Below are positions 1 to 64,000 of a DNA stretch of 64,000 nt, piece after piece. Where the stretch lies: the NCBI GenBank assembly GCA_013416795.1, contig RQSC01000026.1, positions 205,335 to 269,334 of the forward strand. Reading direction: 5' to 3'. This DNA is from Prasinococcaceae sp. CCMP 1430 (Eukaryota > Plantae > Prasinodermophyta). The position numbers were made by a program, and so were the translations under genes. Below the pieces are notes generated by a model. It was not told the origin of the DNA. It saw nothing but the letters and a program-made list of their open reading frames with translations, and did not search any database. Within the stretch, counting starts at the first letter, position 1. Each line of letters starts with the position of its first letter.

Positions 1-103
1 CGCTCACGCACGTGCAGGTGCGCTCTTTGCGCGCCCGCGCGCGTGTGTGCCTGCCCTTGTCAATATGTGAGTGTGTGCATGTGTGTGTGTGTGAGCGTGT
101 GCA

Positions 104-145
<42 letters not shown>

Positions 146-247
146 TTCTCTCTGTCTTACGCACACGCATGTGTGCGCCCACGCCCCCGCACACACACAC
201 ACTCACACTCACACACAAACACACACACCAAACAAAAAAAAAAATAG

Positions 248-1172
248 GCCGTATACGATCACCAAGCAGCGCGAGTCCTGGACGGACGCCGAGCACACCA
301 AGTTCATCGAGGCGCTCAAGCTCTACAACCGCGAGTGGAAGATGATCGAGGCGTACGTGGGCACCAAGACGGTCATCCAGATCCGCTCGCACGCGCAGAA
401 GTACTTCCTCAAGGTCCAGAAGCTCGGCACGGGCGAGCACGTGCCGCCGCCGCGGCCCAAGCGCAAGAGCCTGCAGCCGTATCCGCACAAGGCCGAGACG
501 AAGACGCCCCGCACCAGTGGCGGGCGCTCGCGCAGCGGCAGTGCGTCGTCGCGCTCGCGCAGCAGCGGCAGGAAGAACGCGTCGGGGGCCAAGGGCACCG
601 CCAAGGCGGCGTCGGCGCGGGGTGCCAGCAAGAAGGCCGCGGCGGCGGGGCGAGCCGCCGCGGCCGCCGCGGCGGAGCTGCCCCCGATGCAGCCCACGAT
701 GCCGGACTTCTCGGTGGTGTACTCGCTGGTGAGCACGATGTTCGGCCCCGCGTGCAGCCTGCGCGACCCGCTGGAGGAGGGCGCCGCGGCTGGCGCGGAC
801 GGCGGGGCGGCCGGCGCCCAGGCGCATGGCGCGCCCGCCGGCGGCGCCGACGCCGAGGTGGACCCGTCGGACAGCCTCCTCTCGATGGCCCCCATCGACC
901 GCGAGACCGCGCTGCTGCTGCTCACCAACCTCACGAACAACCTGCAGTCGCGGGAGGTTTGGAGCAAGGAGATATGCAAGCTCAGCAGCTACGGCAAGCA
1001 GCTCCTCGAGGCGGACGACCCGCGCAGCATACCCACCAGGAGCCTCCCCGGGCACGAGACAATAACGTGTCGCGGCGGCCTCGTGGACGTCGACGCCGCG
1101 CGCGAGGTGCTGGCCAGCGGGGGCGGGCTCGCGTTGCAGCCCCACTGCAACGTGGCCGCGGCGGCCGTCTGA
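248..1172 (+). CDS. SHAQKYF-class MYB transcription factor, REVEILLE8/LCL clade (5' partial; probable intron 18-247)
   Basis: [12 protein letters not shown]...[19 protein letters not shown] domain plus LCL-type C-terminal motif ([10 protein letters not shown]...[20 protein letters not shown]). The upstream GT/CA-repeat stretch is bounded by GTGCGC...TAG. TGTAA follows at about 1389. Confidence 0.9.
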
Positions 1173-1535
1173 ATGGGCCGGCCGTCCTGGCCGCCTCGAG
1201 GCCGCGAGACGACGCGGGCGGGCCCCTCCCCCCCAACCCCCCCATCTGCAAGGCGCTCCGACGGCACGGCCACTGGCCGCACAGTTTTGCGACGCGACCG
1301 AGAGCGAGGCGGCGGCGCGCAGGCATGGCGCCGCTCGACTGCGGCGTCAGACCGCGCAAGCCTCGCTCGACAATTTTGACCCCGATCTTGTAAGCTCGAC
1401 ATAGCTGCTTTTTTTTGTTCACATCGCGACCTCCGGCGCATCGCGCGTGCGCCTCGCCTCCCGCGGAGCGCACCGGCGCCGCAGCTCGCCCGCGTTGCCT
1501 TGACGGCGCGCGTCGTGGCGGCGCATCCGCCTCCC

Positions 1536-1536
<1 letters not shown>

Positions 1537-1592
<56 letters not shown>
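1537..1592. repeat. (CA)n microsatellite
   Basis: Direct inspection. Confidence 0.95.
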
Positions 1593-1596
<4 letters not shown>

Positions 1597-1718
1597 GCGC
1601 GTGCCACTGCGTCCAGGGGAGCGTCTGCGCTGCGTTGGATACGGTTCAAAACGAATGATGCCGCGGGCCATGGGGGGGGGAGCCGGGAGGGTCTGAGGTC
1701 GCACGGCGCTCCGACACC

Positions 1719-3206
1719 TCAGAGGGCAGCCTCGCCCATCTCGACGCCTTTGCCGTTGGCGGCGACGAGGTTGTCCTCCATGTGCACCCACTTCCAGCCG
1801 CGGCGGCGGCTGCGCCAGCGCGAGAGCGCGACGGCGGCGCCCGCGAGCAGCGCGCCCACCGCCACCGACACGCCGACGCCGACGCCGATCGTCGTGTTGT
1901 CGATGGAGTTGCCGCGGTAGGTCTCTCCCTGCGCGCGCGCACACACACACACACACGCACGGGTGCCGGCGTGCGCGTGCGCGTGCGGTGTCAGACGGCG
2001 GCGTGGGCGCGCGGGTGGGGCGCCCGAGGCGATGTTCGCACGCGCGCGTGTGCGCGGGCGGGCGTCCGTGCGCGCGGGCGCTCGCGTGGACGCACGCGCG
2101 CGACGCGTCGCGAGGCACCCCCCCAGCACCCGCCGCACGCGCGCACTCACACATGCGCACACGCGCGCGTCCTCACAACGCACGCGCACACGACGCACAC
2201 GCACTCGCGCCGCGCGCGCGTCGCGCGTTTCCCTCACCTTCGCGAGCGTGTACGGCCCCGCCTCCCAGTGCGCCTCGCTGAGCCCGAATCCCGTCCAGCG
2301 CTTCAGCTGCTCGCCGAGCTCCCCGAGCGCCCCGCCGCCGTCGCGCCCCGCCGCGGCGTCGAGCCGCGCGAGCACGTCCGAGGCGACTGCCTCGCTCTCG
2401 GCGCCCACGTGAAAGAGCACGTGCATGCACAGCGAGCCCTCCGGGTGGGCCGCAGGCTCGTCGTCCTCCGAATCCGAGCCGTCGTCGTCCGAAAGGTCGT
2501 CTTCGTGGGCGTGGCCGTGGTCGTGCACGTCGCAGTCGAGCTCGTAGTCCATCCCCTCGAGCTTGACGTTCTTGGGCTCCACGCCCGCCACGCCCGCAAC
2601 GGCCGCCGAGAACCTCGCGTCCTCCTTGTACGACCACTGGTACGAGCTCGGGTCGGCCAGGTCGACATTGCTGCCCACAGGGTACACGATGTGGAGCTGG
2701 GCCTCCACGCGGTAGTCGTGGATGTTCATGTACTCGTGGACGCCCGTGCCCACCACCTTGCACCACATGACCGTGTTGGCGCCGCTGTCGCACTCGACGA
2801 GCGGCAGCTCCGCCTCGATCTCGCGCGCGTGCGAGCTCGACATGGCGCGCATGCGAAGCTTGAGGTCGACGCAGGCGGCGGCGTCGTTCTCCAGGCAGCA
2901 CCCGCCGCCGCGCATGGCCTGGGCGGAGATCAGGGCCACGTCGGAGTAGGTGGGCGCGTGCGGCTTGGCGTCCTCGCCCGCCCAGCGCGCGGCGTCGGGC
3001 GCGGCGGCCCTGAGCGCGGCGAGCGCGTAGTCGGCGCCGGCGTCGGCGGCGAGCGACAGCGAGCCGCGCGACACGCCCGCGGAGCCGGAGTCGGTCGTGA
3101 GCGCGTCGTCCGTCAGGCGGGCGCGCACCGTCGCCTCCACGTAGTTGGCCCACGCCGCGGACGCGACCGCCGACGCCGTCGGCTGGGTCGTGTCGACCAT
3201 GGCCAT
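1719..3206 (-). CDS. Uncharacterised single-pass membrane protein (intron 1929-2237; start uncertain)
   Basis: Long ORF with high GC3, a His/Asp-rich patch and a C-terminal TM helix (IGVGVGVSVAVGALLAGAAVALS) followed by RWRSRRR. Intron runs AAG|GTGAGG...CAG. Confidence 0.7.
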   Translation of the reverse strand: MAMVDTTQPTASAVASAAWANYVEATVRARLTDDALTTDSGSAGVSRGSLSLAADAGADYALAALRAAAPDAARWAGEDAKPHAPTYSDVALISAQAMRGGGCCLENDAAACVDLKLRMRAMSSSHAREIEAELPLVECDSGANTVMWCKVVGTGVHEYMNIHDYRVEAQLHIVYPVGSNVDLADPSSYQWSYKEDARFSAAVAGVAGVEPKNVKLEGMDYELDCDVHDHGHAHEDDLSDDDGSDSEDDEPAAHPEGSLCMHVLFHVGAESEAVASDVLARLDAAAGRDGGGALGELGEQLKRWTGFGLSEAHWEAGPYTLAKVRETRDARAARVRVRRVRVRCEDARVCACVSARVRRVLGGCLATRRARASTRAPARTDARPRTRARANIASGAPPARPRRRLTPHAHAHAGTRACVCVCARAQGETYRGNSIDNTTIGVGVGVSVAVGALLAGAAVALSRWRSRRRGWKWVHMEDNLVAANGKGVEMGEAAL

Positions 3207-4464
3207 CGCGCCCACGAGCGCCCGCCCGCCCGCGCAAGCAGGCACGCGCACACGCGCGTGGGTGGGTGGGTGGGCGGGTGGGTGGGTGGCTCGCACCTCC
3301 ACCCCGCGCGCGTGTGGCGCTCCTCCTCCCGCGTCTGCGCACCCGCGCCCGCACGGGCACGCCACACACACGCGCACACACGCGCGCGCACACGGCTGCC
3401 GACAATGCAGCAGCAGCGGCGCGATCGAGGCGCGCGCCGCGCGGGGAACTCGCGGAACGCCGCCGTCGAATGCGCCCTCTTGTCCGCGGTTCTCCCCAGT
3501 CTCTTCGAACGCGCTGTGCGGCCGCTCGCGCGCGCGCCGCCCGCACCGAAATGGACTTCCGTCGATCGCACCGCCGCCCCCCCCTCCCACGGGCAGGCAC
3601 CCGCACACGTGGGCGTGAAACCCTTCACGCGCCGAGAGATTCAAATACGACAAATGCCTCGCTTAAAACACGGTTCCGAAATGCTCTCTGTGCGATGGTG
3701 GTACATCTCATGCACGCGATGAAATGCGGGTCGCACCGAATTATACCGCGGTGATTTAATGTGGAAAATCCGGGGGAAAATGCAATGCGAGTATCGTATT
3801 TTTCTGGAATGAATTGGGTTTGGAATTGAATTCCGTGGCGCGTTCCCCCGCGCGCGCGAGCGCCCGGCGGCGGGCCGCCGGCCGGCCCCCGCAGGGAGGG
3901 AGAGTCGCCGACCGCCCATTTCGGCGGGGGCCTCGGCCGCGCGACGCACGAGGTGGAACGGCGAAAACTGCGGCGGAGGCGGCGTTTCGACGGCGGCCTT
4001 CCGCGAGTTCGGCCGGGGCGTGTGCCCGCCGCGCGCGGGTCCCACCCGGCCGGCCAGGGCCTGCCTGCGTGCGGCGCACATGCCCGCGCGCAGCATCCTG
4101 TCTGTAGTCTACTCACTACTACTCGGGCGCCGCGCGGGGGGAGAAGGGGGAGGAGTTGGGTGAGACGAGCGAGGCGCTGTGCGCGCAGCCGGCTGCCCGC
4201 GGAGAGGCGCCAGGGGCAGGCGACCCCGCCTGGCTGGCCCGCGCACGCAGCCGCGCGCGCCGCGAATTGATTTTGCCCTGGAAGGCGCCCGTGGGTGAAA
4301 GTGACTTATATTAGAATGTTGATATCAAGGGTTCGCTTGCGGTTCGCAGGCGGGAACGACGCGCCCAATGGGGTGCGTGTTATAGGGTCTACAAAAAGCG
4401 AAACGTGCGTGCACACGCACGCACGCGTGTGTGTGTGTGAGTGTGTGCGTGTGTGTGTGTGCAC

Positions 4465-4933
4465 TCACGTCTCCCACGCGTCGCCGGCGTGCTCGCGCAC
4501 CCACGCGCCAATCTGCTCCGCGCGCTCCGCGGGCAGCGTGTGGCCGTGCGGGTGCTCCACCACGTCGCCGCCCAGCGCGATCGCCAGCTGCATGCCCTGG
4601 CTGTACGGGTTGACGCCCTGCACCCCACGCGCGTCGCGCATACGTGTCAGCTCGGTGTACACACACACACGCACACACACACAGACGCACACACACACGC
4701 ACACACACACACGCACACACACACACACACTCTCGCGCCCGCACATCTTCTGGGCTGAGCACGTGCAGTATGTCCGGACCCTCGTACGCGGCCCCCCTCG
4801 GGCCGAGCCTCTGTCGCACGTTCTCGGCGACGTCCCCCGCGTGCGGCCGCGGCCACGCGGCGCCCGACAGCACGCACGCGCGCGCGTCGGGCAGCAAGCG
4901 ACGCGCCAGCAGGACGCCGAGCAACATGGCGCC
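4465..4933 (-). CDS. FSH1/OVCA2-like serine hydrolase, 3' exons only (4745-4933, 4465-4617)
   Basis: Spliced reading GAMLL...ILHVLSPED|GVNPY...VVEHPHGHTLP resembles the post-nucleophile helix, the Asp strand and the HxxGH motif. The 5' exons are lost at the N at 5025. Confidence 0.65.
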
Positions 4934-4959
4934 CTGCCCAGACGCGTGCGTGCGTGCGT

Positions 4960-4962
4960 GTG

Positions 4963-5024
<62 letters not shown>
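4960..5024. repeat. (GT)n microsatellite abutting a single-N join
   Basis: Direct inspection. Confidence 0.9.
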
Positions 5025-5028
5025 NTAC

Positions 5029-5415
5029 CTGAAGTCTTTGTCATGCGATCCGATCTGTGCGCATTGCATGCGGCGCGCGCGATCGGCCGCCGCGATCATC
5101 GGGCGCGCAGGCGAGGCACGACGGAGCGTGCCGTCGTGCGGTTGTCAGCGGCGGTCGTCAGCAGCCGGCGCGCACGAAACGAAACGCGCACAAGTGCGTA
5201 GGCGCCTGCAATGCGCGCGGCGCGGCGGCGCCCCATCGCGATCTGACTCGCGGCAGGCGGCGCGTGGCGACTCCCCAGCAGCCGCGCACGCAGCCACCAC
5301 CGGGGTGCCGCGCCCAACCCCACCACCACTCCATCTCCGCCCCTGTGCGGCGCGCGCGCGGCCGCCCCGCCCGCACCTTGTCCAGGATCTCGCGGATCCT
5401 CGCCCCCGACGGCAT
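5029..5415 (-). CDS. CAND1: CAND1 N-terminal exons (5377-5415 and 26-nt exon 5029-5054); remainder missing
   Basis: Spliced MPSGARIREILDK|IGSHDKDFR matches the CAND1 N-terminal ILEKMxxxDKD(F/Y)R motif. Both donors, the branch point and the acceptor are canonical. Confidence 0.7.
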
Positions 5416-6334
5416 GGCCGCAGCCGGCCGCCTCGGCGGCCTCCTCGGCCTCCTCTCCCGGCTCTGCCACCGAGAGCCGCTGCCAGCGGCCTTGCACGGC
5501 CTCGGGCGCCGACCCTCCCACCCACACCCCCCGCCTCCGGTCGCCTCGCTGCGCCGCGCCGCGCCGCGTGCGGGGCGTGTGGCGGCGGCGCTGTGCACGC
5601 GCGCGCGTGAGGCGTTTTGTCAGTTGTTTTTTCCTTGTGTTTATGTGTGCATTGCAGCAGGTGGCGTTTGATGGCGCTTCGCGCAATCATGGCTTATTAC
5701 ATGCAACGGCGGAGTTGGACGGGGGCCGCGTGGCGCTCGGCCGGATGATCGCGGCACGCACCGACTCTTTGCTGCACGGTGTATGCAACTTGCCACATGT
5801 TTCCTAGCAATCTTGGACTCACAGTTTGCGCGTCTCAAGGAGCATGCACACAAGGCCTGGTCTTGTAGCACGTGGTGGCCCCACGCGCGCAAAGGTTTCG
5901 CGGTGATCGCGGACAACACCCAGTAGACGCACTCGCGCAACCGGATTCGAGCTGGCGGGCGGAGCTCAACTGGTGCCATCCACCGGTCGGACTGCTGCCG
6001 AAGCTAAGCACACCGCTATCAAGGATGCGATCCAAAGCAACATACAAACGGCGGTGGCTCTCCAACGGTCGATGGCTCATCCTGCCTCCGCGAGCTCGGT
6101 GCCCATGGGGAGTACCGCAGTGCCGAGCGCCGCCCGCCGCGCGGCGCGGCGCGGAGTAGCGTGACGCGGCGCGGGGCGCTCAAGCGCTGCTGCGGAGGCC
6201 GCCGCAGGCGCGAAAACAGCTCGCGTGGCAGTCACCGCTGTCGCTAGAGCGTGCGCCGACGTGCACGCCCTTTGTCTGTCTCCCCGTGTGGACTTTGTCC
6301 AACCTGCGTGCAGGCGCACGCGCGGCGTGGCGCA

Positions 6335-8173
6335 ATGGCGCTGGCGACGGTGGCGATGACCAGTGCCGCCGGCGCGGGGAGCTCTCAGAGCAGCGGACCA
6401 TGCAAACACACACACCGAGCGCAAGCACGAGCGCGAGCACGAGCACGAGCACGAGCACGAGCGCGGACACGACTGTGCGCCGCGTGCGCGAGCGCCGGCA
6501 CCGTCGATGGCCAAGGGCGATTCGACGGGGCGGGTCGCGCGGTGGAGGGCGGGGCGGATGCACCGCGGTGGCCTCTGGGCCCGCACGCGTACGCCTTGCG
6601 CATGGTGGCGACCGTCGTCTTGCCGATGTACATGACCTCGCTGGTCGAGCCCGCGGTGGGGCTCGCGGAGACGGCCATTCTGGGCCACCTTCCTGACACT
6701 GGCTCGGCGCCGGCGCTGGCGGCGATGGCGCTCACGTCGCCGCTTTTCAACCTCGCGCACGAGTGGGCGTGGGATCTGTCGATCGCCGTGGCTTCCGCGA
6801 GCGCCGGCGCCAAGAGCGCGCGGCAGGCGCGCGCGCTCGTGGGGCGCACGATCCTCATCGCAGCCGTCGCCGGCACCGCGCTCGCCGGCGTGTTGTTGGT
6901 GGGCGCCGGCGCCGTGTACGCGGCATGCGCGCCGGGCAGCATCGGCCGCATGGCGGCGGCGTACGCGGCCGTGCGGGCGTTGACCATGCCCACGCTGCTG
7001 TGCTCGAACGTCATCGAGGGCTTCTGGTACGGCCAGAAGGACTCCGTGACTCCCGCGGTGGTGTACGTCCTCTCGTCGGCGGCGACCATTTGCGCGCTCT
7101 ACCTGGCGGCGCCGCGCTTCGGCATCCTGGGCGCGGCCGTCAGCCTGGTGGTGGGGAGCTTTGCGACTGCGGCGATGCACTACGTCGCGCTGCGCGTTCG
7201 TGCGCCGGTGGGCGCGAGCGGAGCGGGCGCCGCGCGGCGCTCGGATGCCGCCAGCGGCGGCGGCGATGGCAGCGGGTCCGACAGCGACAGCGGCTCGGGG
7301 GACGACGGAGACCTCGACACGCTCGCGCTCGTCCGGAAGGTGAGCGCGTCGCTGCGCAGCGGCTACGCGCTGGCTACGATCTCGATGTGCAAAATCGGCG
7401 TCTACGGCCTCATCTCGCTCAGCGTGGCGAACGCGGGCGTGGTGCACGCCACGGCGGCGTACAAGGTCTTTGCGGAGATATACTGGACGCTCAGCTTTAC
7501 GTGCGAGCCGTCGTTCATGGCGGCGTCGACGCTGCTGCCGAGCGCGCGCTCCGAGCAGCTGCGCACGCGGCAGAAGCTGGTGAAGCCCACCGCGCGCGCG
7601 CTGTACGCCTTCGCCACACTCGTCGGGTTGATCCTCGCCGGCGTGGGCGCGTCAATGGCCACGATGCCGGTGCTCACATCCAACCCACAGGTGCTTGCGC
7701 ACCTCGCGCCGGCGGCGGGCTTGGTTTCGCTGACGCTCTTTTTGTCGAGCTTCACCTACACGACGGAGGTACGTGCCCATCGCTCGCGCGAGGGCTGCGG
7801 CGCGCGCGCTGGCTTTCTCGCGGCGCTGCCTGAGCGGAGTTGCGGGCGGAGCTGCGCTTCAGCCTGCGATGCGGCCCGCTGACGAGCGCTGCTCATCCTC
7901 TCCCACACCTGCGACGGCGGCCGTGGCCGCGCTCGCGCTCGGCGTCGCCAGGGCCTGCTCATAGGGCTTGGGCACATCCCGTATCTGCTCAAGGCCCAGG
8001 TGTGCAACGTCTTCGTGATGTCGGCGTACTGCGCAGCGGTCTGCGCGTTCGCGCCGGGCGGCATGACGCTCCTCGCGGCTGGGGCGGGCTGCGCCGCCTT
8101 CCAGTTCCTGCGGCTGGCGCAGCACGCCGTATTCTTGCGCCTCTCGGCGCGCCCACGCGCCCTGCTGCGGTGA
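6335..8173 (+). CDS. MATE efflux transporter (DinF/EDS5-like), possible organelle transit peptide; intron 7769-7951
   Basis: Multiple TM helices; LVEPAVGLAETAILGH, YAAVRALTMP, EGFWYGQKDSVTP and FTCEPSFMAASTLLP motifs. The final exon GLLIGLG...LLR* is in frame after splicing. Confidence 0.85.
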
Positions 8174-8434
8174 GCGGGCTCGGGGCGCCAACGCACGTCG
8201 CAGTCGCGCTGCAAACGCGCCGTCGGGCGACCGCGCGCGGTGCGCGCGAGCGCGTGGGATGGCCCGTGTATCCTCTATCGAAAATTACTGCCCTCTCGCG
8301 CTCGCGCAAGGGGTCCCCGGTGCTGCGTCGGCGGCGCGTCGGCGGCGCGCGCGCTGCCGTGTGTGTGGGTACCTGCGTGCCTTCCGAGTGCGTGCCGCTG
8401 CACGCGCTCCCAAGCTGCCTGGCGCGCGAGGCGC

Positions 8435-9561
8435 TCACTTGCTGCACGCGTCAGTGGCCTTGAGGTCCTCGAACGCCACCAGGAGGCGGTCGATGGTCGC
8501 GGTCTCGGCCTTGCGCAGCCACGAGCGCGGGTCGTAGTACTTCTTGTTGGGCTTGTCGTCGCCCTCCGGGTTGCCGATCTGGCTCTGGAGGTAGGGGCCG
8601 TTCTCCTCGACGAACTCCTTCACGCCCGCCCACATGCTCCACTGGGTGTCGGTGTCGATGTTCATCTTGATCACGCCGTAGTCGATCGCCTCCTGGATCT
8701 CCTCGCGGCTCGAGCCCGAGCCGCCGTGGAAGACGAAGTAGACCGGCTTGTCCTCGTCGAGGTCGCGCTTCTCCTTGATGAACTTCTGCGCGTTGCCCAG
8801 GATCGAGGGGGTGAGCTCGACGTTGCCCGGCTTGTACACGCCGTGCACGTTGCCGAACGCGGCGGCGACGGTGAAGCCGTCCGAGATGGGCGAGAGGCAC
8901 TCGTACACGTAGTCGATCTCCTCGGGCTTCGAGTAGAGCTCGTCCTTGTCGACGTCGGTGTTGTCGACGCCGTCCTCCTCGCCGCCGGTGATGCCGATCT
9001 CGATCTCGAGCACGCAGTCGATCTTGGCCATGCGCTCGAGGTACTTCTTGCAGATCTCCATGTTCTCCTCGATGGGCTCCTCCGACAGGTCGAGCATGTG
9101 CGACGAGAAGAGCGGCTCGCCGTGCTCGGCGTAGTACTTCTCGTTGGCCTCGAGCAGGCCGTCGAACCACGGCAGCAGCTTCTTGGCGCAGTGGTCGGTG
9201 TGGAGGAAGACGGGCACGCCGTACTGCGCGGCGACCGCGCGGGTGTGGAGCGCGCCGGCGATGGTGCCCGCGATGGCGGCCTTCTCGTCGGTGTTGTCCA
9301 GGCCCTTGCCGGCCATGTTCAGGCCGCCGCCGTTGGAGAACTGCACCATGATGGGCGCGTTGGCCTTCATGGCGGCCTCCAGGCACGCGGTGATCACCGG
9401 GGTGCTGGTGCAGTTGACGGCGGGGATGGCGTAGCCGTTGTCGCGGGCGTGCTTGAGCACGGCCATCGAGTCCTTGCCCGACACCACGCCCGGCTTGACG
9501 ATGTCCGCCAGCTTCTGCGTCGTGGCGGCCTCGGCGCGCGCGGCCGCGCGGCGCGCGGCGC
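8435..9561 (-). CDS. fbaA: Class II (type A, FbaA-like) fructose-bisphosphate aldolase; 5' end in gap
   Basis: LHTDHCAKKLLPWFDG, SSHMLDLSEE, GITGGEEDG, FGNVHGVYKPG, FHGGSGS, KMNIDTD, PNKKYYDPR. Confidence 0.95.
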
Positions 9562-9970
9562 NNNNNNNNNNNNNNNNNNNNNNNNNNNNNNNNNNNNNNN
9601 NNNNNNNNNNNNNNNNNNNNNNNNNNNNNNNNNNNNNNNNNNNNNNNNNNNNNNNNNNNNNNNNNNNNNNNNNNNNNNNNNNNNNNNNNNNNNNNNNNNN
9701 NNNNNNNNNNNNNNNNNNNNNNNNNNNNNNNNNNNNNNNNNNNNNNNNNNNNNNNNNNNNNNNNNNNNNNNNNNNNNNNNNNNNNNNNNNNNNNNNNNNN
9801 NNNNNNNNNNNNNNNNNNNNNNNNNNNNNNNNNNNNNGGCCCGGGGCCAGGGCCAGGGGCAGGGGCAGCAGCGGGGCGGGCGCAAGGCGCGCGGCGCCCC
9901 GGCGCTGCCGCCAGCGCGGACGAGGGCAGCGACCACGAAGCACAGCAAGAAGCGCCGCCGCGCTGCAGGC

Positions 9971-10719
9971 ATGGGGAAGGACTACTACGCGCTGCTGGGC
10001 GTCTCGCGCGATGCGTCCGACTCGGAGCTCAAGAAGGCCTACCGCAAGCTCGCGATGAAGTGGCACCCAGACAAGGTGCGCCTCCCTGCTGCGCTCGGCT
10101 GCACCTGTCTCGCATTGCGGCGCCCGCTGCGAATGGATGCGCGCCAGCGTGTCGGAGTTGCGCAAGCTCTGGCAGCGCCAGTCGATCCGCTCGTGCGCGC
10201 GCGCGACGGTAGCGACGCCCTCGCTGGCATGGCGTGGCGCAGCTGGCCGCTGCTGCTGACCCGTGTCAATGGGCGCAACGACGCCCTGCTTTCGCATTCC
10301 CCGTGTAGAACCCAGACAATCGTGAAGCCGCCGAGAAGAAGTTCAAGGAGATCTCCATGGCCTACGACGTGCTGAGCGACCCCGAGAAAAAACAAGTGTA
10401 CGACGCCTACGGTGAGGAGGGGCTCAAGCAGGGCATGGGCGGTGGTGGCGGCCCTGGCGGCGGCGGGTTCAGCTCGCGTCAGGCCGACGACATCTTCCGC
10501 GAGATGTTTGGCGGCGGCGCTGGCGGCATGGGTGCTGACGACATCTTCAGTCAGTTCTTCGGCGGCGGCATGGGTGGGGGCATGGGAGGCGGGGGGCCTT
10601 TCGGTGGCATGGGCGGCGGCATGCCGGGCATGGGCGGCATGGGCGGCATGCCGCGCCAGCGCGCGATCCGCCGCGGCCGCGGCGGCGGGGAGACGGACGG
10701 CGCCGCGGCGAGGGCGTAG
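9971..10719 (+). CDS. DnaJ/Hsp40 class B-like protein (J domain + G/F/M region); intron 10076-10308
   Basis: MGKDYY...KWHPDK|NPDN...[22 protein letters not shown], then a Gly/Phe/Met-rich tract. Confidence 0.9.
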
Positions 10720-11475
10720 GTAGGTACGGTAGGTGGGTAGGCACCCTCCCTCCCTTGCGCACGAGCACGTACACGCTGCCTCCGCGTGCACCCACCCACA
10801 CGAGCACACACGCCTGCGCGCGGATGCACACTCACACACACACACGGCGCATATCGCATGAAACGATTGAAGAATGTGGATGAGTTTCGGGGCGCGAAGC
10901 CGTTCCCCGAGCGCGCGCGCGCGCGCCGCCCCGCGCGCGACGAGCGAGGGGGCGCGCGAGGCCATCCGACCACGCATGTGCAGTACAGCAGTAGTATGCA
11001 CCGCCCCAGCAGGGTGCGCGGGCGTGCACGTGGGAGGGCTGAGGCGACGCTTCGAGGACTTCTGCGAGCCCGTTTCGGCCGGCGGCAGGATGCTGCTCGT
11101 GTGGCGCGGGGGTGCTTGCCCCGGGGTTTGGGGGGCCGGCGCCGCCTGCACTCGTGCGGACGCGTGATGTGTGCATACGTGTGCACACGTGTGTGTGCAC
11201 GTGTGTGCACGTGTGTGCATACGTGTACGCGCATACTTGCTGGAAAGTGCACGGTGGATGCCCTCCTAACTGTTGGCGACGGCTGCGACGAGCGCGCGGG
11301 GAACCCGGCGCGGGCGCGCACACGCGCGCGCCCGGGAGCGCGGGGGATGGGGGTGGGGGGGGAGGGAAGGGGGCGCAACCGGGGGATGGGAGAGGAAGCC
11401 CGATCGGTGCCACTCGCACGCACGCACGCACGCACTCGACCACCGACGCACCCCGCTCCAGCCAGCCTAGCAGAC

Positions 11476-12179
11476 ATGGCGCGCTCGACCTCCGCCGCTG
11501 CGGCGGTTGCCGTTCTTGCTGCCGCGGCCGCCGCGCCTGGCGCCGATGCCGTGTGCAACATGTGCCACGTGCAGTACTACCACAAGGTGAGCGCAGGCGA
11601 TCGCGTCTGCACGAGTGCGCGCGATCTGGCGCGGAAGTCGCGCGCTGACGAGCGCCCTCCGCCCGCGCCCACCTCAATCCCCCACCCCACCCCGCACACC
11701 GACCACCGGCCCCTGTCCGCCCGCTCTCTCGGCCACGCACCCGTGCACTCATGGACACCTTCGCTCGTCCGTGCGCGCGCCCGCTCGTGCTCGCGCGCGC
11801 CGTGCCCTCTTGCTTGATCGTACGCGCGCGTTTGTCCCGCTTCTGCATGCAGGCTCTCGCGACGCCCGAGCCCGCGCTCTCCACCGCCGGGTACTGCCAG
11901 CAGTACGCTGGCAAGTCTTGCTGCACGGCCGCCACGGCGAACAAGTACGTGCTCGCGCACTGACGCGCGCGCAGAACCCTCGCGCGCGCGTGCGCGCTGC
12001 CACGTCGCCAGCGCCCACTCGTTCCCCACCCACGCATGCCATGCGCCGCGCATGCGCGCGTCCTTGTCCTGGCGTGCCCAGCAGCGCCCCAAACCCTCAA
12101 CGGTCCATCAGGGCTGTCACGCACGTCCCGGGTGTACATCCACGCGCGCACACGCACGTACGCACCGACGTACTCCTCC

Positions 12180-12218
<39 letters not shown>

Positions 12219-13784
12219 ACGGCACGGGCGCAACGGACTAAACGCACGCGCGTGTGCGGGGAAGCGGAGCGCGCGGCAGGCGTCGCCGAGCGCGTCGCCG
12301 AGCGCGTCGCCGAGCACCACCGCCAGCACCACCGCCGGCACCGCCACGGCCGGCACCAGCGCCGGCGCCAGCGCCGCCGAGTTAAGGTTCAGACGCAAAC
12401 TGTGGGCCAAACTTCGCGCCCATTTGGGGTTACATCTCGGCTTGCACGTAGGGTTCACACCTTTGCGAAGCGGCGCCGAGTTTAGGTTAGAGTGCAAACT
12501 GAAGGTCAAACTCCGGACGGCTTTGGGGTAGGTATCGGCTCCTTATTAGGGTTCCTGAATAGTTTCCTGGGGGCGGCGGCTGGCGGCGGCTGCTCGCGCT
12601 GACTTGGTCACGTGCAATCGAGTAGGGGTGCCTGAGCTCCGCTCAGTGCTGAGATTATACCCTCAACTACCGGACCAGGATAATGCCTGCGTCGGAAACT
12701 CGCAACTCACACACACGCACACACACGCACACAAACGCGGTGCAGCGTCCACAACGACGTGCTGTACAGCTCGGACTACCGCTGGGACAAGGTGCGCATG
12801 GGGATGAGGGAGGATGTGCCACGCGGCGCGAACGCTCGGTCGGCAGATCCCGGCGCGCTCGTAGCAGACGTGCACGCGCCGTTGCTGACATCCCGCCGCC
12901 GCGGAACCCGCCAAACCGGCTGTGGCCTTGTCGCGCGCGCGCGCGCGCCCGCCCGTCCTCGCGCGCGCCCTCGCGCACGTGTCGCGCGCGCGCGGCACTC
13001 GCGAGCACAGTGCGGCAAGATGAGCGACGCCTGCCAGCAGTACTTCATCGATGAGGCGTGCCTGTACGAGTGCGACGAGCACGCCGGCCGCTACCGCAAG
13101 CATGAGAACTGCTCGGACCCGGACGGCAACCACTGGCAGATCGAGAACATGCCCATCAAGGCCTCCTTCTGGGACGGCTGGTACGAGGCGTGCAAGGACG
13201 ACCTCTTCTGTGGCCGCGGCTACTTCGACATGCCCACGTGCACGCAGGACCAGTGCAGCAAGTTCTCCGACATCTACGAGGACGGCGAGGACCTCGCGAT
13301 CGCCATGTGGGGCGGCGCCTTCACCTACGAGACCGACGAGACCAACGCCTACACCATGAGCTTCAAGGTGGGCGAGGAGAACCCCAACGACTCCGTCGAC
13401 CACCCGGCGGCCTTCCCGAACACGTGCGAGGGTTCCAGCCACGACTCCGTCTCGTTCAACGACCTGCAGGACTGCTTCGACGCGGAGATCAAGAGCATCG
13501 AGACGCTCCTCGCCTTTCACGCCGAGCACTCGGAGGAGGACCACGACTCCTCCTCCAACGCCAAGAGCATCGAGACGCTCCTCGCCTTTCACGCCGAGCA
13601 CTCGGACGAGATCGAGACGCTCCTCGCCTTTCACGCCGAGCACTCGGACGAGGACCACGACGACTCCTCCTCCATCGCCATCGCCGGCGTGGCCCTCGCG
13701 GCGCTCGCGTGCGTGCTCGCCTTCATCGCCATCATCCGCGGCGGCAAGAAGGCCGGCGCTGCCAAGTCGCCCAACTTCAACTAA
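11476..13784 (+). CDS. Folate receptor/riboflavin-binding-protein family membrane protein (exons 11476-11586, 11853-11944, 12746-12791, 13011-13784)
   Basis: Signal peptide, then a Cys pattern matching the folate receptor family: CHVQYYHK..PEP..YCQQY..SCCT..YRWDKCGKMSDACQQYFIDEACLYECD..MPI..WYEACKDDLFC. C-terminal TM helix. All splice phases are compatible. TGTAA at about 13869. Confidence 0.88.
12181..12218. repeat. Poly-C homopolymer within intron
   Basis: Direct inspection. Confidence 0.9.
12280..12570. repeat. Degenerate 12-bp minisatellite grading into an imperfect ~99-bp tandem duplication
   Basis: CGCCGAGCGCGT-type units. 12371 GCGCCGCCGAGTTAAGGTT..GCAAACTG..CAAACT..TTTGGGGT..TCGGCT..TAGGGTTC is paralleled at 12470. 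Confidence 0.7.
12619..12702 (+). ncRNA. TPP (THI-box) riboswitch aptamer, intronic
   Basis: P1 CGAGT/ACTCG; P2 AGGG/CCCT with GGTGC; P3 CTGAGC/GCTCAG; conserved GCTGAGA and ATACCC; P4 CCG/CGG; P5 CAGG/CCTG with ATAATG loop, followed by GCG. Confidence 0.95.
13491..13673 (+). repeat. Three in-frame tandem copies encoding IETLLAFHAEHS(E/D)E
   Basis: Nucleotide-identical core ATCGAGACGCTCCTCGCCTTTCACGCCGAGCACTCGGA, three copies. Confidence 0.95.
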
Positions 13785-14211
13785 GCGCGCGCCACGCACG
13801 CACGCGCGAGCGCGCACACGCGCACTCGAGCGCAACAACGCCGCTGAGCACCACCTCTCTCAGTCTACTGTAAGCTTCTGAGTCAACACCGAAGAGTCTG
13901 TGCTCTCCTCTGCTCGCGCCCGTGCTCGCGGCGGGGTGTGTGTGTGAGTGTCAGTGTCAGTGTCTGCGCGTGCGTCACTGTGTGTGTGTGTGTGTGTGTC
14001 TGTCAGCGTGCGCGTCGTGTGACGCGCGCATTGCGCGCCGTCGCGGGCGTGCGGCACACGCCCGCGCCGCCGCGCGCGAGAGCGTCCGTAAGTGCGTGTA
14101 TGCACGCGCGTCTGTGTTAGCGTGCGCATGCGCGTGTGCGTGTGCGTGCGCTCGCGGATGCGCGCGCGTGTGTGTGTGTGCGAGCGCGCGGGCCAGCGCG
14201 CACAGACACAC

Positions 14212-14295
14212 CTTGCCGCCGCTTCGCGCCGCGCCCTTGGCGCCCACGCGCTGGGGCGAGTGGCAGACGGGCTTAGCCTGGTACGCGCCGCCGAC
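14212..14295 (-). CDS. Isolated 84-nt exon of a minus-strand gene whose 5' part lies in the gap
   Basis: Flanked by GCTGAC branch, CAG acceptor and AAG|GTGTGT donor; reads VGGAYQAKPVCHSPQRVGAKGAARSGGK. Confidence 0.45.
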
Positions 14296-14347
14296 CTGCG
14301 CGCACGCGGCGAAGCGCGAGCGAGAGCGCCTGCGTCAGCGTGTGTGC

Positions 14348-14351
<4 letters not shown>

Positions 14352-14443
<92 letters not shown>
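14352..14443. repeat. (GT)n microsatellite running into gap
   Basis: Direct inspection. Confidence 0.95.
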
Positions 14444-14719
14444 NNNNNNNNNNNNNNNNNNNNNNNNNNNNNNNNNNNNNNNNNNNNNNNNNNNNNNNNN
14501 NNNNNNNNNNNNNNNNNNNNNNNNNNNNNNNNNNNNNNNNNNNNNNNNNNNNNNNNNNNNNNNNNNNNNNNNNNNNNNNNNNNNNNNNNNNNNNNNNNNN
14601 NNNNNNNNNNNNNNNNNNNNNNNNNNNNNNNNNNNNNNNNNNNNNNNNNNNNNNNNNNNNNNNNNNNNNNNNNNNNNNNNNNNNNNNNNNNNNNNNNNNN
14701 NNNNNNNNNNNNNNNNNNN

Positions 14720-15150
14720 CGCCGCCCGCGCCGGGGAGCGTCGCGGCTGCGCAGCTCAGCCAGGCGGCCGCGGCGCTGCGCGCGGCGCTCGCGCGCGGCA
14801 GGGAGGTGTTGGGCGAGGCAGACCTCGCCGTGGGTGCCGGCGAGCGGGCGTTGGCGCTCGTGATCGCCGAGGCGGGTGACACGGCGGCAGCAGAGGAGGC
14901 GGCGCGCGCCGCGGTGGCGACGCTCGAGTGCGTGCGCGGGGAGGCGGCAGCGGCCAACGCGGCGGTGCGAGCCGCGGAGGAGAAGGGCCTCCCGCCGCCC
15001 TCGCGCATCAAGGTGGTGTCCATGCGGGCCGCTACGAAGGAGCTCGGCGAGGCGCTCCGCCTGACGGCCTACCTGGCAGCGGTCGCCAGTGATCACGACG
15101 CGGAGGAGCGCGCGCTCGCGAGGGCGGACGCCATCGGCGGCGGCGCGTGA
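14720..15150 (+). CDS. 3' part of Ala-rich helical hypothetical protein
   Basis: Open frame from the gap to TGA, coding-like composition, TGTAA at about 15245. Confidence 0.55.
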
Positions 15151-15388
15151 CGATGCGTTGCAAGGGATGCGGCGGGGCCGCTGCTGCCACGCGCGTGTGC
15201 TCGCAGGCGCGCTCGCAGGCGCGCTCGCCGTGCGTGTGCGTGCATGTAAAGTAGGGATTGACAGTTCTGTTATTACCTTGGAGTTGCGCGCCTTCTGCGG
15301 CCTTCGCCACACTACCACCCACATTCGCATTCGCTACGATCCGACGCGCCGGCTTCGTCCCAGCCACGCCGGCGCACTCGCATGCAGC

Positions 15389-16548
15389 TCACGTCACCCG
15401 TGGAACGAGCGCGACCGACGGGCACGCCTGCTTCACAAGCGAGCGCTCTCCGCGCACGCGCGCGGCTCCGAGCCTCCCCTTGCGATCCGCCATCTCGCGG
15501 ACAAACTCCTCGCGCGTGGCGGCCTCTTGCACAAGGGCCTCCTCACGCGCGCGTGCAGCCTGAAGGGAGACTCTGAGCTCGGTGCAGCGCGCGCGCGCGG
15601 CCAGGAGCGACATGCTGAGCTCTGATGCCTCGCGCGTCACCTCGTCCTCACGAGAAAGCGCCGCCTCGAGGGATGCCCCGAGTTGCGCCACTTTGCGAGC
15701 GAGCTTTTCCTCGCGCGCAAGAGCTGCCCTGAACGAAGCCCCCAGCTTCGCTGCCTCGCGCACAAGCTCCCCGTCCTTGGCCCGCGCGGCCTCGAGGGAT
15801 TCCCTGTACTGTGCTGCCTCTCGCTGAAGCTCGGCCGTGCGTTTCTCAGCTTCGTGCAGGCGGCGTCGCTCTTCGCGCGCCCGCGCCCGCTCGTGGAACT
15901 CGCTAGAACCTGGGGCGAATTCGTCGAGCGCATCGTGGAAGACCTCCGTGGCACCGCCGCCGTCCGGGCCCGCGTCCCCGGCAGGCTTGTGGGCTGCAGC
16001 CCCCGTGCTCTCGTCTGTGCCGTCCCTTTCAGGGCGGACGGCCGCAGGCGCCTTAGACGCTGGCGCTGATGTGCTTGTGTGCGCCGTGGCTTGAGGCTTG
16101 GGCACACGCGTTTGGGTAGGAGCGGCCGTCACCGCCTTTACTTTGATCGCCCCCTCGACTCGTGCCTCAAGAGCGAGCGGTACAGGCGTCGCGGCGTTGG
16201 CGTCGTCACCGGCACAGCGACGGCGCGTTTTCGCCACCGCCACCGCCGCGATGGGCGACGTAGCCGCGGTCGAGGCACGCGCGGGTGGCGGAGTGCGCGG
16301 CGGCTTCCTCCGCCCAACGCCCTGCGAGCGGGGGGGCGTGCCAGCACCTCCTCCCAGCGCCACCGCGCCGGCCGCCTCGCGCCGCCTGCGCAGCGACTCT
16401 GCGAGCGTTTCCTTTCTGCTTTGCGCGTCCGCATCTGCAGCGCCCCGGGCCTCGCGCAGACGCAGTCGCGCGAGCTCACGCGCGAGCGCGGCCGCGTGGC
16501 GGCCCTCGTCGGCGAGCTGCGCGAGCAGCCCGCGCGCGGCCCCCTCCG
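15389..16548 (-). CDS. Coiled-coil hypothetical protein (5' in gap; 3' exon structure uncertain)
   Basis: Heptad-like repeats (REEKLARKVAQLGASLEAALSREDEV...). Confidence 0.6.
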
Positions 16549-17044
16549 NNNNNNNNNNNNNNNNNNNNNNNNNNNNNNNNNNNNNNNNNNNNNNNNNNNN
16601 NNNNNNNNNNNNNNNNNNNNNNNNNNNNNNNNNNNNNNNNNNNNNNNNNNNNNNNNNNNNNNNNNNNNNNNNNNNNNNNNNNNNNNNNNNNNNNNNNNNN
16701 NNNNNNNNNNNNNNNNNNNNNNNNNNNNNNNNNNNNNNNNNNNNNNNNNNNNNNNNNNNNNNNNNNNNNNNNNNNNNNNNNNNNNNNNNNNNNNNNNNNN
16801 NNNNNNNNNNNNNNNNNNNNNNNNNNNNNNNNNNNNNNNNNNNNNNNNNNNNNNNNNNNNNNNNNNNNNNNNNNNNNNNNNNNNNNNNNNNNNNNNNNNN
16901 NNNNNNNNNNNNNNNNNNNNNNNNNNNNNNNNNNNNNNNNNNNNNNNNNNNNNNNNNNNNNNNNNNNNNNNNNNNNNNNNNNNNNNNNNNNNNNNNNNNN
17001 NNNNNNNNNNNNNNNNNNNNNNNNNNNNNNNNNNNNNNNNNNCG

Positions 17045-18525
17045 ATGAGCGGCGCGGCGCTCGCCGCGCTCTTCGGCTGCTGCGACTTCGCGCGGCCGCG
17101 AGTGGCGCAGGGTGCGGCGGGAGGCGGCAAGGAGAGCGGCGGCGGGGACGGCGGCGGCGGCGGCGGCGCGTGGGCGTCGTTCCCACCGCCCGGCAACGAG
17201 GGCAAGGCCGAGCACTCGAGACAGCGAGAGAGCACTCCCGGTGCGCGAGACGCCTCGATGGCCCGCGCGGGGGGATCCTACGTGCGCGTCCCAAGCGACG
17301 TCGAGAGCGGCGCTGGGCATGCGGCCACGGAGGCGCCCGCTGCGGCAGCGCTGCCGACTCGCACCAAGGAGACATGGGTGCTCAACAAGAGCCGCGACGA
17401 GGCTTCCGGGCGCAAGCGCATAAACCAGTACACGAAGATCAGAGCGCTGGGGCAGGGGAGCTACGGCAAGGTGTGCGCTCGCCGCCCTGCTGCCGGTGGG
17501 AGCGCGCGTGCGCGTGCGCTCGGTTCGTGCGCGCGAGGGACCGCACCACGGTGCTCTGACGCTTGCCCTTACCCCGCGCGCAGGTGGTCCTGTACGAGGA
17601 CGAGCGAGGCGGCGTTGTGGCCGTCAAGGTGCTCGCTCGTGCCAAGCTGCGGAAGGCCGTTGTGAGTGGGCACACGGCGCTCACCGACGCGATGCGCGAG
17701 GTGGCCATTATGAAACAGCTCCACTGCGATCAGGTGGTGCGCCTGATCGAGGTGATCGATGATTTGCGTGAAGAGAAGCTCTACCTGGTCATGGAGTTCG
17801 CCCAGGGAGGCGTGGCGATGGAGCCCGTGCGCCGCGAGAAAGCCATGAGGGAGAGCGACGCCGCGCGCCAGGTGGTCGCCGACGCGGCATCGGGCACGGC
17901 GTATCTGCACGCGCGCGGCGTATGCCACCTTGACATCGTGCGTGCCGTGCTGCCTGCCTCGCCTGGCCGCGCGCGCACCGCCGCTTCGGCGCAGCTGCAA
18001 ACGCGCGGCATTGGCGCGCCGGCAGACGCCGCTGACGCGCGCGCGCGCCCGCGTCTCCTGCAGAAACCCGAAAACCTGCTGATGTTTTCGGGCGGCCGCG
18101 CCAAGCTCGGCGACATGGGCGTGTCGCAGGCATTTTCGGGCGAGAACGACTCGCTGCTGCGCTCGCCAGGCACGCCCGCGTTCTTCTCGCCCGAGTGCTG
18201 CGTGGGTGGCGAGTACAGCGGCCGCGCGGCGGACTGTTGGGCGTTGGGTGTCACCATCTACTGCCTCGTCTTCGGCAGCTACCCTTTCATTGGAAACACG
18301 GAGGCAGCGACGTACGCCGCAATCCAGCGCTCGGAGCTGGTGCTACCCAGGGGCACGAGCGCGGAGCTTGAGAGCTTGCTGCGTGGCCTGCTGCACCCCG
18401 ACCCGGGCAAGCGCATGTGTGCTGCCGACGCAGCGTGCCACCCCTGGCTCGGTGCGCACGCCAAGCGGGACGCGTATGCCCTCGGCGCCGCGGGCGGCCC
18501 CAGCGACGACGGCAGCCGGCCATGA
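17045..18525 (+). CDS. CaMKK-family SnRK1-activating kinase (GRIK/SnAK-like); introns 17471-17583, 17938-18063
   Basis: TKET...GRKRINQY..LGQGSYGK|VVLY, TALTDAMREVAIMK, LIEVIDD, HLDI|KPENLL, RSPGTPAFFSPECC, YSGRAADCWALGVT. Confidence 0.9.
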
Positions 18526-18814
18526 GGTCTCGTCTCGCCCGCGCCCGCTCGTGCGCAGCAGGCCCTGTAGACGAGCCGACGGGCGGGCTGCTGGCTCTGC
18601 GTGCCACCGCACGTGTGCGGACGCGCTGCTCAGTATCCAGCGCAGCCAGCGACGCGTGTGCACCCGTGCGTGCGTACCGACTATAACATATTGAAATGTA
18701 GTGTGTATCGCGAGTGTCTGCGCGCGCGCGAGCGCGCGAGCGTGCGAGGCGCGCGGGCCGATGCTAGCGCCAGCGCGCCTCCGCGTCGCCGTCCGGCGAG
18801 CCCCTCGCACGCAT

Positions 18815-19396
18815 TCAGAGCTTGACGTTGACATTGAGCGACTGCAGGTCGAAGGCCCAGCCGCCCTTGCCGGGCAATGGCGACGGCACGCCGGCGCTGG
18901 CGCTGATGCCCACTCGCGCGGGCGTGCCGGGTAGCTTGAGCGACGCTGCAGCCGGCAGGCTCTTGCCCAGCGTGATGAGCGCGCCTGCGCCCAGTAGCTT
19001 GAGCTTGAGATCGGTGGCACTGACGTCGGGCGCGGCCAGCTTGGCCTTGCCGTCCTTGACCGTCGCGCCGAGCGAGATCTTGGCGAGGTCGCGGATCGCG
19101 ACGGGGCGCGTGCGCACGCCGACGGTGCCGTCCTCCTTGGCGAAGATCCTCCCGTGCTTGGTGTTCATCCACGCCATCTTCTTGGGCGCCACCTCCACGC
19201 CGACCCGCGCCTTGTCGCCGAGCCCGAGCCCCGCGGGCGCAGCCACGCTCACACCGAGCGCGGCGACGACGGAGCGCGCGGGCGCGTACGCGTCCATGTC
19301 CACGCCGTAGCTCACCTCGCATGGCCCCACGCCGGCCGTCCGCCGCACCGACACGCGCGAGCTGCGCGGCCGCGGCAGCTCCGAGAGGACGCCCAT
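18815..19396 (-). CDS. Beta-strand-rich hypothetical protein, possible organellar outer-membrane beta-barrel
   Basis: Intronless 193-aa ORF with alternating hydrophobic strands, ending WAFDLQSLNVNVKL. Confidence 0.6.
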   Translation of the reverse strand: MGVLSELPRPRSSRVSVRRTAGVGPCEVSYGVDMDAYAPARSVVAALGVSVAAPAGLGLGDKARVGVEVAPKKMAWMNTKHGRIFAKEDGTVGVRTRPVAIRDLAKISLGATVKDGKAKLAAPDVSATDLKLKLLGAGALITLGKSLPAAASLKLPGTPARVGISASAGVPSPLPGKGGWAFDLQSLNVNVKL

Positions 19397-19583
19397 AGCC
19401 GCCGCCCGCCCGCCCGCGGGGAAAATCGGGGAACGCCCCGGGGAGGGGAGGGAGCGAGCGCGGGAGCGCGCGGGCGAGGGAGGGAGGGACGTGCACCGGA
19501 GCGGGCGGCCTCTGGCGCAGCCAGCTGGGGAGGGGGGACGTGCACCCGAGCGGGCGCGCTCCGGCGCACCACGCCCAGATCGG

Positions 19584-19634
19584 CGGATTTGACGGTCCGA
19601 GCGCGCATGACGCGCGCTCGGACCGTCAAATCCG
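19584..19634. repeat. Perfect 23-bp inverted repeat with 5-nt loop
   Basis: CGGATTTGACGGTCCGAGCGCGC-ATGAC-GCGCGCTCGGACCGTCAAATCCG. Confidence 0.95.
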
Positions 19635-19874
19635 AGGATTATAATCAAATAGAATTTATAAAACGCGGCAATCAGTGTATTTCGACGGGATGTTCCGCGA
19701 AACAACACAGGACGGGGGAAACCGAAGGGGTTTCGGTTAGAACCGATGCAGTTTGAGGTTTCAATGATAGGGTCCATACATTTTGGTGGTTTCCCGGTCC
19801 GGTGCGTTTCGGACGCTTTTTTTTTTTTTGCGACGTCAAAAGGGCTTCGAAAGTCAGCTCGCGGCGAGATGAAT

Positions 19875-20285
19875 TTAAAATAAAATAAAAAACGACTTGC
19901 GCGTTGATGAGACAGGCGAATCCGCATCAAAAGCGATGTTGGGGTGCTCGGCGGCGGCTGGGGCGCTCGGGGGGAGCTTGGGTGCCGCAGTACTTGGTGC
20001 CTTCCACCGAGAGGTCGTCCCACACGCACGAGCTATGGGACTCGAGGTTGAAAGCAGTGAAGGTGTAATTGGCGGGACCATCGATGAGGATGGTTCCGTC
20101 CTGGTTGTTGCCGTAGTTGCTCGGGTGGCCCAGCGACGTGACCACGGCACTGAGGGCGCCTGAGCAGCCGTAGCATTCGTATTCGACGTCGCCGCTAATC
20201 TCCACGGCGTGCACAAATGGCGGCGGAGGAGGTGAAGGCGGCGGTGAGGGTGAAGGCGGCGGCGAGGGCGGCGCCGGGGGCGGCG
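19875..20285 (-). pseudogene. Ser/Pro-rich (HRGP-like) linker + CUB-like domain, frameshifted
   Basis: PPSPPPSPSPPP then TSLGHPSNYGNNQDG..FTAFNLESHSSCVWDDLSVEGTKYCG. The expected C-terminal strand (IAFDADSPVS..SF) is in another frame after a C-run near 19970. Confidence 0.6.
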
Positions 20286-20286
20286 N

Positions 20287-20658
20287 AACTCGTCTGCACG
20301 CGCGGAGCGCACGCGGCGCGGCGGCGCGTCAGGAACCCTCCCGGCAGCGATGTGGCGCGCGCTGCGCGCGAGGGCGACGCGGGGGCGGCGGGGGGCATGG
20401 CGGGGCCGGCGCATCCGCCGGCCCCCAGGGCGATCGCGCGCGCCTCGCGCCGCGCGGACACTCACTGATCACGCGGTGGAACGAGGAGCCCTTGAAGTGC
20501 AGCGGCTTGCCGCTCACGCCCATGCCCTTCTCGCCCGTGCACAGGCAGCGGAAGTTCTCGGCCGTCTTGGGCACGACGTCCGCGCGGAGCGTCATCTCGA
20601 TGCGGCCCGCGGGCTTGCCGCCGATGCTCATGTCGAAGAACACGACCGGGTTCGCCAT
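20287..20658 (-). CDS. Cyclophilin-type PPIase, 5' part only (exon 20466-20658; exon 2 starts at 20293 and is cut by N at 20286)
   Basis: [46 protein letters not shown]. Confidence 0.95.
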
Positions 20659-20799
20659 GGCTGACTAGAAGTGGGGCGAGGTGGGCGCGGGCTGAAAGCT
20701 CGGGGTATGGGGCGGGGGGGAGGAGGGCGAGTGCGGTGTGCCGCCTGCGCGCAGCGCCTCGGCAGCGCGCGCAGGCGGCGCGCGCGCGGGCGATCGATC

Positions 20800-21000
20800 C
20801 CAAAATACATTCCGCTAAACTCACAAGCATCTTGTTACACACATATAATCGACGGATATCAATATCGTATTCCTCATTCCGAAAAAAGCGCCGATCGGCG
20901 GCGCCGGGAGAAAGGCGACGGCGCCGCGCGCGGCGCGGATGAAAGGGTTCGCGATGGAGTTGCGCATTATGGTATTAGGGTTTTCAATGTAGGGTCTCGT
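20800..21000. promoter_or_regulatory. AT-rich divergent promoter island (cyclophilin/PiT) with telo-box at 20975-20983
   Basis: Local AT enrichment between head-to-head genes; TTAGGGTTT. Confidence 0.6.
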
Positions 21001-21062
21001 GCGTGTGGGCATCTTTGGTCCTCCGCGAGCGAATCTTCGATCTGCACGAGCGTGCACACGTG

Positions 21063-21095
<33 letters not shown>

Positions 21096-21139
21096 ACGGC
21101 GCACGGCGCACGCGGCGCACACACACGGCGGCGGCCACG

Positions 21140-23466
21140 ATGGCCGTCGCGTTGACGGCGGCCTCGGAGGCGCTGTGTCCGTCGGGAGAGTGGGCCTACG
21201 TCGACCCGAGCTCGCTGCCGGGCGTGCTGTGGCCCGCGGCGGCGGTGGCGGCGGCGATGGCGTTCGGCATCGGCGCGAACGACGCCGCCAACTCGTGGGC
21301 GACGTCCGTCACACACGCGCACACGCGCACACGCGCACACGCGCACACGCGCACACGCGCACACGCGCACACGCGCACACGCGCACACGCGCACACGCGC
21401 ACACGCGCACACACGCACACGCGCAGCGCTCGGCTCGAACGTCGCGGGCACCATCAAGGGCGCGACGACGCTCTCCGACCCCTCCGCCTGCTGGCGGTGC
21501 GGCACGTGCGAGTCGAAGCTGGCGGTGTTCTACACGGGCATGGCGGCCGCGCTCGCCGCCGCCGCGCTCTTCCTGCTGCTCGCCACCTTCACCAAGATGC
21601 CCGTGTCGACCACCCACGCCGTCGTGGGCGGGGTGGTGGGCATGACCCTCGCCGGCGTTGGGCCCGGCTGCCTCAACTGGGCATGGCACGGGGGGCTCGG
21701 CGGCATCGTCGGCAGCTGGGTGATCTCGCCGGCGTTCTCGGGCGCCGTCGCATTCGTGCTCGACTGGGGGGTGAGGGAGGTGTGTGTGCGACCATGCGTG
21801 CAAGCGTGCGTGCGTGTGCCTGTGCGACGAGCGCGCCTGCGCGCGTGCCTGTGCGCGCGCGCTCATTCGACTACATCGCCATCCTCGCGTGCGCATCCTT
21901 CGTTCGCCCCCAGCTGGTCCTCAGCGCCAAGCGCCCCGACGAGCGGAGCCTACTCGCGCTGCCGTTCGCGCTCGGCGCGGAGGCCTTCATCGTGGTGCTG
22001 CTCGTGCGTGGCGCAAGAGCGCGCGACTGCAGTCAGTGCGTGTTTGCGTGTGTGTGCATGTGTGCATGTGTACATGCATGTGTGTGCATACGTGCGCGCG
22101 CTCGCGCGCGTGTCGGTGTATGTGCCGCGGCACGGATTGATTCGTGCGCACCAAATGCCGCGTCTGACGCGCACACGCGCGCGCGCGTGCGTGCGCTCCC
22201 ACCCACTGCCGCGCGCGCCGACGGACGCGCCGCGGCCGCCCTCACACTTGAAGATCCTCGTCAAGGGGCAGAAGACGAAGGGATGGCGCTTCGGCGCCCA
22301 GCTCGGCGTGGCAGCCGGCGCCAGCGCGGCCACGACGGCGCTCGGCTACCTCTTCACGCGCTTTTACGTGCGGCGCCGCGTGGCGGAGGTGACCATACCC
22401 GGTTCTTTGCGAATGTGCAGCTCTCGATCCGATCACGCTGCGTGCACAACGGGGTCAAAGCGGGTGTCGCTCGACTCGGAGGCTGCGAACGGCGATGATG
22501 AGAAGTCGGACGATTTGGTGAGGCTGACGACGGCGCGCCCCGACTCGCACGTGGCAGGCGCCGCAGACGCCGCAGACATCGAGGGTGCGAGGTCGGCGGG
22601 GGAGGTATGGTGCGCCAGTGACGACGCCGAGGGGGACGGCGCGCTCGTGCTGGAGGCGGCGGACGGCGCGTCGTCGGCGGCGACGCGCGCGGTGAGGCTG
22701 GCGCGGGCGCGGCGGGTGTTTGCCTTCGCGTTGGTCTTTGTCGCGACGCTCGAGAGCTTTGCGCACGGCGCCAACGACACGGCGAACGCCACCGCGCCGC
22801 TCTCTGCCGTGTGGGGCATCTACCACGGCGGGCGCGGCACGTGCGGCAACGCCGCGGTGCCGCTGTGGATCCTCGCGGCCGCGGGCTTCTTCGTCTTCCT
22901 CGGCGTGGTCACCTTCGGCAGGCGCGTCATCGACACCGTGGGGAGGGGCATGACGCGAGTGGACACCGCAATGGGCTTCAGGTACGGCCTCTCACCTTTC
23001 ACCTGACTGAGTCTCTTGTGACTAGCATGCCACACGGCGAGGAGTAATGCTGCGGCACTGACAGTCTTGCGCGCATGCACACGCGCACACACATCATGCC
23101 CGCGCACGCATCAGCATCGAGTGCGCATCCTCGCTCACAGTGCTCCTCGCGTCCTTTCTGGGTTGGCCGGTGAGCACGACGCACTGCCAGGTAGGCGCGG
23201 TTGTTGCCGTCGGGCTGGCGCACACGCCGGAGAGCCTGCCCGTTGCCGCGGCGGGCGATGACAACATGGCCGACTCGGACCTGAATGAGGCAGCGCCCGC
23301 GGCAGGCGACGCCGACGCCTCTGGCAGGGGCGTCGCGGGCGTGCTGGGCCGCGTGCGTTGGGGTCTCGTGGGCAAGATCGGGCTGAGCTGGCTGCTCACG
23401 CTGCCCATCGCGGGCGGCGTCGCCGCGGCAATCACCGCCGCCGTCGAGCCCCTCCTGCGCTCGTGA
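21140..23466 (+). CDS. PiT/PHO4-family phosphate transporter (multi-exon)
   Basis: Both signature motifs (FGIGANDAANSW and SFAHGANDTANA) and two PVSTTH motifs. Confidence 0.93.
21311..21424. repeat. (ACACGCGC)n 8-bp tandem repeat in PiT intron
   Basis: Direct inspection. Confidence 0.9.
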
Positions 23467-23651
23467 AGGCCAACGTAAACACACACAGAGGTTGCACTGT
23501 ACGAAATTGTCAGATTGATCAATTCACGAAATCGCACCGCGTCGAATCGCCTCAAAACGCTTTCGGGGCCATCAAAGTGAACGCGTTGCCAAAAAGCGCG
23601 TGAAACGGTCGATGTGAGGGTTTGTGGCGTGGCACGTCAGCGTGCGCGCAG

Positions 23652-25193
23652 GAGGTCGTGCGGCAGGGAGGACGCCATCTCGACGATGAGCCGCGAGCGC
23701 CGCGGCGCGCGGCCGCGGCCCCGCCGGCCGGCGAGGGCGTGGCCGAGCGCGACGAAGCGGAGCGGCCCAAGGTGTCGATGGTGGCGCTCGGCTGTCCCAA
23801 GAACGTCGTGGACGCCGAGGTCATGCTGGGCGACCTCAATAGAGCGGGGTTCGACGTCGTGGAGGAGCACGAGTCCGCTGACGCCGTGGTCATCAACTCG
23901 TGCGCGTTCGTCGAGGAGGCTAAGGACGAATCGATTCAGGCCATCCTCGAGGCGGCCCGCCTGCGCTCCGGTGGCAACCCCGACGCCAAGATCGTGGTCA
24001 CCGGGTGCATGGCGCAGCGTTACGGCGAGGAGCTCGCCGCTGGCCTGCCCGAGGCGGATCTTGTCGTTGGGTTCGAGAACTACGGCCAGCTCCCCACCGC
24101 TCTCGCCGGCGCCATCGGCGGCGAGGAGATGGCGGCCGCGGCGGCGGCGGCGCCGGTCGAGCGCGTGCAGGTCGGCTCGGCCACGGTGCCCTTTCGCGAG
24201 GAGTGGGGGCGGCACCGCTTGACGCCGCGGCACACCGCCTACCTGCGCGTGGCGGAGGGCTGCGACCACGCGTGCACCTTCTGCGCCATCCCCGGCTTCC
24301 GCGGCAAGTTCCGCTCCAAGCCGTACGCGCGCGTGGTGGACGAAGCGCAGCGGCTCGCGGCCGAGGGCGTGCGCGAGCTCAACCTGATCGCAGAGGACAC
24401 CAACCAGTACGGCATGGACCTGCCGGGCGGGCACAGGCTGGCGGAGCTCCTCGCAGAGCTCGCGGAAATACCAGGTATAGAGTGGATCCGACTCCTCTAC
24501 TGCTATCCAAGCTACTTCAGCGACGAGCTCATCGAGGCCATCGCGACCATCCCCCAGGTGTGCAAGTACGTGGACATACCGCTGCAGCACGCGGACAACC
24601 TCGTTCTGCTCAGCATGGCTCGCCCGCCGCAGCAGCACACTGAGAAGCTCCTCGAGAAACTTCGCGAGCGCGTGCCGGGCCTCGTGCTGCGCACCACCTT
24701 CATATCGGGCTTCCCAGGCGAGAGCGAGCAGGCGCACCGCAACGTGGTTGAGTTCGCCGAGCGCATAGGCTTCGAGCGCATGGGCGCGTTCGCCTACAGC
24801 GAGGAGGAGGGCACGCCGGCGGCGGAGATGCCCGAGCAAATAGACGGCGAGATTCGCCAGCAGCGACGCGATGAGCTCTCGGCGCTCGCGCAGCAGATGG
24901 CGGAGGCGTACGCTGACAGCCGCGTGGGCACCGAGATCGACGTCCTCATTGACAGCGTGGGCGCGATGCCACTCATGGACGGAGAAACGGAGGAGGATGC
25001 GCTGGCGGACGGCGTGGGCGACGGCGTCGTGGCAGTGGCGCGCTCCATGAGCGAGGCGCCCGACATTGATCCAGTGATTTTCGTCGAGTCAAGTGCTGAC
25101 CCGTCCGTGCCGCCTCTCGAGGCCGGCCAGCTGCGCCGCGTGCGCATCACCGGCAGGGTGGTGACAGAGCTCGAGGCCGAGCTTGTGGCATAA
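23652..25193 (+). CDS. rimO: Ribosomal protein S12 methylthiotransferase RimO (start uncertain)
   Basis: LGCPKNVVDAE, INSCAF, VTGCMAQRY, radical-SAM CDHACTFC, WIRLLYCYP, DIPLQH, RTTFISGFPGE, YSEEEGT, APDID and TRAM-like tail. Confidence 0.92.
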   Translation, partial: EVVRQGGRHLDDEPRAPRRAAAAPPAGEGVAERDEAERPKVSMVALGCPKNVVDAEVMLGDLNRAGFDVVEEHESADAVVINSCAFVEEAKDESIQAILEAARLRSGGNPDAKIVVTGCMAQRYGEELAAGLPEADLVVGFENYGQLPTALAGAIGGEEMAAAAAAAPVERVQVGSATVPFREEWGRHRLTPRHTAYLRVAEGCDHACTFCAIPGFRGKFRSKPYARVVDEAQRLAAEGVRELNLIAEDTNQYGMDLPGGHRLAELLAELAEIPGIEWIRLLYCYPSYFSDELIEAIATIPQVCKYVDIPLQHADNLVLLSMARPPQQHTEKLLEKLRERVPGLVLRTTFISGFPGESEQAHRNVVEFAERIGFERMGAFAYSEEEGTPAAEMPEQIDGEIRQQRRDELSALAQQMAEAYADSRVGTEIDVLIDSVGAMPLMDGETEEDALADGVGDGVVAVARSMSEAPDIDPVIFVESSADPSVPPLEAGQLRRVRITGRVVTELEAELVA

Positions 25194-25325
25194 TTTCAGT
25201 AGCTGTACATTGAAGGAGGCGCGCAAGATGTGATAGTAAAGCCTGCGTGGACCACACTGACCAAGGGCCAGAGGAGCTCGGAGAATCCTGCGCTGCCGAT
25301 GAAAGGGTAGGGCGCGCCTTTGAAG

Positions 25326-27457
25326 TCACGCCTCGATGTATTCGTACACGCAGACGTACGCCTGCGAACGCGCAAAGCGTGCCTGCCGCTGCGCGGGCGT
25401 TATCGGGTCCACCTCGCTGTCGTTGCAGCGGACCCACCTCGCGTCCTGGGCGCTCGCGCCTTGGCCCACGTTGACGTCGGCAACAAAATGCCCCGCTGCG
25501 GCGCTGTCGCCCAGGTGCGAAATGACTCCGCGCAAGCTATAGAAGCACCCCCTGGGGGACCCAGCACTACCACGCGCCCCGCTGCCCGCGCCATCGTCCA
25601 CGAGCTCAAGTGCAGGCAGGGGCCGTGTGCAGACGACAGCGGGCGTGCGAGGATGCAGCGCGGCAGTCGGGTCTCCCGTGCCCTGTGCAGAGGCTGATGG
25701 CGTCGTGCCAGCGTCCTGCAAGCTCGCGGCGATGGCGTCGGCGAGATTCCGGTCTTCGTCGCCGGCGGCAGCCGTGCCACGGAGTGACTCCGCGAGCGCC
25801 CGCTGCAGCTGCTGGCGTTCGAGCGCGGCCGTGCCCGAGCCGGCGCTCGTCCGAGCGCGCGCGGAACCGCCTCGCCGCCCCGCAAGCGCCGCAGGAGGCG
25901 GTGGTGCGGTGCTTGAGGTGGAGAAGTCGGCCAAGTTGACCACCTCCGGTAGCCTCACCGGGTCGCGGCGCTTGGTCACGCGCCCCGTCGCATCCGAGGA
26001 GAATCGCTTGAAATGGAGGATGAGCAGGCGCGGCAGGCGCCTGATGCACGAGCGCACCGTGCTAGGGCACATCTGGCCACACTCCTCGCACGTGCGCTCG
26101 AGCGTTTGCTGGCCCTCGAAGTAATTCTTGAGCAGAGCTGTCACGTTCGTGGCGGCGCCCAGCGTGCGCGGCAGGTCGAGGCTGAGGTTGCTGAAGAGCT
26201 CCGTGCGCGTTGCCACGTGGCCACACGACTGGCACGTCATCGAGTGCTCGACGAACGTGCTCATAGTGCGGCTGACCGGGCACAGCGTGTCCGTTAGTCG
26301 CACGAGGTTCGCGTGTCGCTTGTTGTCCGCACCTCCCTCGGCCCCTCCTCGCGCGCCTGCGGCAAGCTTCGGTCGCTCGATGCCTTCAAAGACCTCCTCC
26401 TGCACGCGCTCAAGCACGCTCAAGAGAAACTCGTGCGCGTCCTGTTGGTCCGTGCCGCAAAAGCGCGCGGCGCCAACCTCGACGGCGCGCTTGAGCGCCG
26501 CAGGGCGCACGGTCACCGGGCGACTCGCGCTGTCGCAACTCACGCGGCGCTCGTGCAGCACGTCGACGAGCGCCGCCACGACGCTGCCATCAGGTCCGCC
26601 GGACCCGCCGTCCTCCGCCAACCGCTCGGCCGCGGCCACGAGCCCCTCCGTGAAGGCAGGCAACGCCAGGAGCATCTGCAGCGTCGCATTCACGTAGCAT
26701 GTGTTGCCCAGGTTGGCCATGCCTGCCGTTGCGCGCAGCACGTGCGCCGACAGCGGGTGCCTGCGATGGCCGTGCGCGTGAGCGCCCGCTTGCACGTGGG
26801 CCGGCGCCACTCCAGCGAACGACGGGCTGAGCGATCGCGGCCGCTGCATGAGCTGCCTGGCGTGCGGGGCGCGCTGCGGCTGTGCGGATCCCACAGACCT
26901 CGGCATCGGCGTCGAACCCGACCCGGACGCTGACGCCGACGCCACGCGCCTCGCCTTGGTGGCATCTGCGCGCGAGCGCGCGATGCTCCTCGCCAGCGCC
27001 TTGAAGTCGCTGCCACTGGCGGTGGGTGGTCTGCCGTTGGCGGCAGCGCCACTTGCTCGGTTCATCACGCCCGGCGTGATTTGTTGCAGCGGCGCTCGCT
27101 CCTTCTCCTGTACGGACGCGATGGGTGTCAAGTGCAGCGGCGACACCCTCGCGGCCTTTGCCGCCGGCTGCTGCTGCTGCCGCTGCTGCTGCGCCGTGCC
27201 GGGCGCTCGCGGCGACGGCGACGCGCCCGCGCCGGTGCTCAGCGCTTGCATCATCTGCAAGCAACCAGGAACAACAGCGAACAGCGTGTCAGCGTCCCGC
27301 GAGCGCGCACGTAGCGGCGTCGGGGCTGGCGACACTGAGAATGCGCGGAGCGGGGAAAGGGAGGGGAGGACGCGCGAGCGGCCACCGCGCGGCCGTCGCG
27401 CGGCGTCGCCGGCGCTCCCAGCTGCGGCTCGGCCATGGCGCGCTTGGAGCCGTGCAT
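25326..27457 (-). CDS. Ubiquitin-specific protease (C19) with UIM-like inserts, USP37-like; short first exon probable
   Basis: GMANLGNTCYVNA, QQDAHEFL, LILHFKRF, YSLRGVISHLG..GHFVADV, WVRCNDS; UIM-like motifs LQRALAESL and LADAIAASL. Confidence 0.9.
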
Positions 27458-27779
27458 CGCGCCCCGCTGTACCCTCCCCTCCCCCACTCCCGCCCCCGCC
27501 TGCGTCACCCCCCCGCTCCCAGCCTGGCGCGTTCCGCCGCCAGCCGGCGCCGGACGGAAAGGGCGGGCTCGCGAGCGGCGCGCGAGCGGAGAGCGGTCCC
27601 TTCGAGGGCCAGCAGGCGTCCCCCCCAAAGCACCGGAGGCTCCCCGCAGGGGCGGCGGGAGGGCGCGGCCGCGGGCCCGGGGCGGGGCGGTGTGTGGCAC
27701 CGTGTGGCACCGCCCCCCTCCCCCCTCCCTTTTTTTTTTTGAGCGCCCCCTGCGGCGGGAAACCGCTGTTGCGCTGCGG

Positions 27780-28570
27780 AAGCCCGATGAATACGAAAAA
27801 TTTTATCACCGTTTGTTATTTCATGTATGAGTCTTATAATATTACATTAGACGGAAATGACTTTATTCGTCGTCTCATAGCGCGATTTGGGCCTCCTCCA
27901 CGCCCCGCGCGCGTACCGATGCCGCCTGCCGCAGCTCAGGCGCGGAACGGGAACCCTTGCGCCGTTCCGATCTCAACGCCGATAAAATGTAACACATTTC
28001 GTAATATTCATATTAGGATATATACGATATTTCTCGGATTGCTCATGAAATTACGTCTCCGATAATCTGCGGAGACCCTAACTGCGGTTGGGGGTCTGCT
28101 GTGCGGCAGCAGGAGGGTGTGACGCCCCCTCCATTCGATCTGTTCGTTCGTCAAAACGCATGCGGACGCGGCGCTCCCGAAAGCACGGAATTTCCCCCCT
28201 GTTTTCCGCTCCGTTTCTTTTTCGCCTCCGTTTCTTTCGACGGCGTTCGGATGTTTCCCTTCTTTCACATTCCCGCTCCGAATCCGAATCGCGCGCATTT
28301 CCGAAGCGCGCGGAAAAAACGTTCGCGCCGTGCGCGCGCGAAAAATGCCATCAAAACGAATGTACTTCACATCAAAATGCACCGCGTTTAGATTTTTCCC
28401 GTTTCCCTTCGCTGCGTGCACAATGACGAGCGTGCGTGTGAAAAAGTTCGGGCCCGTTTTCGAACGCGCCGCGCGTTTCCCGTTTCGGGCGCGGTCGTCC
28501 CGCGCGGCCGCCTGCGTTTCGATGGCATTTTCGCGCGGCGCGCCCGTTTTTCGGCGCGCGCGTTTTTTTT
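27780..28570. promoter_or_regulatory. Long AT-rich divergent intergenic island
   Basis: A/T tracts between head-to-head genes; ACCCTAA at 28075. Confidence 0.55.
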
Positions 28571-28953
28571 TGTGCGGCGCCGATCGGCTCTGGCTCTGGC
28601 TCTGGCGGAGGGCGCCACAGCGCGCGCGCGCGACGTGCCCCCGCGGCAGCCTCGAGCTCGCGTGCGGCGTGTGGCAGGGGGAGGCGAGGCGAGGCGCTCG
28701 CTCGTGCGCGTTTGCAGTGTGTGTGTGTGCGTGTGTGCGTGTGCGTGTGCGTGTGGGGAGGGGTTGGTTGAGGGCGGGGCGACCGCGTGCGCATGTGTGT
28801 GAGCTCATGCGCGTGTGTGTACCCTTGCGCAAGCCCGTACACGCGCGCACATTCGCGCTTGTCTGACGCGACTCCTCGCCCNCCCCGGGGCCCGCGCCCC
28901 ATGCGCCCCCTGCGCCCCCTGCGCCCCCTGCGCCGCGCCGCGCCGCGCCGCAG

Positions 28954-29371
28954 GGCGACATCGTCAGCGTTGTCAGGGAGTACGTGGAGATCACCGGCGA
29001 GAACGACGTGGAGGTGCAGATCGAGGAGGACGACGAGCTTGGCACCGTGTACTCGGTCACGGTGCCGGTGCAGCGCGTGGCGCCCGTGTTCACCTCCGGG
29101 GAGGGCGAAGGAGAGCGCGAGGTGCGCGGCGCGCGGGGGGTGCGAGCCCGCGAGAGCTCGCGGGCGCGAGCGCTCGGTGTGGGCCGGCGACGCGCGAGCG
29201 CCTCGGTGGCATCCTCGCGGCTGACGCGCGTGCGCGCTGCGGCTTGCGCCCCAATTCCCCGCGTGCGCGTCGCGCCCGGCATGTGCACGCACGCCCCCCG
29301 CGCGCGCGCGCGCGCAGCTGTACGACTCGCTCGGGATCAAGCTGTCGTGGGACGCCCCGGACGAGGACTGA
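28954..29371 (+). CDS. Last two exons of an acidic hypothetical protein (5' lost at N 28882)
   Basis: CAG|GDIVSVVREYVEIT...GERE|GTGCGC...CAG|LYDSLGIKLSWDAPDED*. Confidence 0.6.
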
Positions 29372-29595
29372 GGGGCGGCGCGCGAACCCACGCGCTCGCG
29401 CTCGCGTAAGACGTCCGCTGCGCGCACGTGACATCGAGTTTGCTCGCGGCGCGCGTCTTGGCGCCCATTTGTTACATAGTGTGTGAGTTGCGCGCGCGCG
29501 TGCGCGCACATGTGTGCGCCCGTACCCGTGCGGTGGCGTGTGCATGCCTGCGTGCGCGAGCGCGAGCGCGCGCACGCGCGCAACGCGAGCAGCGC

Positions 29596-31279
29596 TTACA
29601 CCGTCGGCGCGGGCGTGGCGGCCTCGTCGTGGACGTGGCAATAGGTGACGGGCGGCACCTGCAAGTACGTGACGCTCGCTTTCTCGTCGCCGAGGAAGTC
29701 CCGTGCGGCGGCCACGGCGTCGACCACCGAGTCCTTGCACTCCCACTTGAGCACGTCCGCGCCGCGCCTGTCCTTGGCGCCCACGCAGAAGACCTTGCTT
29801 ACGCTGTCCATGCCGTGCGCCGCCCAGGTGTACATGTAGAAGCCGTGCACGCCGGCGGGGCCCTTTCCAGCGCGGTAGATGTCGTTAAGGCGCTCATTCG
29901 TGGCGAAGCCGTCCTGAAAGCGCTCGAACTCGTCGAGGTCGCCGTGTTCGGCGATGACGCCCTCGAAGAGCTCCCGGTACGTCGTGTGCGCCGGCTCGCT
30001 CCACTCGTAGTGCATCTCGTTCACCACGATGGCCACGCCGCCCTCCTTGAGGAGCGGCAGGCCGCCCACGTACATGTTGTAGTAGTACCCCAGCGCGTAC
30101 GTGTTGACCAGCAGAGGGTTGCAGTACATGTCCTTGGTGTACGGCCCCAGCGCGGTGGGCGCGATGATGAGGATGCCCGCCTGGCCCTCGACGTCGAGCA
30201 CCTTGTCCTTGTAGCACGCATCGAGCGTGCGCTCGTGCACGGCCTCCGTCTCGCCCGCGTTGACCTCCAGCAGGCCGAAGGGCGCGCGGATGGCCCAGAA
30301 GACGCGCATTCGCAGCCACAGCGGGATGAACCTGAGCGCGAAGACCGTCACGCGCGCGACGAGCTTCTGCACGAAGTTCATGCGGCGCATGAGCACGCTC
30401 AGCCAGCTCATGTACCACGGGAAGAGGTTCTCGTCCACCACGGTCTCCACGTGGAAGATGTCGATGGACTTGGCCATCTCCCGCCCCACGCGGCCGAAGG
30501 ACTTGTGCAGCTGCGAGCGCTTGGGGTCGTACAGGCTCTTGGTCTTCTTGAGCGTGTCGCAGTCGTGGTTGTGCCTCAGCGAATTGTACGACACCATGCC
30601 CGTGGCGTAGCTCTTGTAGCCGCCGTCCATCGGCACATAGTTCACGTTGGCGTAGATCGCCAGGTCGCTCTCGGCGAACTCTTTGCACACCTCCACGTCC
30701 TCGCCGTGGCGCGTCTTTCCCAGGTGCTTCGAGTGCTCCGCGTCGATGGCGTTGTAGTTGAACATGCGCCCCTGCGGGTAATACTTGTTGAAGAGCTTCT
30801 TCCCGCACACGTGCTTGAACTCGTCGGGCCTGAGGAAGCGGTGCAGAGCAATGCTGGAGATGAACTTGATGTCGGTGACGCCCTCCTCGACGCACACCTG
30901 CTCGCAGTACTCCATGATGAGCTGCCGCAGGTCGGGCGATTGCATGGGGGGCAAGGGGACGCTGACGTCGTCGAAGGCAAACACGACGCTCGGGTTGTCC
31001 TTGTCGCGCTTGAGCGCCCGCAGCTTGTCTCGCAGCGGCGGCTGGTCGCCGACGGGGTTGTCGACCGCGCGCGCGATCATCTCGCGCTGCCGCCGCGCGT
31101 CGCGCACGCCGTGCGCGCGCACGCCGCCGTACACGACGCGCGTGCCCGCGGGGAGCGCCTCGATGCGCAGCGTCTCGCCCGCCTGGAAGAGGAACTCCTC
31201 GCCGGGCGCCGACTCGAACACCTCCGCCGCGTGCACGGGCGGCGAGTCCAGGCTCGGCGCGGACACGCGCGCAACGGAG
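29596..31279 (-). CDS. LarA-superfamily (lactate racemase N-domain/DUF2088-like) protein; 5' in gap
   Basis: AVDNPVG.PPL, VVFAFDDVSVPLPP, ALHR, YNAID, LGKTRHGEDVEV, MDGGYKS, LRHNH; intronless over about 1.7 kb. Confidence 0.8.
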
Positions 31280-32017
31280 NNNNNNNNNNNNNNNNNNNNN
31301 NNNNNNNNNNNNNNNNNNNNNNNNNNNNNNNNNNNNNNNNNNNNNNNNNNNNNNNNNNNNNNNNNNNNNNNNNNNNNNNNNNNNNNNNNNNNNNNNNNNN
31401 NNNNNNNNNNNNNNNNNNNNNNNNNNNNNNNNNNNNNNNNNNNNNNNNNNNNNNNNNNNNNNNNNNNNNNNNNNNNNNNNNNNNNNNNNNNNNNNNNNNN
31501 NNNNNNNNNNNNNNNNNNNNNNNNNNNNNNNNNNNNNNNNNNNNNNNNNNNNNNNNNNNNNNNNNNNNNNNNNNNNNNNNNNNNNNNNNNNNNNNNNNNN
31601 NNNNNNNNNNNNNNNNNNNNNNNNNNNNNNNNNNNNNNNNNNNNNNNNNNNNNNNNNNNNNNNNNNNNNNNNNNNNNNNNNNNNNNNNNNNNNNNNNNNN
31701 NNNNNNNNNNNNNNNNNNNNNNNNNNNNNNNNNNNNNNNNNNNNNNNNNNNNNNNNNNNNNNNNNNNNNNNNNNNNNNNNNNNNNNNNNNNNNNNNNNNN
31801 NNNNNNNNNNNNNNNNNNNNNNNNNNNNNNNNNNNNNNCGGCGCGCGCCCGCGCGCGCAGGCGGGCGCGCGCGTGCCCACACCCGTGCCCGTTCGGCGCT
31901 GGAATGCGCCGGCGGGGCTGTTGAGAGCGGGTGCGCGCAGAGAGAGAGCGCTGTGTCGGCCACGCGAGCGAGCGCGCTGCCGACGAGGTGGCGGTGGTAA
32001 CGCAAGCGCCAGCGACG

Positions 32018-35000
32018 ATGGGACGCAGGGTGGACGACGCCGAGCTGCAGGCGGAAATCAGCGACGCCGTGTTCCAGTGCAGAAGCGACGTTTCCCGGGC
32101 GAAGCGGACCTTCCAAGACATCGTCAACCGCGCGGGGCGTGAGGAGGCGCTGCACGCCGCCTTGCAGATTGCTGCCAAGCTCGACTTCGTGGAGGTGGTG
32201 AAGTACCTAGTCGAGAATGGCGCAGACCCGGCCTTCGTGCCGGCCAGCGATGACGACCTCTTCAAGTACAAGATGTTCACGCCGATGGGCAGCGCGGCGC
32301 AGACGATCGCACTCGACTCCGCCCGGGAGATGTCCGATCAGAAGCTGTTCCTCCGTGGGGGCACTGCCGCGCATGCCGCGAACGGATGCCTGCACACAGT
32401 GACGCACATAGGCCTGTCGCCCTTGATGATCGCCGCCAAGAGCAACAAGGGCACTGCGCCGCAGATGGTCAAGCTGCTGCTCGACCGGGGAGCAAATCCA
32501 TGCCAAGTGACCAACAGGCACGACAACATCCCGAACACGCCGCTGATCGTCGCAACGTACTACAACAAGCCGGAGGCAGTCAAGCTGATCTGCGCAGCCA
32601 TCAGGCGGGGCAGGCCCTTCTACGCTGACGACAGCGGCGCTGCGCCCACCGGCCAGAAGAAGAAGAAGAAGGCGAAAAAGGGGAAGACGCCCCAACCTTC
32701 ACCGGGGTGCTGGGAAGAGTGGACCGAGGCCAACATGGTAGACGACCAGCCTGGCAACAACACCGCGCTCCACCAGGCTGCAGCAAAAGGATTCGTGGCG
32801 TGCATCGAGGCCCTCCTCGATGCCTCTGCCGACCCCAACCGCGCGACCAAGAGGAGCAACAACACGCCGCTCATGCTCGCTGCCCGGGAGGGGCATTTCG
32901 AGGCTGTCAAAGTGCTTGCAGCGCGCGGAGCGAACTCGCGGAGGGAGAATGCCGAGGGAATGAATGCCTTTGGGCTTGCCGCCGAAGCCGGGCACTTCGA
33001 TATCATGTGTGAGCTTGCGTCGACCCCGGCCGAGAAGTTGGAGGTGCAGCTCGCAATCGATGCGTTAGGGTTGTCAGACGACGTACCCGCGCTCGTGGCG
33101 GAGAGCAGCGATGACGAGGACGGCAGCTATGCATCCCAAAGCGACTCTTCTGGAGCGGACGATTCGGAGAACGAGGGCGACGAAGGTGGCGAGGCGCAGC
33201 GGGCTGCGTCTCGTTCCCCTTCTGTGCCGCCGAACGACCGGCGTGAGGCGTCCAGGCGCCCGGAGACGGTCCCGAGCAAGCCATCTGCGGCCGCGGCGAG
33301 TGTGTCCGATGCGAACGAGCCACCGCCCCTTAGGTCAGATGAGTCCGAGGGGGGCACAGATACGGCGAGCGAAGCCGACAGCGACGAGAGTGTGCCGGAG
33401 CTGGAGTCTGACAGCTCCGACGACGATGCGTCGCACGAGAAGTCCGTGTCAAAGAAAGCGCCAGCACCCGGACCAACAGAACCCATCACCGCTGGCGCCG
33501 TCACGGAGCTGGTGGAGTGCAAAGTAGGCGCAAACAGGCCACGGATGCCGGCGCTGGTACTCAATGTGGTGGCAGTCTGGTCTGGATCCAATGCGCGCAC
33601 GATGGAACCTTTGCAATCGAATACTGAGGTCGCTGCCACAACGGGAACATGTTTCCCTCCGATCGACCTGCCGAGGGCCAAGGACACGCGGCCCGACTGC
33701 GTCTGCCTCTCGCTGTCCGACGGCGAGTGGCTTTTCCAGGCTTTCTTGTCGCAGGTGTGCGCGCCGAGTGCGGCCATCAAGCCTGGCCTGAGGGTGAGAT
33801 TGGAGGACTACGATACCTTTGGCGGCGACTTTGCGGCTGTGGTGATCCACAGACTGTCAACGCTGGAGAGGGCGCGCGAAGACCTTCCGGCGGGCCGTCA
33901 GGTGACGCCCGCCCGGTGGGCGAAGGACTACGAGAAAGCCCCGTTGGGCCCGAGCACCAGATTCCACTTCACGATGGGCGCGGTGAACGCGTTTAATATG
34001 ATGAGGAAGAAAGGCATCGGGCGCGCGACAATTGGCAAGTACAAGGTGTCACCAGGCGTGCATACCATGGAGATCGTCGTGCAATTTGCTGGTGCGATGC
34101 GAGTGGACTATGCAGATGCATGCTTGGCGATGATCGCAGACGGCACGGCCCGCGCCAACGTCCTGCTCAACGGCCAGGCTGAGAGGGAGGTCATTGACGG
34201 GCACGTCCCTGCCAACGCCATCATTCGCATCCAAGAGTGGGAGGTGCATCCGGACAACACCGGAATTGCGCGTATCAACAGGCTCAAGGTGCTCCGCAAG
34301 TACTACCGCCCTCAGTACAAGGCACGGAGCCCGTGGCCGGGCACCGAATGGGAGCCGCATCCATTGGTAGTGCCTGCCGATGAGTTGCAAGTGGTGCGAG
34401 ACGCGGTCAAGTGCGAGAAGGAGGAGAAGAAGGCAAGGTCGAAACAAGCCAAGAGAGAAGCCGCTGCAAGTGGCAAGTCGCGATATGCCGAGCCCGAGGT
34501 GGTGCAGAGTGAAGACGCTTCGGCGTACGCTCGCATGCGAGCCCAGGAGATGGGCGCTGGCAAGGGCAAAGAGGCTGCGGGGGAGCCGAAGAATGAGGAG
34601 GACGGGCACGAGCACGTCGCGGAGGCGCCTCGCGCGCACGACTCGGGCCGGTCGAGACGCGAAGAGGAACAGGAGCGTCAGAAGGCCCTGGTGGAAGAGC
34701 GCCGTCTGGAGAAGGCAGCCAAGAAAGCGGCCAAGAAGAAGAAGAAGTCTGCAAAGGTTGCCGTGGATGGGGATGCCACCGCGGACGCCAAGGCGACAGA
34801 GGAGGACATAGAGCCCCCTGATGCTACGGAGGCAGCGCTCACGCGTGGGGCTGACCCCTCCACATCTGCACGCCCGTCTGTCCCCTCCAAAAGCGCCGGG
34901 CCATCCACCACGGCCGCGCCGACCGTGAAGATTGCAGTGCGCGCGGGCGCCAACTTCAAGCCGAAGATTGGCAAGTCCATCGCCGACGAACTCAGGGAAG

Positions 35001-36770
35001 AACTTGGTGTGGAGCAAAACGAGGAGCAGGTCTTTGAGACTGGGCGCCCGGTGCAGACGAACGTGTGGGAGGCCCGCGGACGCCAGGCGCACTGTCGCGG
35101 TGTTTGGGAATCGCGGGAGCGTCATGATGACTACGACGACTACGACGCGTGCGGATACGAATACGAATACGAATACGAGGGCGGCTCTTTTCCTCCCCCT
35201 CAGCCGCCGGGGACGGGGTACAATGGGGCATACCAAGATCCATTGCCCGTCCCCCAGTCAGCGCCGGCGCAGATGGCCCACATGCCGCCAGCGATGCCGC
35301 CGCTGGGAGCTGTGCACTTGGGTCGGCAGACCGCGATGCGGTCAGTCGCTGGTGACCCGAGGCCGAGCGCCGCGGCTGCGGCTGCAGCCGCTGCGGCAAT
35401 AGAGGCGGTTTCGAGGCCGAGCCCCGCGGCTGCGGCTGCTGCCACTGCGGCATTAGAGGCGATTTCGCTTCGCGAGCGTAACGCGCCGCCCTCGCCAAGG
35501 CCGGTGCCGTCAGCGCAGCAGCCCAGAGAGTCGGACAAGAGTTCAGGGGACGCCAAGAAGAAGAAGAAGCGCAACAAAATCCGCAAGATCTACATGGACG
35601 ATGATGACGAGTGCGTGTTCTGCCTCGATGAACTGCGAGGGAAGGAGTGGGTGGCTGTGGTCGGCGGGTGTGGGCACGTGGCCTGCTGGGAGTGCGCCCA
35701 GGACTACATGGAGAGGGTAGGGCGTGGCAACACTGGCCCGTCGATTTTGCCCACGACGTTCACGTGCTTCAAATGCAGAGATGTCTTTGAGGAGAAGGAC
35801 ATTTCGAAATGGCGGGTTGAGGCCGCAATTGACATGGCAAGGCGTTTCGAGGAGTACAACAGCAGGGAGGGCGACGAGTCAGGCGCTGAGCTCGTGGCCA
35901 CGGGTTCGGCACGAGGCGACGCCGCTGTTGTGGTCGCGGACCCGGGCGCCGACGCCGTGGGCCCGTTGTCGGAGGGCGAGGATCCCCCGGCCCGGGATGC
36001 CGCTGGCACAAGCACAGACGGTGCTGGAGTTGATTGGAGCGGTCTTTCCGCCGCGAGTGCAAGCGCAGCGTCGCCGACATTTCAGGCGGCTCATATATCC
36101 GAGCCGATTGTCGCGTCAACCGCAGTCTCGGCCATAGGGACCGACCTGTACGGCGGCAGCAGCTCGATGTCGCCGGCGTCGATGCTCGCACAGCTGGGGC
36201 AGGAGGCACGGCCGAGCCCAATGCCGCCGACCGCCGTTGGAATGGGCGCGTCCGCGACCTCTGCGATGTCATCGGCGGTAGCCAACGCGGGGGGTACGGT
36301 GCAAGGCTCCTTGGGCTGGACGTCGACAGGCGCCTCTGCGCCCCACTCTCCCCCCCACGCGCCTGCGCATACGTCGACGACGCCGAGAGTGCTCTTGCGC
36401 CGCCCTCCACCGGGTTTCTCTGCGACGCCGCAGAACACGCCACTCGCGCGCGCGATGGTGCGTACCACCCATACGAGCGCGCAGCCTCGCATGCCCCCAG
36501 GCGTGCCCGCACGCGCACCTGCAAGCGCCCTTCGAGCCCCTCTTACAGCCCTCCTGGTAGCTGACGCACGCGTGCTGGCGCTCGCGCGCGCAGGGCGACA
36601 TTCGACCGGGCGCGCCACCGTACGCGCCCGTGCAGCCGTTCGCGCCCAAGGCGCCCCTAGCGGCGCCCGCACCCGCGCCCATTCCCCTTCCCGCGGCCAA
36701 GGGCAGCAGCGACGAGGGCGGAAGCGACGACGAGGACATGATGGGTTTGCTCTTCATGGCGGAGGCATAG
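32018..36770 (+). CDS. Ankyrin-repeat + two OB-fold-like + RING-finger protein (intron 36458-36593)
   Basis: ANK motifs (SPLMIAA, TALHQAA, TPLMLAA); C3HC4 RING CVFC..CGHVACWEC..CFKC. Splicing gives a terminal exon ending in TAG at 36770. Confidence 0.85.
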
Positions 36771-36933
36771 TACAGCGCGCGCATTGGCAGCGCATCGGCG
36801 CAAGCTGGCGCGCGTGCCGTCAGATATGGGACTGTGAGACTGTTCACAACGCAGCACACGCTGCTCGCCACACCACGCGCGCCTCGTGCAGCGCGCCGCG
36901 CGCGGCGTGCAGCGGCGCGCAGTGCGCCAACCC

Positions 36934-37961
36934 ATGCGCTCGCGCGCGCTGGCGGTGGCGATGGCGCTGCTCGTGGCGGGTGCGACCCGGCGTGGAGGAC
37001 TTCTGCGAGCCCGCGTGCGCGCCTGGCGGCGGCGGCGCCGGCGCACTGCCGGCGCACCTGCGGCTGACGGGCTGGGACTGCGCGGCCGAGTGCGACTATC
37101 GCTGCATGCAGGCGAGGGCAGCCGCGCGCGCGGCTGCGGGCAAGCGCGCACACAAGTACCACGGCAAGTGGGCCTTCGTGCGGCTGGCGGGGCTGCAGGA
37201 GCCGCTGTCGTCCGCGGCGAGCGTGGCGAACCTCCTCGCGCACGCTCTTGCGCGACGGCGATGGCGGCCGGCGGAGCGCGGCGGGCCGTACGGCGCGCTG
37301 TGGATGGTGTACACCGCGGTGCACGTCAACGCGTGGGTGTGGTCGACAGTCTTTCACGCGCGCGACACGCGCGCTACCGAGGCAGCCGACTACCTGTCTG
37401 CGGCGGGCTCGCTTTTCGTGTCGGCAGCATGCGTGGCTGCGCGCACCTTGGCCGCTCGCACAGCAGCAGCACAGGTACGCAGCAGCCTTCCGCGCTTGCC
37501 AGCGGAGCGTGGGAGGGCGGGTGGGGGTCAGGCATGCGCACGCGCGGGCGCATGCGCGCGCCCTTGCGCACGTGCTGACCGCGCTCGCCCCGCGGGGGGG
37601 GCGAGAGCAGGCGGCGCTGGTCGCCTGCGCGCTGGTCGCCCTCGCCGCCCACGCGCGGTACATGCTCTTCGTCAAGTTCGACTACGGCTGGAACATGAGC
37701 GTGTGCCTCGCCGTAGGCGTGGGACAGATGGCGGCGGTCGTGGCGTGGGCGTACGTGGCGCGTCATCCGGCGCGGCGCTACCTGGCCGTGGGCATCGGCC
37801 TCATGTGCGCGTGCACGCTGCTCGAGGTGTTCGACTTTGCCCCGCTCGCGGGAGTTGCCGACGCGCACGCGCTCTTCCACGTGGCCAGCCCGCCGGTCAT
37901 CCTCATGTGGTACGAATTTCTGCGGAGGGACGCCAACCATCTCGCCGAGAAGGAGCTCTAG
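36934..37961 (+). CDS. PGAP3: PGAP3/Per1 GPI-remodelling protein (intron 37474-37610; apparent frameshift or deletion near 36990)
   Basis: WDCAAECDYRCM, KYHGKWAFVR..LQEP, NAWVWSTVFHARD, FDYGWNM, LEVFDFAP..DAHALFH. Confidence 0.9.
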
Positions 37962-37978
37962 CGCCTGCCCCGAGGGCT

Positions 37979-38013
<35 letters not shown>

Positions 38014-38124
38014 CCGCACGCCGTGCTGCTGAGGGACACTACTGTGTACTAATTTACAATCGCATACTCATCAGCACCCCACGCCCGCTCCCTGCCGAAG
38101 GCGAGAAGGAGGGGGGGGGGGAGG

Positions 38125-38757
38125 CTAGAGCGGTGCGCCGCCCGCGCCGAGCCCCTTGCGCTGCATCTTCATGCGCGCCATCTTGCGCTTGTCCTCGGCG
38201 AACTTCTCGCGGAGCGTGAGCAACTCCGAGCGGCGCTTCTCGCGCGCCTGGAAAGTGTAGAAGTTTGACAGCCCCTTGGTCGCCTTGGATGCCTTGGGCG
38301 CGAGTGCGGCAGCCGCTGCTGCGGACACACCAGACACCTGTGCGGTGTGCGCGGCGCCAAGGACGTCAGCGCGCGCAAGGGCTGCGGCGAGCGTGGCGAC
38401 GCGCTGAGCTGCGAGGCCACCGCGAACGGCGAGGTGCGCTCTGAGAGCCGGTATGCGCGCGCCAAAGCGCATGCACCCGCGCGTGCGCACCTTGGCCCCG
38501 CCGACCGCGCCCTCCCCTCCCGACTTTTTTCGGCCCTTCCTGTTCACCACCAGCGTCCAGCCGTCGGCGTCCGCCGTCCGCGCCGCCGCGAGCTTCTCCT
38601 CCTCCTCGGTTGCCGCACGGCGGTCCGCCGCGAGCGCCGCCGCGTCGTACCGCCGCTTGAGCGCGGCGAACCCCGGCCGCGCGGCCGCGTGCGCGGCGAG
38701 CCACGCGCGCATGCCCCTCGCCACCTCCAAGCCCTCCTCCGCAGCCACCTCCGACAT
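38125..38757 (-). CDS. RRP7: RRP7-domain ribosome biogenesis protein (intron 38338-38490)
   Basis: DADGWTLV and NFYTFQAREKRRSELLTLREKFAEDKRKM. Confidence 0.85.
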   Translation of the reverse strand: MSEVAAEEGLEVARGMRAWLAAHAAARPGFAALKRRYDAAALAADRRAATEEEEKLAAARTADADGWTLVVNRKGRKKSGGEGAVGGAKVRTRGCMRFGARIPALRAHLAVRGGLAAQRVATLAAALARADVLGAAHTAQVSGVSAAAAAALAPKASKATKGLSNFYTFQAREKRRSELLTLREKFAEDKRKMARMKMQRKGLGAGGAPL

Positions 38758-38889
38758 GACTCCCACCCACCCTCCCGCCCACAACGCCCCCTCGCCCCCG
38801 GGGGAGGGGTGGGGCCCGGCGCCGCGCCCGGCGCGCGCGCTGTGGCGGCCGCCAGCCCAGCCGCCGATGCCGACTCGACGCTCGCGCAT

Positions 38890-39325
38890 GCCTTTTGACC
38901 TATACGATCAAAACGCACGCGATGGCGCCGAACGACGGAGTCGGAGGAACCACTATTTCATCCCCGTGGATTGAATCCAAGCGGACCAACCATCTCAACT
39001 TTATATGTAATTGAAAGCGCATGTTCGGGACGGTTGCCCCAAAAAGCCGGCAATAGCGCATTTCGCAACTGACATTTGCCATGTGCAGTTGCGCCGCACA
39101 TGCGCGTACCACAGCACGTTAAAACGCGCGTATACAGACCCTGTAAGTTTAAACCTTAAAACACAACCCAAATCCGAATCGAGATCCCACATCGCATCAT
39201 CGAACACTCAGTATTGGGGTTATATTGTAACCCTAACTACAACGCTCCTAACATTATATATAGTGTGAGGTTCACCAGATCATTTTTAGACCCTTTTGGG
39301 AGTTCATTTCGAAATCGAATTCGGC
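38890..39325. promoter_or_regulatory. AT-rich divergent promoter island with telo-box-like AACCCTAA (39229-39236)
   Basis: Base composition and position between head-to-head genes. Confidence 0.55.
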
Positions 39326-39397
39326 GCTTCCGCGGCGGAGGCGCCGCGCGCCACAGCGCGCCCCGGCGCCGCCCCCGCCGCGCCCGAGCCAGGGAGG

Positions 39398-40449
39398 ATG
39401 AGCCTCCAGCCGGCGTACCATCGGCGCGAACCTCGGCGGACTAGCTAGAGAGTGGCCCGCGGCGGCCGCGCAGTACGCGCGCGCCGCCGAGCTGCTCGAG
39501 CGCGCCGCCGCGGACGGATCGGCGGGCGACGAGGTGCGATCGCTCTGCCCCAGCCTCTCTCTCTCTCCCTCCCTCTCTCTGGCGCGCGCGTGCGCGGGCC
39601 TTATCGCGAGGAGCTGACGCGTGCACGCCCTTATCCTCCCTCTCACCCCCCTCCCCTCAAACCAATCCACCCCTCCCTCTTTTGCCCATCGCATCCCACC
39701 CCGCCCAATCCGACCTCTGCGTGCCCGCACATGTGTGCACACTCTCCCCCTCTCGAGTGCAGGCGCCGCTCGTCCTGGCGAAGGCTAAGGAGTACCGCGC
39801 GCGCGCGGCGGAGCTCGCGCCCGCTGCCAAGGCGGCCAACGCGCAGGCACAGGCGCAGTCCATGGCCGCAGGCGTGTCTCTCATGCAGAGCGGCGTCGCG
39901 GCGGGGCAGAGCATGCAGGAGGCGACCGCCAAGGCCGGCGGGCAGTCGACCATGGCGGGCGCCGCTGCGCTAGGTGCCATCGGCGGGCTCATGTTTCCGG
40001 TTGTCGGCGGCATGATGGCGGCCGTGGGCGCGGCGGGCGCGGCGGCGTACGCCACCACGCGCAGCGACTCTATTGGTGACGTCGCGCGCAAGGCGGGCGC
40101 AGGCGCCGCGCAGACCGCCACGGCGGCCAAGGCCTACAACAAGGAGCACGACCTCACAGGCAAGGCGTCGCGCGCAGCCAGCGCGGTGTATGCGAAGGGC
40201 AAGGAGCTGGACAAGAAGTACTCGCTCGTGGACAAGGCCAAGCAGGCCGCGAGCACCGCCGCGAGCGCCGGCAAGGCCGCGCTAACCAAGGCCGAGCAGA
40301 TCGACGCGAAGCACAATGTGAGCGGGCGCGTCGGCTCGGCGCTCTCGGGCGCTCTCGACAAGGTGTCGTCCGCGCTCGCCCCCGAGGAGCAGTACAAGGT
40401 CGGCAAAGACACGCCCAGCGCGGCGACGCTGCCGCAGGCGCCTCGCTGA
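39398..40449 (+). CDS. MIT-like domain + Ala-rich hypothetical protein (intron ~39533-39762; start region unclear)
   Basis: AAAQYARAAELL...|..LAKAKEYRARAAEL resembles MIT helices; TGTAA at about 40487. Confidence 0.6.
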
Positions 40450-40792
40450 TTGCAGGAGCGCCGCCCGCGCCGCAGAGCTTTCACCCTGTAAAGGCGGCCG
40501 GGGGCGAAGGCGGCCCCAGGGGAGAGCATCGCGAGCGAGCGAGTGCCGCCACACTGCCTTCGAATGCGCAGCACCATCGCACGCGACTACGTGTCACAGT
40601 AAGGCAATTTGAATTTCTCGGTAGGGCCTCGCTGGCGGCGCGCTCGAACGTCGCGAGGCCGCGCAATCTGCGCGTCCGCGCTGCTGGTGCCGTCAATATT
40701 TTTTACAACAATGTGGGAGCCGCCCGTGGCGCCCGTCGCGCGTGGGCTCTCGCCATCCCCTGGTGGCGGATAGACGGACGAGGCCGCGTCAA

Positions 40793-41760
40793 TCACGCGC
40801 TCAGGGCCACATGCAGCATTCCATCTGGCCCAGCGAGCTCCTCGAGTAGCCAGCTCACCGGCGCATCGAGCGGCGGCTCGACGCCCTGCACGCGCACGCG
40901 CACGCCGCCGAGGGGGTCGGGGCGCGCACCATCACCGCCTGCGCCTGCCTCCATCTTGCTGCTGAGATCGCTGCCGTACAGGCCCGCGGCCAGGATTCGC
41001 CGCAGCGCGTCTCCGAAAGACACAGCAGCATCGGCAGAGCGTGTGTAGGCCTCGACACCGTCCCCCCCGCGCGTGTACACGCGCAGCGGCGCCGCGCGTA
41101 CGCTGGCGCCGTCCTCCGCAGCGCGCAATTTTGTCTCTGGCCGTTGCCACGCAGCTACGTCCGCCGCATCGGCTGCCTCCCACAGCGACCTCAATTCGGC
41201 AGCGGAAAGCGCAAGCACGCTCTTCGCACTGCCGAAGCGCACGAAGGCCGCCTCCTTGATGGTGCTGCAGAAGGCCGCAAACGGGGTGTCGGCGCCTGCC
41301 GCACCGGGTGCCCCAAGCGCTGCGGCTGGCCACCGCGAGAAGTGCGCCGTGAGCCTCCAAGGCAGGGCGCCGCCACCCAGAAGGTCGAAGAGCGCCCCCA
41401 CAGGCATCCATGCCTTCAGCGGGAGGCCGTCCTCTGTGCTGAACCACACGCATGGCGCCGTCTCGCGCGAGTCCGCCCCGTCGTCCTCCTCGTCGCTCTT
41501 GGACGCACGCGCCACGAGCATCTCGGCGGTGCGCGCGGGTGCGAAGTACGCGGCGGCGGCAGCGGCGAGGAAACTGCCTGCACCCGCGTACGACGCGCGC
41601 GGAACCATGGCCGCGTACGGCTTTGGAGCCTCTGACGGATCCACAGCGAGGTCGTCGCGCGCGAGGTCGACAAGGACGGGCAGGGCGCCACCGACCGCAC
41701 GCCCACGCGCGCCCGCGCCTGCGCCATCGCCTGCATTGGCGAGCGCGGCCGCACGCGAGG
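40793..41760 (-). CDS. ATG5: Autophagy protein ATG5 (start uncertain)
   Basis: GGALPV, MVPRASY, VWFSTEDGLPLKAWMPVGALFDLL..LPWRLTAHF, TIKEAAFVRFGS, VQGVEPPLDAP, PDGMLHV. Confidence 0.9.
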
Positions 41761-42109
41761 CGGCCGCGCCCAGAGCACAGCGGTGGCGTCGGCGTCCCTC
41801 GCCCCGCGCAGGCGCAGGCGCGCCGCAGGCGCGCCGCAGGCCGTAGGCCGCGCGCGCACGTAGGGGGAGAAGGGTGAGAGGGGACGGCGCCGGGGCGACC
41901 CACCCGCCGGCGCCAAGGCCCGCGCGAGGGAAAGGGCTCGCGGCCAGGGAAGAGGGCGGAGGGAGGGGGGGAGGGGGGGCAGAGGCGAGGCGCGCAGTCT
42001 GCCGCGCGCGCGGGCTCACGCGCGCAGATGCATTTTGACCTCGTTTTGGTACCATCAAAACACATGCGAGTGGAAGGTGTGTGTGCACTGTGTGGAGTGT
42101 GTGTCTTGA

Positions 42110-42140
<31 letters not shown>

Positions 42141-42561
42141 CCTGCCGCACGTGCGCGCGTGCCCCTGTCGTTGGAGGGGAGCGCGCGCGCGCTGGGCTCG
42201 CCACAGCGCGTGCGGGGGTGCTGGCGTGCTTCGGGGAGAAGTGCCTCTTGACGTAGACCGCGTGTGCCCGCGCGTGCGCGCGCGCATGGCGCCGAGTCGC
42301 GGGAGGGTTTCGGGAGCGGCGCTCGCGCACGCGCACGCGTGAGCACGCGACACGCCCACGCCCCCACCGCGCACTGCGGGGCGCGTCCCGACTCTCCCCT
42401 CTCCCCACACCCACCCACTTCCCGCCCATTTCCCCCCTCCCGTGCGCCAACACACGTGCTGCGACTTGTCGGGCTCCGACTGACGCGCGCATGACGCGCT
42501 TCCGCCGCTCGCCCGCGGTGGTCCTGCGCGATGGATGCGCTTGTGCGTGCGCACCGGGCAG

Positions 42562-44394
42562 GGCGCCACTGCGGAGCGGAGCCCGAGCGCGCTGGAGGAG
42601 GTGGAGGCCGCCTTCGCCGCCGCGCTCGCGACTGCTTTTCCTTCGGTCACGCCCGCGCCAGCGCCCGCCGTCGCGCCATGCGCCAACCCGCAGTTCGGCG
42701 ATTTCCAGTGCAACAACGCGATGGGGCTCTTCAAGCGCCTGCAGGCGGCAGCCAAGGGGGACGACGAGGCCGCCGCAGCCGTGCCGAAGTCACCGCGCGA
42801 CGTCGCGCAGGCCATCCTCGATGCCCTGCCCGCCGAAGGAGTCGCCGCTGACCTGATCGCAGAGACGTCGGTCGCTGGCCCCGGTTTCATCAACGTGCGG
42901 CTCGGCGGCGCGTATCTCGAGGGGCGCCTGGCGAGCGTGGTGGCAGACGGCGCTCGCGCGCTCGCGCCGGCGGCGCCCGCGGGTGTGCGCCGTGCGGTGG
43001 TCGACTTCAGCTCGCCCAACATCGCGAAGGAGATGCACGTGGGCCACCTAAGGTCCACAATCATCGGCGACTCCCTCGCTCGGCTGCTTGAGTATGCCGG
43101 CGTCGAGGTGGTGCGCCTCAACCACGTGGGCGACTGGGGCACGCAGTTCGGCATGCTCATCGAGCACCTGCGCGAGACGACGCCGGACTTCGACAGCGCG
43201 GAGGGCTGCATGCCAGTGGCGGACCTCATGGCACTCTACAAGGCCGCCAAGGCGCGCTTCGACGCTGACGCGGACTTCAAGGCGCGCGCGCAGCAGGCAG
43301 TGGTTGCGCTGCAGTCTGGCGACGAGGCGAGCGTGGCAGCATGGAAGCGCATCTGCGAAGCCAGCCGCGCGGAGTTCGAGGCCATCTATGAGCAGCTCGG
43401 TGTGGAGGGCCTAGTCGAGCGCGGGGAGTCGTTCTACAACCCCATGCTCGCGGAGACCGTCGAGGAGCTGACCGAGGCGGGGCTGGTCGTGGAGAGCGAC
43501 GGCGCGCAGTGCGTATTCTCGGAGGATAAGCCCGACGGCCCGCCGCTCATCGTGCGCAAGTCCGATGGCGGTTTCAACTATGCGTCTACCGACCTCGCCG
43601 CGGTGCGCCACAGGGTCAACGAAGAGAAGGCCGATTGGGTGATCTACGTGACCGACTCGGGGCAGTCGCTGCACTTCAAGGGCGTCTTTGACGCGGCGCG
43701 GCGCGCGGGGTTCGTGTCGCGCGCGGGCGAGGGCGAGGCCGACGTGCGTCTGGACCACTGCGGCTTTGGGCTGGTGCTCGGCGAAGACGGGAAGCGCTTC
43801 CGCACGCGCTCCACGGAGGTGGTGCGCCTTGCGGACCTGCTCGACGAGGCCAAGGCGCGCTGCCTCGAGCAGTTCAAAGAGCGCGCGGTGGAGGGCATCG
43901 ACGTGGACGCGGCCGCCGAGGCCATGGGCTACGGCGCGGTGAAGTACGCGGACCTCAAGAACAAGAAGGAGTCCAACTACGCGTTCTCGTACGACCGCAT
44001 GCTGGACCTCAAGGGAAACACAGCGGTGTACCTGCTCTACGCCCACGCGCGCGTGTGCTCCATCGTGCGCAAGAGCGGCCGCAGCCTCGAGGAGGTTCGC
44101 GCTCTGCCGGCGGAGTCCCTGCACCTGGGCGAGCCCACGGAGCGCGCGCTGGCCCTGCAGCTGCTCAAGTTCCAGGACACGGCCGCCGAGGCCATCGATG
44201 AGCTGGCCATGAACAGGGTGACCGACTACCTGTACGAGCTGGCGGGTGCCTTCACCGACTTCTATGGGGAGTGCAAGGTGGTCGGCGATGACAAGGCGAC
44301 GGAGGACTCGCGGCTGATGTTGTGCGCGGCGACGCTGGTGGTGATGCGGCAGTGCTTCAGCCTCCTGGGCATCGAGGCGCTCGAGAGGCTGTGA
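42562..44394 (+). CDS. argS: Arginyl-tRNA synthetase (main exon; upstream exon uncertain)
   Basis: FGDFQCNNAM, VDFSSPNIAKEMHVGHLRSTIIG, NHVGDWGTQFG, RKSDGG, GNTAVYLLYAHAR. Confidence 0.97.
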   Translation, partial: GATAERSPSALEEVEAAFAAALATAFPSVTPAPAPAVAPCANPQFGDFQCNNAMGLFKRLQAAAKGDDEAAAAVPKSPRDVAQAILDALPAEGVAADLIAETSVAGPGFINVRLGGAYLEGRLASVVADGARALAPAAPAGVRRAVVDFSSPNIAKEMHVGHLRSTIIGDSLARLLEYAGVEVVRLNHVGDWGTQFGMLIEHLRETTPDFDSAEGCMPVADLMALYKAAKARFDADADFKARAQQAVVALQSGDEASVAAWKRICEASRAEFEAIYEQLGVEGLVERGESFYNPMLAETVEELTEAGLVVESDGAQCVFSEDKPDGPPLIVRKSDGGFNYASTDLAAVRHRVNEEKADWVIYVTDSGQSLHFKGVFDAARRAGFVSRAGEGEADVRLDHCGFGLVLGEDGKRFRTRSTEVVRLADLLDEAKARCLEQFKERAVEGIDVDAAAEAMGYGAVKYADLKNKKESNYAFSYDRMLDLKGNTAVYLLYAHARVCSIVRKSGRSLEEVRALPAESLHLGEPTERALALQLLKFQDTAAEAIDELAMNRVTDYLYELAGAFTDFYGECKVVGDDKATEDSRLMLCAATLVVMRQCFSLLGIEALERL

Positions 44395-44469
44395 AGTCGC
44401 CCGACCGGGGAGTTTGTAAATTAATTTGTTGCGGGAAGTGCCCCGTCGATGGCGTGGCGCGCGTGGCCG

Positions 44470-45174
44470 TCAGCTGGCCTCGGCACCGCCGCCGCTTGCG
44501 CTCTCCTGCTCGATCTCGTGCTGCACCAACACCAACAGCACGAGGCGCATGGACGCCTGCATGGTGCCCATGGCGGAGCCGGGCGGCACGCTGCCCGCGA
44601 ACTGCTGCTCGAGCAGCTGCCGCCTCGCGTCGTACCCTTGCGCGCGCGACATCTGCACAACCCCGTGCACGAACCGCGTGAGGTCGGGGCTGCCCACCTC
44701 GAGCGCCGCCTCCACCGGGTCGGGCGGCGCTTCGCCGTCGGCCCCGGCATCGCCGTCCTCCTGCGCGCGCTTCGCCTCCGCCATGGCCTCCACGAGCCGC
44801 ATGGTGATGTACACCGTCTCGATCCACTTGAAGAGCAACTCGAGCTCCATGTCGCGCTTCTTCGCGACCTCGACGGGCAGGCTCGCGCGCGACGCCATGG
44901 CCTGCTCGATGGTGGCGAGCTCAAGCTGGAGTTCGGCGAGCGAGATGTCGAGCCTGTACGCCTCGGCGCACGCGTTCACGATGGACTCGACGGCGTCGCG
45001 CTGCCCCGTCCCCGCGAGCCCCTCAACCCTCGCGACCATGAAAGCCCTCTGAATCTCCGCCGACAGCCTCGCCGCGTCTGACGGCGGCGGCGCGCTCGCC
45101 GCCGCCGCGCGCTCCGCCGCGCGGCGCTCAGCGCTGCGCACCGCCTCCCTCGCGCGTGCCTCCTCGGCGGCCGC
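44470..45174 (-). CDS. Hypothetical helical protein (5' lost at N 45175)
   Basis: High-GC3 ORF convergent on ArgRS. Confidence 0.65.
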   Translation of the reverse strand, partial: AAAEEARAREAVRSAERRAAERAAAASAPPPSDAARLSAEIQRAFMVARVEGLAGTGQRDAVESIVNACAEAYRLDISLAELQLELATIEQAMASRASLPVEVAKKRDMELELLFKWIETVYITMRLVEAMAEAKRAQEDGDAGADGEAPPDPVEAALEVGSPDLTRFVHGVVQMSRAQGYDARRQLLEQQFAGSVPPGSAMGTMQASMRLVLLVLVQHEIEQESASGGGAEAS

Positions 45175-45294
45175 NCGCGGGGCGTAGGGTGGGGTGCGGG
45201 GCGCGAGCGCCGCGCGCCGTGTGGCGCACGACCGCGAGCGCTCGCGCCCCCGAACGCAGGCCAAAACGCATGCGCGCGCGCACGCGCCAACGAA

Positions 45295-45550
45295 CTCTCC
45301 CGTGGTTCATTTAAACCTCACAATGTTTGTTCATCTACTGTACCACCCGCGCACCCGGGGTGTTCGCGCTCCCCTCCGGGAGAGCGAATGTTTAGGGTAC
45401 AACCGTAACATTTTTGACATTAGGGTTTACATCACAGCACCAGTTACTGTACGTTCGAATCGCCGGTGCAACAAATCCTGTCGAGGAGGGGACGCGCTTC
45501 GCGCCCCCCCCCGCTCGGGGAACGCCGCGCCATCAAAACGCATTGGATTC
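45295..45550. promoter_or_regulatory. AT-rich divergent promoter island with telo-box motifs (45391-45397, 45420-45428)
   Basis: TTTAGGG and TTAGGGTTT in an AT island. Confidence 0.6.
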
Positions 45551-46073
45551 GCGCGCGCGCGCGCGCGCGCGCGCGCCGCGGCCGGGCCGCGCCTCCGTCC
45601 AGCCGGCTGGCTGCCCCCCAGGGGCGGCCGGCGGGGGTTGGGCCCGGGGGTGGGAGGCCGGGGGGACACCACGCCCGCCGCGGCCTCGCGGCAGGTAAGC
45701 GAGGCGCGCGCACTGGCTGCAACGGCTCGCCGCGCGCGCGCAGCGTCGGTTGTGTGCGGTTGGTTGGGGATACCGGGCGCTCGTCGGTGGCGCGCCCGCC
45801 GGCGGCGCGCACTGTTCCACGACAGGCGGGTGGGTGCCCGCCAGCAGTGCGCCCGCGCGCGTGGGGTGGGGTGTGCATGTGGGGAAGGGGAGTTGGGGTT
45901 TAGCCGCGGCGACGCATCTGCGATCCTTCCCACCCTCGACCCTTACCTGCCTGCCTCACCCCAACCACCCGTACCCTGCTGGCTAACCCCGGAGCGGCGC
46001 CGCGCTGCCCGCTCGCGCAGGCCCACCCAGGCGCAGCGCACCCCTTGCCGCCGCGGGCGCGGCCTCCGCGGCG

Positions 46074-49000
46074 ATGGCGTTCGGGGACGGCGGCGAGCAC
46101 TTCGTCGCCGTCGCGGGCAGCAGCGGCAGTGGGCCGCTCGGCGCGCGCGGCCCAGTTCGCGCGGCCGTGTACACCGCCAACCCGTCTGATGCCGAGTACA
46201 CCTTCGCGCTTGTCGCATGCCCCGCGGTTGAGGGCGCGCTCCAGAACATCTACAACACGTTCACGCGTCTCGATCTCAACGTGCTCAACTCGTGGTTCGA
46301 CGTCCACGCCGAGGATCCTGGACGCGGGCGCGCGGGCGCCGGCGGTCGGGTGGACGACGTGTGCGTGTGCGCCTTCCAGGCGGTGAACGGCGCGCTCGGT
46401 CAGCAGCACCCCAGCGAGAAGCTCGGGCGACTCGGACGGGCCATAGCTGAGAGCGTCGCGTCGGGCGAGGGCGCGGAAGCAATGCCGGGCAACGCGTGCG
46501 ACCCATTCGCGCGTCAAGCTGACGGGAAGCCGGAGTCCGATCTGAGTGCCGATAGGCTCAGGGAGGTGCTTGATGCGCGAATGACGCTGCGAGCGCGCCT
46601 CGCGGCACCACTGGTGCGCCTGTGCCAGGCCGAAGCTCTGGGCGGCGGAAGCACGGTGGAGAGCATGGTGAGAGTGGCGAGGAAGCGCGCGTCCCAGGCG
46701 TCAGCGCTCGACGATCCGCACTGCGGAGCCGACGTGGCACCGCCGCGATCGCAGCGTGGGACGGCATCAGCCGAGGCAGTAGTGTCTGTCGCTGGCAACG
46801 TGAACGTGTGGAATGGACCATCGCAGATCTCCAGTGTTGCGCCATTTTCGCGCTCCCCCGTCAGGTCGTGCGAGGCAGAGCGTGGCGCCGTTGGAGGCGG
46901 GAAGGCGAGAGAGGAGTGCGCCTCAGAAGCCGGAGGTGGTGCCTCATCGCAGCAACCTGCCCTGACCATCGTGCACTTCAAGACGATCAACCGTGCCAGC
47001 CTCATGCTCGATGTGTGCAAGGCGCTTTCGTCGCAGTGTGTCGAAGTGCTGCGCGCGCTCGCAACCACGCGAGAGAACATGGCGCTTGACACTTTCGAAG
47101 TGTGCGACGGCCGCACGCGCGAGCCTCTGAGCTTCGAAGCTCGAGAAGCTCTGGCGGACACGCTGGACAGTGCGCTGTGCGGGCGCAGCGTCCCAAGTGG
47201 TGGCGACCTCGGAAATGCTGCCGCTGCCGGGCACAGTACAGATACGGGCTTGGCACGCAGCCGCTCACACCAGAGAGTGCAGCTGCTCGGAAGGATGCTT
47301 TCATCGCCATTGGACCATGCCATCTCGAACGCACTCGAAGCGGCGTACCTCGCTGAGGGGGCGGGGGAGCTCTCGCATGCAGATGAGCGTGCCCGGCGCG
47401 GGACTAGCGTCACATCTTCGCATTCCAACAGGTCGCACGCACTCAGCACGAGCATGCGAAAGGATGGAAGCACCACAGACTCGCCCGCTCTCAGCAGATC
47501 GAGCTCGCGAAAGGGCCGGATCTCTGCTGATTCCATCTCGGACGCTGGCATCGAGCAATTGCTCAGGTGCGCACGTGTGCGCGCGCACGTGTGCGCGCGC
47601 CTCCTGCAGGCGGCTCTGCCGAGTCCGTGTGTGCGCGCGCGCCTGCGCATGTCGCTGACTTCATTGATGCATGCTTGCGAATTCCCAACCAGTCAAAATG
47701 GCACCTCGGCCGTTACAGCCCCGCGTGCGCGCTACCGCCGATCTAGCTTTGATCGCGTGCCATCATCCCAGTCTCCCGCAAGCGATTCCGGAACCGGTAC
47801 TCCACGAGACGCCGACAGCGTTTCCGTGGAGGGCGCAGGCACTGGCGTGGCGCGCGTGTCAATGATGCCTCGCCAGGGTGTGAAGCGTCGCCCGAGCCTA
47901 GCCCCCACCAATGCGCAAAGGAGAGAGGCAGGTGTGCGGACCCAGAAGCACGTCGCCGCAGATGCTGGCACGGGCCAGGTCCCGCCTGAGGCCGAAACCT
48001 CGCCCCCTCCAGCGCACGTGCAACGTCTGCTCGCTGAGAGTGCGACACTCTTGCTGTCAACGCTCGGGGTGGTGCCGGCGTCTGACAAGAGCAGTTCAGC
48101 GGACGCGCTCAAACTCTCGCTCGCGCGGCGCATGAGCATGCGCTGTTACGAGGCGGACGAGCCTATCCTGCAACGCGGAGATGCTGTGTCTGAGTGGACG
48201 GTGGTGGTGAAGGGCGAGGTGAGCATGCTACTTGGGTCATCTACGCTCACACCCGTCGTCCTCGGCCCGGGCGATTCCTTCGGCGAGCTCGCCCTTCTTC
48301 ACGACCACGTATCCAACTCGCCCATCCTCTCGTTGGGCTCAAACCCAAAGCCAATGTCGCGCGGGGTGAGCAGGAATGATGCATCCAATGGTGCAGCCCC
48401 CGGCGGGCAAGACTCGCCGCAAGGAGACGCGGTGGGCGACGGTAGTCCTGCTAATGTCACCGATGGTCCAGCTGCTATGGCTGCACCCTCGGCGCTGGGC
48501 TCGGGTGCTGCTGAGGTTGTTTTGGCGGCGGGCAAGGAGCAGGGACCTGGCCCTGTGATTGCGTACGCTCTAGCACAAAGCGACTACCAGGAAGCACTGG
48601 CGGCATACTACGTTGCGCTTGATGGCGAAATGCGGGATGCGCTGTTGCGCGTGGCCGGTCAGGCGTCCTCCCTACAGACTCGCTCGAGCAAGCTCCAACG
48701 TAGCGCTTTGACCGACAAGGGCAAAGGTGCGCTCAACGCCTTGGCAGCAGCGTTGCTCGGCGAGCGCATGGTCACAGTTGAGGGCGGTGAGATCGCTTCT
48801 CAGTGTCGTCCAGAGCTGGTGTACGTTGTCGTGCGCGGGGCGTTGCTCTCTTACAGGCTGTCGGCTGCAGGCCTCAGCGGCAGCAAAGATGCCCCGAGGA
48901 TTCTGATGAGGAGATGCTCGGTAGGGTCAATGGTCTGCACTTCACCGCTCGGCGTGAAGAGACTCCTCAGCATGGGCGAGCTCGGCGATGGTGCGGCCAC

Positions 49001-50597
49001 CGACACGCACGACCTTGAATTTGAGGCTGTCCCCGAGGGATGTCGTCTCGTTCCTCTGCGCGCCTGTATCGTCAGCGAAGCGTTGGGTGATGGAGCGCCA
49101 TTTGGTGCGTGGCGCAAGGCCCTCGAGGCGCATTTGAAGGAGTTGCAAGGAGTCACCACGGCAATGCCTGGTCTTGCCGCCGCATCAAGCGGCGACACGC
49201 CTCGCGGCGTCGGTAATGGAAGCCACACAGCAAGTGCTGGCCACAGTCCCTCCGATCTGGAGTCTTTGAAGGGGAGTGTTGATTTCCCGGAGTCGCCATT
49301 TGGCTCGTCGAGTGACAGCACCCCGCGCTCATCGTGGATCGCAAAGCTCCTGCCGGCGTGCTGTGGCCCTCCAACGCCTCCTGGTGACGACGGCGGGGCT
49401 GGCCCTGCTCGGGTTGGCGGCGGGAGTCGATCGGCACTGTATAGTGTGAGAGGGCCGGGTGATGGCGCTGGTTCAACAGTGTCTGCTCTCCTTAGGAATA
49501 ATTGGAGCCGCCCTGTGTCGTGGCTGCGCGGAAAGTACGCCCGCCCGCTCGCTCTGGACGCCTTTAACATCGGGGGATGCATCGGCAAGGGGATGACTGG
49601 GCGCGTGTACCTGGCCACCCACCGCCCGACAGGCAAACAGTGTGCGCTGAAGGTGGTCGTGAAGGCGCGCATGCTGCAGATGGACGAGGTGGACCACATA
49701 TTGGCGGAGGGCGACCTGCTCGCGCGCCTACGCTCGCGCTTCGTGGTCCCGCTGCTGGGTGCCTTCCAGGATGAGCACGCGCTCTACATGGCGTTTGAGT
49801 ATGCCCCGGGTGGCGACATGTGGCACCATGTCTACCGCCGGATGAAAGCTGGGCGTGGCCCGCTCTCCAAAGACGAGGCGCGGTACTACCTCGCACAGAC
49901 AGTGCTCGCACTCGAGTCTGTGCACGAAGCTGGGGCGGTGTACCGCGATGTCAAGCCTGAGAACTTGCTACTTACCGCGGACGGCAACTTGCTTCTGGCA
50001 GACATGGGCTTTGCTAAGGTCCTTGGACCCGGCGAGCGCACGACCACGATCTGCGGCACGCCCGATTACCTGCCCCCAGAGATCATCAGTAGCCGTGGCT
50101 GCACGCGCGCGTGCGACCTCTGGAGTCTGGGTGTGCTGGTTTACGAGATGCTCTGTGGTAGGGCCCCCTTCAAGAGCCCCACCACGCTGCAGACGTACAC
50201 GAAGATTGCCGAGGTCGGAAAGGCGGGCTTCTTCCAGCCCGCTCGCTGGCCTTCTGCTATTGGCGCGACTGCACGCGACCTTATCACCAGACTGTTGCGC
50301 GCCAACGAAAACACTCGACTGGGGATGGGCGCAAGGGGGTTCGCGGACGTGAAGGCACACCCATTCTTTGCGGCCATAAAGTGGCGCGAGCTCGAAGCAG
50401 GCGATCTCGTGGCGCCGCTGAGGCCCGACGACGCGCACCGCGCCGCGACCAGCGGTGCGAAGAAGCCTCCTGGCGGCCATGGCGGCGCGTATGCGTGGCA
50501 GACGGAGGTCAACAGGCTGAGGCCTGGTAGCCCCGAGGACCTCATGTTCGCCGGCTTCCCGTCGGTCAACCGCTTCCACGAGGTTGCGCGCTCGTGA
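46074..50597 (+). CDS. AGC (PKA/PKG-like) kinase with N-terminal ACT and cNMP-binding-like domains (in-frame intron 47567-47692; 5' UTR intron ~45695-46020)
   Basis: ACT-like NRASLMLDVCKAL..ALDTFEV; cNMP-like GDSFGELALL; kinase YRDVKPEN, DMGFAK, TICGTPDYLPPE. Confidence 0.88.
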   Translation: MAFGDGGEHFVAVAGSSGSGPLGARGPVRAAVYTANPSDAEYTFALVACPAVEGALQNIYNTFTRLDLNVLNSWFDVHAEDPGRGRAGAGGRVDDVCVCAFQAVNGALGQQHPSEKLGRLGRAIAESVASGEGAEAMPGNACDPFARQADGKPESDLSADRLREVLDARMTLRARLAAPLVRLCQAEALGGGSTVESMVRVARKRASQASALDDPHCGADVAPPRSQRGTASAEAVVSVAGNVNVWNGPSQISSVAPFSRSPVRSCEAERGAVGGGKAREECASEAGGGASSQQPALTIVHFKTINRASLMLDVCKALSSQCVEVLRALATTRENMALDTFEVCDGRTREPLSFEAREALADTLDSALCGRSVPSGGDLGNAAAAGHSTDTGLARSRSHQRVQLLGRMLSSPLDHAISNALEAAYLAEGAGELSHADERARRGTSVTSSHSNRSHALSTSMRKDGSTTDSPALSRSSSRKGRISADSISDAGIEQLLRCARVRAHVCARLLQAALPSPCVRARLRMSLTSLMHACEFPTSQNGTSAVTAPRARYRRSSFDRVPSSQSPASDSGTGTPRDADSVSVEGAGTGVARVSMMPRQGVKRRPSLAPTNAQRREAGVRTQKHVAADAGTGQVPPEAETSPPPAHVQRLLAESATLLLSTLGVVPASDKSSSADALKLSLARRMSMRCYEADEPILQRGDAVSEWTVVVKGEVSMLLGSSTLTPVVLGPGDSFGELALLHDHVSNSPILSLGSNPKPMSRGVSRNDASNGAAPGGQDSPQGDAVGDGSPANVTDGPAAMAAPSALGSGAAEVVLAAGKEQGPGPVIAYALAQSDYQEALAAYYVALDGEMRDALLRVAGQASSLQTRSSKLQRSALTDKGKGALNALAAALLGERMVTVEGGEIASQCRPELVYVVVRGALLSYRLSAAGLSGSKDAPRILMRRCSVGSMVCTSPLGVKRLLSMGELGDGAATDTHDLEFEAVPEGCRLVPLRACIVSEALGDGAPFGAWRKALEAHLKELQGVTTAMPGLAAASSGDTPRGVGNGSHTASAGHSPSDLESLKGSVDFPESPFGSSSDSTPRSSWIAKLLPACCGPPTPPGDDGGAGPARVGGGSRSALYSVRGPGDGAGSTVSALLRNNWSRPVSWLRGKYARPLALDAFNIGGCIGKGMTGRVYLATHRPTGKQCALKVVVKARMLQMDEVDHILAEGDLLARLRSRFVVPLLGAFQDEHALYMAFEYAPGGDMWHHVYRRMKAGRGPLSKDEARYYLAQTVLALESVHEAGAVYRDVKPENLLLTADGNLLLADMGFAKVLGPGERTTTICGTPDYLPPEIISSRGCTRACDLWSLGVLVYEMLCGRAPFKSPTTLQTYTKIAEVGKAGFFQPARWPSAIGATARDLITRLLRANENTRLGMGARGFADVKAHPFFAAIKWRELEAGDLVAPLRPDDAHRAATSGAKKPPGGHGGAYAWQTEVNRLRPGSPEDLMFAGFPSVNRFHEVARS

Positions 50598-50924
50598 CCA
50601 GCTCTCACGGGGTGGAGCGCAGGCTGCGCGTCTCGTGATGTAAACGTGTCCCAACACATTCAGTCACATTGTCAGTGTGCACAGCGAGTGCGAGTACTAC
50701 GGCCCAGCCCTGAACACGCGCGCGCAGACACAGTGCCTGCGCCCCTGTAGCATCCGAGCGCCCGAGCCCACGCCCCGCGTGCCGCCGCGCAGCGCAGTGC
50801 CACGAGCTCGCGGCGCGCCACGAACGCATGCGCCGCGCGCGGCACTCCGCGCCCGCACCGCGGCCACCGCCGCATGCGCGGCGGGCCGGCCGAGCCGGGG
50901 GCGTGAGGGCAGGAGAAGGGAGAT

Positions 50925-51723
50925 ATGCCACGCGCGGGGAGCGCTCTCATCGCTGCGCTGGTGGCGGGCGCCGGCGCGTCCACCTTCGATGCCCCCGCTC
51001 CGCCCGTGCTCGACAGGGTGTTCACGGTGCGTGCGGGGCACGAGCGCGTGCGCCTCTCCGACGCTTCCGCCCACACACGCTAACGCGCGGTGCGCGCAGG
51101 CGCCCTTCACCGAGTCCTTCGCGGCCAACGGCAGCGCTTACGCCGTGACGAACAAGGGAGCGTGGGTTGTGAAGGGCGACGTCGGCACGTACGTCCACGG
51201 CGCGGGGCAGAGCAACAACTTCTGCGCGTGCGCCAGCGCCGCCGGTGCCACCACAGACGACGGCCCGAGCAGCCGAAGTGGTGGGGTGGAGTCGCCCGAA
51301 TGTCGTCTGGTGTTCGCGTCCGACGGCTGGATGCGTGTGTTCTTCCCGGGCGCGGCGCCGCCGGGGGCGCAGCAGTGCTGTCAGCTGTGCTCGGCCGAAG
51401 AGGGCTGTGGGCTCCTCCTGCCCGACTGGCTGGCACGCGCGAATGCAACCTACGCCGGCCCTGAGGCCGTCGAAGGCCGGGAGTGCGATGCCTGGCGAGC
51501 GGAAGGCGCCGTCGCCACGGACGAGTGGCTCGTGGAGCGGCAAGATGCACGGCGCCCGTGCGCATACAGGGAGCACTTCTCGTTCCCGTCGGGCACCTAC
51601 GACCACCAGCTGGCTTTTGATGCAGAGGGCTATCGGCCAGGAGTCGTCGACGAGAAGCTGCTCGACTACCCAGCGAATTGCAACAAGCGCTGCCCCAAGG
51701 TCTTTGGGCAAACGTGCGGCTGA
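50925..51723 (+). CDS. Secreted Cys-rich protein, ependymin-related/LolA-fold-like (intron 51027-51099)
   Basis: Signal peptide MPRAGSALIAALVAGAGA; P.PP; CC..C...GCG.L.PDWL; Y.G...VEG..C..W; terminal P.NC. Confidence 0.6.
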
Positions 51724-51854
51724 TGAGTATTGGACCTCATTCGTGCTGCGTGTCTGTATTTTACTCGAAGTAGGGACGTGAGTGTGTGACACGAGGCGCG
51801 CACGCGCTGAGGGGCCCTGCAGCGGCGATAGGGGTACCACCTCAGACGCAGGGT

Positions 51855-54800
51855 TCACATGCGCGCAAGCTCCGCGCGCCAGTTGCTTTCGTCGGGCAGC
51901 TGCTCCTCCCCTGAAGTTTCTTGCTCGTCGTCGCTCGTCGCGTCCAACTCCAACTCCATCTCCGACTCCGCTGGCACTCCCCTGCCGGAATTCCCCTGGG
52001 GCGTGTCTGTGCGCATGGGCACCACGCGCCTCTTCTTTTGTGCTTGACCACCCGCGCCACTCGTCGAGGCAACGCCAACATGCGGAGAGCGCTTGTCAGC
52101 CCCTGTGCCGCCTGTGTTGAGGTCATGCGCGGCCATGGACGGTCCCGCTTGGTCCTCCCACTCGCGCCTCGCCTTCGCACCAGCCTTGGTCCACCCAGCG
52201 GCGTACTTCTGGACCACCTTCTTGTAGTCCCGCCCGGGTTTGCACACAATGAAATCCTACGAGACGAGCGCGCCAGCATGTGCGCGGAAATGTCAGTGCT
52301 CGCGTTCTGAGATGGCGGGGGGTAACGGGCGGCTCGGCACGCATCGAGGAGCGCGCTCGATCGTACCTTCAGGTCGGAGTAGTCGTCGTGGCGGTCGCCC
52401 TTCTCCTTCGGGTCAGAAGCGAGCGCAGCTTCGACGAAAGCGTTGAAGGTGCCGGATCCCTGCTCTTCTTTTCCCTTCCCCTTCAATTTTCTCTGCGGAC
52501 CGCTTGAATGGCGCGAGAGCCCCGCCATTGCCTCCGCTGCCTCGTAGTCGTCGTCACCGTCGGTACCGACCTTTTCGGTTGCCTCACCGTCAGCGTCGAC
52601 CGCGGCTTGTGCCTTGCTCTTGGGGCTCAATGTCTTCTTGTACCTGTCCTTGGGAGTGGCGACTCCCCCTAGGCTTGCGGCGTACTGCTGCATCAGTGCG
52701 TCCCGAGCCGCGAAGAAATCGTTCAGCTCCTTCGCAACAGCCGCGATGTCGTCAACTGTCGCGGTAAGCGCCTCGCAATCCGAAAGAACGGAGGCTGCGC
52801 TGGCAGATGGTGGCGCTCCGGCGGCAGCTGCGACGAACGACACACGAGCGAAGACGGTGCACGCGCCCAAGCACGCGGCCAGAGCCTCGGTCAGGTTCCT
52901 CGGCAACCGTCGACGCGTGCTCGAGCTTGCGAATCGACGGGACAGGCGCCAGCGCATCCCACACACGATTCCGCTCAACAGCGGCGCCTCGTCATCCAGC
53001 GCAATGCAGAAGTCGCTGACGCGCTTCGGCGTCATGCTGCCGTACGCCGAGGCCTGGAGCATCTGTTCAAACGCGTTCGCACACAACACGTCAGGCAGGA
53101 ACGAGGCCAGCTCGTCCTCGACCGCTGCCTCGACCTCGGCATTTGCAGCAAGAAATAGCGGGTGAAAGGGCTCCTCGGTCGCGCCCACTTTCCGACGCCG
53201 CTTATAACCCGCCGTCGCCGAGAGGGTTCGCGTTGCGGCTTTGATGGCGTCTGCAACCCTGCCTCGACGACGCCCATTGCCGCACGGCACGAGGCCGTCG
53301 ATGGCGATGACTAGTGCCCGGCTGCGGTTGGCGCCAGCCAGGATCGCGCGTAGCATCTGTCGGACCGACGGCGCGTGTGGAAGCTCGTATTCGCGTAGGA
53401 CGCCCTCGACGATCGCAGAACAGCCCCCTAGCGGCGCACCTGCGGCGATCGCCTGCCACATACAGCGCTCCAAGAGTGCGCAGTGCGCCAGCAGCAAGGC
53501 GGGCGGAATGCTCTCGTCGAGGTCTTTAGCGAGCTGCTTGGCGACCACCACGGCTGCCGCCGATGCGCTGTCGCAAGCGGCGGGTGCGCCAGCGCTCGTT
53601 GACAACGCCTCTCGTAGAATCTCGCGGGCGTCCGCTGACTCCAGCGTACTGTCGGGGTAGCCTGTACCAAGCATCGACATCAAGAGGCGCGCGCTCATGA
53701 GTCGCTGATGCTGCCAAGGCGCGAATTCGCTGCCGTCCTCATCACTCGTGGCATCGTCGCTTTCGTCACTCTCATCTCCCTCGTCGCTAGAGGCGTCTTC
53801 ATCCGTAGCCTCGGCACTTGCAATCCACCAAGGCTTGGCAGCCTTGCGCTCCCGTCTGGATCGAACAGCATTGCCGGAGGACTGCAATTCCCTCGTCGAT
53901 GGCGGAGGATCCACGGATTTCGGGGCTTTCACAGGAGTTGGCTCGCCACCACTCCGCAAAGTTTGGTAGGCCTCGGCGAGGGCTTGCGCAAGAGAGGCAC
54001 TCGCTGGATGTCCATCGCTGTCAGGCACATCCTTGTCCGTTGCAGCAGACGCTGAGCGATACACAGCCCCAGCCGCACGTGCGAAGCCTGCGAGCTGGTT
54101 GGCGACGTGGGTGCCACTCCTGTCACCGGAGCCACCGTCTTTGGATTGAAGCCGCCCCGTGAGCGTGGCAGCCCGCATCGACGCACTTCCCAGCGCCACA
54201 CCTGCTGATCGCAGCGCCTCGTGACGGACACGCACGCTCAGGCCACTCGCGGGAGCGGCCTCCATGAGCGCCAACGCCAAATGAGGTGCGAAAAGTACAC
54301 GCTCATTTGCCTGGCAGGCCTCCTCGTGCGGCGCTCGCGCAGCGAGACGCCCGGTTGAGGCGGCAACAGCGGCACAATTGGCGAGCAGGACAGCATCTGC
54401 GGGAAGTCCGCCTTCGTGATGAGTGGCTGCATATCCCTCCGCGGCGGCGCCCATGCTCATAGCGAGAGCCGAGGCGCGCTGCGCGAAGAGATGCCTCCTG
54501 CTATTGCTTCCTGCGCTGGCATGTGACGCCCCCCCAAGCTCGTCCTCGGCGAAGAGTATCGCCCCGATGCTCTCGCTCTTGTCGACAAAGACTAACTTGG
54601 CGCGTTCATCACCGATGGTGGCTGCCATACGGACTACTGGCCCCTCAGGAACCGCGCAATGAACACTCCACTGTGCGAGGCGCTTTTCGAACATCTTCCG
54701 GCCCGCTGTCTCAAGGCGCCGCTTGCTTGAGTTGCTGAGCGCTACGCCGTCTCTCAGCAGCTCGACGAGAGCGTCCGCAGCCGCCAAGGCGGACGCCTCG

Positions 54801-55740
54801 CACTTGCCCTCGAGCGCCGCCTCAAGGTTGTCCAGTGCGCCTTCCATCAAACCTTCGTCATCGGTCAGTGCGCGGACAAGTTCCCCTGCAACTCGCGCGC
54901 GCACCCCAGGCGGGCACGAGCTCTCCTGCGCCACGCTGTGCAGCGCTCGTGGCAGTGCGAGATCGGCTCGCAGCGCCGGCCGCAGCGCGCAGAGCAAGTC
55001 GCTGACGTTGCCCCCTTCCAGCGCCTCGCGCAGCACAGTCTCCGCGCACGCCGCGCATTCCGACCTCGCCGCGGCCGTCCCCTCCAGCAGCCGCGTGAGG
55101 AGCAGCGCATGCGCGGCTCTCCCGGTGAGCGTCGCCACATCCGTTGCTGGCATAGCAGTGCCCTGCAGGGCGAGGCGCAAGGTCTGCCTGGCCAAGCCAG
55201 GGTCGACCTGTGCGAGAGTTTCGAGTGCGTTCAGCGCGACTTGCGCTCGCTGAGGGGCCTCGTCGGCGCTGTGAAGCCACTCCGCGCACACCGACAGAGC
55301 GCACTCGCCAGCAGACGTCGGCGCGCATGCGCCGGCCCTAGCGAGCGACGCTGCCATGTTGCAGCTCCGCGGCTCGTCCGCGCCGTCATCAGAGCAGCCT
55401 CGGACGATGGCCGACAACGTCGCCTCCGCCGAATCCCGAGCGCGCTCCGAGCGCGCGAGCGTGAGCAGCAGCAGGCAGACCGCATCAAAGTAGTGCCGAC
55501 AGCGCCGCTGGCGCTGCATCGGGGCGTGCGCGGCCGCCGCCGCGGCCGCGACGCGCGGCAGCCATGCGCGCAGCGTCCTGGACCGCGCGGCGTCAACCGC
55601 CGCGAGGGCTGCTGCTGCGCCGCTTTCCTCCCACTCGCCTGCCACGGCTTCGACGAACGCCGCGACGGCCTCCACCTCCTGCTCTGTCGCTGCAGCAGCG
55701 CCGGCTTCGCCCCGCCCTCGCTCGCCCGGCCGGCGCCACC
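51855..55740 (-). CDS. Large alpha-helical (HEAT-like) uncharacterised protein (intron 52257-52366; start uncertain)
   Basis: ORF over 1100 aa. Splicing yields DDYSDLK|DFIVCKPGRDY and a basic NLS-like tail. Confidence 0.7.
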
Positions 55741-56237
55741 TTGGATGCCGGGCCCAACCAGCCAGCCAGTGGCGGCGGCGCCGGCCCCGCCGGGGGCGCC
55801 GGCGCCCCCCGTTCTGGGTCCGTTCCTGGGTCCCGCGCGCCGCGCACCCGCTGCGACCGGGCGGGCAAATCAAACCCCGGTCGGATCGAGAGCATGGCAA
55901 CTCCCAAAATCCGCGCGAAATGCATGTCCGGCCGCGAGGCGCGCCGCTTGCGAGCGAGCGCGGCGGCGGCCAAGGTTGGTGCCGGCCATACCGCGCGCGC
56001 TCAGCGCGGCGAGGAGGCGCGCGCGGGTCCGATCCGAACACACACACACACACACTTGGCGTGCGCCCTCGCGCCTCCTGCCGAGCTCGGGACCCGATCG
56101 GCCGGCGCGCCGAGCCGCGTACGGGGCGCTGCGAGGGGCGCACGTCTCGGCGGGCTCGCGGGCTGCCCTAAACTGCGCGGGGCGAGAGGCCGGGCGCAAG
56201 GCCAGAGCGCGCGCACCGCAGCGCAGCGTTGGCGGCC

Positions 56238-57398
56238 ATGGACGACTTCGGCGGCGGTGGCAACAACGAGGAGGAGGAGCTCGACCTCTACGGTGGCTTT
56301 GGTGGCGGCGATGACAAGGCGGGCGACACAGGCGCCGCGGGCGACGATGACCTCTACGGGGACATCGGTGGCGCGAGCACGGTTGCGCCTGCCGAGGACG
56401 CCGCACCGCCTGCGGGTGCTGGCGCCGTGAATGCCGCAGCGCCGCCACCCCCAGCTGCCGCGCCTGCTGCTGCTGCCGCTCCAGCGATGCCTCCGCCCGC
56501 AGCTCCTGCGCACGTCGTGGACAGCGCACTCACGGGCATCTTCGTGGGCGGGCTGCCGTGGTGGACGACCGACTCGGCGCTGCGCACACTCTGCCGTGAG
56601 GCGGCGGGTGCGCATGGAGCAGTTAGGGAGGTGCGCATCTACGAGGACCGTGTATGCGGCCGCTCCCTGGGGTACGCCTTTGTGGACTTCACCACCGGGG
56701 CCGCGGCCGCCGCTGCCAAGCCAGCGCTCAACGGCAAGGTGGTCGATGGCTCGAGCGTGGTCGTCGTGATCGCGACACAGGCGCCGCAGCTCGGGCAGTT
56801 TGGTGCCGGCCCGCCGCTGGCGATCACGACCGCAGTCAACGCCGCCAAGGGCATTCCCAATGGCCCAGCCGCCGCGGCTGCCGCCGCTGCTGCCGCTTAT
56901 ATGCCTCCTGGCTACGGCGCCGCGCCGCTGCCGCCTGGTCCGCGCGGGCCGCACAGTGTTGGCGGATGGGCAGGCCAACACGCTGCGCACACGGGCATGA
57001 TGGGAGGAAGGCCCATGGGCATGCATCCAGGCATGATGGGCCGTGGGGCGCCGATGCCGCCTGGGGGCATGGCGGGGGCGTGGGGCGGCCCCATGGGTGC
57101 GCCCATGGCCCCGCCGGCTGCGACCCAGACCCAGCCGGCTGTACCGGTTGCGGGGCAACAGCCAGTGCCGCCCGGACAGCCAGACGGTGACAAGGAGGAG
57201 CGTGACCGCGATCGCAGCGATCGGGACCGCGATCGCAGCGATCGGGACCGCGATCGCAGCAGGCGCGACGACAGGGAACGCGATGACCGCGACCGCGACC
57301 GCGATCGGCGCTACGACCGCCGCGACGACTACCGCCGGGACGACCGGCGGTACGATGACAGGCGGCGGTACGACGATAGGCGCTACAGTAGGCGCTGA
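56238..57398 (+). CDS. CPSF6: Cleavage factor Im large subunit CFIm68/CPSF6-like
   Basis: DDDLYGDI, RRM IFVGGLPWWTTD..GRSLGYAFVDF, Pro/Gly-rich middle, RD/RS tail. Confidence 0.88.
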   Translation: MDDFGGGGNNEEEELDLYGGFGGGDDKAGDTGAAGDDDLYGDIGGASTVAPAEDAAPPAGAGAVNAAAPPPPAAAPAAAAAPAMPPPAAPAHVVDSALTGIFVGGLPWWTTDSALRTLCREAAGAHGAVREVRIYEDRVCGRSLGYAFVDFTTGAAAAAAKPALNGKVVDGSSVVVVIATQAPQLGQFGAGPPLAITTAVNAAKGIPNGPAAAAAAAAAAYMPPGYGAAPLPPGPRGPHSVGGWAGQHAAHTGMMGGRPMGMHPGMMGRGAPMPPGGMAGAWGGPMGAPMAPPAATQTQPAVPVAGQQPVPPGQPDGDKEERDRDRSDRDRDRSDRDRDRSRRDDRERDDRDRDRDRRYDRRDDYRRDDRRYDDRRRYDDRRYSRR

Positions 57399-57696
57399 CC
57401 CTGCGGTGGCCTGCGAGGGCGCAGCGCGTGTCTGCGCATGGCACTTGGCCACTGCTTAATGCGAAACATCAGCACTCGCCTTGGCGCCAGCCAAACGGCT
57501 GTAGCCGCAGCACAGCGCAGCGCCATGATTCTGCGTTAGACGTCTTGGCCTGTGCGCATGTCTATCTGTATGCATGCATGCCTATGCGTACTTGTCAATA
57601 TGGTTACATGCAATGTCGTGGCGCACACACACCGCACCCGAGGCCGCTCCCTGTGAGGTCTGGGTGGTGCATCGGAGGGCGTGGCGGCAGCGCGCC

Positions 57697-59265
57697 TCAG
57701 GCGTCGCCGGCGACCGACTCCGCCTCAACCTGCTCGACCACGCGCTGCAGCGAGGCATTGGAGTGCACGAGCTTGAGGTTCTTGTTGAGGGACATGAGGT
57801 GTGACGCAACCGACGCCGCGTCGTCCGCGGGCGCTGGGGCTATGCCTGCCTCGATTGCTTGCGCCTTGGCCTCGCTCTGCTCCTTCGACACCAGCGCATT
57901 CATGAGCCCCGCGAACTCCCTGCGCCACTGCGCCTGCTTGGCCTCGCGAATCGCGTTGCGCGCCTCGTCGTCGGCGCTCTCCGCAGATGTCGCGTAGACG
58001 CCCGTCCTGTCAGCGTTTGCGGCCTCGTCTTCCTCTCGTCGCGCCTTCTCCTCCTCCTCCTTCGCGCGCGCATCCATGTCAGCGATCGCCGCGCGCAACC
58101 GGTCTTCGCCCATGGACTCGTAGCTGTTGAAGTCCAATCCATCAACGAAGCCCAGCAGGTCGTCCATCTCCTCCTCTTCGATCTCTTCAGCCTCCTCAGC
58201 CGTCCGTGCCCACGCAGGCAGCGCCTTTGCAGACTTTTTCCTGGTGGTACGCGTCACAGTGGGGACTTCCGACGGCGCAATCGGAGCGCACTCTCCGTCC
58301 TCCGGCGCGCCACTGGCACGGCGCTCGGCCTTGGCAGACGCCTCCACCTCGCTGGCGAGCACCGCAACAGCCTCAGTGCCCGCACCGGCCACCACTGCTG
58401 CTTGCGCCTCCTTACCCGAGGTGATTGCGGCGTCGACGAACGCTTCCATGTCTGCCACGACATCCACCGGCGGTGGCGCCTGCACCTCCACCTTGCGTTG
58501 ATGCTGCGAATGCTGCTCCTGCTCTTTCTGTCGCCCCTGCTGCCCCGCCTCCTCCTGCTGCTGCTGCTCCCGTCCATGCGCGGGAGAGTCGGCCTTGCCG
58601 ATATCCGGTGAGCCTGGTACGACGGTGCTGTTCTCTGCGCTGGCGGCACCCTCCGCGACACGCTCCTTGGCGAGTGTGCTGCTGGCGCTCGCGGGGTGAT
58701 AGCCGTCGCCCGAAAGGATGTGTTGGCGCATCTCCTTCGACGCCTCGGCGAGCCGTCTACGCCGGCGCTCGTCACCCACACGCCTGCACAGCACGAGCAA
58801 TCATCACGCGTGGAAACGAGCAAGCGCAGTCAGCTTCGTGTCGACGTGCACTGGCATGCGCCTTTGTCCGTCCGCGTAGCGCTGGGGTGCCTTTCCTCCA
58901 GCGCTTATGCGCACCCACGGGCACCCGCGCGCGCGTTTCTTGCCAGCATCAACCGGAGCGTTGCAGGAGCGCGTGGGTGCGCGCACGCACTTTCGCTCCT
59001 CTGCGTCGCGCTTGGCCTTAATCTCGGCCACTGCCGTGCGCAGCCAGCGTCGGTGGCGGTGTGTCACGGTGTCCCGCTGCACGCGCACGAACGGCAGGCG
59101 CTCGCACGGCGGCAGACCCAGCTGCTCGTTCAGGGGGATGTTTGACGCCGACACGAATGGCACCACGCCGTTGCTGCTGCTGCCACCGATGCCGCTACCG
59201 CCACCGCCGCCGCCCACTGGGCGGTCACACAGCATGACCCCCTTTGCGGGAGCAGCGGCTGCCAT
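57697..59265 (-). CDS. Uncharacterised charged coiled-coil protein (intron 58784-58990)
   Basis: Phase-compatible splice; conserved-looking motifs PAWART..EEEEMDDLLGFVDGLDF and LVHSNASL; TGTAA on the minus strand at about 57608. Confidence 0.7.
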
Positions 59266-60222
59266 GGCTACGCCCACGCGTACTGCGTCCCCAGTTTGTC
59301 CGGTGCCGGTGCCGCACGCGGTGACGATGCGCACCGCTGATGCGCGCGGCGCGGTCCGCCTCCGACGCGGTCTCTTGGAAACGCGCCGGCAAGGGCGGGA
59401 GCAGCCCGAAGCACAGACGAGCCTTGGGGGCGATGGCGACCCCCGAGCGTCGTCTCTGCCTTCACACCCGCTCGCCGCCTCTGCGTCCGCGACGGCGACT
59501 GTTGCCCCTCGCGTACAACGTCACCCCCCGCCCCGCGAGCGCGAGCGCGCGCGAGAGTGCAAGCTTCTAGACTGCCTTCCCCCCCCTTCTCGCCCACCTC
59601 GCCTGCAATCTGCGTTTCGACCCCCCGAGCCGCGCGAGCCCTTTGACACCGATCTCACCCCCCGCGTGCCCCTCGCAGCGCGTGGGCGCCGAGGGAAGCG
59701 CCCGCGAGGGTGTGGCATGCCGCGCGCGCGCGCGCGCGCGCGTCACGACGCGCAGGCCCATTCGCATTCGGATGCCCGCGTCGCCGTGCACGGCAGCGCA
59801 ACCAACGGCAACGGGCACGCGGGGGCGAGTTCGCGAAAAATGGTATCGTATCGTTTTCATCCTTTTCGTGGGGCTGATGGTGTGCGGGAGTGTTGCGCGC
59901 CGCCCTCGCGCGTGTGGCTGCCGCGCGGCGCGAAACGCGCGGGCGAAAAAAGACACCAACCAACAGAAGGTGCGTTGGGGGCGAGGGGGGGACGGACAGG
60001 GGGACAGCGGAAAAGTGCGCGTGGCCAAAAGCGCGCGCGCGCCACTGCGCGCGCGCGCCGCGCGACGCAGCTGCAGGGCCCGCCGCAGCCGCGCAACCCC
60101 CCAGGGCTGGGGGGGGGCGCCCGGCCAGAAACACATAGGGCTCGCGCGCGGGCGCGCGTTAGGGTTGCTGCCCCTTGGGCGCGGGCGTGGGGGGCGCGCG
60201 TGAGCAGCACGCGGCGGACACC

Positions 60223-61554
60223 ATGGCTGGCGATTGGGAGCACAAGGCGGTGGTGGTTGGGGGAGGAGAGGCCGAGGGAGGGACAGGCGGAGGCGAGGAC
60301 CAGCAGGGCGCTCCCCAGCATGGCGGCGGTGCGGCCGACGCGGGGCTCGACGCCATGCGCCTCGCGCCGCTGTTCGAGCCGCTCGAGCGCGCCCGCGCGG
60401 GGGGCGCGGTGCCCGCAGGAGCTGCGGGCGGAGCGAACGGGGCCATAACGGACCTCGAGCTGGTGAAGCGCCGCAAGGAGCGTGCCGAGGCGTTGTGCAA
60501 CGTGTACGAGGCCGAGTACTGGTCGCTCATGGAGCTGCTGCGGGCGGAGCACTCCAGATTTGTGGCCGAGAGCGGCAAGACGGGACTCGCGAGCGCCGCT
60601 GATGGTGACGAGGCCGCCATGGCCGCGGTCGTCGCAGCAGCGGAGGCCGCTGCCGAGGCGGGCGGTGGGGGGGCGGTGAGCGTCCAGGACGAGTTCAGGG
60701 AGTACTCGCGCAGACGCAGGCAGCTAATCGCTGAACGACGAGATGCGCAGGAGCCAGGCACCAGCGGCGCAGCAGCGGAGAACGGCGTGCAGGATGCCAC
60801 CAAGGAGGGCGCTACGGTATCTGAGGCGGAGACGGAGAAGCCAGAGGGCGCGCCGCAGTCCGGCGGGGGCCAGGAGGCCGATGGCGATGAGCGTGAAGAC
60901 GATGATGATTGTGGATGCATCGTCTCGTTCGCTGAGGTCGAGAAGATGATCCTGCTGGGCGCTCACGCGCGGCAACAGGTACCGGAAGACGCGCCGGCGG
61001 CTAACGGCGGGAGCCCCGCGCCCCTCGGGGAACGAGCTCGCGCGTCGCCGAGCGTGCTGTCGCTCGGCTGGTGTGATAGCGAGGCCACGCGGCGGCGGCT
61101 GCGCGAGGCGCTCCTGCGGGCAGAGATGGCCACCGAGAGCGCCAGTGTGCGAGCTGCCAAGGGTGCGCTGGCCGTGATTTTGGGTGCCAACCGCACGTTC
61201 CCCATTCACGACAAGGAGGTCACCATCGGCCGCGGCACGCGAGACTCGCGGTGCGACGTCGACCTGGCGCTGGAGGATTCCGAGCTGGCCGCGAAGCTCA
61301 GCCGCCACGCGGCTGTGCTCACCTACGACTCGAAGGTCGACCAACACTTCCTCGCGAACACAGGACGGCGGCCGATCTTCGTCAATGGGGAGGAGCTGGC
61401 CATCGGGGCACGGCGGGCGCTACCACGAGGGTGCCTCCTCGAGCTCGCGCGAATACCATGCCTGTTCGTCGCGCATCCGCAGGCGGCGCGCGTAGTCCAG
61501 GGGCGCGAGGCGCGGGAGGCGGCCAAGCGCGCGGTGAGCGGGCGCGGGTACTAG
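60223..61554 (+). CDS. MCRS1/microspherule-like FHA-domain protein
   Basis: ALAVILG..EVTIGRGT..DVDLALE..KLSRHAA..LANTGRRPIFVNG; SFAEVEKMIL. Confidence 0.8.
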   Translation: MAGDWEHKAVVVGGGEAEGGTGGGEDQQGAPQHGGGAADAGLDAMRLAPLFEPLERARAGGAVPAGAAGGANGAITDLELVKRRKERAEALCNVYEAEYWSLMELLRAEHSRFVAESGKTGLASAADGDEAAMAAVVAAAEAAAEAGGGGAVSVQDEFREYSRRRRQLIAERRDAQEPGTSGAAAENGVQDATKEGATVSEAETEKPEGAPQSGGGQEADGDEREDDDDCGCIVSFAEVEKMILLGAHARQQVPEDAPAANGGSPAPLGERARASPSVLSLGWCDSEATRRRLREALLRAEMATESASVRAAKGALAVILGANRTFPIHDKEVTIGRGTRDSRCDVDLALEDSELAAKLSRHAAVLTYDSKVDQHFLANTGRRPIFVNGEELAIGARRALPRGCLLELARIPCLFVAHPQAARVVQGREAREAAKRAVSGRGY

Positions 61555-61689
61555 TCGAAATAATTCGGTCGAACCACCACCCCGTGCGAGTGCGCTCGCG
61601 GGCGGGCGGGCGGGCGCTTGTGGTCAGAGTAGTACTACACATTATTACATGCCGCGAGAGAGTGAGTGGGAATGGAGTGTGCCCGAGTG

Positions 61690-63957
61690 TCACGTCGCGA
61701 ACTCCAAGACGCAGTCCAGAAGCACCGGCTCGCCTCGGCGCCTCTGCTCAATGAGCTTCGCGAGCGTCGGTGCGTATTTGTCGCCCTCCACCTCGAGCTG
61801 GCCCGCCAGCTCGGCCGCTGGCTCGAGCTCCCCAAGCAGCGCGTGCAGGCGCGCGAGATTGTACCTGTACAGAGACGTACGCTTCCCGATGGTGTCCCCG
61901 CCACGGATTGCGCGCTTGTAGAGCGCCTGCGCTGTGTCCAACGTCTTCCGATTTCCCTCGTCATCGACGACCGTCCCATTGAGCCTGACCAGCGAGTGCG
62001 AGCACGCTGCGTTGTTGAGATGCGTGACGCGCAGGCTATCGCTGTCGTGCATGACAGCGTCGAGAGCCTTCCACATATGCTCAGCCCCCTCCTCGCGCCT
62101 GCCCGTCTGCCACTTGACCAGCCCAAGGTCAGCGTGCCCCCAGAAGTCCATGTCGATGATGACCGAATTTCGCAGCCAGCGTTCCGCATCGGGCAAGTCG
62201 CTGAGCATGTACGCGGCGCGCCCCTTCATCCAATGCGCCTTCTTGTCGTTCACGTCTATGTCTATGGCGAGGGCAAAGTCCTGGGCGGCCCTCTCGTAGT
62301 CACCCATACCAAAGAACAGATAGCCACGTCCGTACGCGGCGAGCCCGCAGCGCGGGTACACCTCGAGCGCGGCGTTGTAAAGGTCCATTTCGGACTCCCA
62401 GGCGGAGCAGCGCAGCGACGAGCGTGCACCGCCGAACGTGAGCAGCGCGAAGAGCGCGAGCGATGCCACGCGTGGCGAGCGCAGTGCGTCGCGCGCAAAC
62501 ACGCAAGCCAGGGTCACGCACGCGGCTGCGCAGGGCAGGTACAGAGCGCGCTCGGCGATCACGAAGCCGACCTGGAAAAATAGGTTCGACGCCGGCAGGT
62601 ACGTCAGACCCCCAAGCAGGAACGCCTTCGCCGCGAGTTTGGCGTGTGCGCGCGTCGCGCCGAGCGCGACCAGCGTTAGGAGAAGAGTGGCCACGCCTGA
62701 GAGCGCCACAACGGGCGCGAGCGCCCCCAATGTCGACGGGTCTTCAGGCAGCTCCATGCCCGAGTGGTCGAAGCTTAGTCGGGCGGGCCAAAGCAGCAGC
62801 ATGATGGCCTGCGACCACACGTACGGCAGCGTCGCGAGCCGCGCACGTGGTTCGAGCGCAATCAGAGGATTGAATTGCTTGGGAAATGAGATGCTTGTAC
62901 CACCTGTAAGGAGGTGGCGTGCGCCGAGCAGCGCCGCGCCGGCGAGGGCGGTCACACACATGCGTGCGGCCACCAGACGCGTCGGCAGTGGCGACGGCGC
63001 AGACCCGTCGTCGCGCGTGCCGCCGCCGCCACGGCTGCCGTCGGACACCTCGCTGACGTCGGCAGGCGCGCGCACGTTGCCGCCGCGCATACGGCTGACG
63101 GGTGTCGCTTCTGCCAAGGCATTCACAGAATTGGCGGGCGAGGTCTGCGACACTGCCGCTCCGTCGCGGCCCTCCCAAAGGCACCACGCGAGTTCCACGA
63201 GGTCAAAGAAAGCGAGCGCAGGTAGCACCATCCCCCCGACCTCCTTGCTGAGCAGGCTCGCCGCGGCAAGGAGCACCGCGAGCGCTACGTAGCGCCAGCG
63301 CACAGCCTTCGCGGGCAGCGCACGCGCGTGGGCGTTCGCTGCACACAGGCCGAGCAGCGCGGCGAGCGACTCGGCGCGGCTTGCGATGTTCGCGGCGACC
63401 TCGGCGTTCACCGGGTGGACGGCGAAGACTGCCGCAGCAGCGAACGCGAGGAGTGTGGCGTCGCGCCGCGCGTGGGAGGCCGCGGGTGCGCCCACGCTGG
63501 CCTCGTGGCGCGTCCAGTAGAAGAGCGCCACCGATGCGGCCGCATGCAGCGCGACGTTTCCGGCACGGTACGCGGCCGGCAGGCGGCCGACGGCTGCGTG
63601 CGTGAGCTTCAGGCTGATCACCGTCAGCGGGCGGTAGCTCTTGTGCGTCCATGGCCCCGCGAGGTCGTGGCCCCAGTAGTCGTGCCGCCACAGCGTCAGC
63701 CAGCCGTTGGTTCCGACCTGCCCGCTGCTCGTGCCCACGCCGCCGCTGACGACGTCTGGGTTGACGAGCACCACGACCTTGTCGTCGAACGTCCAGCCGG
63801 CGCTCAGCGACGGCGCGAACGTAATCAATGCGAGCAGGGCGACCATCAACGCGCATGCCAGCCCAACCGCGTCGCCGTCGCTGCCGCCAGCAGCCTGCGC
63901 AGCGCCGAGGCTTGTGTCCGCCGGCTCGCTGCCACTGCCACGCGCGGCGCGCGGCAC
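61690..63957 (-). CDS. TMTC-type protein O-mannosyltransferase (TM + DUF1736 + TPR); probably 5' partial
   Basis: FDD..V..NPDV, HDYWG, HKSYRPLT, FAVHPVNAEVAA, WPARLSFD, PASNLFFQVGFVIAERALYLP, C-terminal TPRs. Confidence 0.92.
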   Translation of the reverse strand: MPRAARGSGSEPADTSLGAAQAAGGSDGDAVGLACALMVALLALITFAPSLSAGWTFDDKVVVLVNPDVVSGGVGTSSGQVGTNGWLTLWRHDYWGHDLAGPWTHKSYRPLTVISLKLTHAAVGRLPAAYRAGNVALHAAASVALFYWTRHEASVGAPAASHARRDATLLAFAAAAVFAVHPVNAEVAANIASRAESLAALLGLCAANAHARALPAKAVRWRYVALAVLLAAASLLSKEVGGMVLPALAFFDLVELAWCLWEGRDGAAVSQTSPANSVNALAEATPVSRMRGGNVRAPADVSEVSDGSRGGGGTRDDGSAPSPLPTRLVAARMCVTALAGAALLGARHLLTGGTSISFPKQFNPLIALEPRARLATLPYVWSQAIMLLLWPARLSFDHSGMELPEDPSTLGALAPVVALSGVATLLLTLVALGATRAHAKLAAKAFLLGGLTYLPASNLFFQVGFVIAERALYLPCAAACVTLACVFARDALRSPRVASLALFALLTFGGARSSLRCSAWESEMDLYNAALEVYPRCGLAAYGRGYLFFGMGDYERAAQDFALAIDIDVNDKKAHWMKGRAAYMLSDLPDAERWLRNSVIIDMDFWGHADLGLVKWQTGRREEGAEHMWKALDAVMHDSDSLRVTHLNNAACSHSLVRLNGTVVDDEGNRKTLDTAQALYKRAIRGGDTIGKRTSLYRYNLARLHALLGELEPAAELAGQLEVEGDKYAPTLAKLIEQRRRGEPVLLDCVLEFAT

Positions 63958-64000
63958 GCCGCGCGACGACTCCTCGGCGGCACCCGCACCGCCCGCGCCC

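What the first reader, a model, noticed from the sequence alone, without database searches (positions are those of the whole stretch)
12598..12745. Intronic TPP riboswitch between a branch point and the 3' splice site of a folate-receptor-family gene
Seen in the sequence: 12619-12702 has every element of a TPP aptamer, on the sense strand. P1 is CGAGU/ACUCG, P3 is CUGAGC/GCUCAG, the pyrimidine-binding UGAGA is present, and P5 is CAGG-AUAAUG-CCUG followed by GCG. P4 is CCG/CGG, a compensatory change from the usual CCU/AGG, which argues for selection on structure. The aptamer is in intron 2 (11945-12745, 801 nt; other complete introns here are about 70-330 nt). It lies 16 nt after a GCTGAC branch motif (12598-12603) and 43 nt before the CAG acceptor, and it contains several AGs. 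Established: eukaryotic TPP riboswitches act through alternative splicing (Neurospora NMT1, Chlamydomonas THI4/THIC, plant THIC). From memory, TPP riboswitches on folate-receptor-like genes were reported in Micromonas, so the pairing may not be unprecedented. Inference: thiamine controls production of this protein by switching splicing inside the coding sequence.
Basis: partly seen in the sequence, partly recalled or inferred. Interest (0 to 1): 0.93.

Follow-up and report, generated by a model that had tools for sequence, protein, structure and literature searches.

The report
Vitamin B1 riboswitch with poison splice
A vitamin-B1-sensing RNA fold in an intron of a marine green alga's folate-receptor-like gene contains a splice site that ocean transcripts really use, cutting the protein short; this is a known kind of switch on a known kind of gene, here in a new position and with direct RNA support.

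Summary
The TPP aptamer is real: RF00059 at 12614-12714, 53.6 bits, E 4e-9, 0.7 bit under the gathering score. It lies in intron 2 of a 340-aa ATS1/FOLR-type (PF03024) membrane-protein gene. New here: ocean RNA shows exon 2 spliced to an AG inside the aptamer (P2 UAG|GGG, exon starts 12626). Two fully spliced JGI transcripts and one bridging Logan contig show the join; two more runs fit it. This isoform stops at 12633-35 (70 aa). The same P2 acceptor is the published mechanism in Chlamydomonas and plants, so the best model is TPP-bound = poison splice = OFF. Ligand dependence is untested. The productive join is inferred only from one run's graph. The 801-nt intron is misleading: 12218-12595 is absent from six ocean copies (intron about 435 nt) and lies elsewhere in a culture DNA run. 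It replaces one arm of a candidate anti-aptamer hairpin. The gene-riboswitch pairing is published (McRose 2014; 3' UTR there). The intron-2 position recurs in four other homolog types, one with tandem aptamers. This scan already reported a second copy in this genome (s1-396451). Verdict: a new variant of a known system.

The parts
11476..11586 (+). Exon 1 CDS: Ala-rich signal-peptide-like N-terminus and first Cys residues of the FOLR fold
   Evidence: Translation; junction E1|E2 in RNA contigs
11587..11852 (+). Intron 1 (266 nt, GT..AG), CTGAC 206 nt before the acceptor
11853..11944 (+). Exon 2, ending in phase 2 (AA)
11945..12745 (+). Intron 2, long form (single donor GTACGT; productive acceptor CAG 12743-45)
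   Evidence: Restores the reading frame and homology; productive join inferred from contig ends in run X15
12218..12595 (.). About 378-nt segment after a poly-C run, absent from ocean copies; probable mis-filled gap or strain-specific insertion; replaces the 5' arm of the candidate anti-aptamer hairpin
   Evidence: (X2 records 20 and 21)
12598..12603 (+). Branch-point motif GCTGAC, 23 nt before the in-aptamer AG
   Evidence: Sequence; a CTGAC before the aptamer also in L005, L006, L011
12619..12702 (+). TPP riboswitch aptamer (P1-P5)
   Evidence: RF00059 53.6 bits, E 4.3e-9; helix table
12624..12625 (+). Alternative 3' splice site AG in P2 (UAG|GGG); extended exon starts at 12626
   Evidence: Join 11944 to 12626 in L072 and L073 and X18 record 15; X15 record 2 and X17 record 9 fit
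12633..12635 (+). In-frame UGA of the poison isoform (70-aa product)
12706..12710 (+). CTCAC, weak candidate branch point for the distal acceptor, followed by a (CA)-rich AG-free tract
   Evidence: Sequence only; predicted single-stranded; untested
12746..12791 (+). Exon 3
12792..13010 (+). Intron 3 (219 nt); its only YTNAY motif lies 124 nt before the acceptor
13011..13784 (+). Exon 4: FOLR domain core, acidic repeat stalk, C-terminal hydrophobic helix, short tail, stop
   Evidence: PF03024 E 4.2e-19; PDB riboflavin-binding protein E 8.8e-11

Best explanation
A TPP-responsive OFF switch acting on 3' splice-site choice, like Chlamydomonas THIC. Intron 2 has one donor and two acceptors. Splicing to the distal CAG (12745) removes the aptamer and gives the 340-aa ATS1/FOLR surface protein, probably a B1 or B1-precursor capture protein. 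Splicing to the AG in P2 (12625) adds 120 nt with a UGA three codons in and gives a dead 70-aa peptide. SHOWN: aptamer, gene structure, use of the P2 AG in natural RNA, the stop codon. INFERRED: TPP binding favours the P2 AG. CANDIDATE ONLY: without ligand, a C-rich intron segment upstream of the branch point (present in wild copies) folds back over the branch point, P1 5' strand and P2 AG-GGG and hides the proximal site, leaving the distal site to be used; TPP plus P1/P2 displaces it.
For: RF00059 hit. Spliced transcripts L072 and L073 carry E1|E2, E2|12626 and E3|E4 and a 70-aa ORF. X18 record 15 bridges 11944 to 12626 with 49 and 76 nt either side; X15 and X17 contigs start at 12626 with about 30 extra letters; the DNA run X2 runs straight through. 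The P2 AGGG acceptor is the experimentally determined site in green algae and plants (PMC9544697). [quoted passage not shown] Micromonas ATS1 rises 80 to more than 100-fold without thiamine (PMC4260697). In relative L005 the productive acceptor has its own CTGAC (1404), and every acceptor near the aptamer gives a stop, so aptamer-proximal splicing can only switch the gene off there. AG in P2: 5 of 6 intronic aptamers against 1 of 8 parsed UTR ones (rows not independent). The upstream hairpin in wild copies is -22 to -25 kcal/mol, z -2.2 to -3.7; the cost of forming the aptamer is 8.7-12.5 kcal/mol, in a range ligand binding could pay (own knowledge).
Against: No thiamine-contrast data. The productive join was never seen directly, only inferred from contig ends at 11944 and 12746 in X15, and no full-length product of this gene is in the protein collection. 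The poison isoform is the assembled form in at least five ocean samples, which fits B1-replete cells but also a constitutive leak. The AG is base-paired in both predicted states, and branch-point opening cost barely differs (4.9 against 5.0-5.9 kcal/mol). The hairpin's capture of P1/P2 is no better than composition shuffles of the upstream 70 nt (21/100, 45/100, 17/100), and the z-score windows were chosen after seeing the fold. L011 has the intronic aptamer without the P2 AG. Diatom TPP aptamers of similar quality do not switch (PMC9544697).
Confidence: 0.62

Rival explanations
1. Ligand-insensitive or weakly sensitive element: the aptamer is kept, as in diatoms, and the P2 AG is simply the first good AG after a strong branch point, used at a roughly fixed, high rate.
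For: All assembled ocean transcripts are the poison form. Diatom THIC aptamers do not respond to thiamine (PMC9544697). Computed branch-point accessibility differs little between states.
Against: A constitutive poison splice of a B1-related gene would be costly. The ligand-contact residues and all helices are intact and covary across homologs. The non-switching diatom aptamers lack the P2 AG that this one has and uses.
Confidence: 0.18
2. ON switch by AG shielding: one branch point (12598) serves both acceptors. The TPP-bound fold closes P1, loops out all six AGs and lets the spliceosome reach the distal CAG, so the protein is made when TPP is high and the poison form when it is low.
For: This gene uses distant branch points: intron 3's only YTNAY is 124 nt from its acceptor, and intron 1 has a CTGAC 206 nt upstream with an AG-free stretch. 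The distal candidate CTCAC is weak. The poison form dominates in ocean samples, where B1 is often scarce (PMC4260697 abstract). All six AGs lie inside P1.
Against: Opposite to ATS1 induction on thiamine starvation and to the published P2-AG mechanisms. In L005, L006 and L011 the productive acceptor is more than 300 nt from the aptamer (own CTGAC/CTAAC in L005 and L006), so skipping the aptamer would not be productive there.
Confidence: 0.1
3. [quoted passage not shown]
For: Intron-2-retaining contigs in X17 and X18. The donor GUACGUG could pair with CACGUGC 12610-16 (read from sequence). P4/P5 masking of a donor is the plant and Neurospora mechanism.
Against: There is one donor only, and it is needed for the productive mRNA, so masking it at low TPP would silence the gene when it is needed. 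The complement is not conserved in L005. The retained pieces may be pre-mRNA or DNA (X18 also has intron 1). The GTAGGT at about 12528 lies in the segment that wild copies lack.
Confidence: 0.1

Closest known systems
Chlamydomonas/Volvox THIC intronic TPP riboswitch (Croft 2007, as described in PMC3597705, PMC10226581, PMC9544697; also mid-gene in Pyramimonas THIC, PMC4260697 Table S2)
   Same: Aptamer in a coding-region intron; AGGG acceptor in P2; alternative splicing that includes a premature stop
   Different: Host gene is a FOLR-fold surface protein, not a biosynthetic enzyme. Here it is a plain alternative 3' site (12626-12745 continuous with exon 3). I could not read the primary paper, so finer comparison is not possible.
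ATS1 of Micromonas and Bigelowiella (McRose 2014, PMC4260697) and diatom FOLR genes (Llavero-Pasquina 2022, PMC9544697)
   Same: PF03024 gene carrying a TPP aptamer; signal peptide; ATS1 is thiamine-repressed
   Different: Published ATS1/FOLR aptamers are all 3' (UTR). This one is in intron 2 and supplies a used splice site. No splicing mechanism has been reported for ATS1 in the papers I could search.
Land-plant THIC 3' UTR riboswitch
   Same: AG acceptor in P2 used in the switched isoform
   Different: There a donor is masked by P4/P5 and the output is 3' end processing, not a premature stop
Fungal type III intronic TPP riboswitches (PMC5882874) and Neurospora NMT1/NCU01977
   Same: Internal intron, stop codon retained at high TPP
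   Different: Those choose between two donors upstream of the aptamer; this one chooses between two acceptors

Membership tests
TPP riboswitch aptamer (RF00059) | Covariance-model match over the full model | tested here: met
   1-105/105, E 4.3e-9; 53.6 bits, 0.7 below gathering; most homolog aptamers also score 35-57
TPP riboswitch aptamer (RF00059) | CUGAGA pyrimidine sensor, GCG/GAC pyrophosphate sensor, helices P1-P5 | tested here: met
   all helices fully paired; P1, P4 and P5 covary across homologs
TPP riboswitch aptamer (RF00059) | Binds TPP | not testable with these tools
   needs in-line probing or ITC
Green-lineage splicing TPP riboswitch (Chlamydomonas THIC/THI4, plant THIC) | AG of P2 AGGG is used as an alternative 3' splice site | tested here: met
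   L072, L073; X18 record 15
Green-lineage splicing TPP riboswitch (Chlamydomonas THIC/THI4, plant THIC) | Alternative isoform is non-productive | tested here: met
   UGA 12633-35, 70-aa ORF
Green-lineage splicing TPP riboswitch (Chlamydomonas THIC/THI4, plant THIC) | Isoform ratio depends on thiamine/TPP | not testable with these tools
   no thiamine-contrast RNA available; contigs give no levels
Green-lineage splicing TPP riboswitch (Chlamydomonas THIC/THI4, plant THIC) | Mutually exclusive ligand-free fold (expression platform) | tested here: inconclusive
   upstream hairpin z -2.2 to -3.7 but not beyond composition shuffles
ATS1 / algal FOLR-like | PF03024 folate-receptor domain | tested here: met
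   E 4.2e-19
ATS1 / algal FOLR-like | Orthology to Micromonas RCC299 ATS1 (XP_002504942) | tested here: inconclusive
   that accession was not retrievable; 40% identity (E 2e-42) to a Pyramimonas MMETSP1081 protein, a genus where ATS1 was reported; homologs carry 3' UTR aptamers like ATS1
ATS1 / algal FOLR-like | Repressed by thiamine | not testable with these tools
   needs culture experiment

The most novel reading that the evidence does not exclude
The switch works by a mechanism not described for eukaryotic riboswitches in the papers I could search. Either an upstream intronic hairpin hides the branch point and the in-aptamer acceptor until TPP binds (3'-site masking by an anti-P1/P2 strand), or, in the stronger version, the TPP-bound fold shields its own AGs from a distant-branch-point scan and turns the gene ON.
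Probability: 0.25. Interest if true: 0.62.

Novelty: new variant of a known kind. Interest (0 to 1): 0.4.

Why it matters
It gives the uncharacterised ATS1/FOLR family a concrete splicing read-out. The exon 2 to 12626 versus exon 2 to 12746 ratio is a two-band RT-PCR test of whether a prasinophyte-grade riboswitch really switches, which matters because diatom aptamers turned out not to. If it does, the same ratio could report the vitamin B1 status of this alga directly from ocean metatranscriptomes. The family also shows the aptamer at three positions (5' UTR, intron 2, 3' UTR), even between tandem paralogs (L010), which bears on how eukaryotic riboswitches move and acquire splicing control.

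Tried and rejected
Rfam at gathering threshold on the whole window found nothing; this is a 0.7-bit near miss, not absence. The idea of a long intron as a sign of regulation was rejected. A cryptic donor or anti-aptamer within 12218-12595 was rejected as biology of the wild allele, since the segment is absent there. A 7-bp pairing of CUUGGUC (after the branch point) with GACCAGG (P5) was not favoured in any computed fold. A general anti-P2 element upstream of intronic aptamers was not significant per locus. The first shuffle script timed out. A window-wide test of branch motif to next AG distance was uninformative without annotated introns. The Cymbomonas homolog (L060) lacks these introns and has no aptamer within 5 kb. 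Croft 2007, Moulin 2013 and Mehrshahi 2020 were not held. Some UTR rows in the helix table were mis-parsed (L007, L029, L043, L052) and are not used for pairing counts.

Full report
Observation. The element described is there. Rfam RF00059 covers 12614-12714 on the + strand over the whole model at 53.6 bits, E 4.3e-9. The score is 0.7 bit under the gathering cut-off, which is why the default scan was blank. P1, P2, P3, CUGAGA, P4, P5 and the GCG motif are all intact, and the isolated 84-mer folds into the aptamer shape as its minimum-energy structure. Across homologous aptamers P1 (CGAGU/ACUCG against GCACU/AGUGC), P5 (CAGG/CCUG, CUGG/CCAG, CACG/CGUG, CGCG/CGCG, CGUG/CACG) and P4 (CCG/CGG against CUU/AGG) change on both sides and keep pairing.

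Host gene. Exons 11476-11586, 11853-11944, 12746-12791 and 13011-13784 give an open 340-aa frame. It has an Ala-rich N-terminal leader, a folate-receptor domain (PF03024, E 4e-19; nearest solved relative riboflavin-binding protein), an acidic repeat stalk, a C-terminal hydrophobic helix and a short tail. Introns 1 and 3 are confirmed in RNA. This is the gene type named ATS1 by McRose et al. 2014 (PMC4260697). There it carries a 3' UTR TPP riboswitch in Micromonas (and a 3' one in Bigelowiella) and is induced 80 to more than 100-fold without thiamine. Diatom FOLR genes also carry aptamers (PMC9544697). Earlier scan notes call the genome Prasinoderma coloniale. I did not verify this. The window's roughly 69% GC fits the published 69.8%, and that species is a B1 auxotroph (PMC7455551).

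What the RNA shows. Two JGI contigs, L072 and L073, are fully spliced transcripts of this gene. Exon 2 is joined not to 12746 but to 12626, just after the AG in the aptamer's P2 strand (UAG|GGG). They read through the rest of the aptamer into exon 3 and on to exon 4, and encode a 70-aa ORF ending ...NKGA-stop at 12633-35. In three independent ocean metatranscriptome runs the same join appears. X18 record 15 bridges it with 49 and 76 nt on the two sides and no mismatch in the aptamer part. X15 record 2 and X17 record 9 begin at 12626 with about 30 extra letters, the overlap expected from exon 2. The DNA run is contiguous there. A third JGI protein (P0239) starts inside exon 3 and runs into exon 4, as the poison isoform would give. 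The productive join is supported only indirectly. In X15 one contig ends exactly at 11944 and another starts exactly at 12746, which needs a path joining them. No full-length product is on record. Intron-2-retaining pieces occur in X17 and X18. Contigs give presence, not levels.

The intron length is an artefact or a private allele. Ocean copies L001, L002, L067 and L069-L071 lack window 12218-12595; intron 2 measures 434-438 nt where complete. In culture DNA run X2, 12231-12599 lies at the end of a 3.4-kb contig whose first 2983 nt do not match this locus, and the contig carrying the aptamer has other letters before 12596. The segment follows a poly-C run and ends at a GCGC overlap, so a mis-filled gap is the likelier cause (inference, about 65%). 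In the wild allele the missing stretch is a C-rich arm that can fold back over the branch point, the P1 5' strand and the P2 AG-GGG (-22 to -25 kcal/mol; z -3.7 and -2.2). Relative L005 has a different sequence that closes a similar hairpin (z -1.85), invariant in its stem arm across 15 copies, as is its aptamer. However, shuffles of the C-rich upstream sequence capture P1/P2 about as well, so this platform is a candidate only.

Relatives. ATS1/FOLR homologs from metagenomes carry TPP aptamers in three places. They are in the 3' UTR in L007, L012, L013, L016, L017, L019, L029, L048 and L065; in the 5' UTR of circularly permuted FOLR genes in L024, L036, L038, L043 and L052; and in the same intron 2 in L005-type (71% identical protein), L006, L008 and L011. 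L011 has the same phase and the same GTACGT donor. L009 is probably a further intronic case. The P2 AG is present in 5 of 6 intronic aptamers and 1 of 8 parsed UTR ones; these rows are not independent. In every intronic case use of the aptamer acceptor runs into a stop within the aptamer.

Mechanism. One donor, two acceptors; the proximal one lies in the aptamer and is poisonous (shown). The direction is inferred. The P2 AGGG acceptor is the experimentally established site in green algae and plants (PMC9544697). [quoted passage not shown] ATS1 is thiamine-repressed. In L005 and L006 the productive acceptor has its own branch motif far downstream, so anything the aptamer-side branch point does can only turn the gene off. 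I therefore put 0.62 on TPP-bound = poison splice = OFF. The main rivals are a constitutive leak (0.18; all assembled ocean transcripts are the poison form, and diatom aptamers do not switch), an ON switch by AG shielding (0.10; this gene does use branch points 120-200 nt from acceptors), and donor masking or retention (0.10).

Novelty. Each ingredient is published: the aptamer class, the coding-intron location (THIC), the P2 acceptor, and the ATS1/FOLR host. The combination was not in the papers I could search: ATS1 with an intronic, splice-site-bearing aptamer conserved across several algal homologs, with the poison isoform seen in ocean RNA. This scan had already reported a second copy in this genome (s1-396451) and had guessed such an acceptor there (s1-396536). 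It is a new variant of a known kind, interest 0.4. The joined spliced model was not submitted to any search or folding tool.

Noticed in passing
L006:23-125 and 132-252 (Logan SRR13370248): Two TPP aptamers in tandem in intron 2 of an ATS1 homolog, each with its own UAG|GGG acceptor and a branch-like motif before it. I found no eukaryotic tandem TPP riboswitch in the papers searched, but did not read them all.
   Followed up: partly
L010:1132-1286 and about 2930-3040: Two ATS1 paralogs in tandem; the first has its aptamer in the 3' UTR, the second in intron 2. The intronic one (same as L011) lacks the P2 AG and has an enlarged L5 loop containing a UGA in frame with the first AG in P3.
   Followed up: partly
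L024, L036, L038, L043, L052: FOLR-like genes whose domain halves are circularly permuted (the C-terminal half follows the signal peptide), with a TPP aptamer just upstream of the start codon; the L038/L052 aptamers have divergent P4/P5.
   Followed up: no
window:12218-12595: Segment absent from wild copies, with 12-nt GC-rich repeats and two 61-nt copies 99 nt apart (74% alike); lies at another locus in DNA run X2. Probable misassembly.
   Followed up: partly
window:11645-11852 and 12885-13010: Introns 1 and 3 have CTGAC motifs 206 and 124 nt before the acceptor with almost AG-free stretches between, suggesting distant branch points in this alga.
   Followed up: partly
window:13490-13670: The acidic stalk repeat (about KSIETLLAFHAEHS) varies in copy number among wild alleles: exon-4 products of 215-291 aa.
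   Followed up: no
run X2 record 22 (aligns to window:12642-12701): A 2.9-kb contig of the cultured strain carries a second aptamer with 5 differences and no gaps, apparently not identical to the L005 type; probably the copy in s1-396451.
   Followed up: no
window:8435-9430 (-) and about 9990-10719 (+): Upstream neighbours look like a class II fructose-bisphosphate aldolase and a DnaJ protein (from ORF translations; not searched); no thiamine link seen.
   Followed up: no
P0009 (1671 aa), P0015 (1105 aa), P0008 (512 aa): Proteins with 2-6 tandem ATS1-like domains.
   Followed up: no
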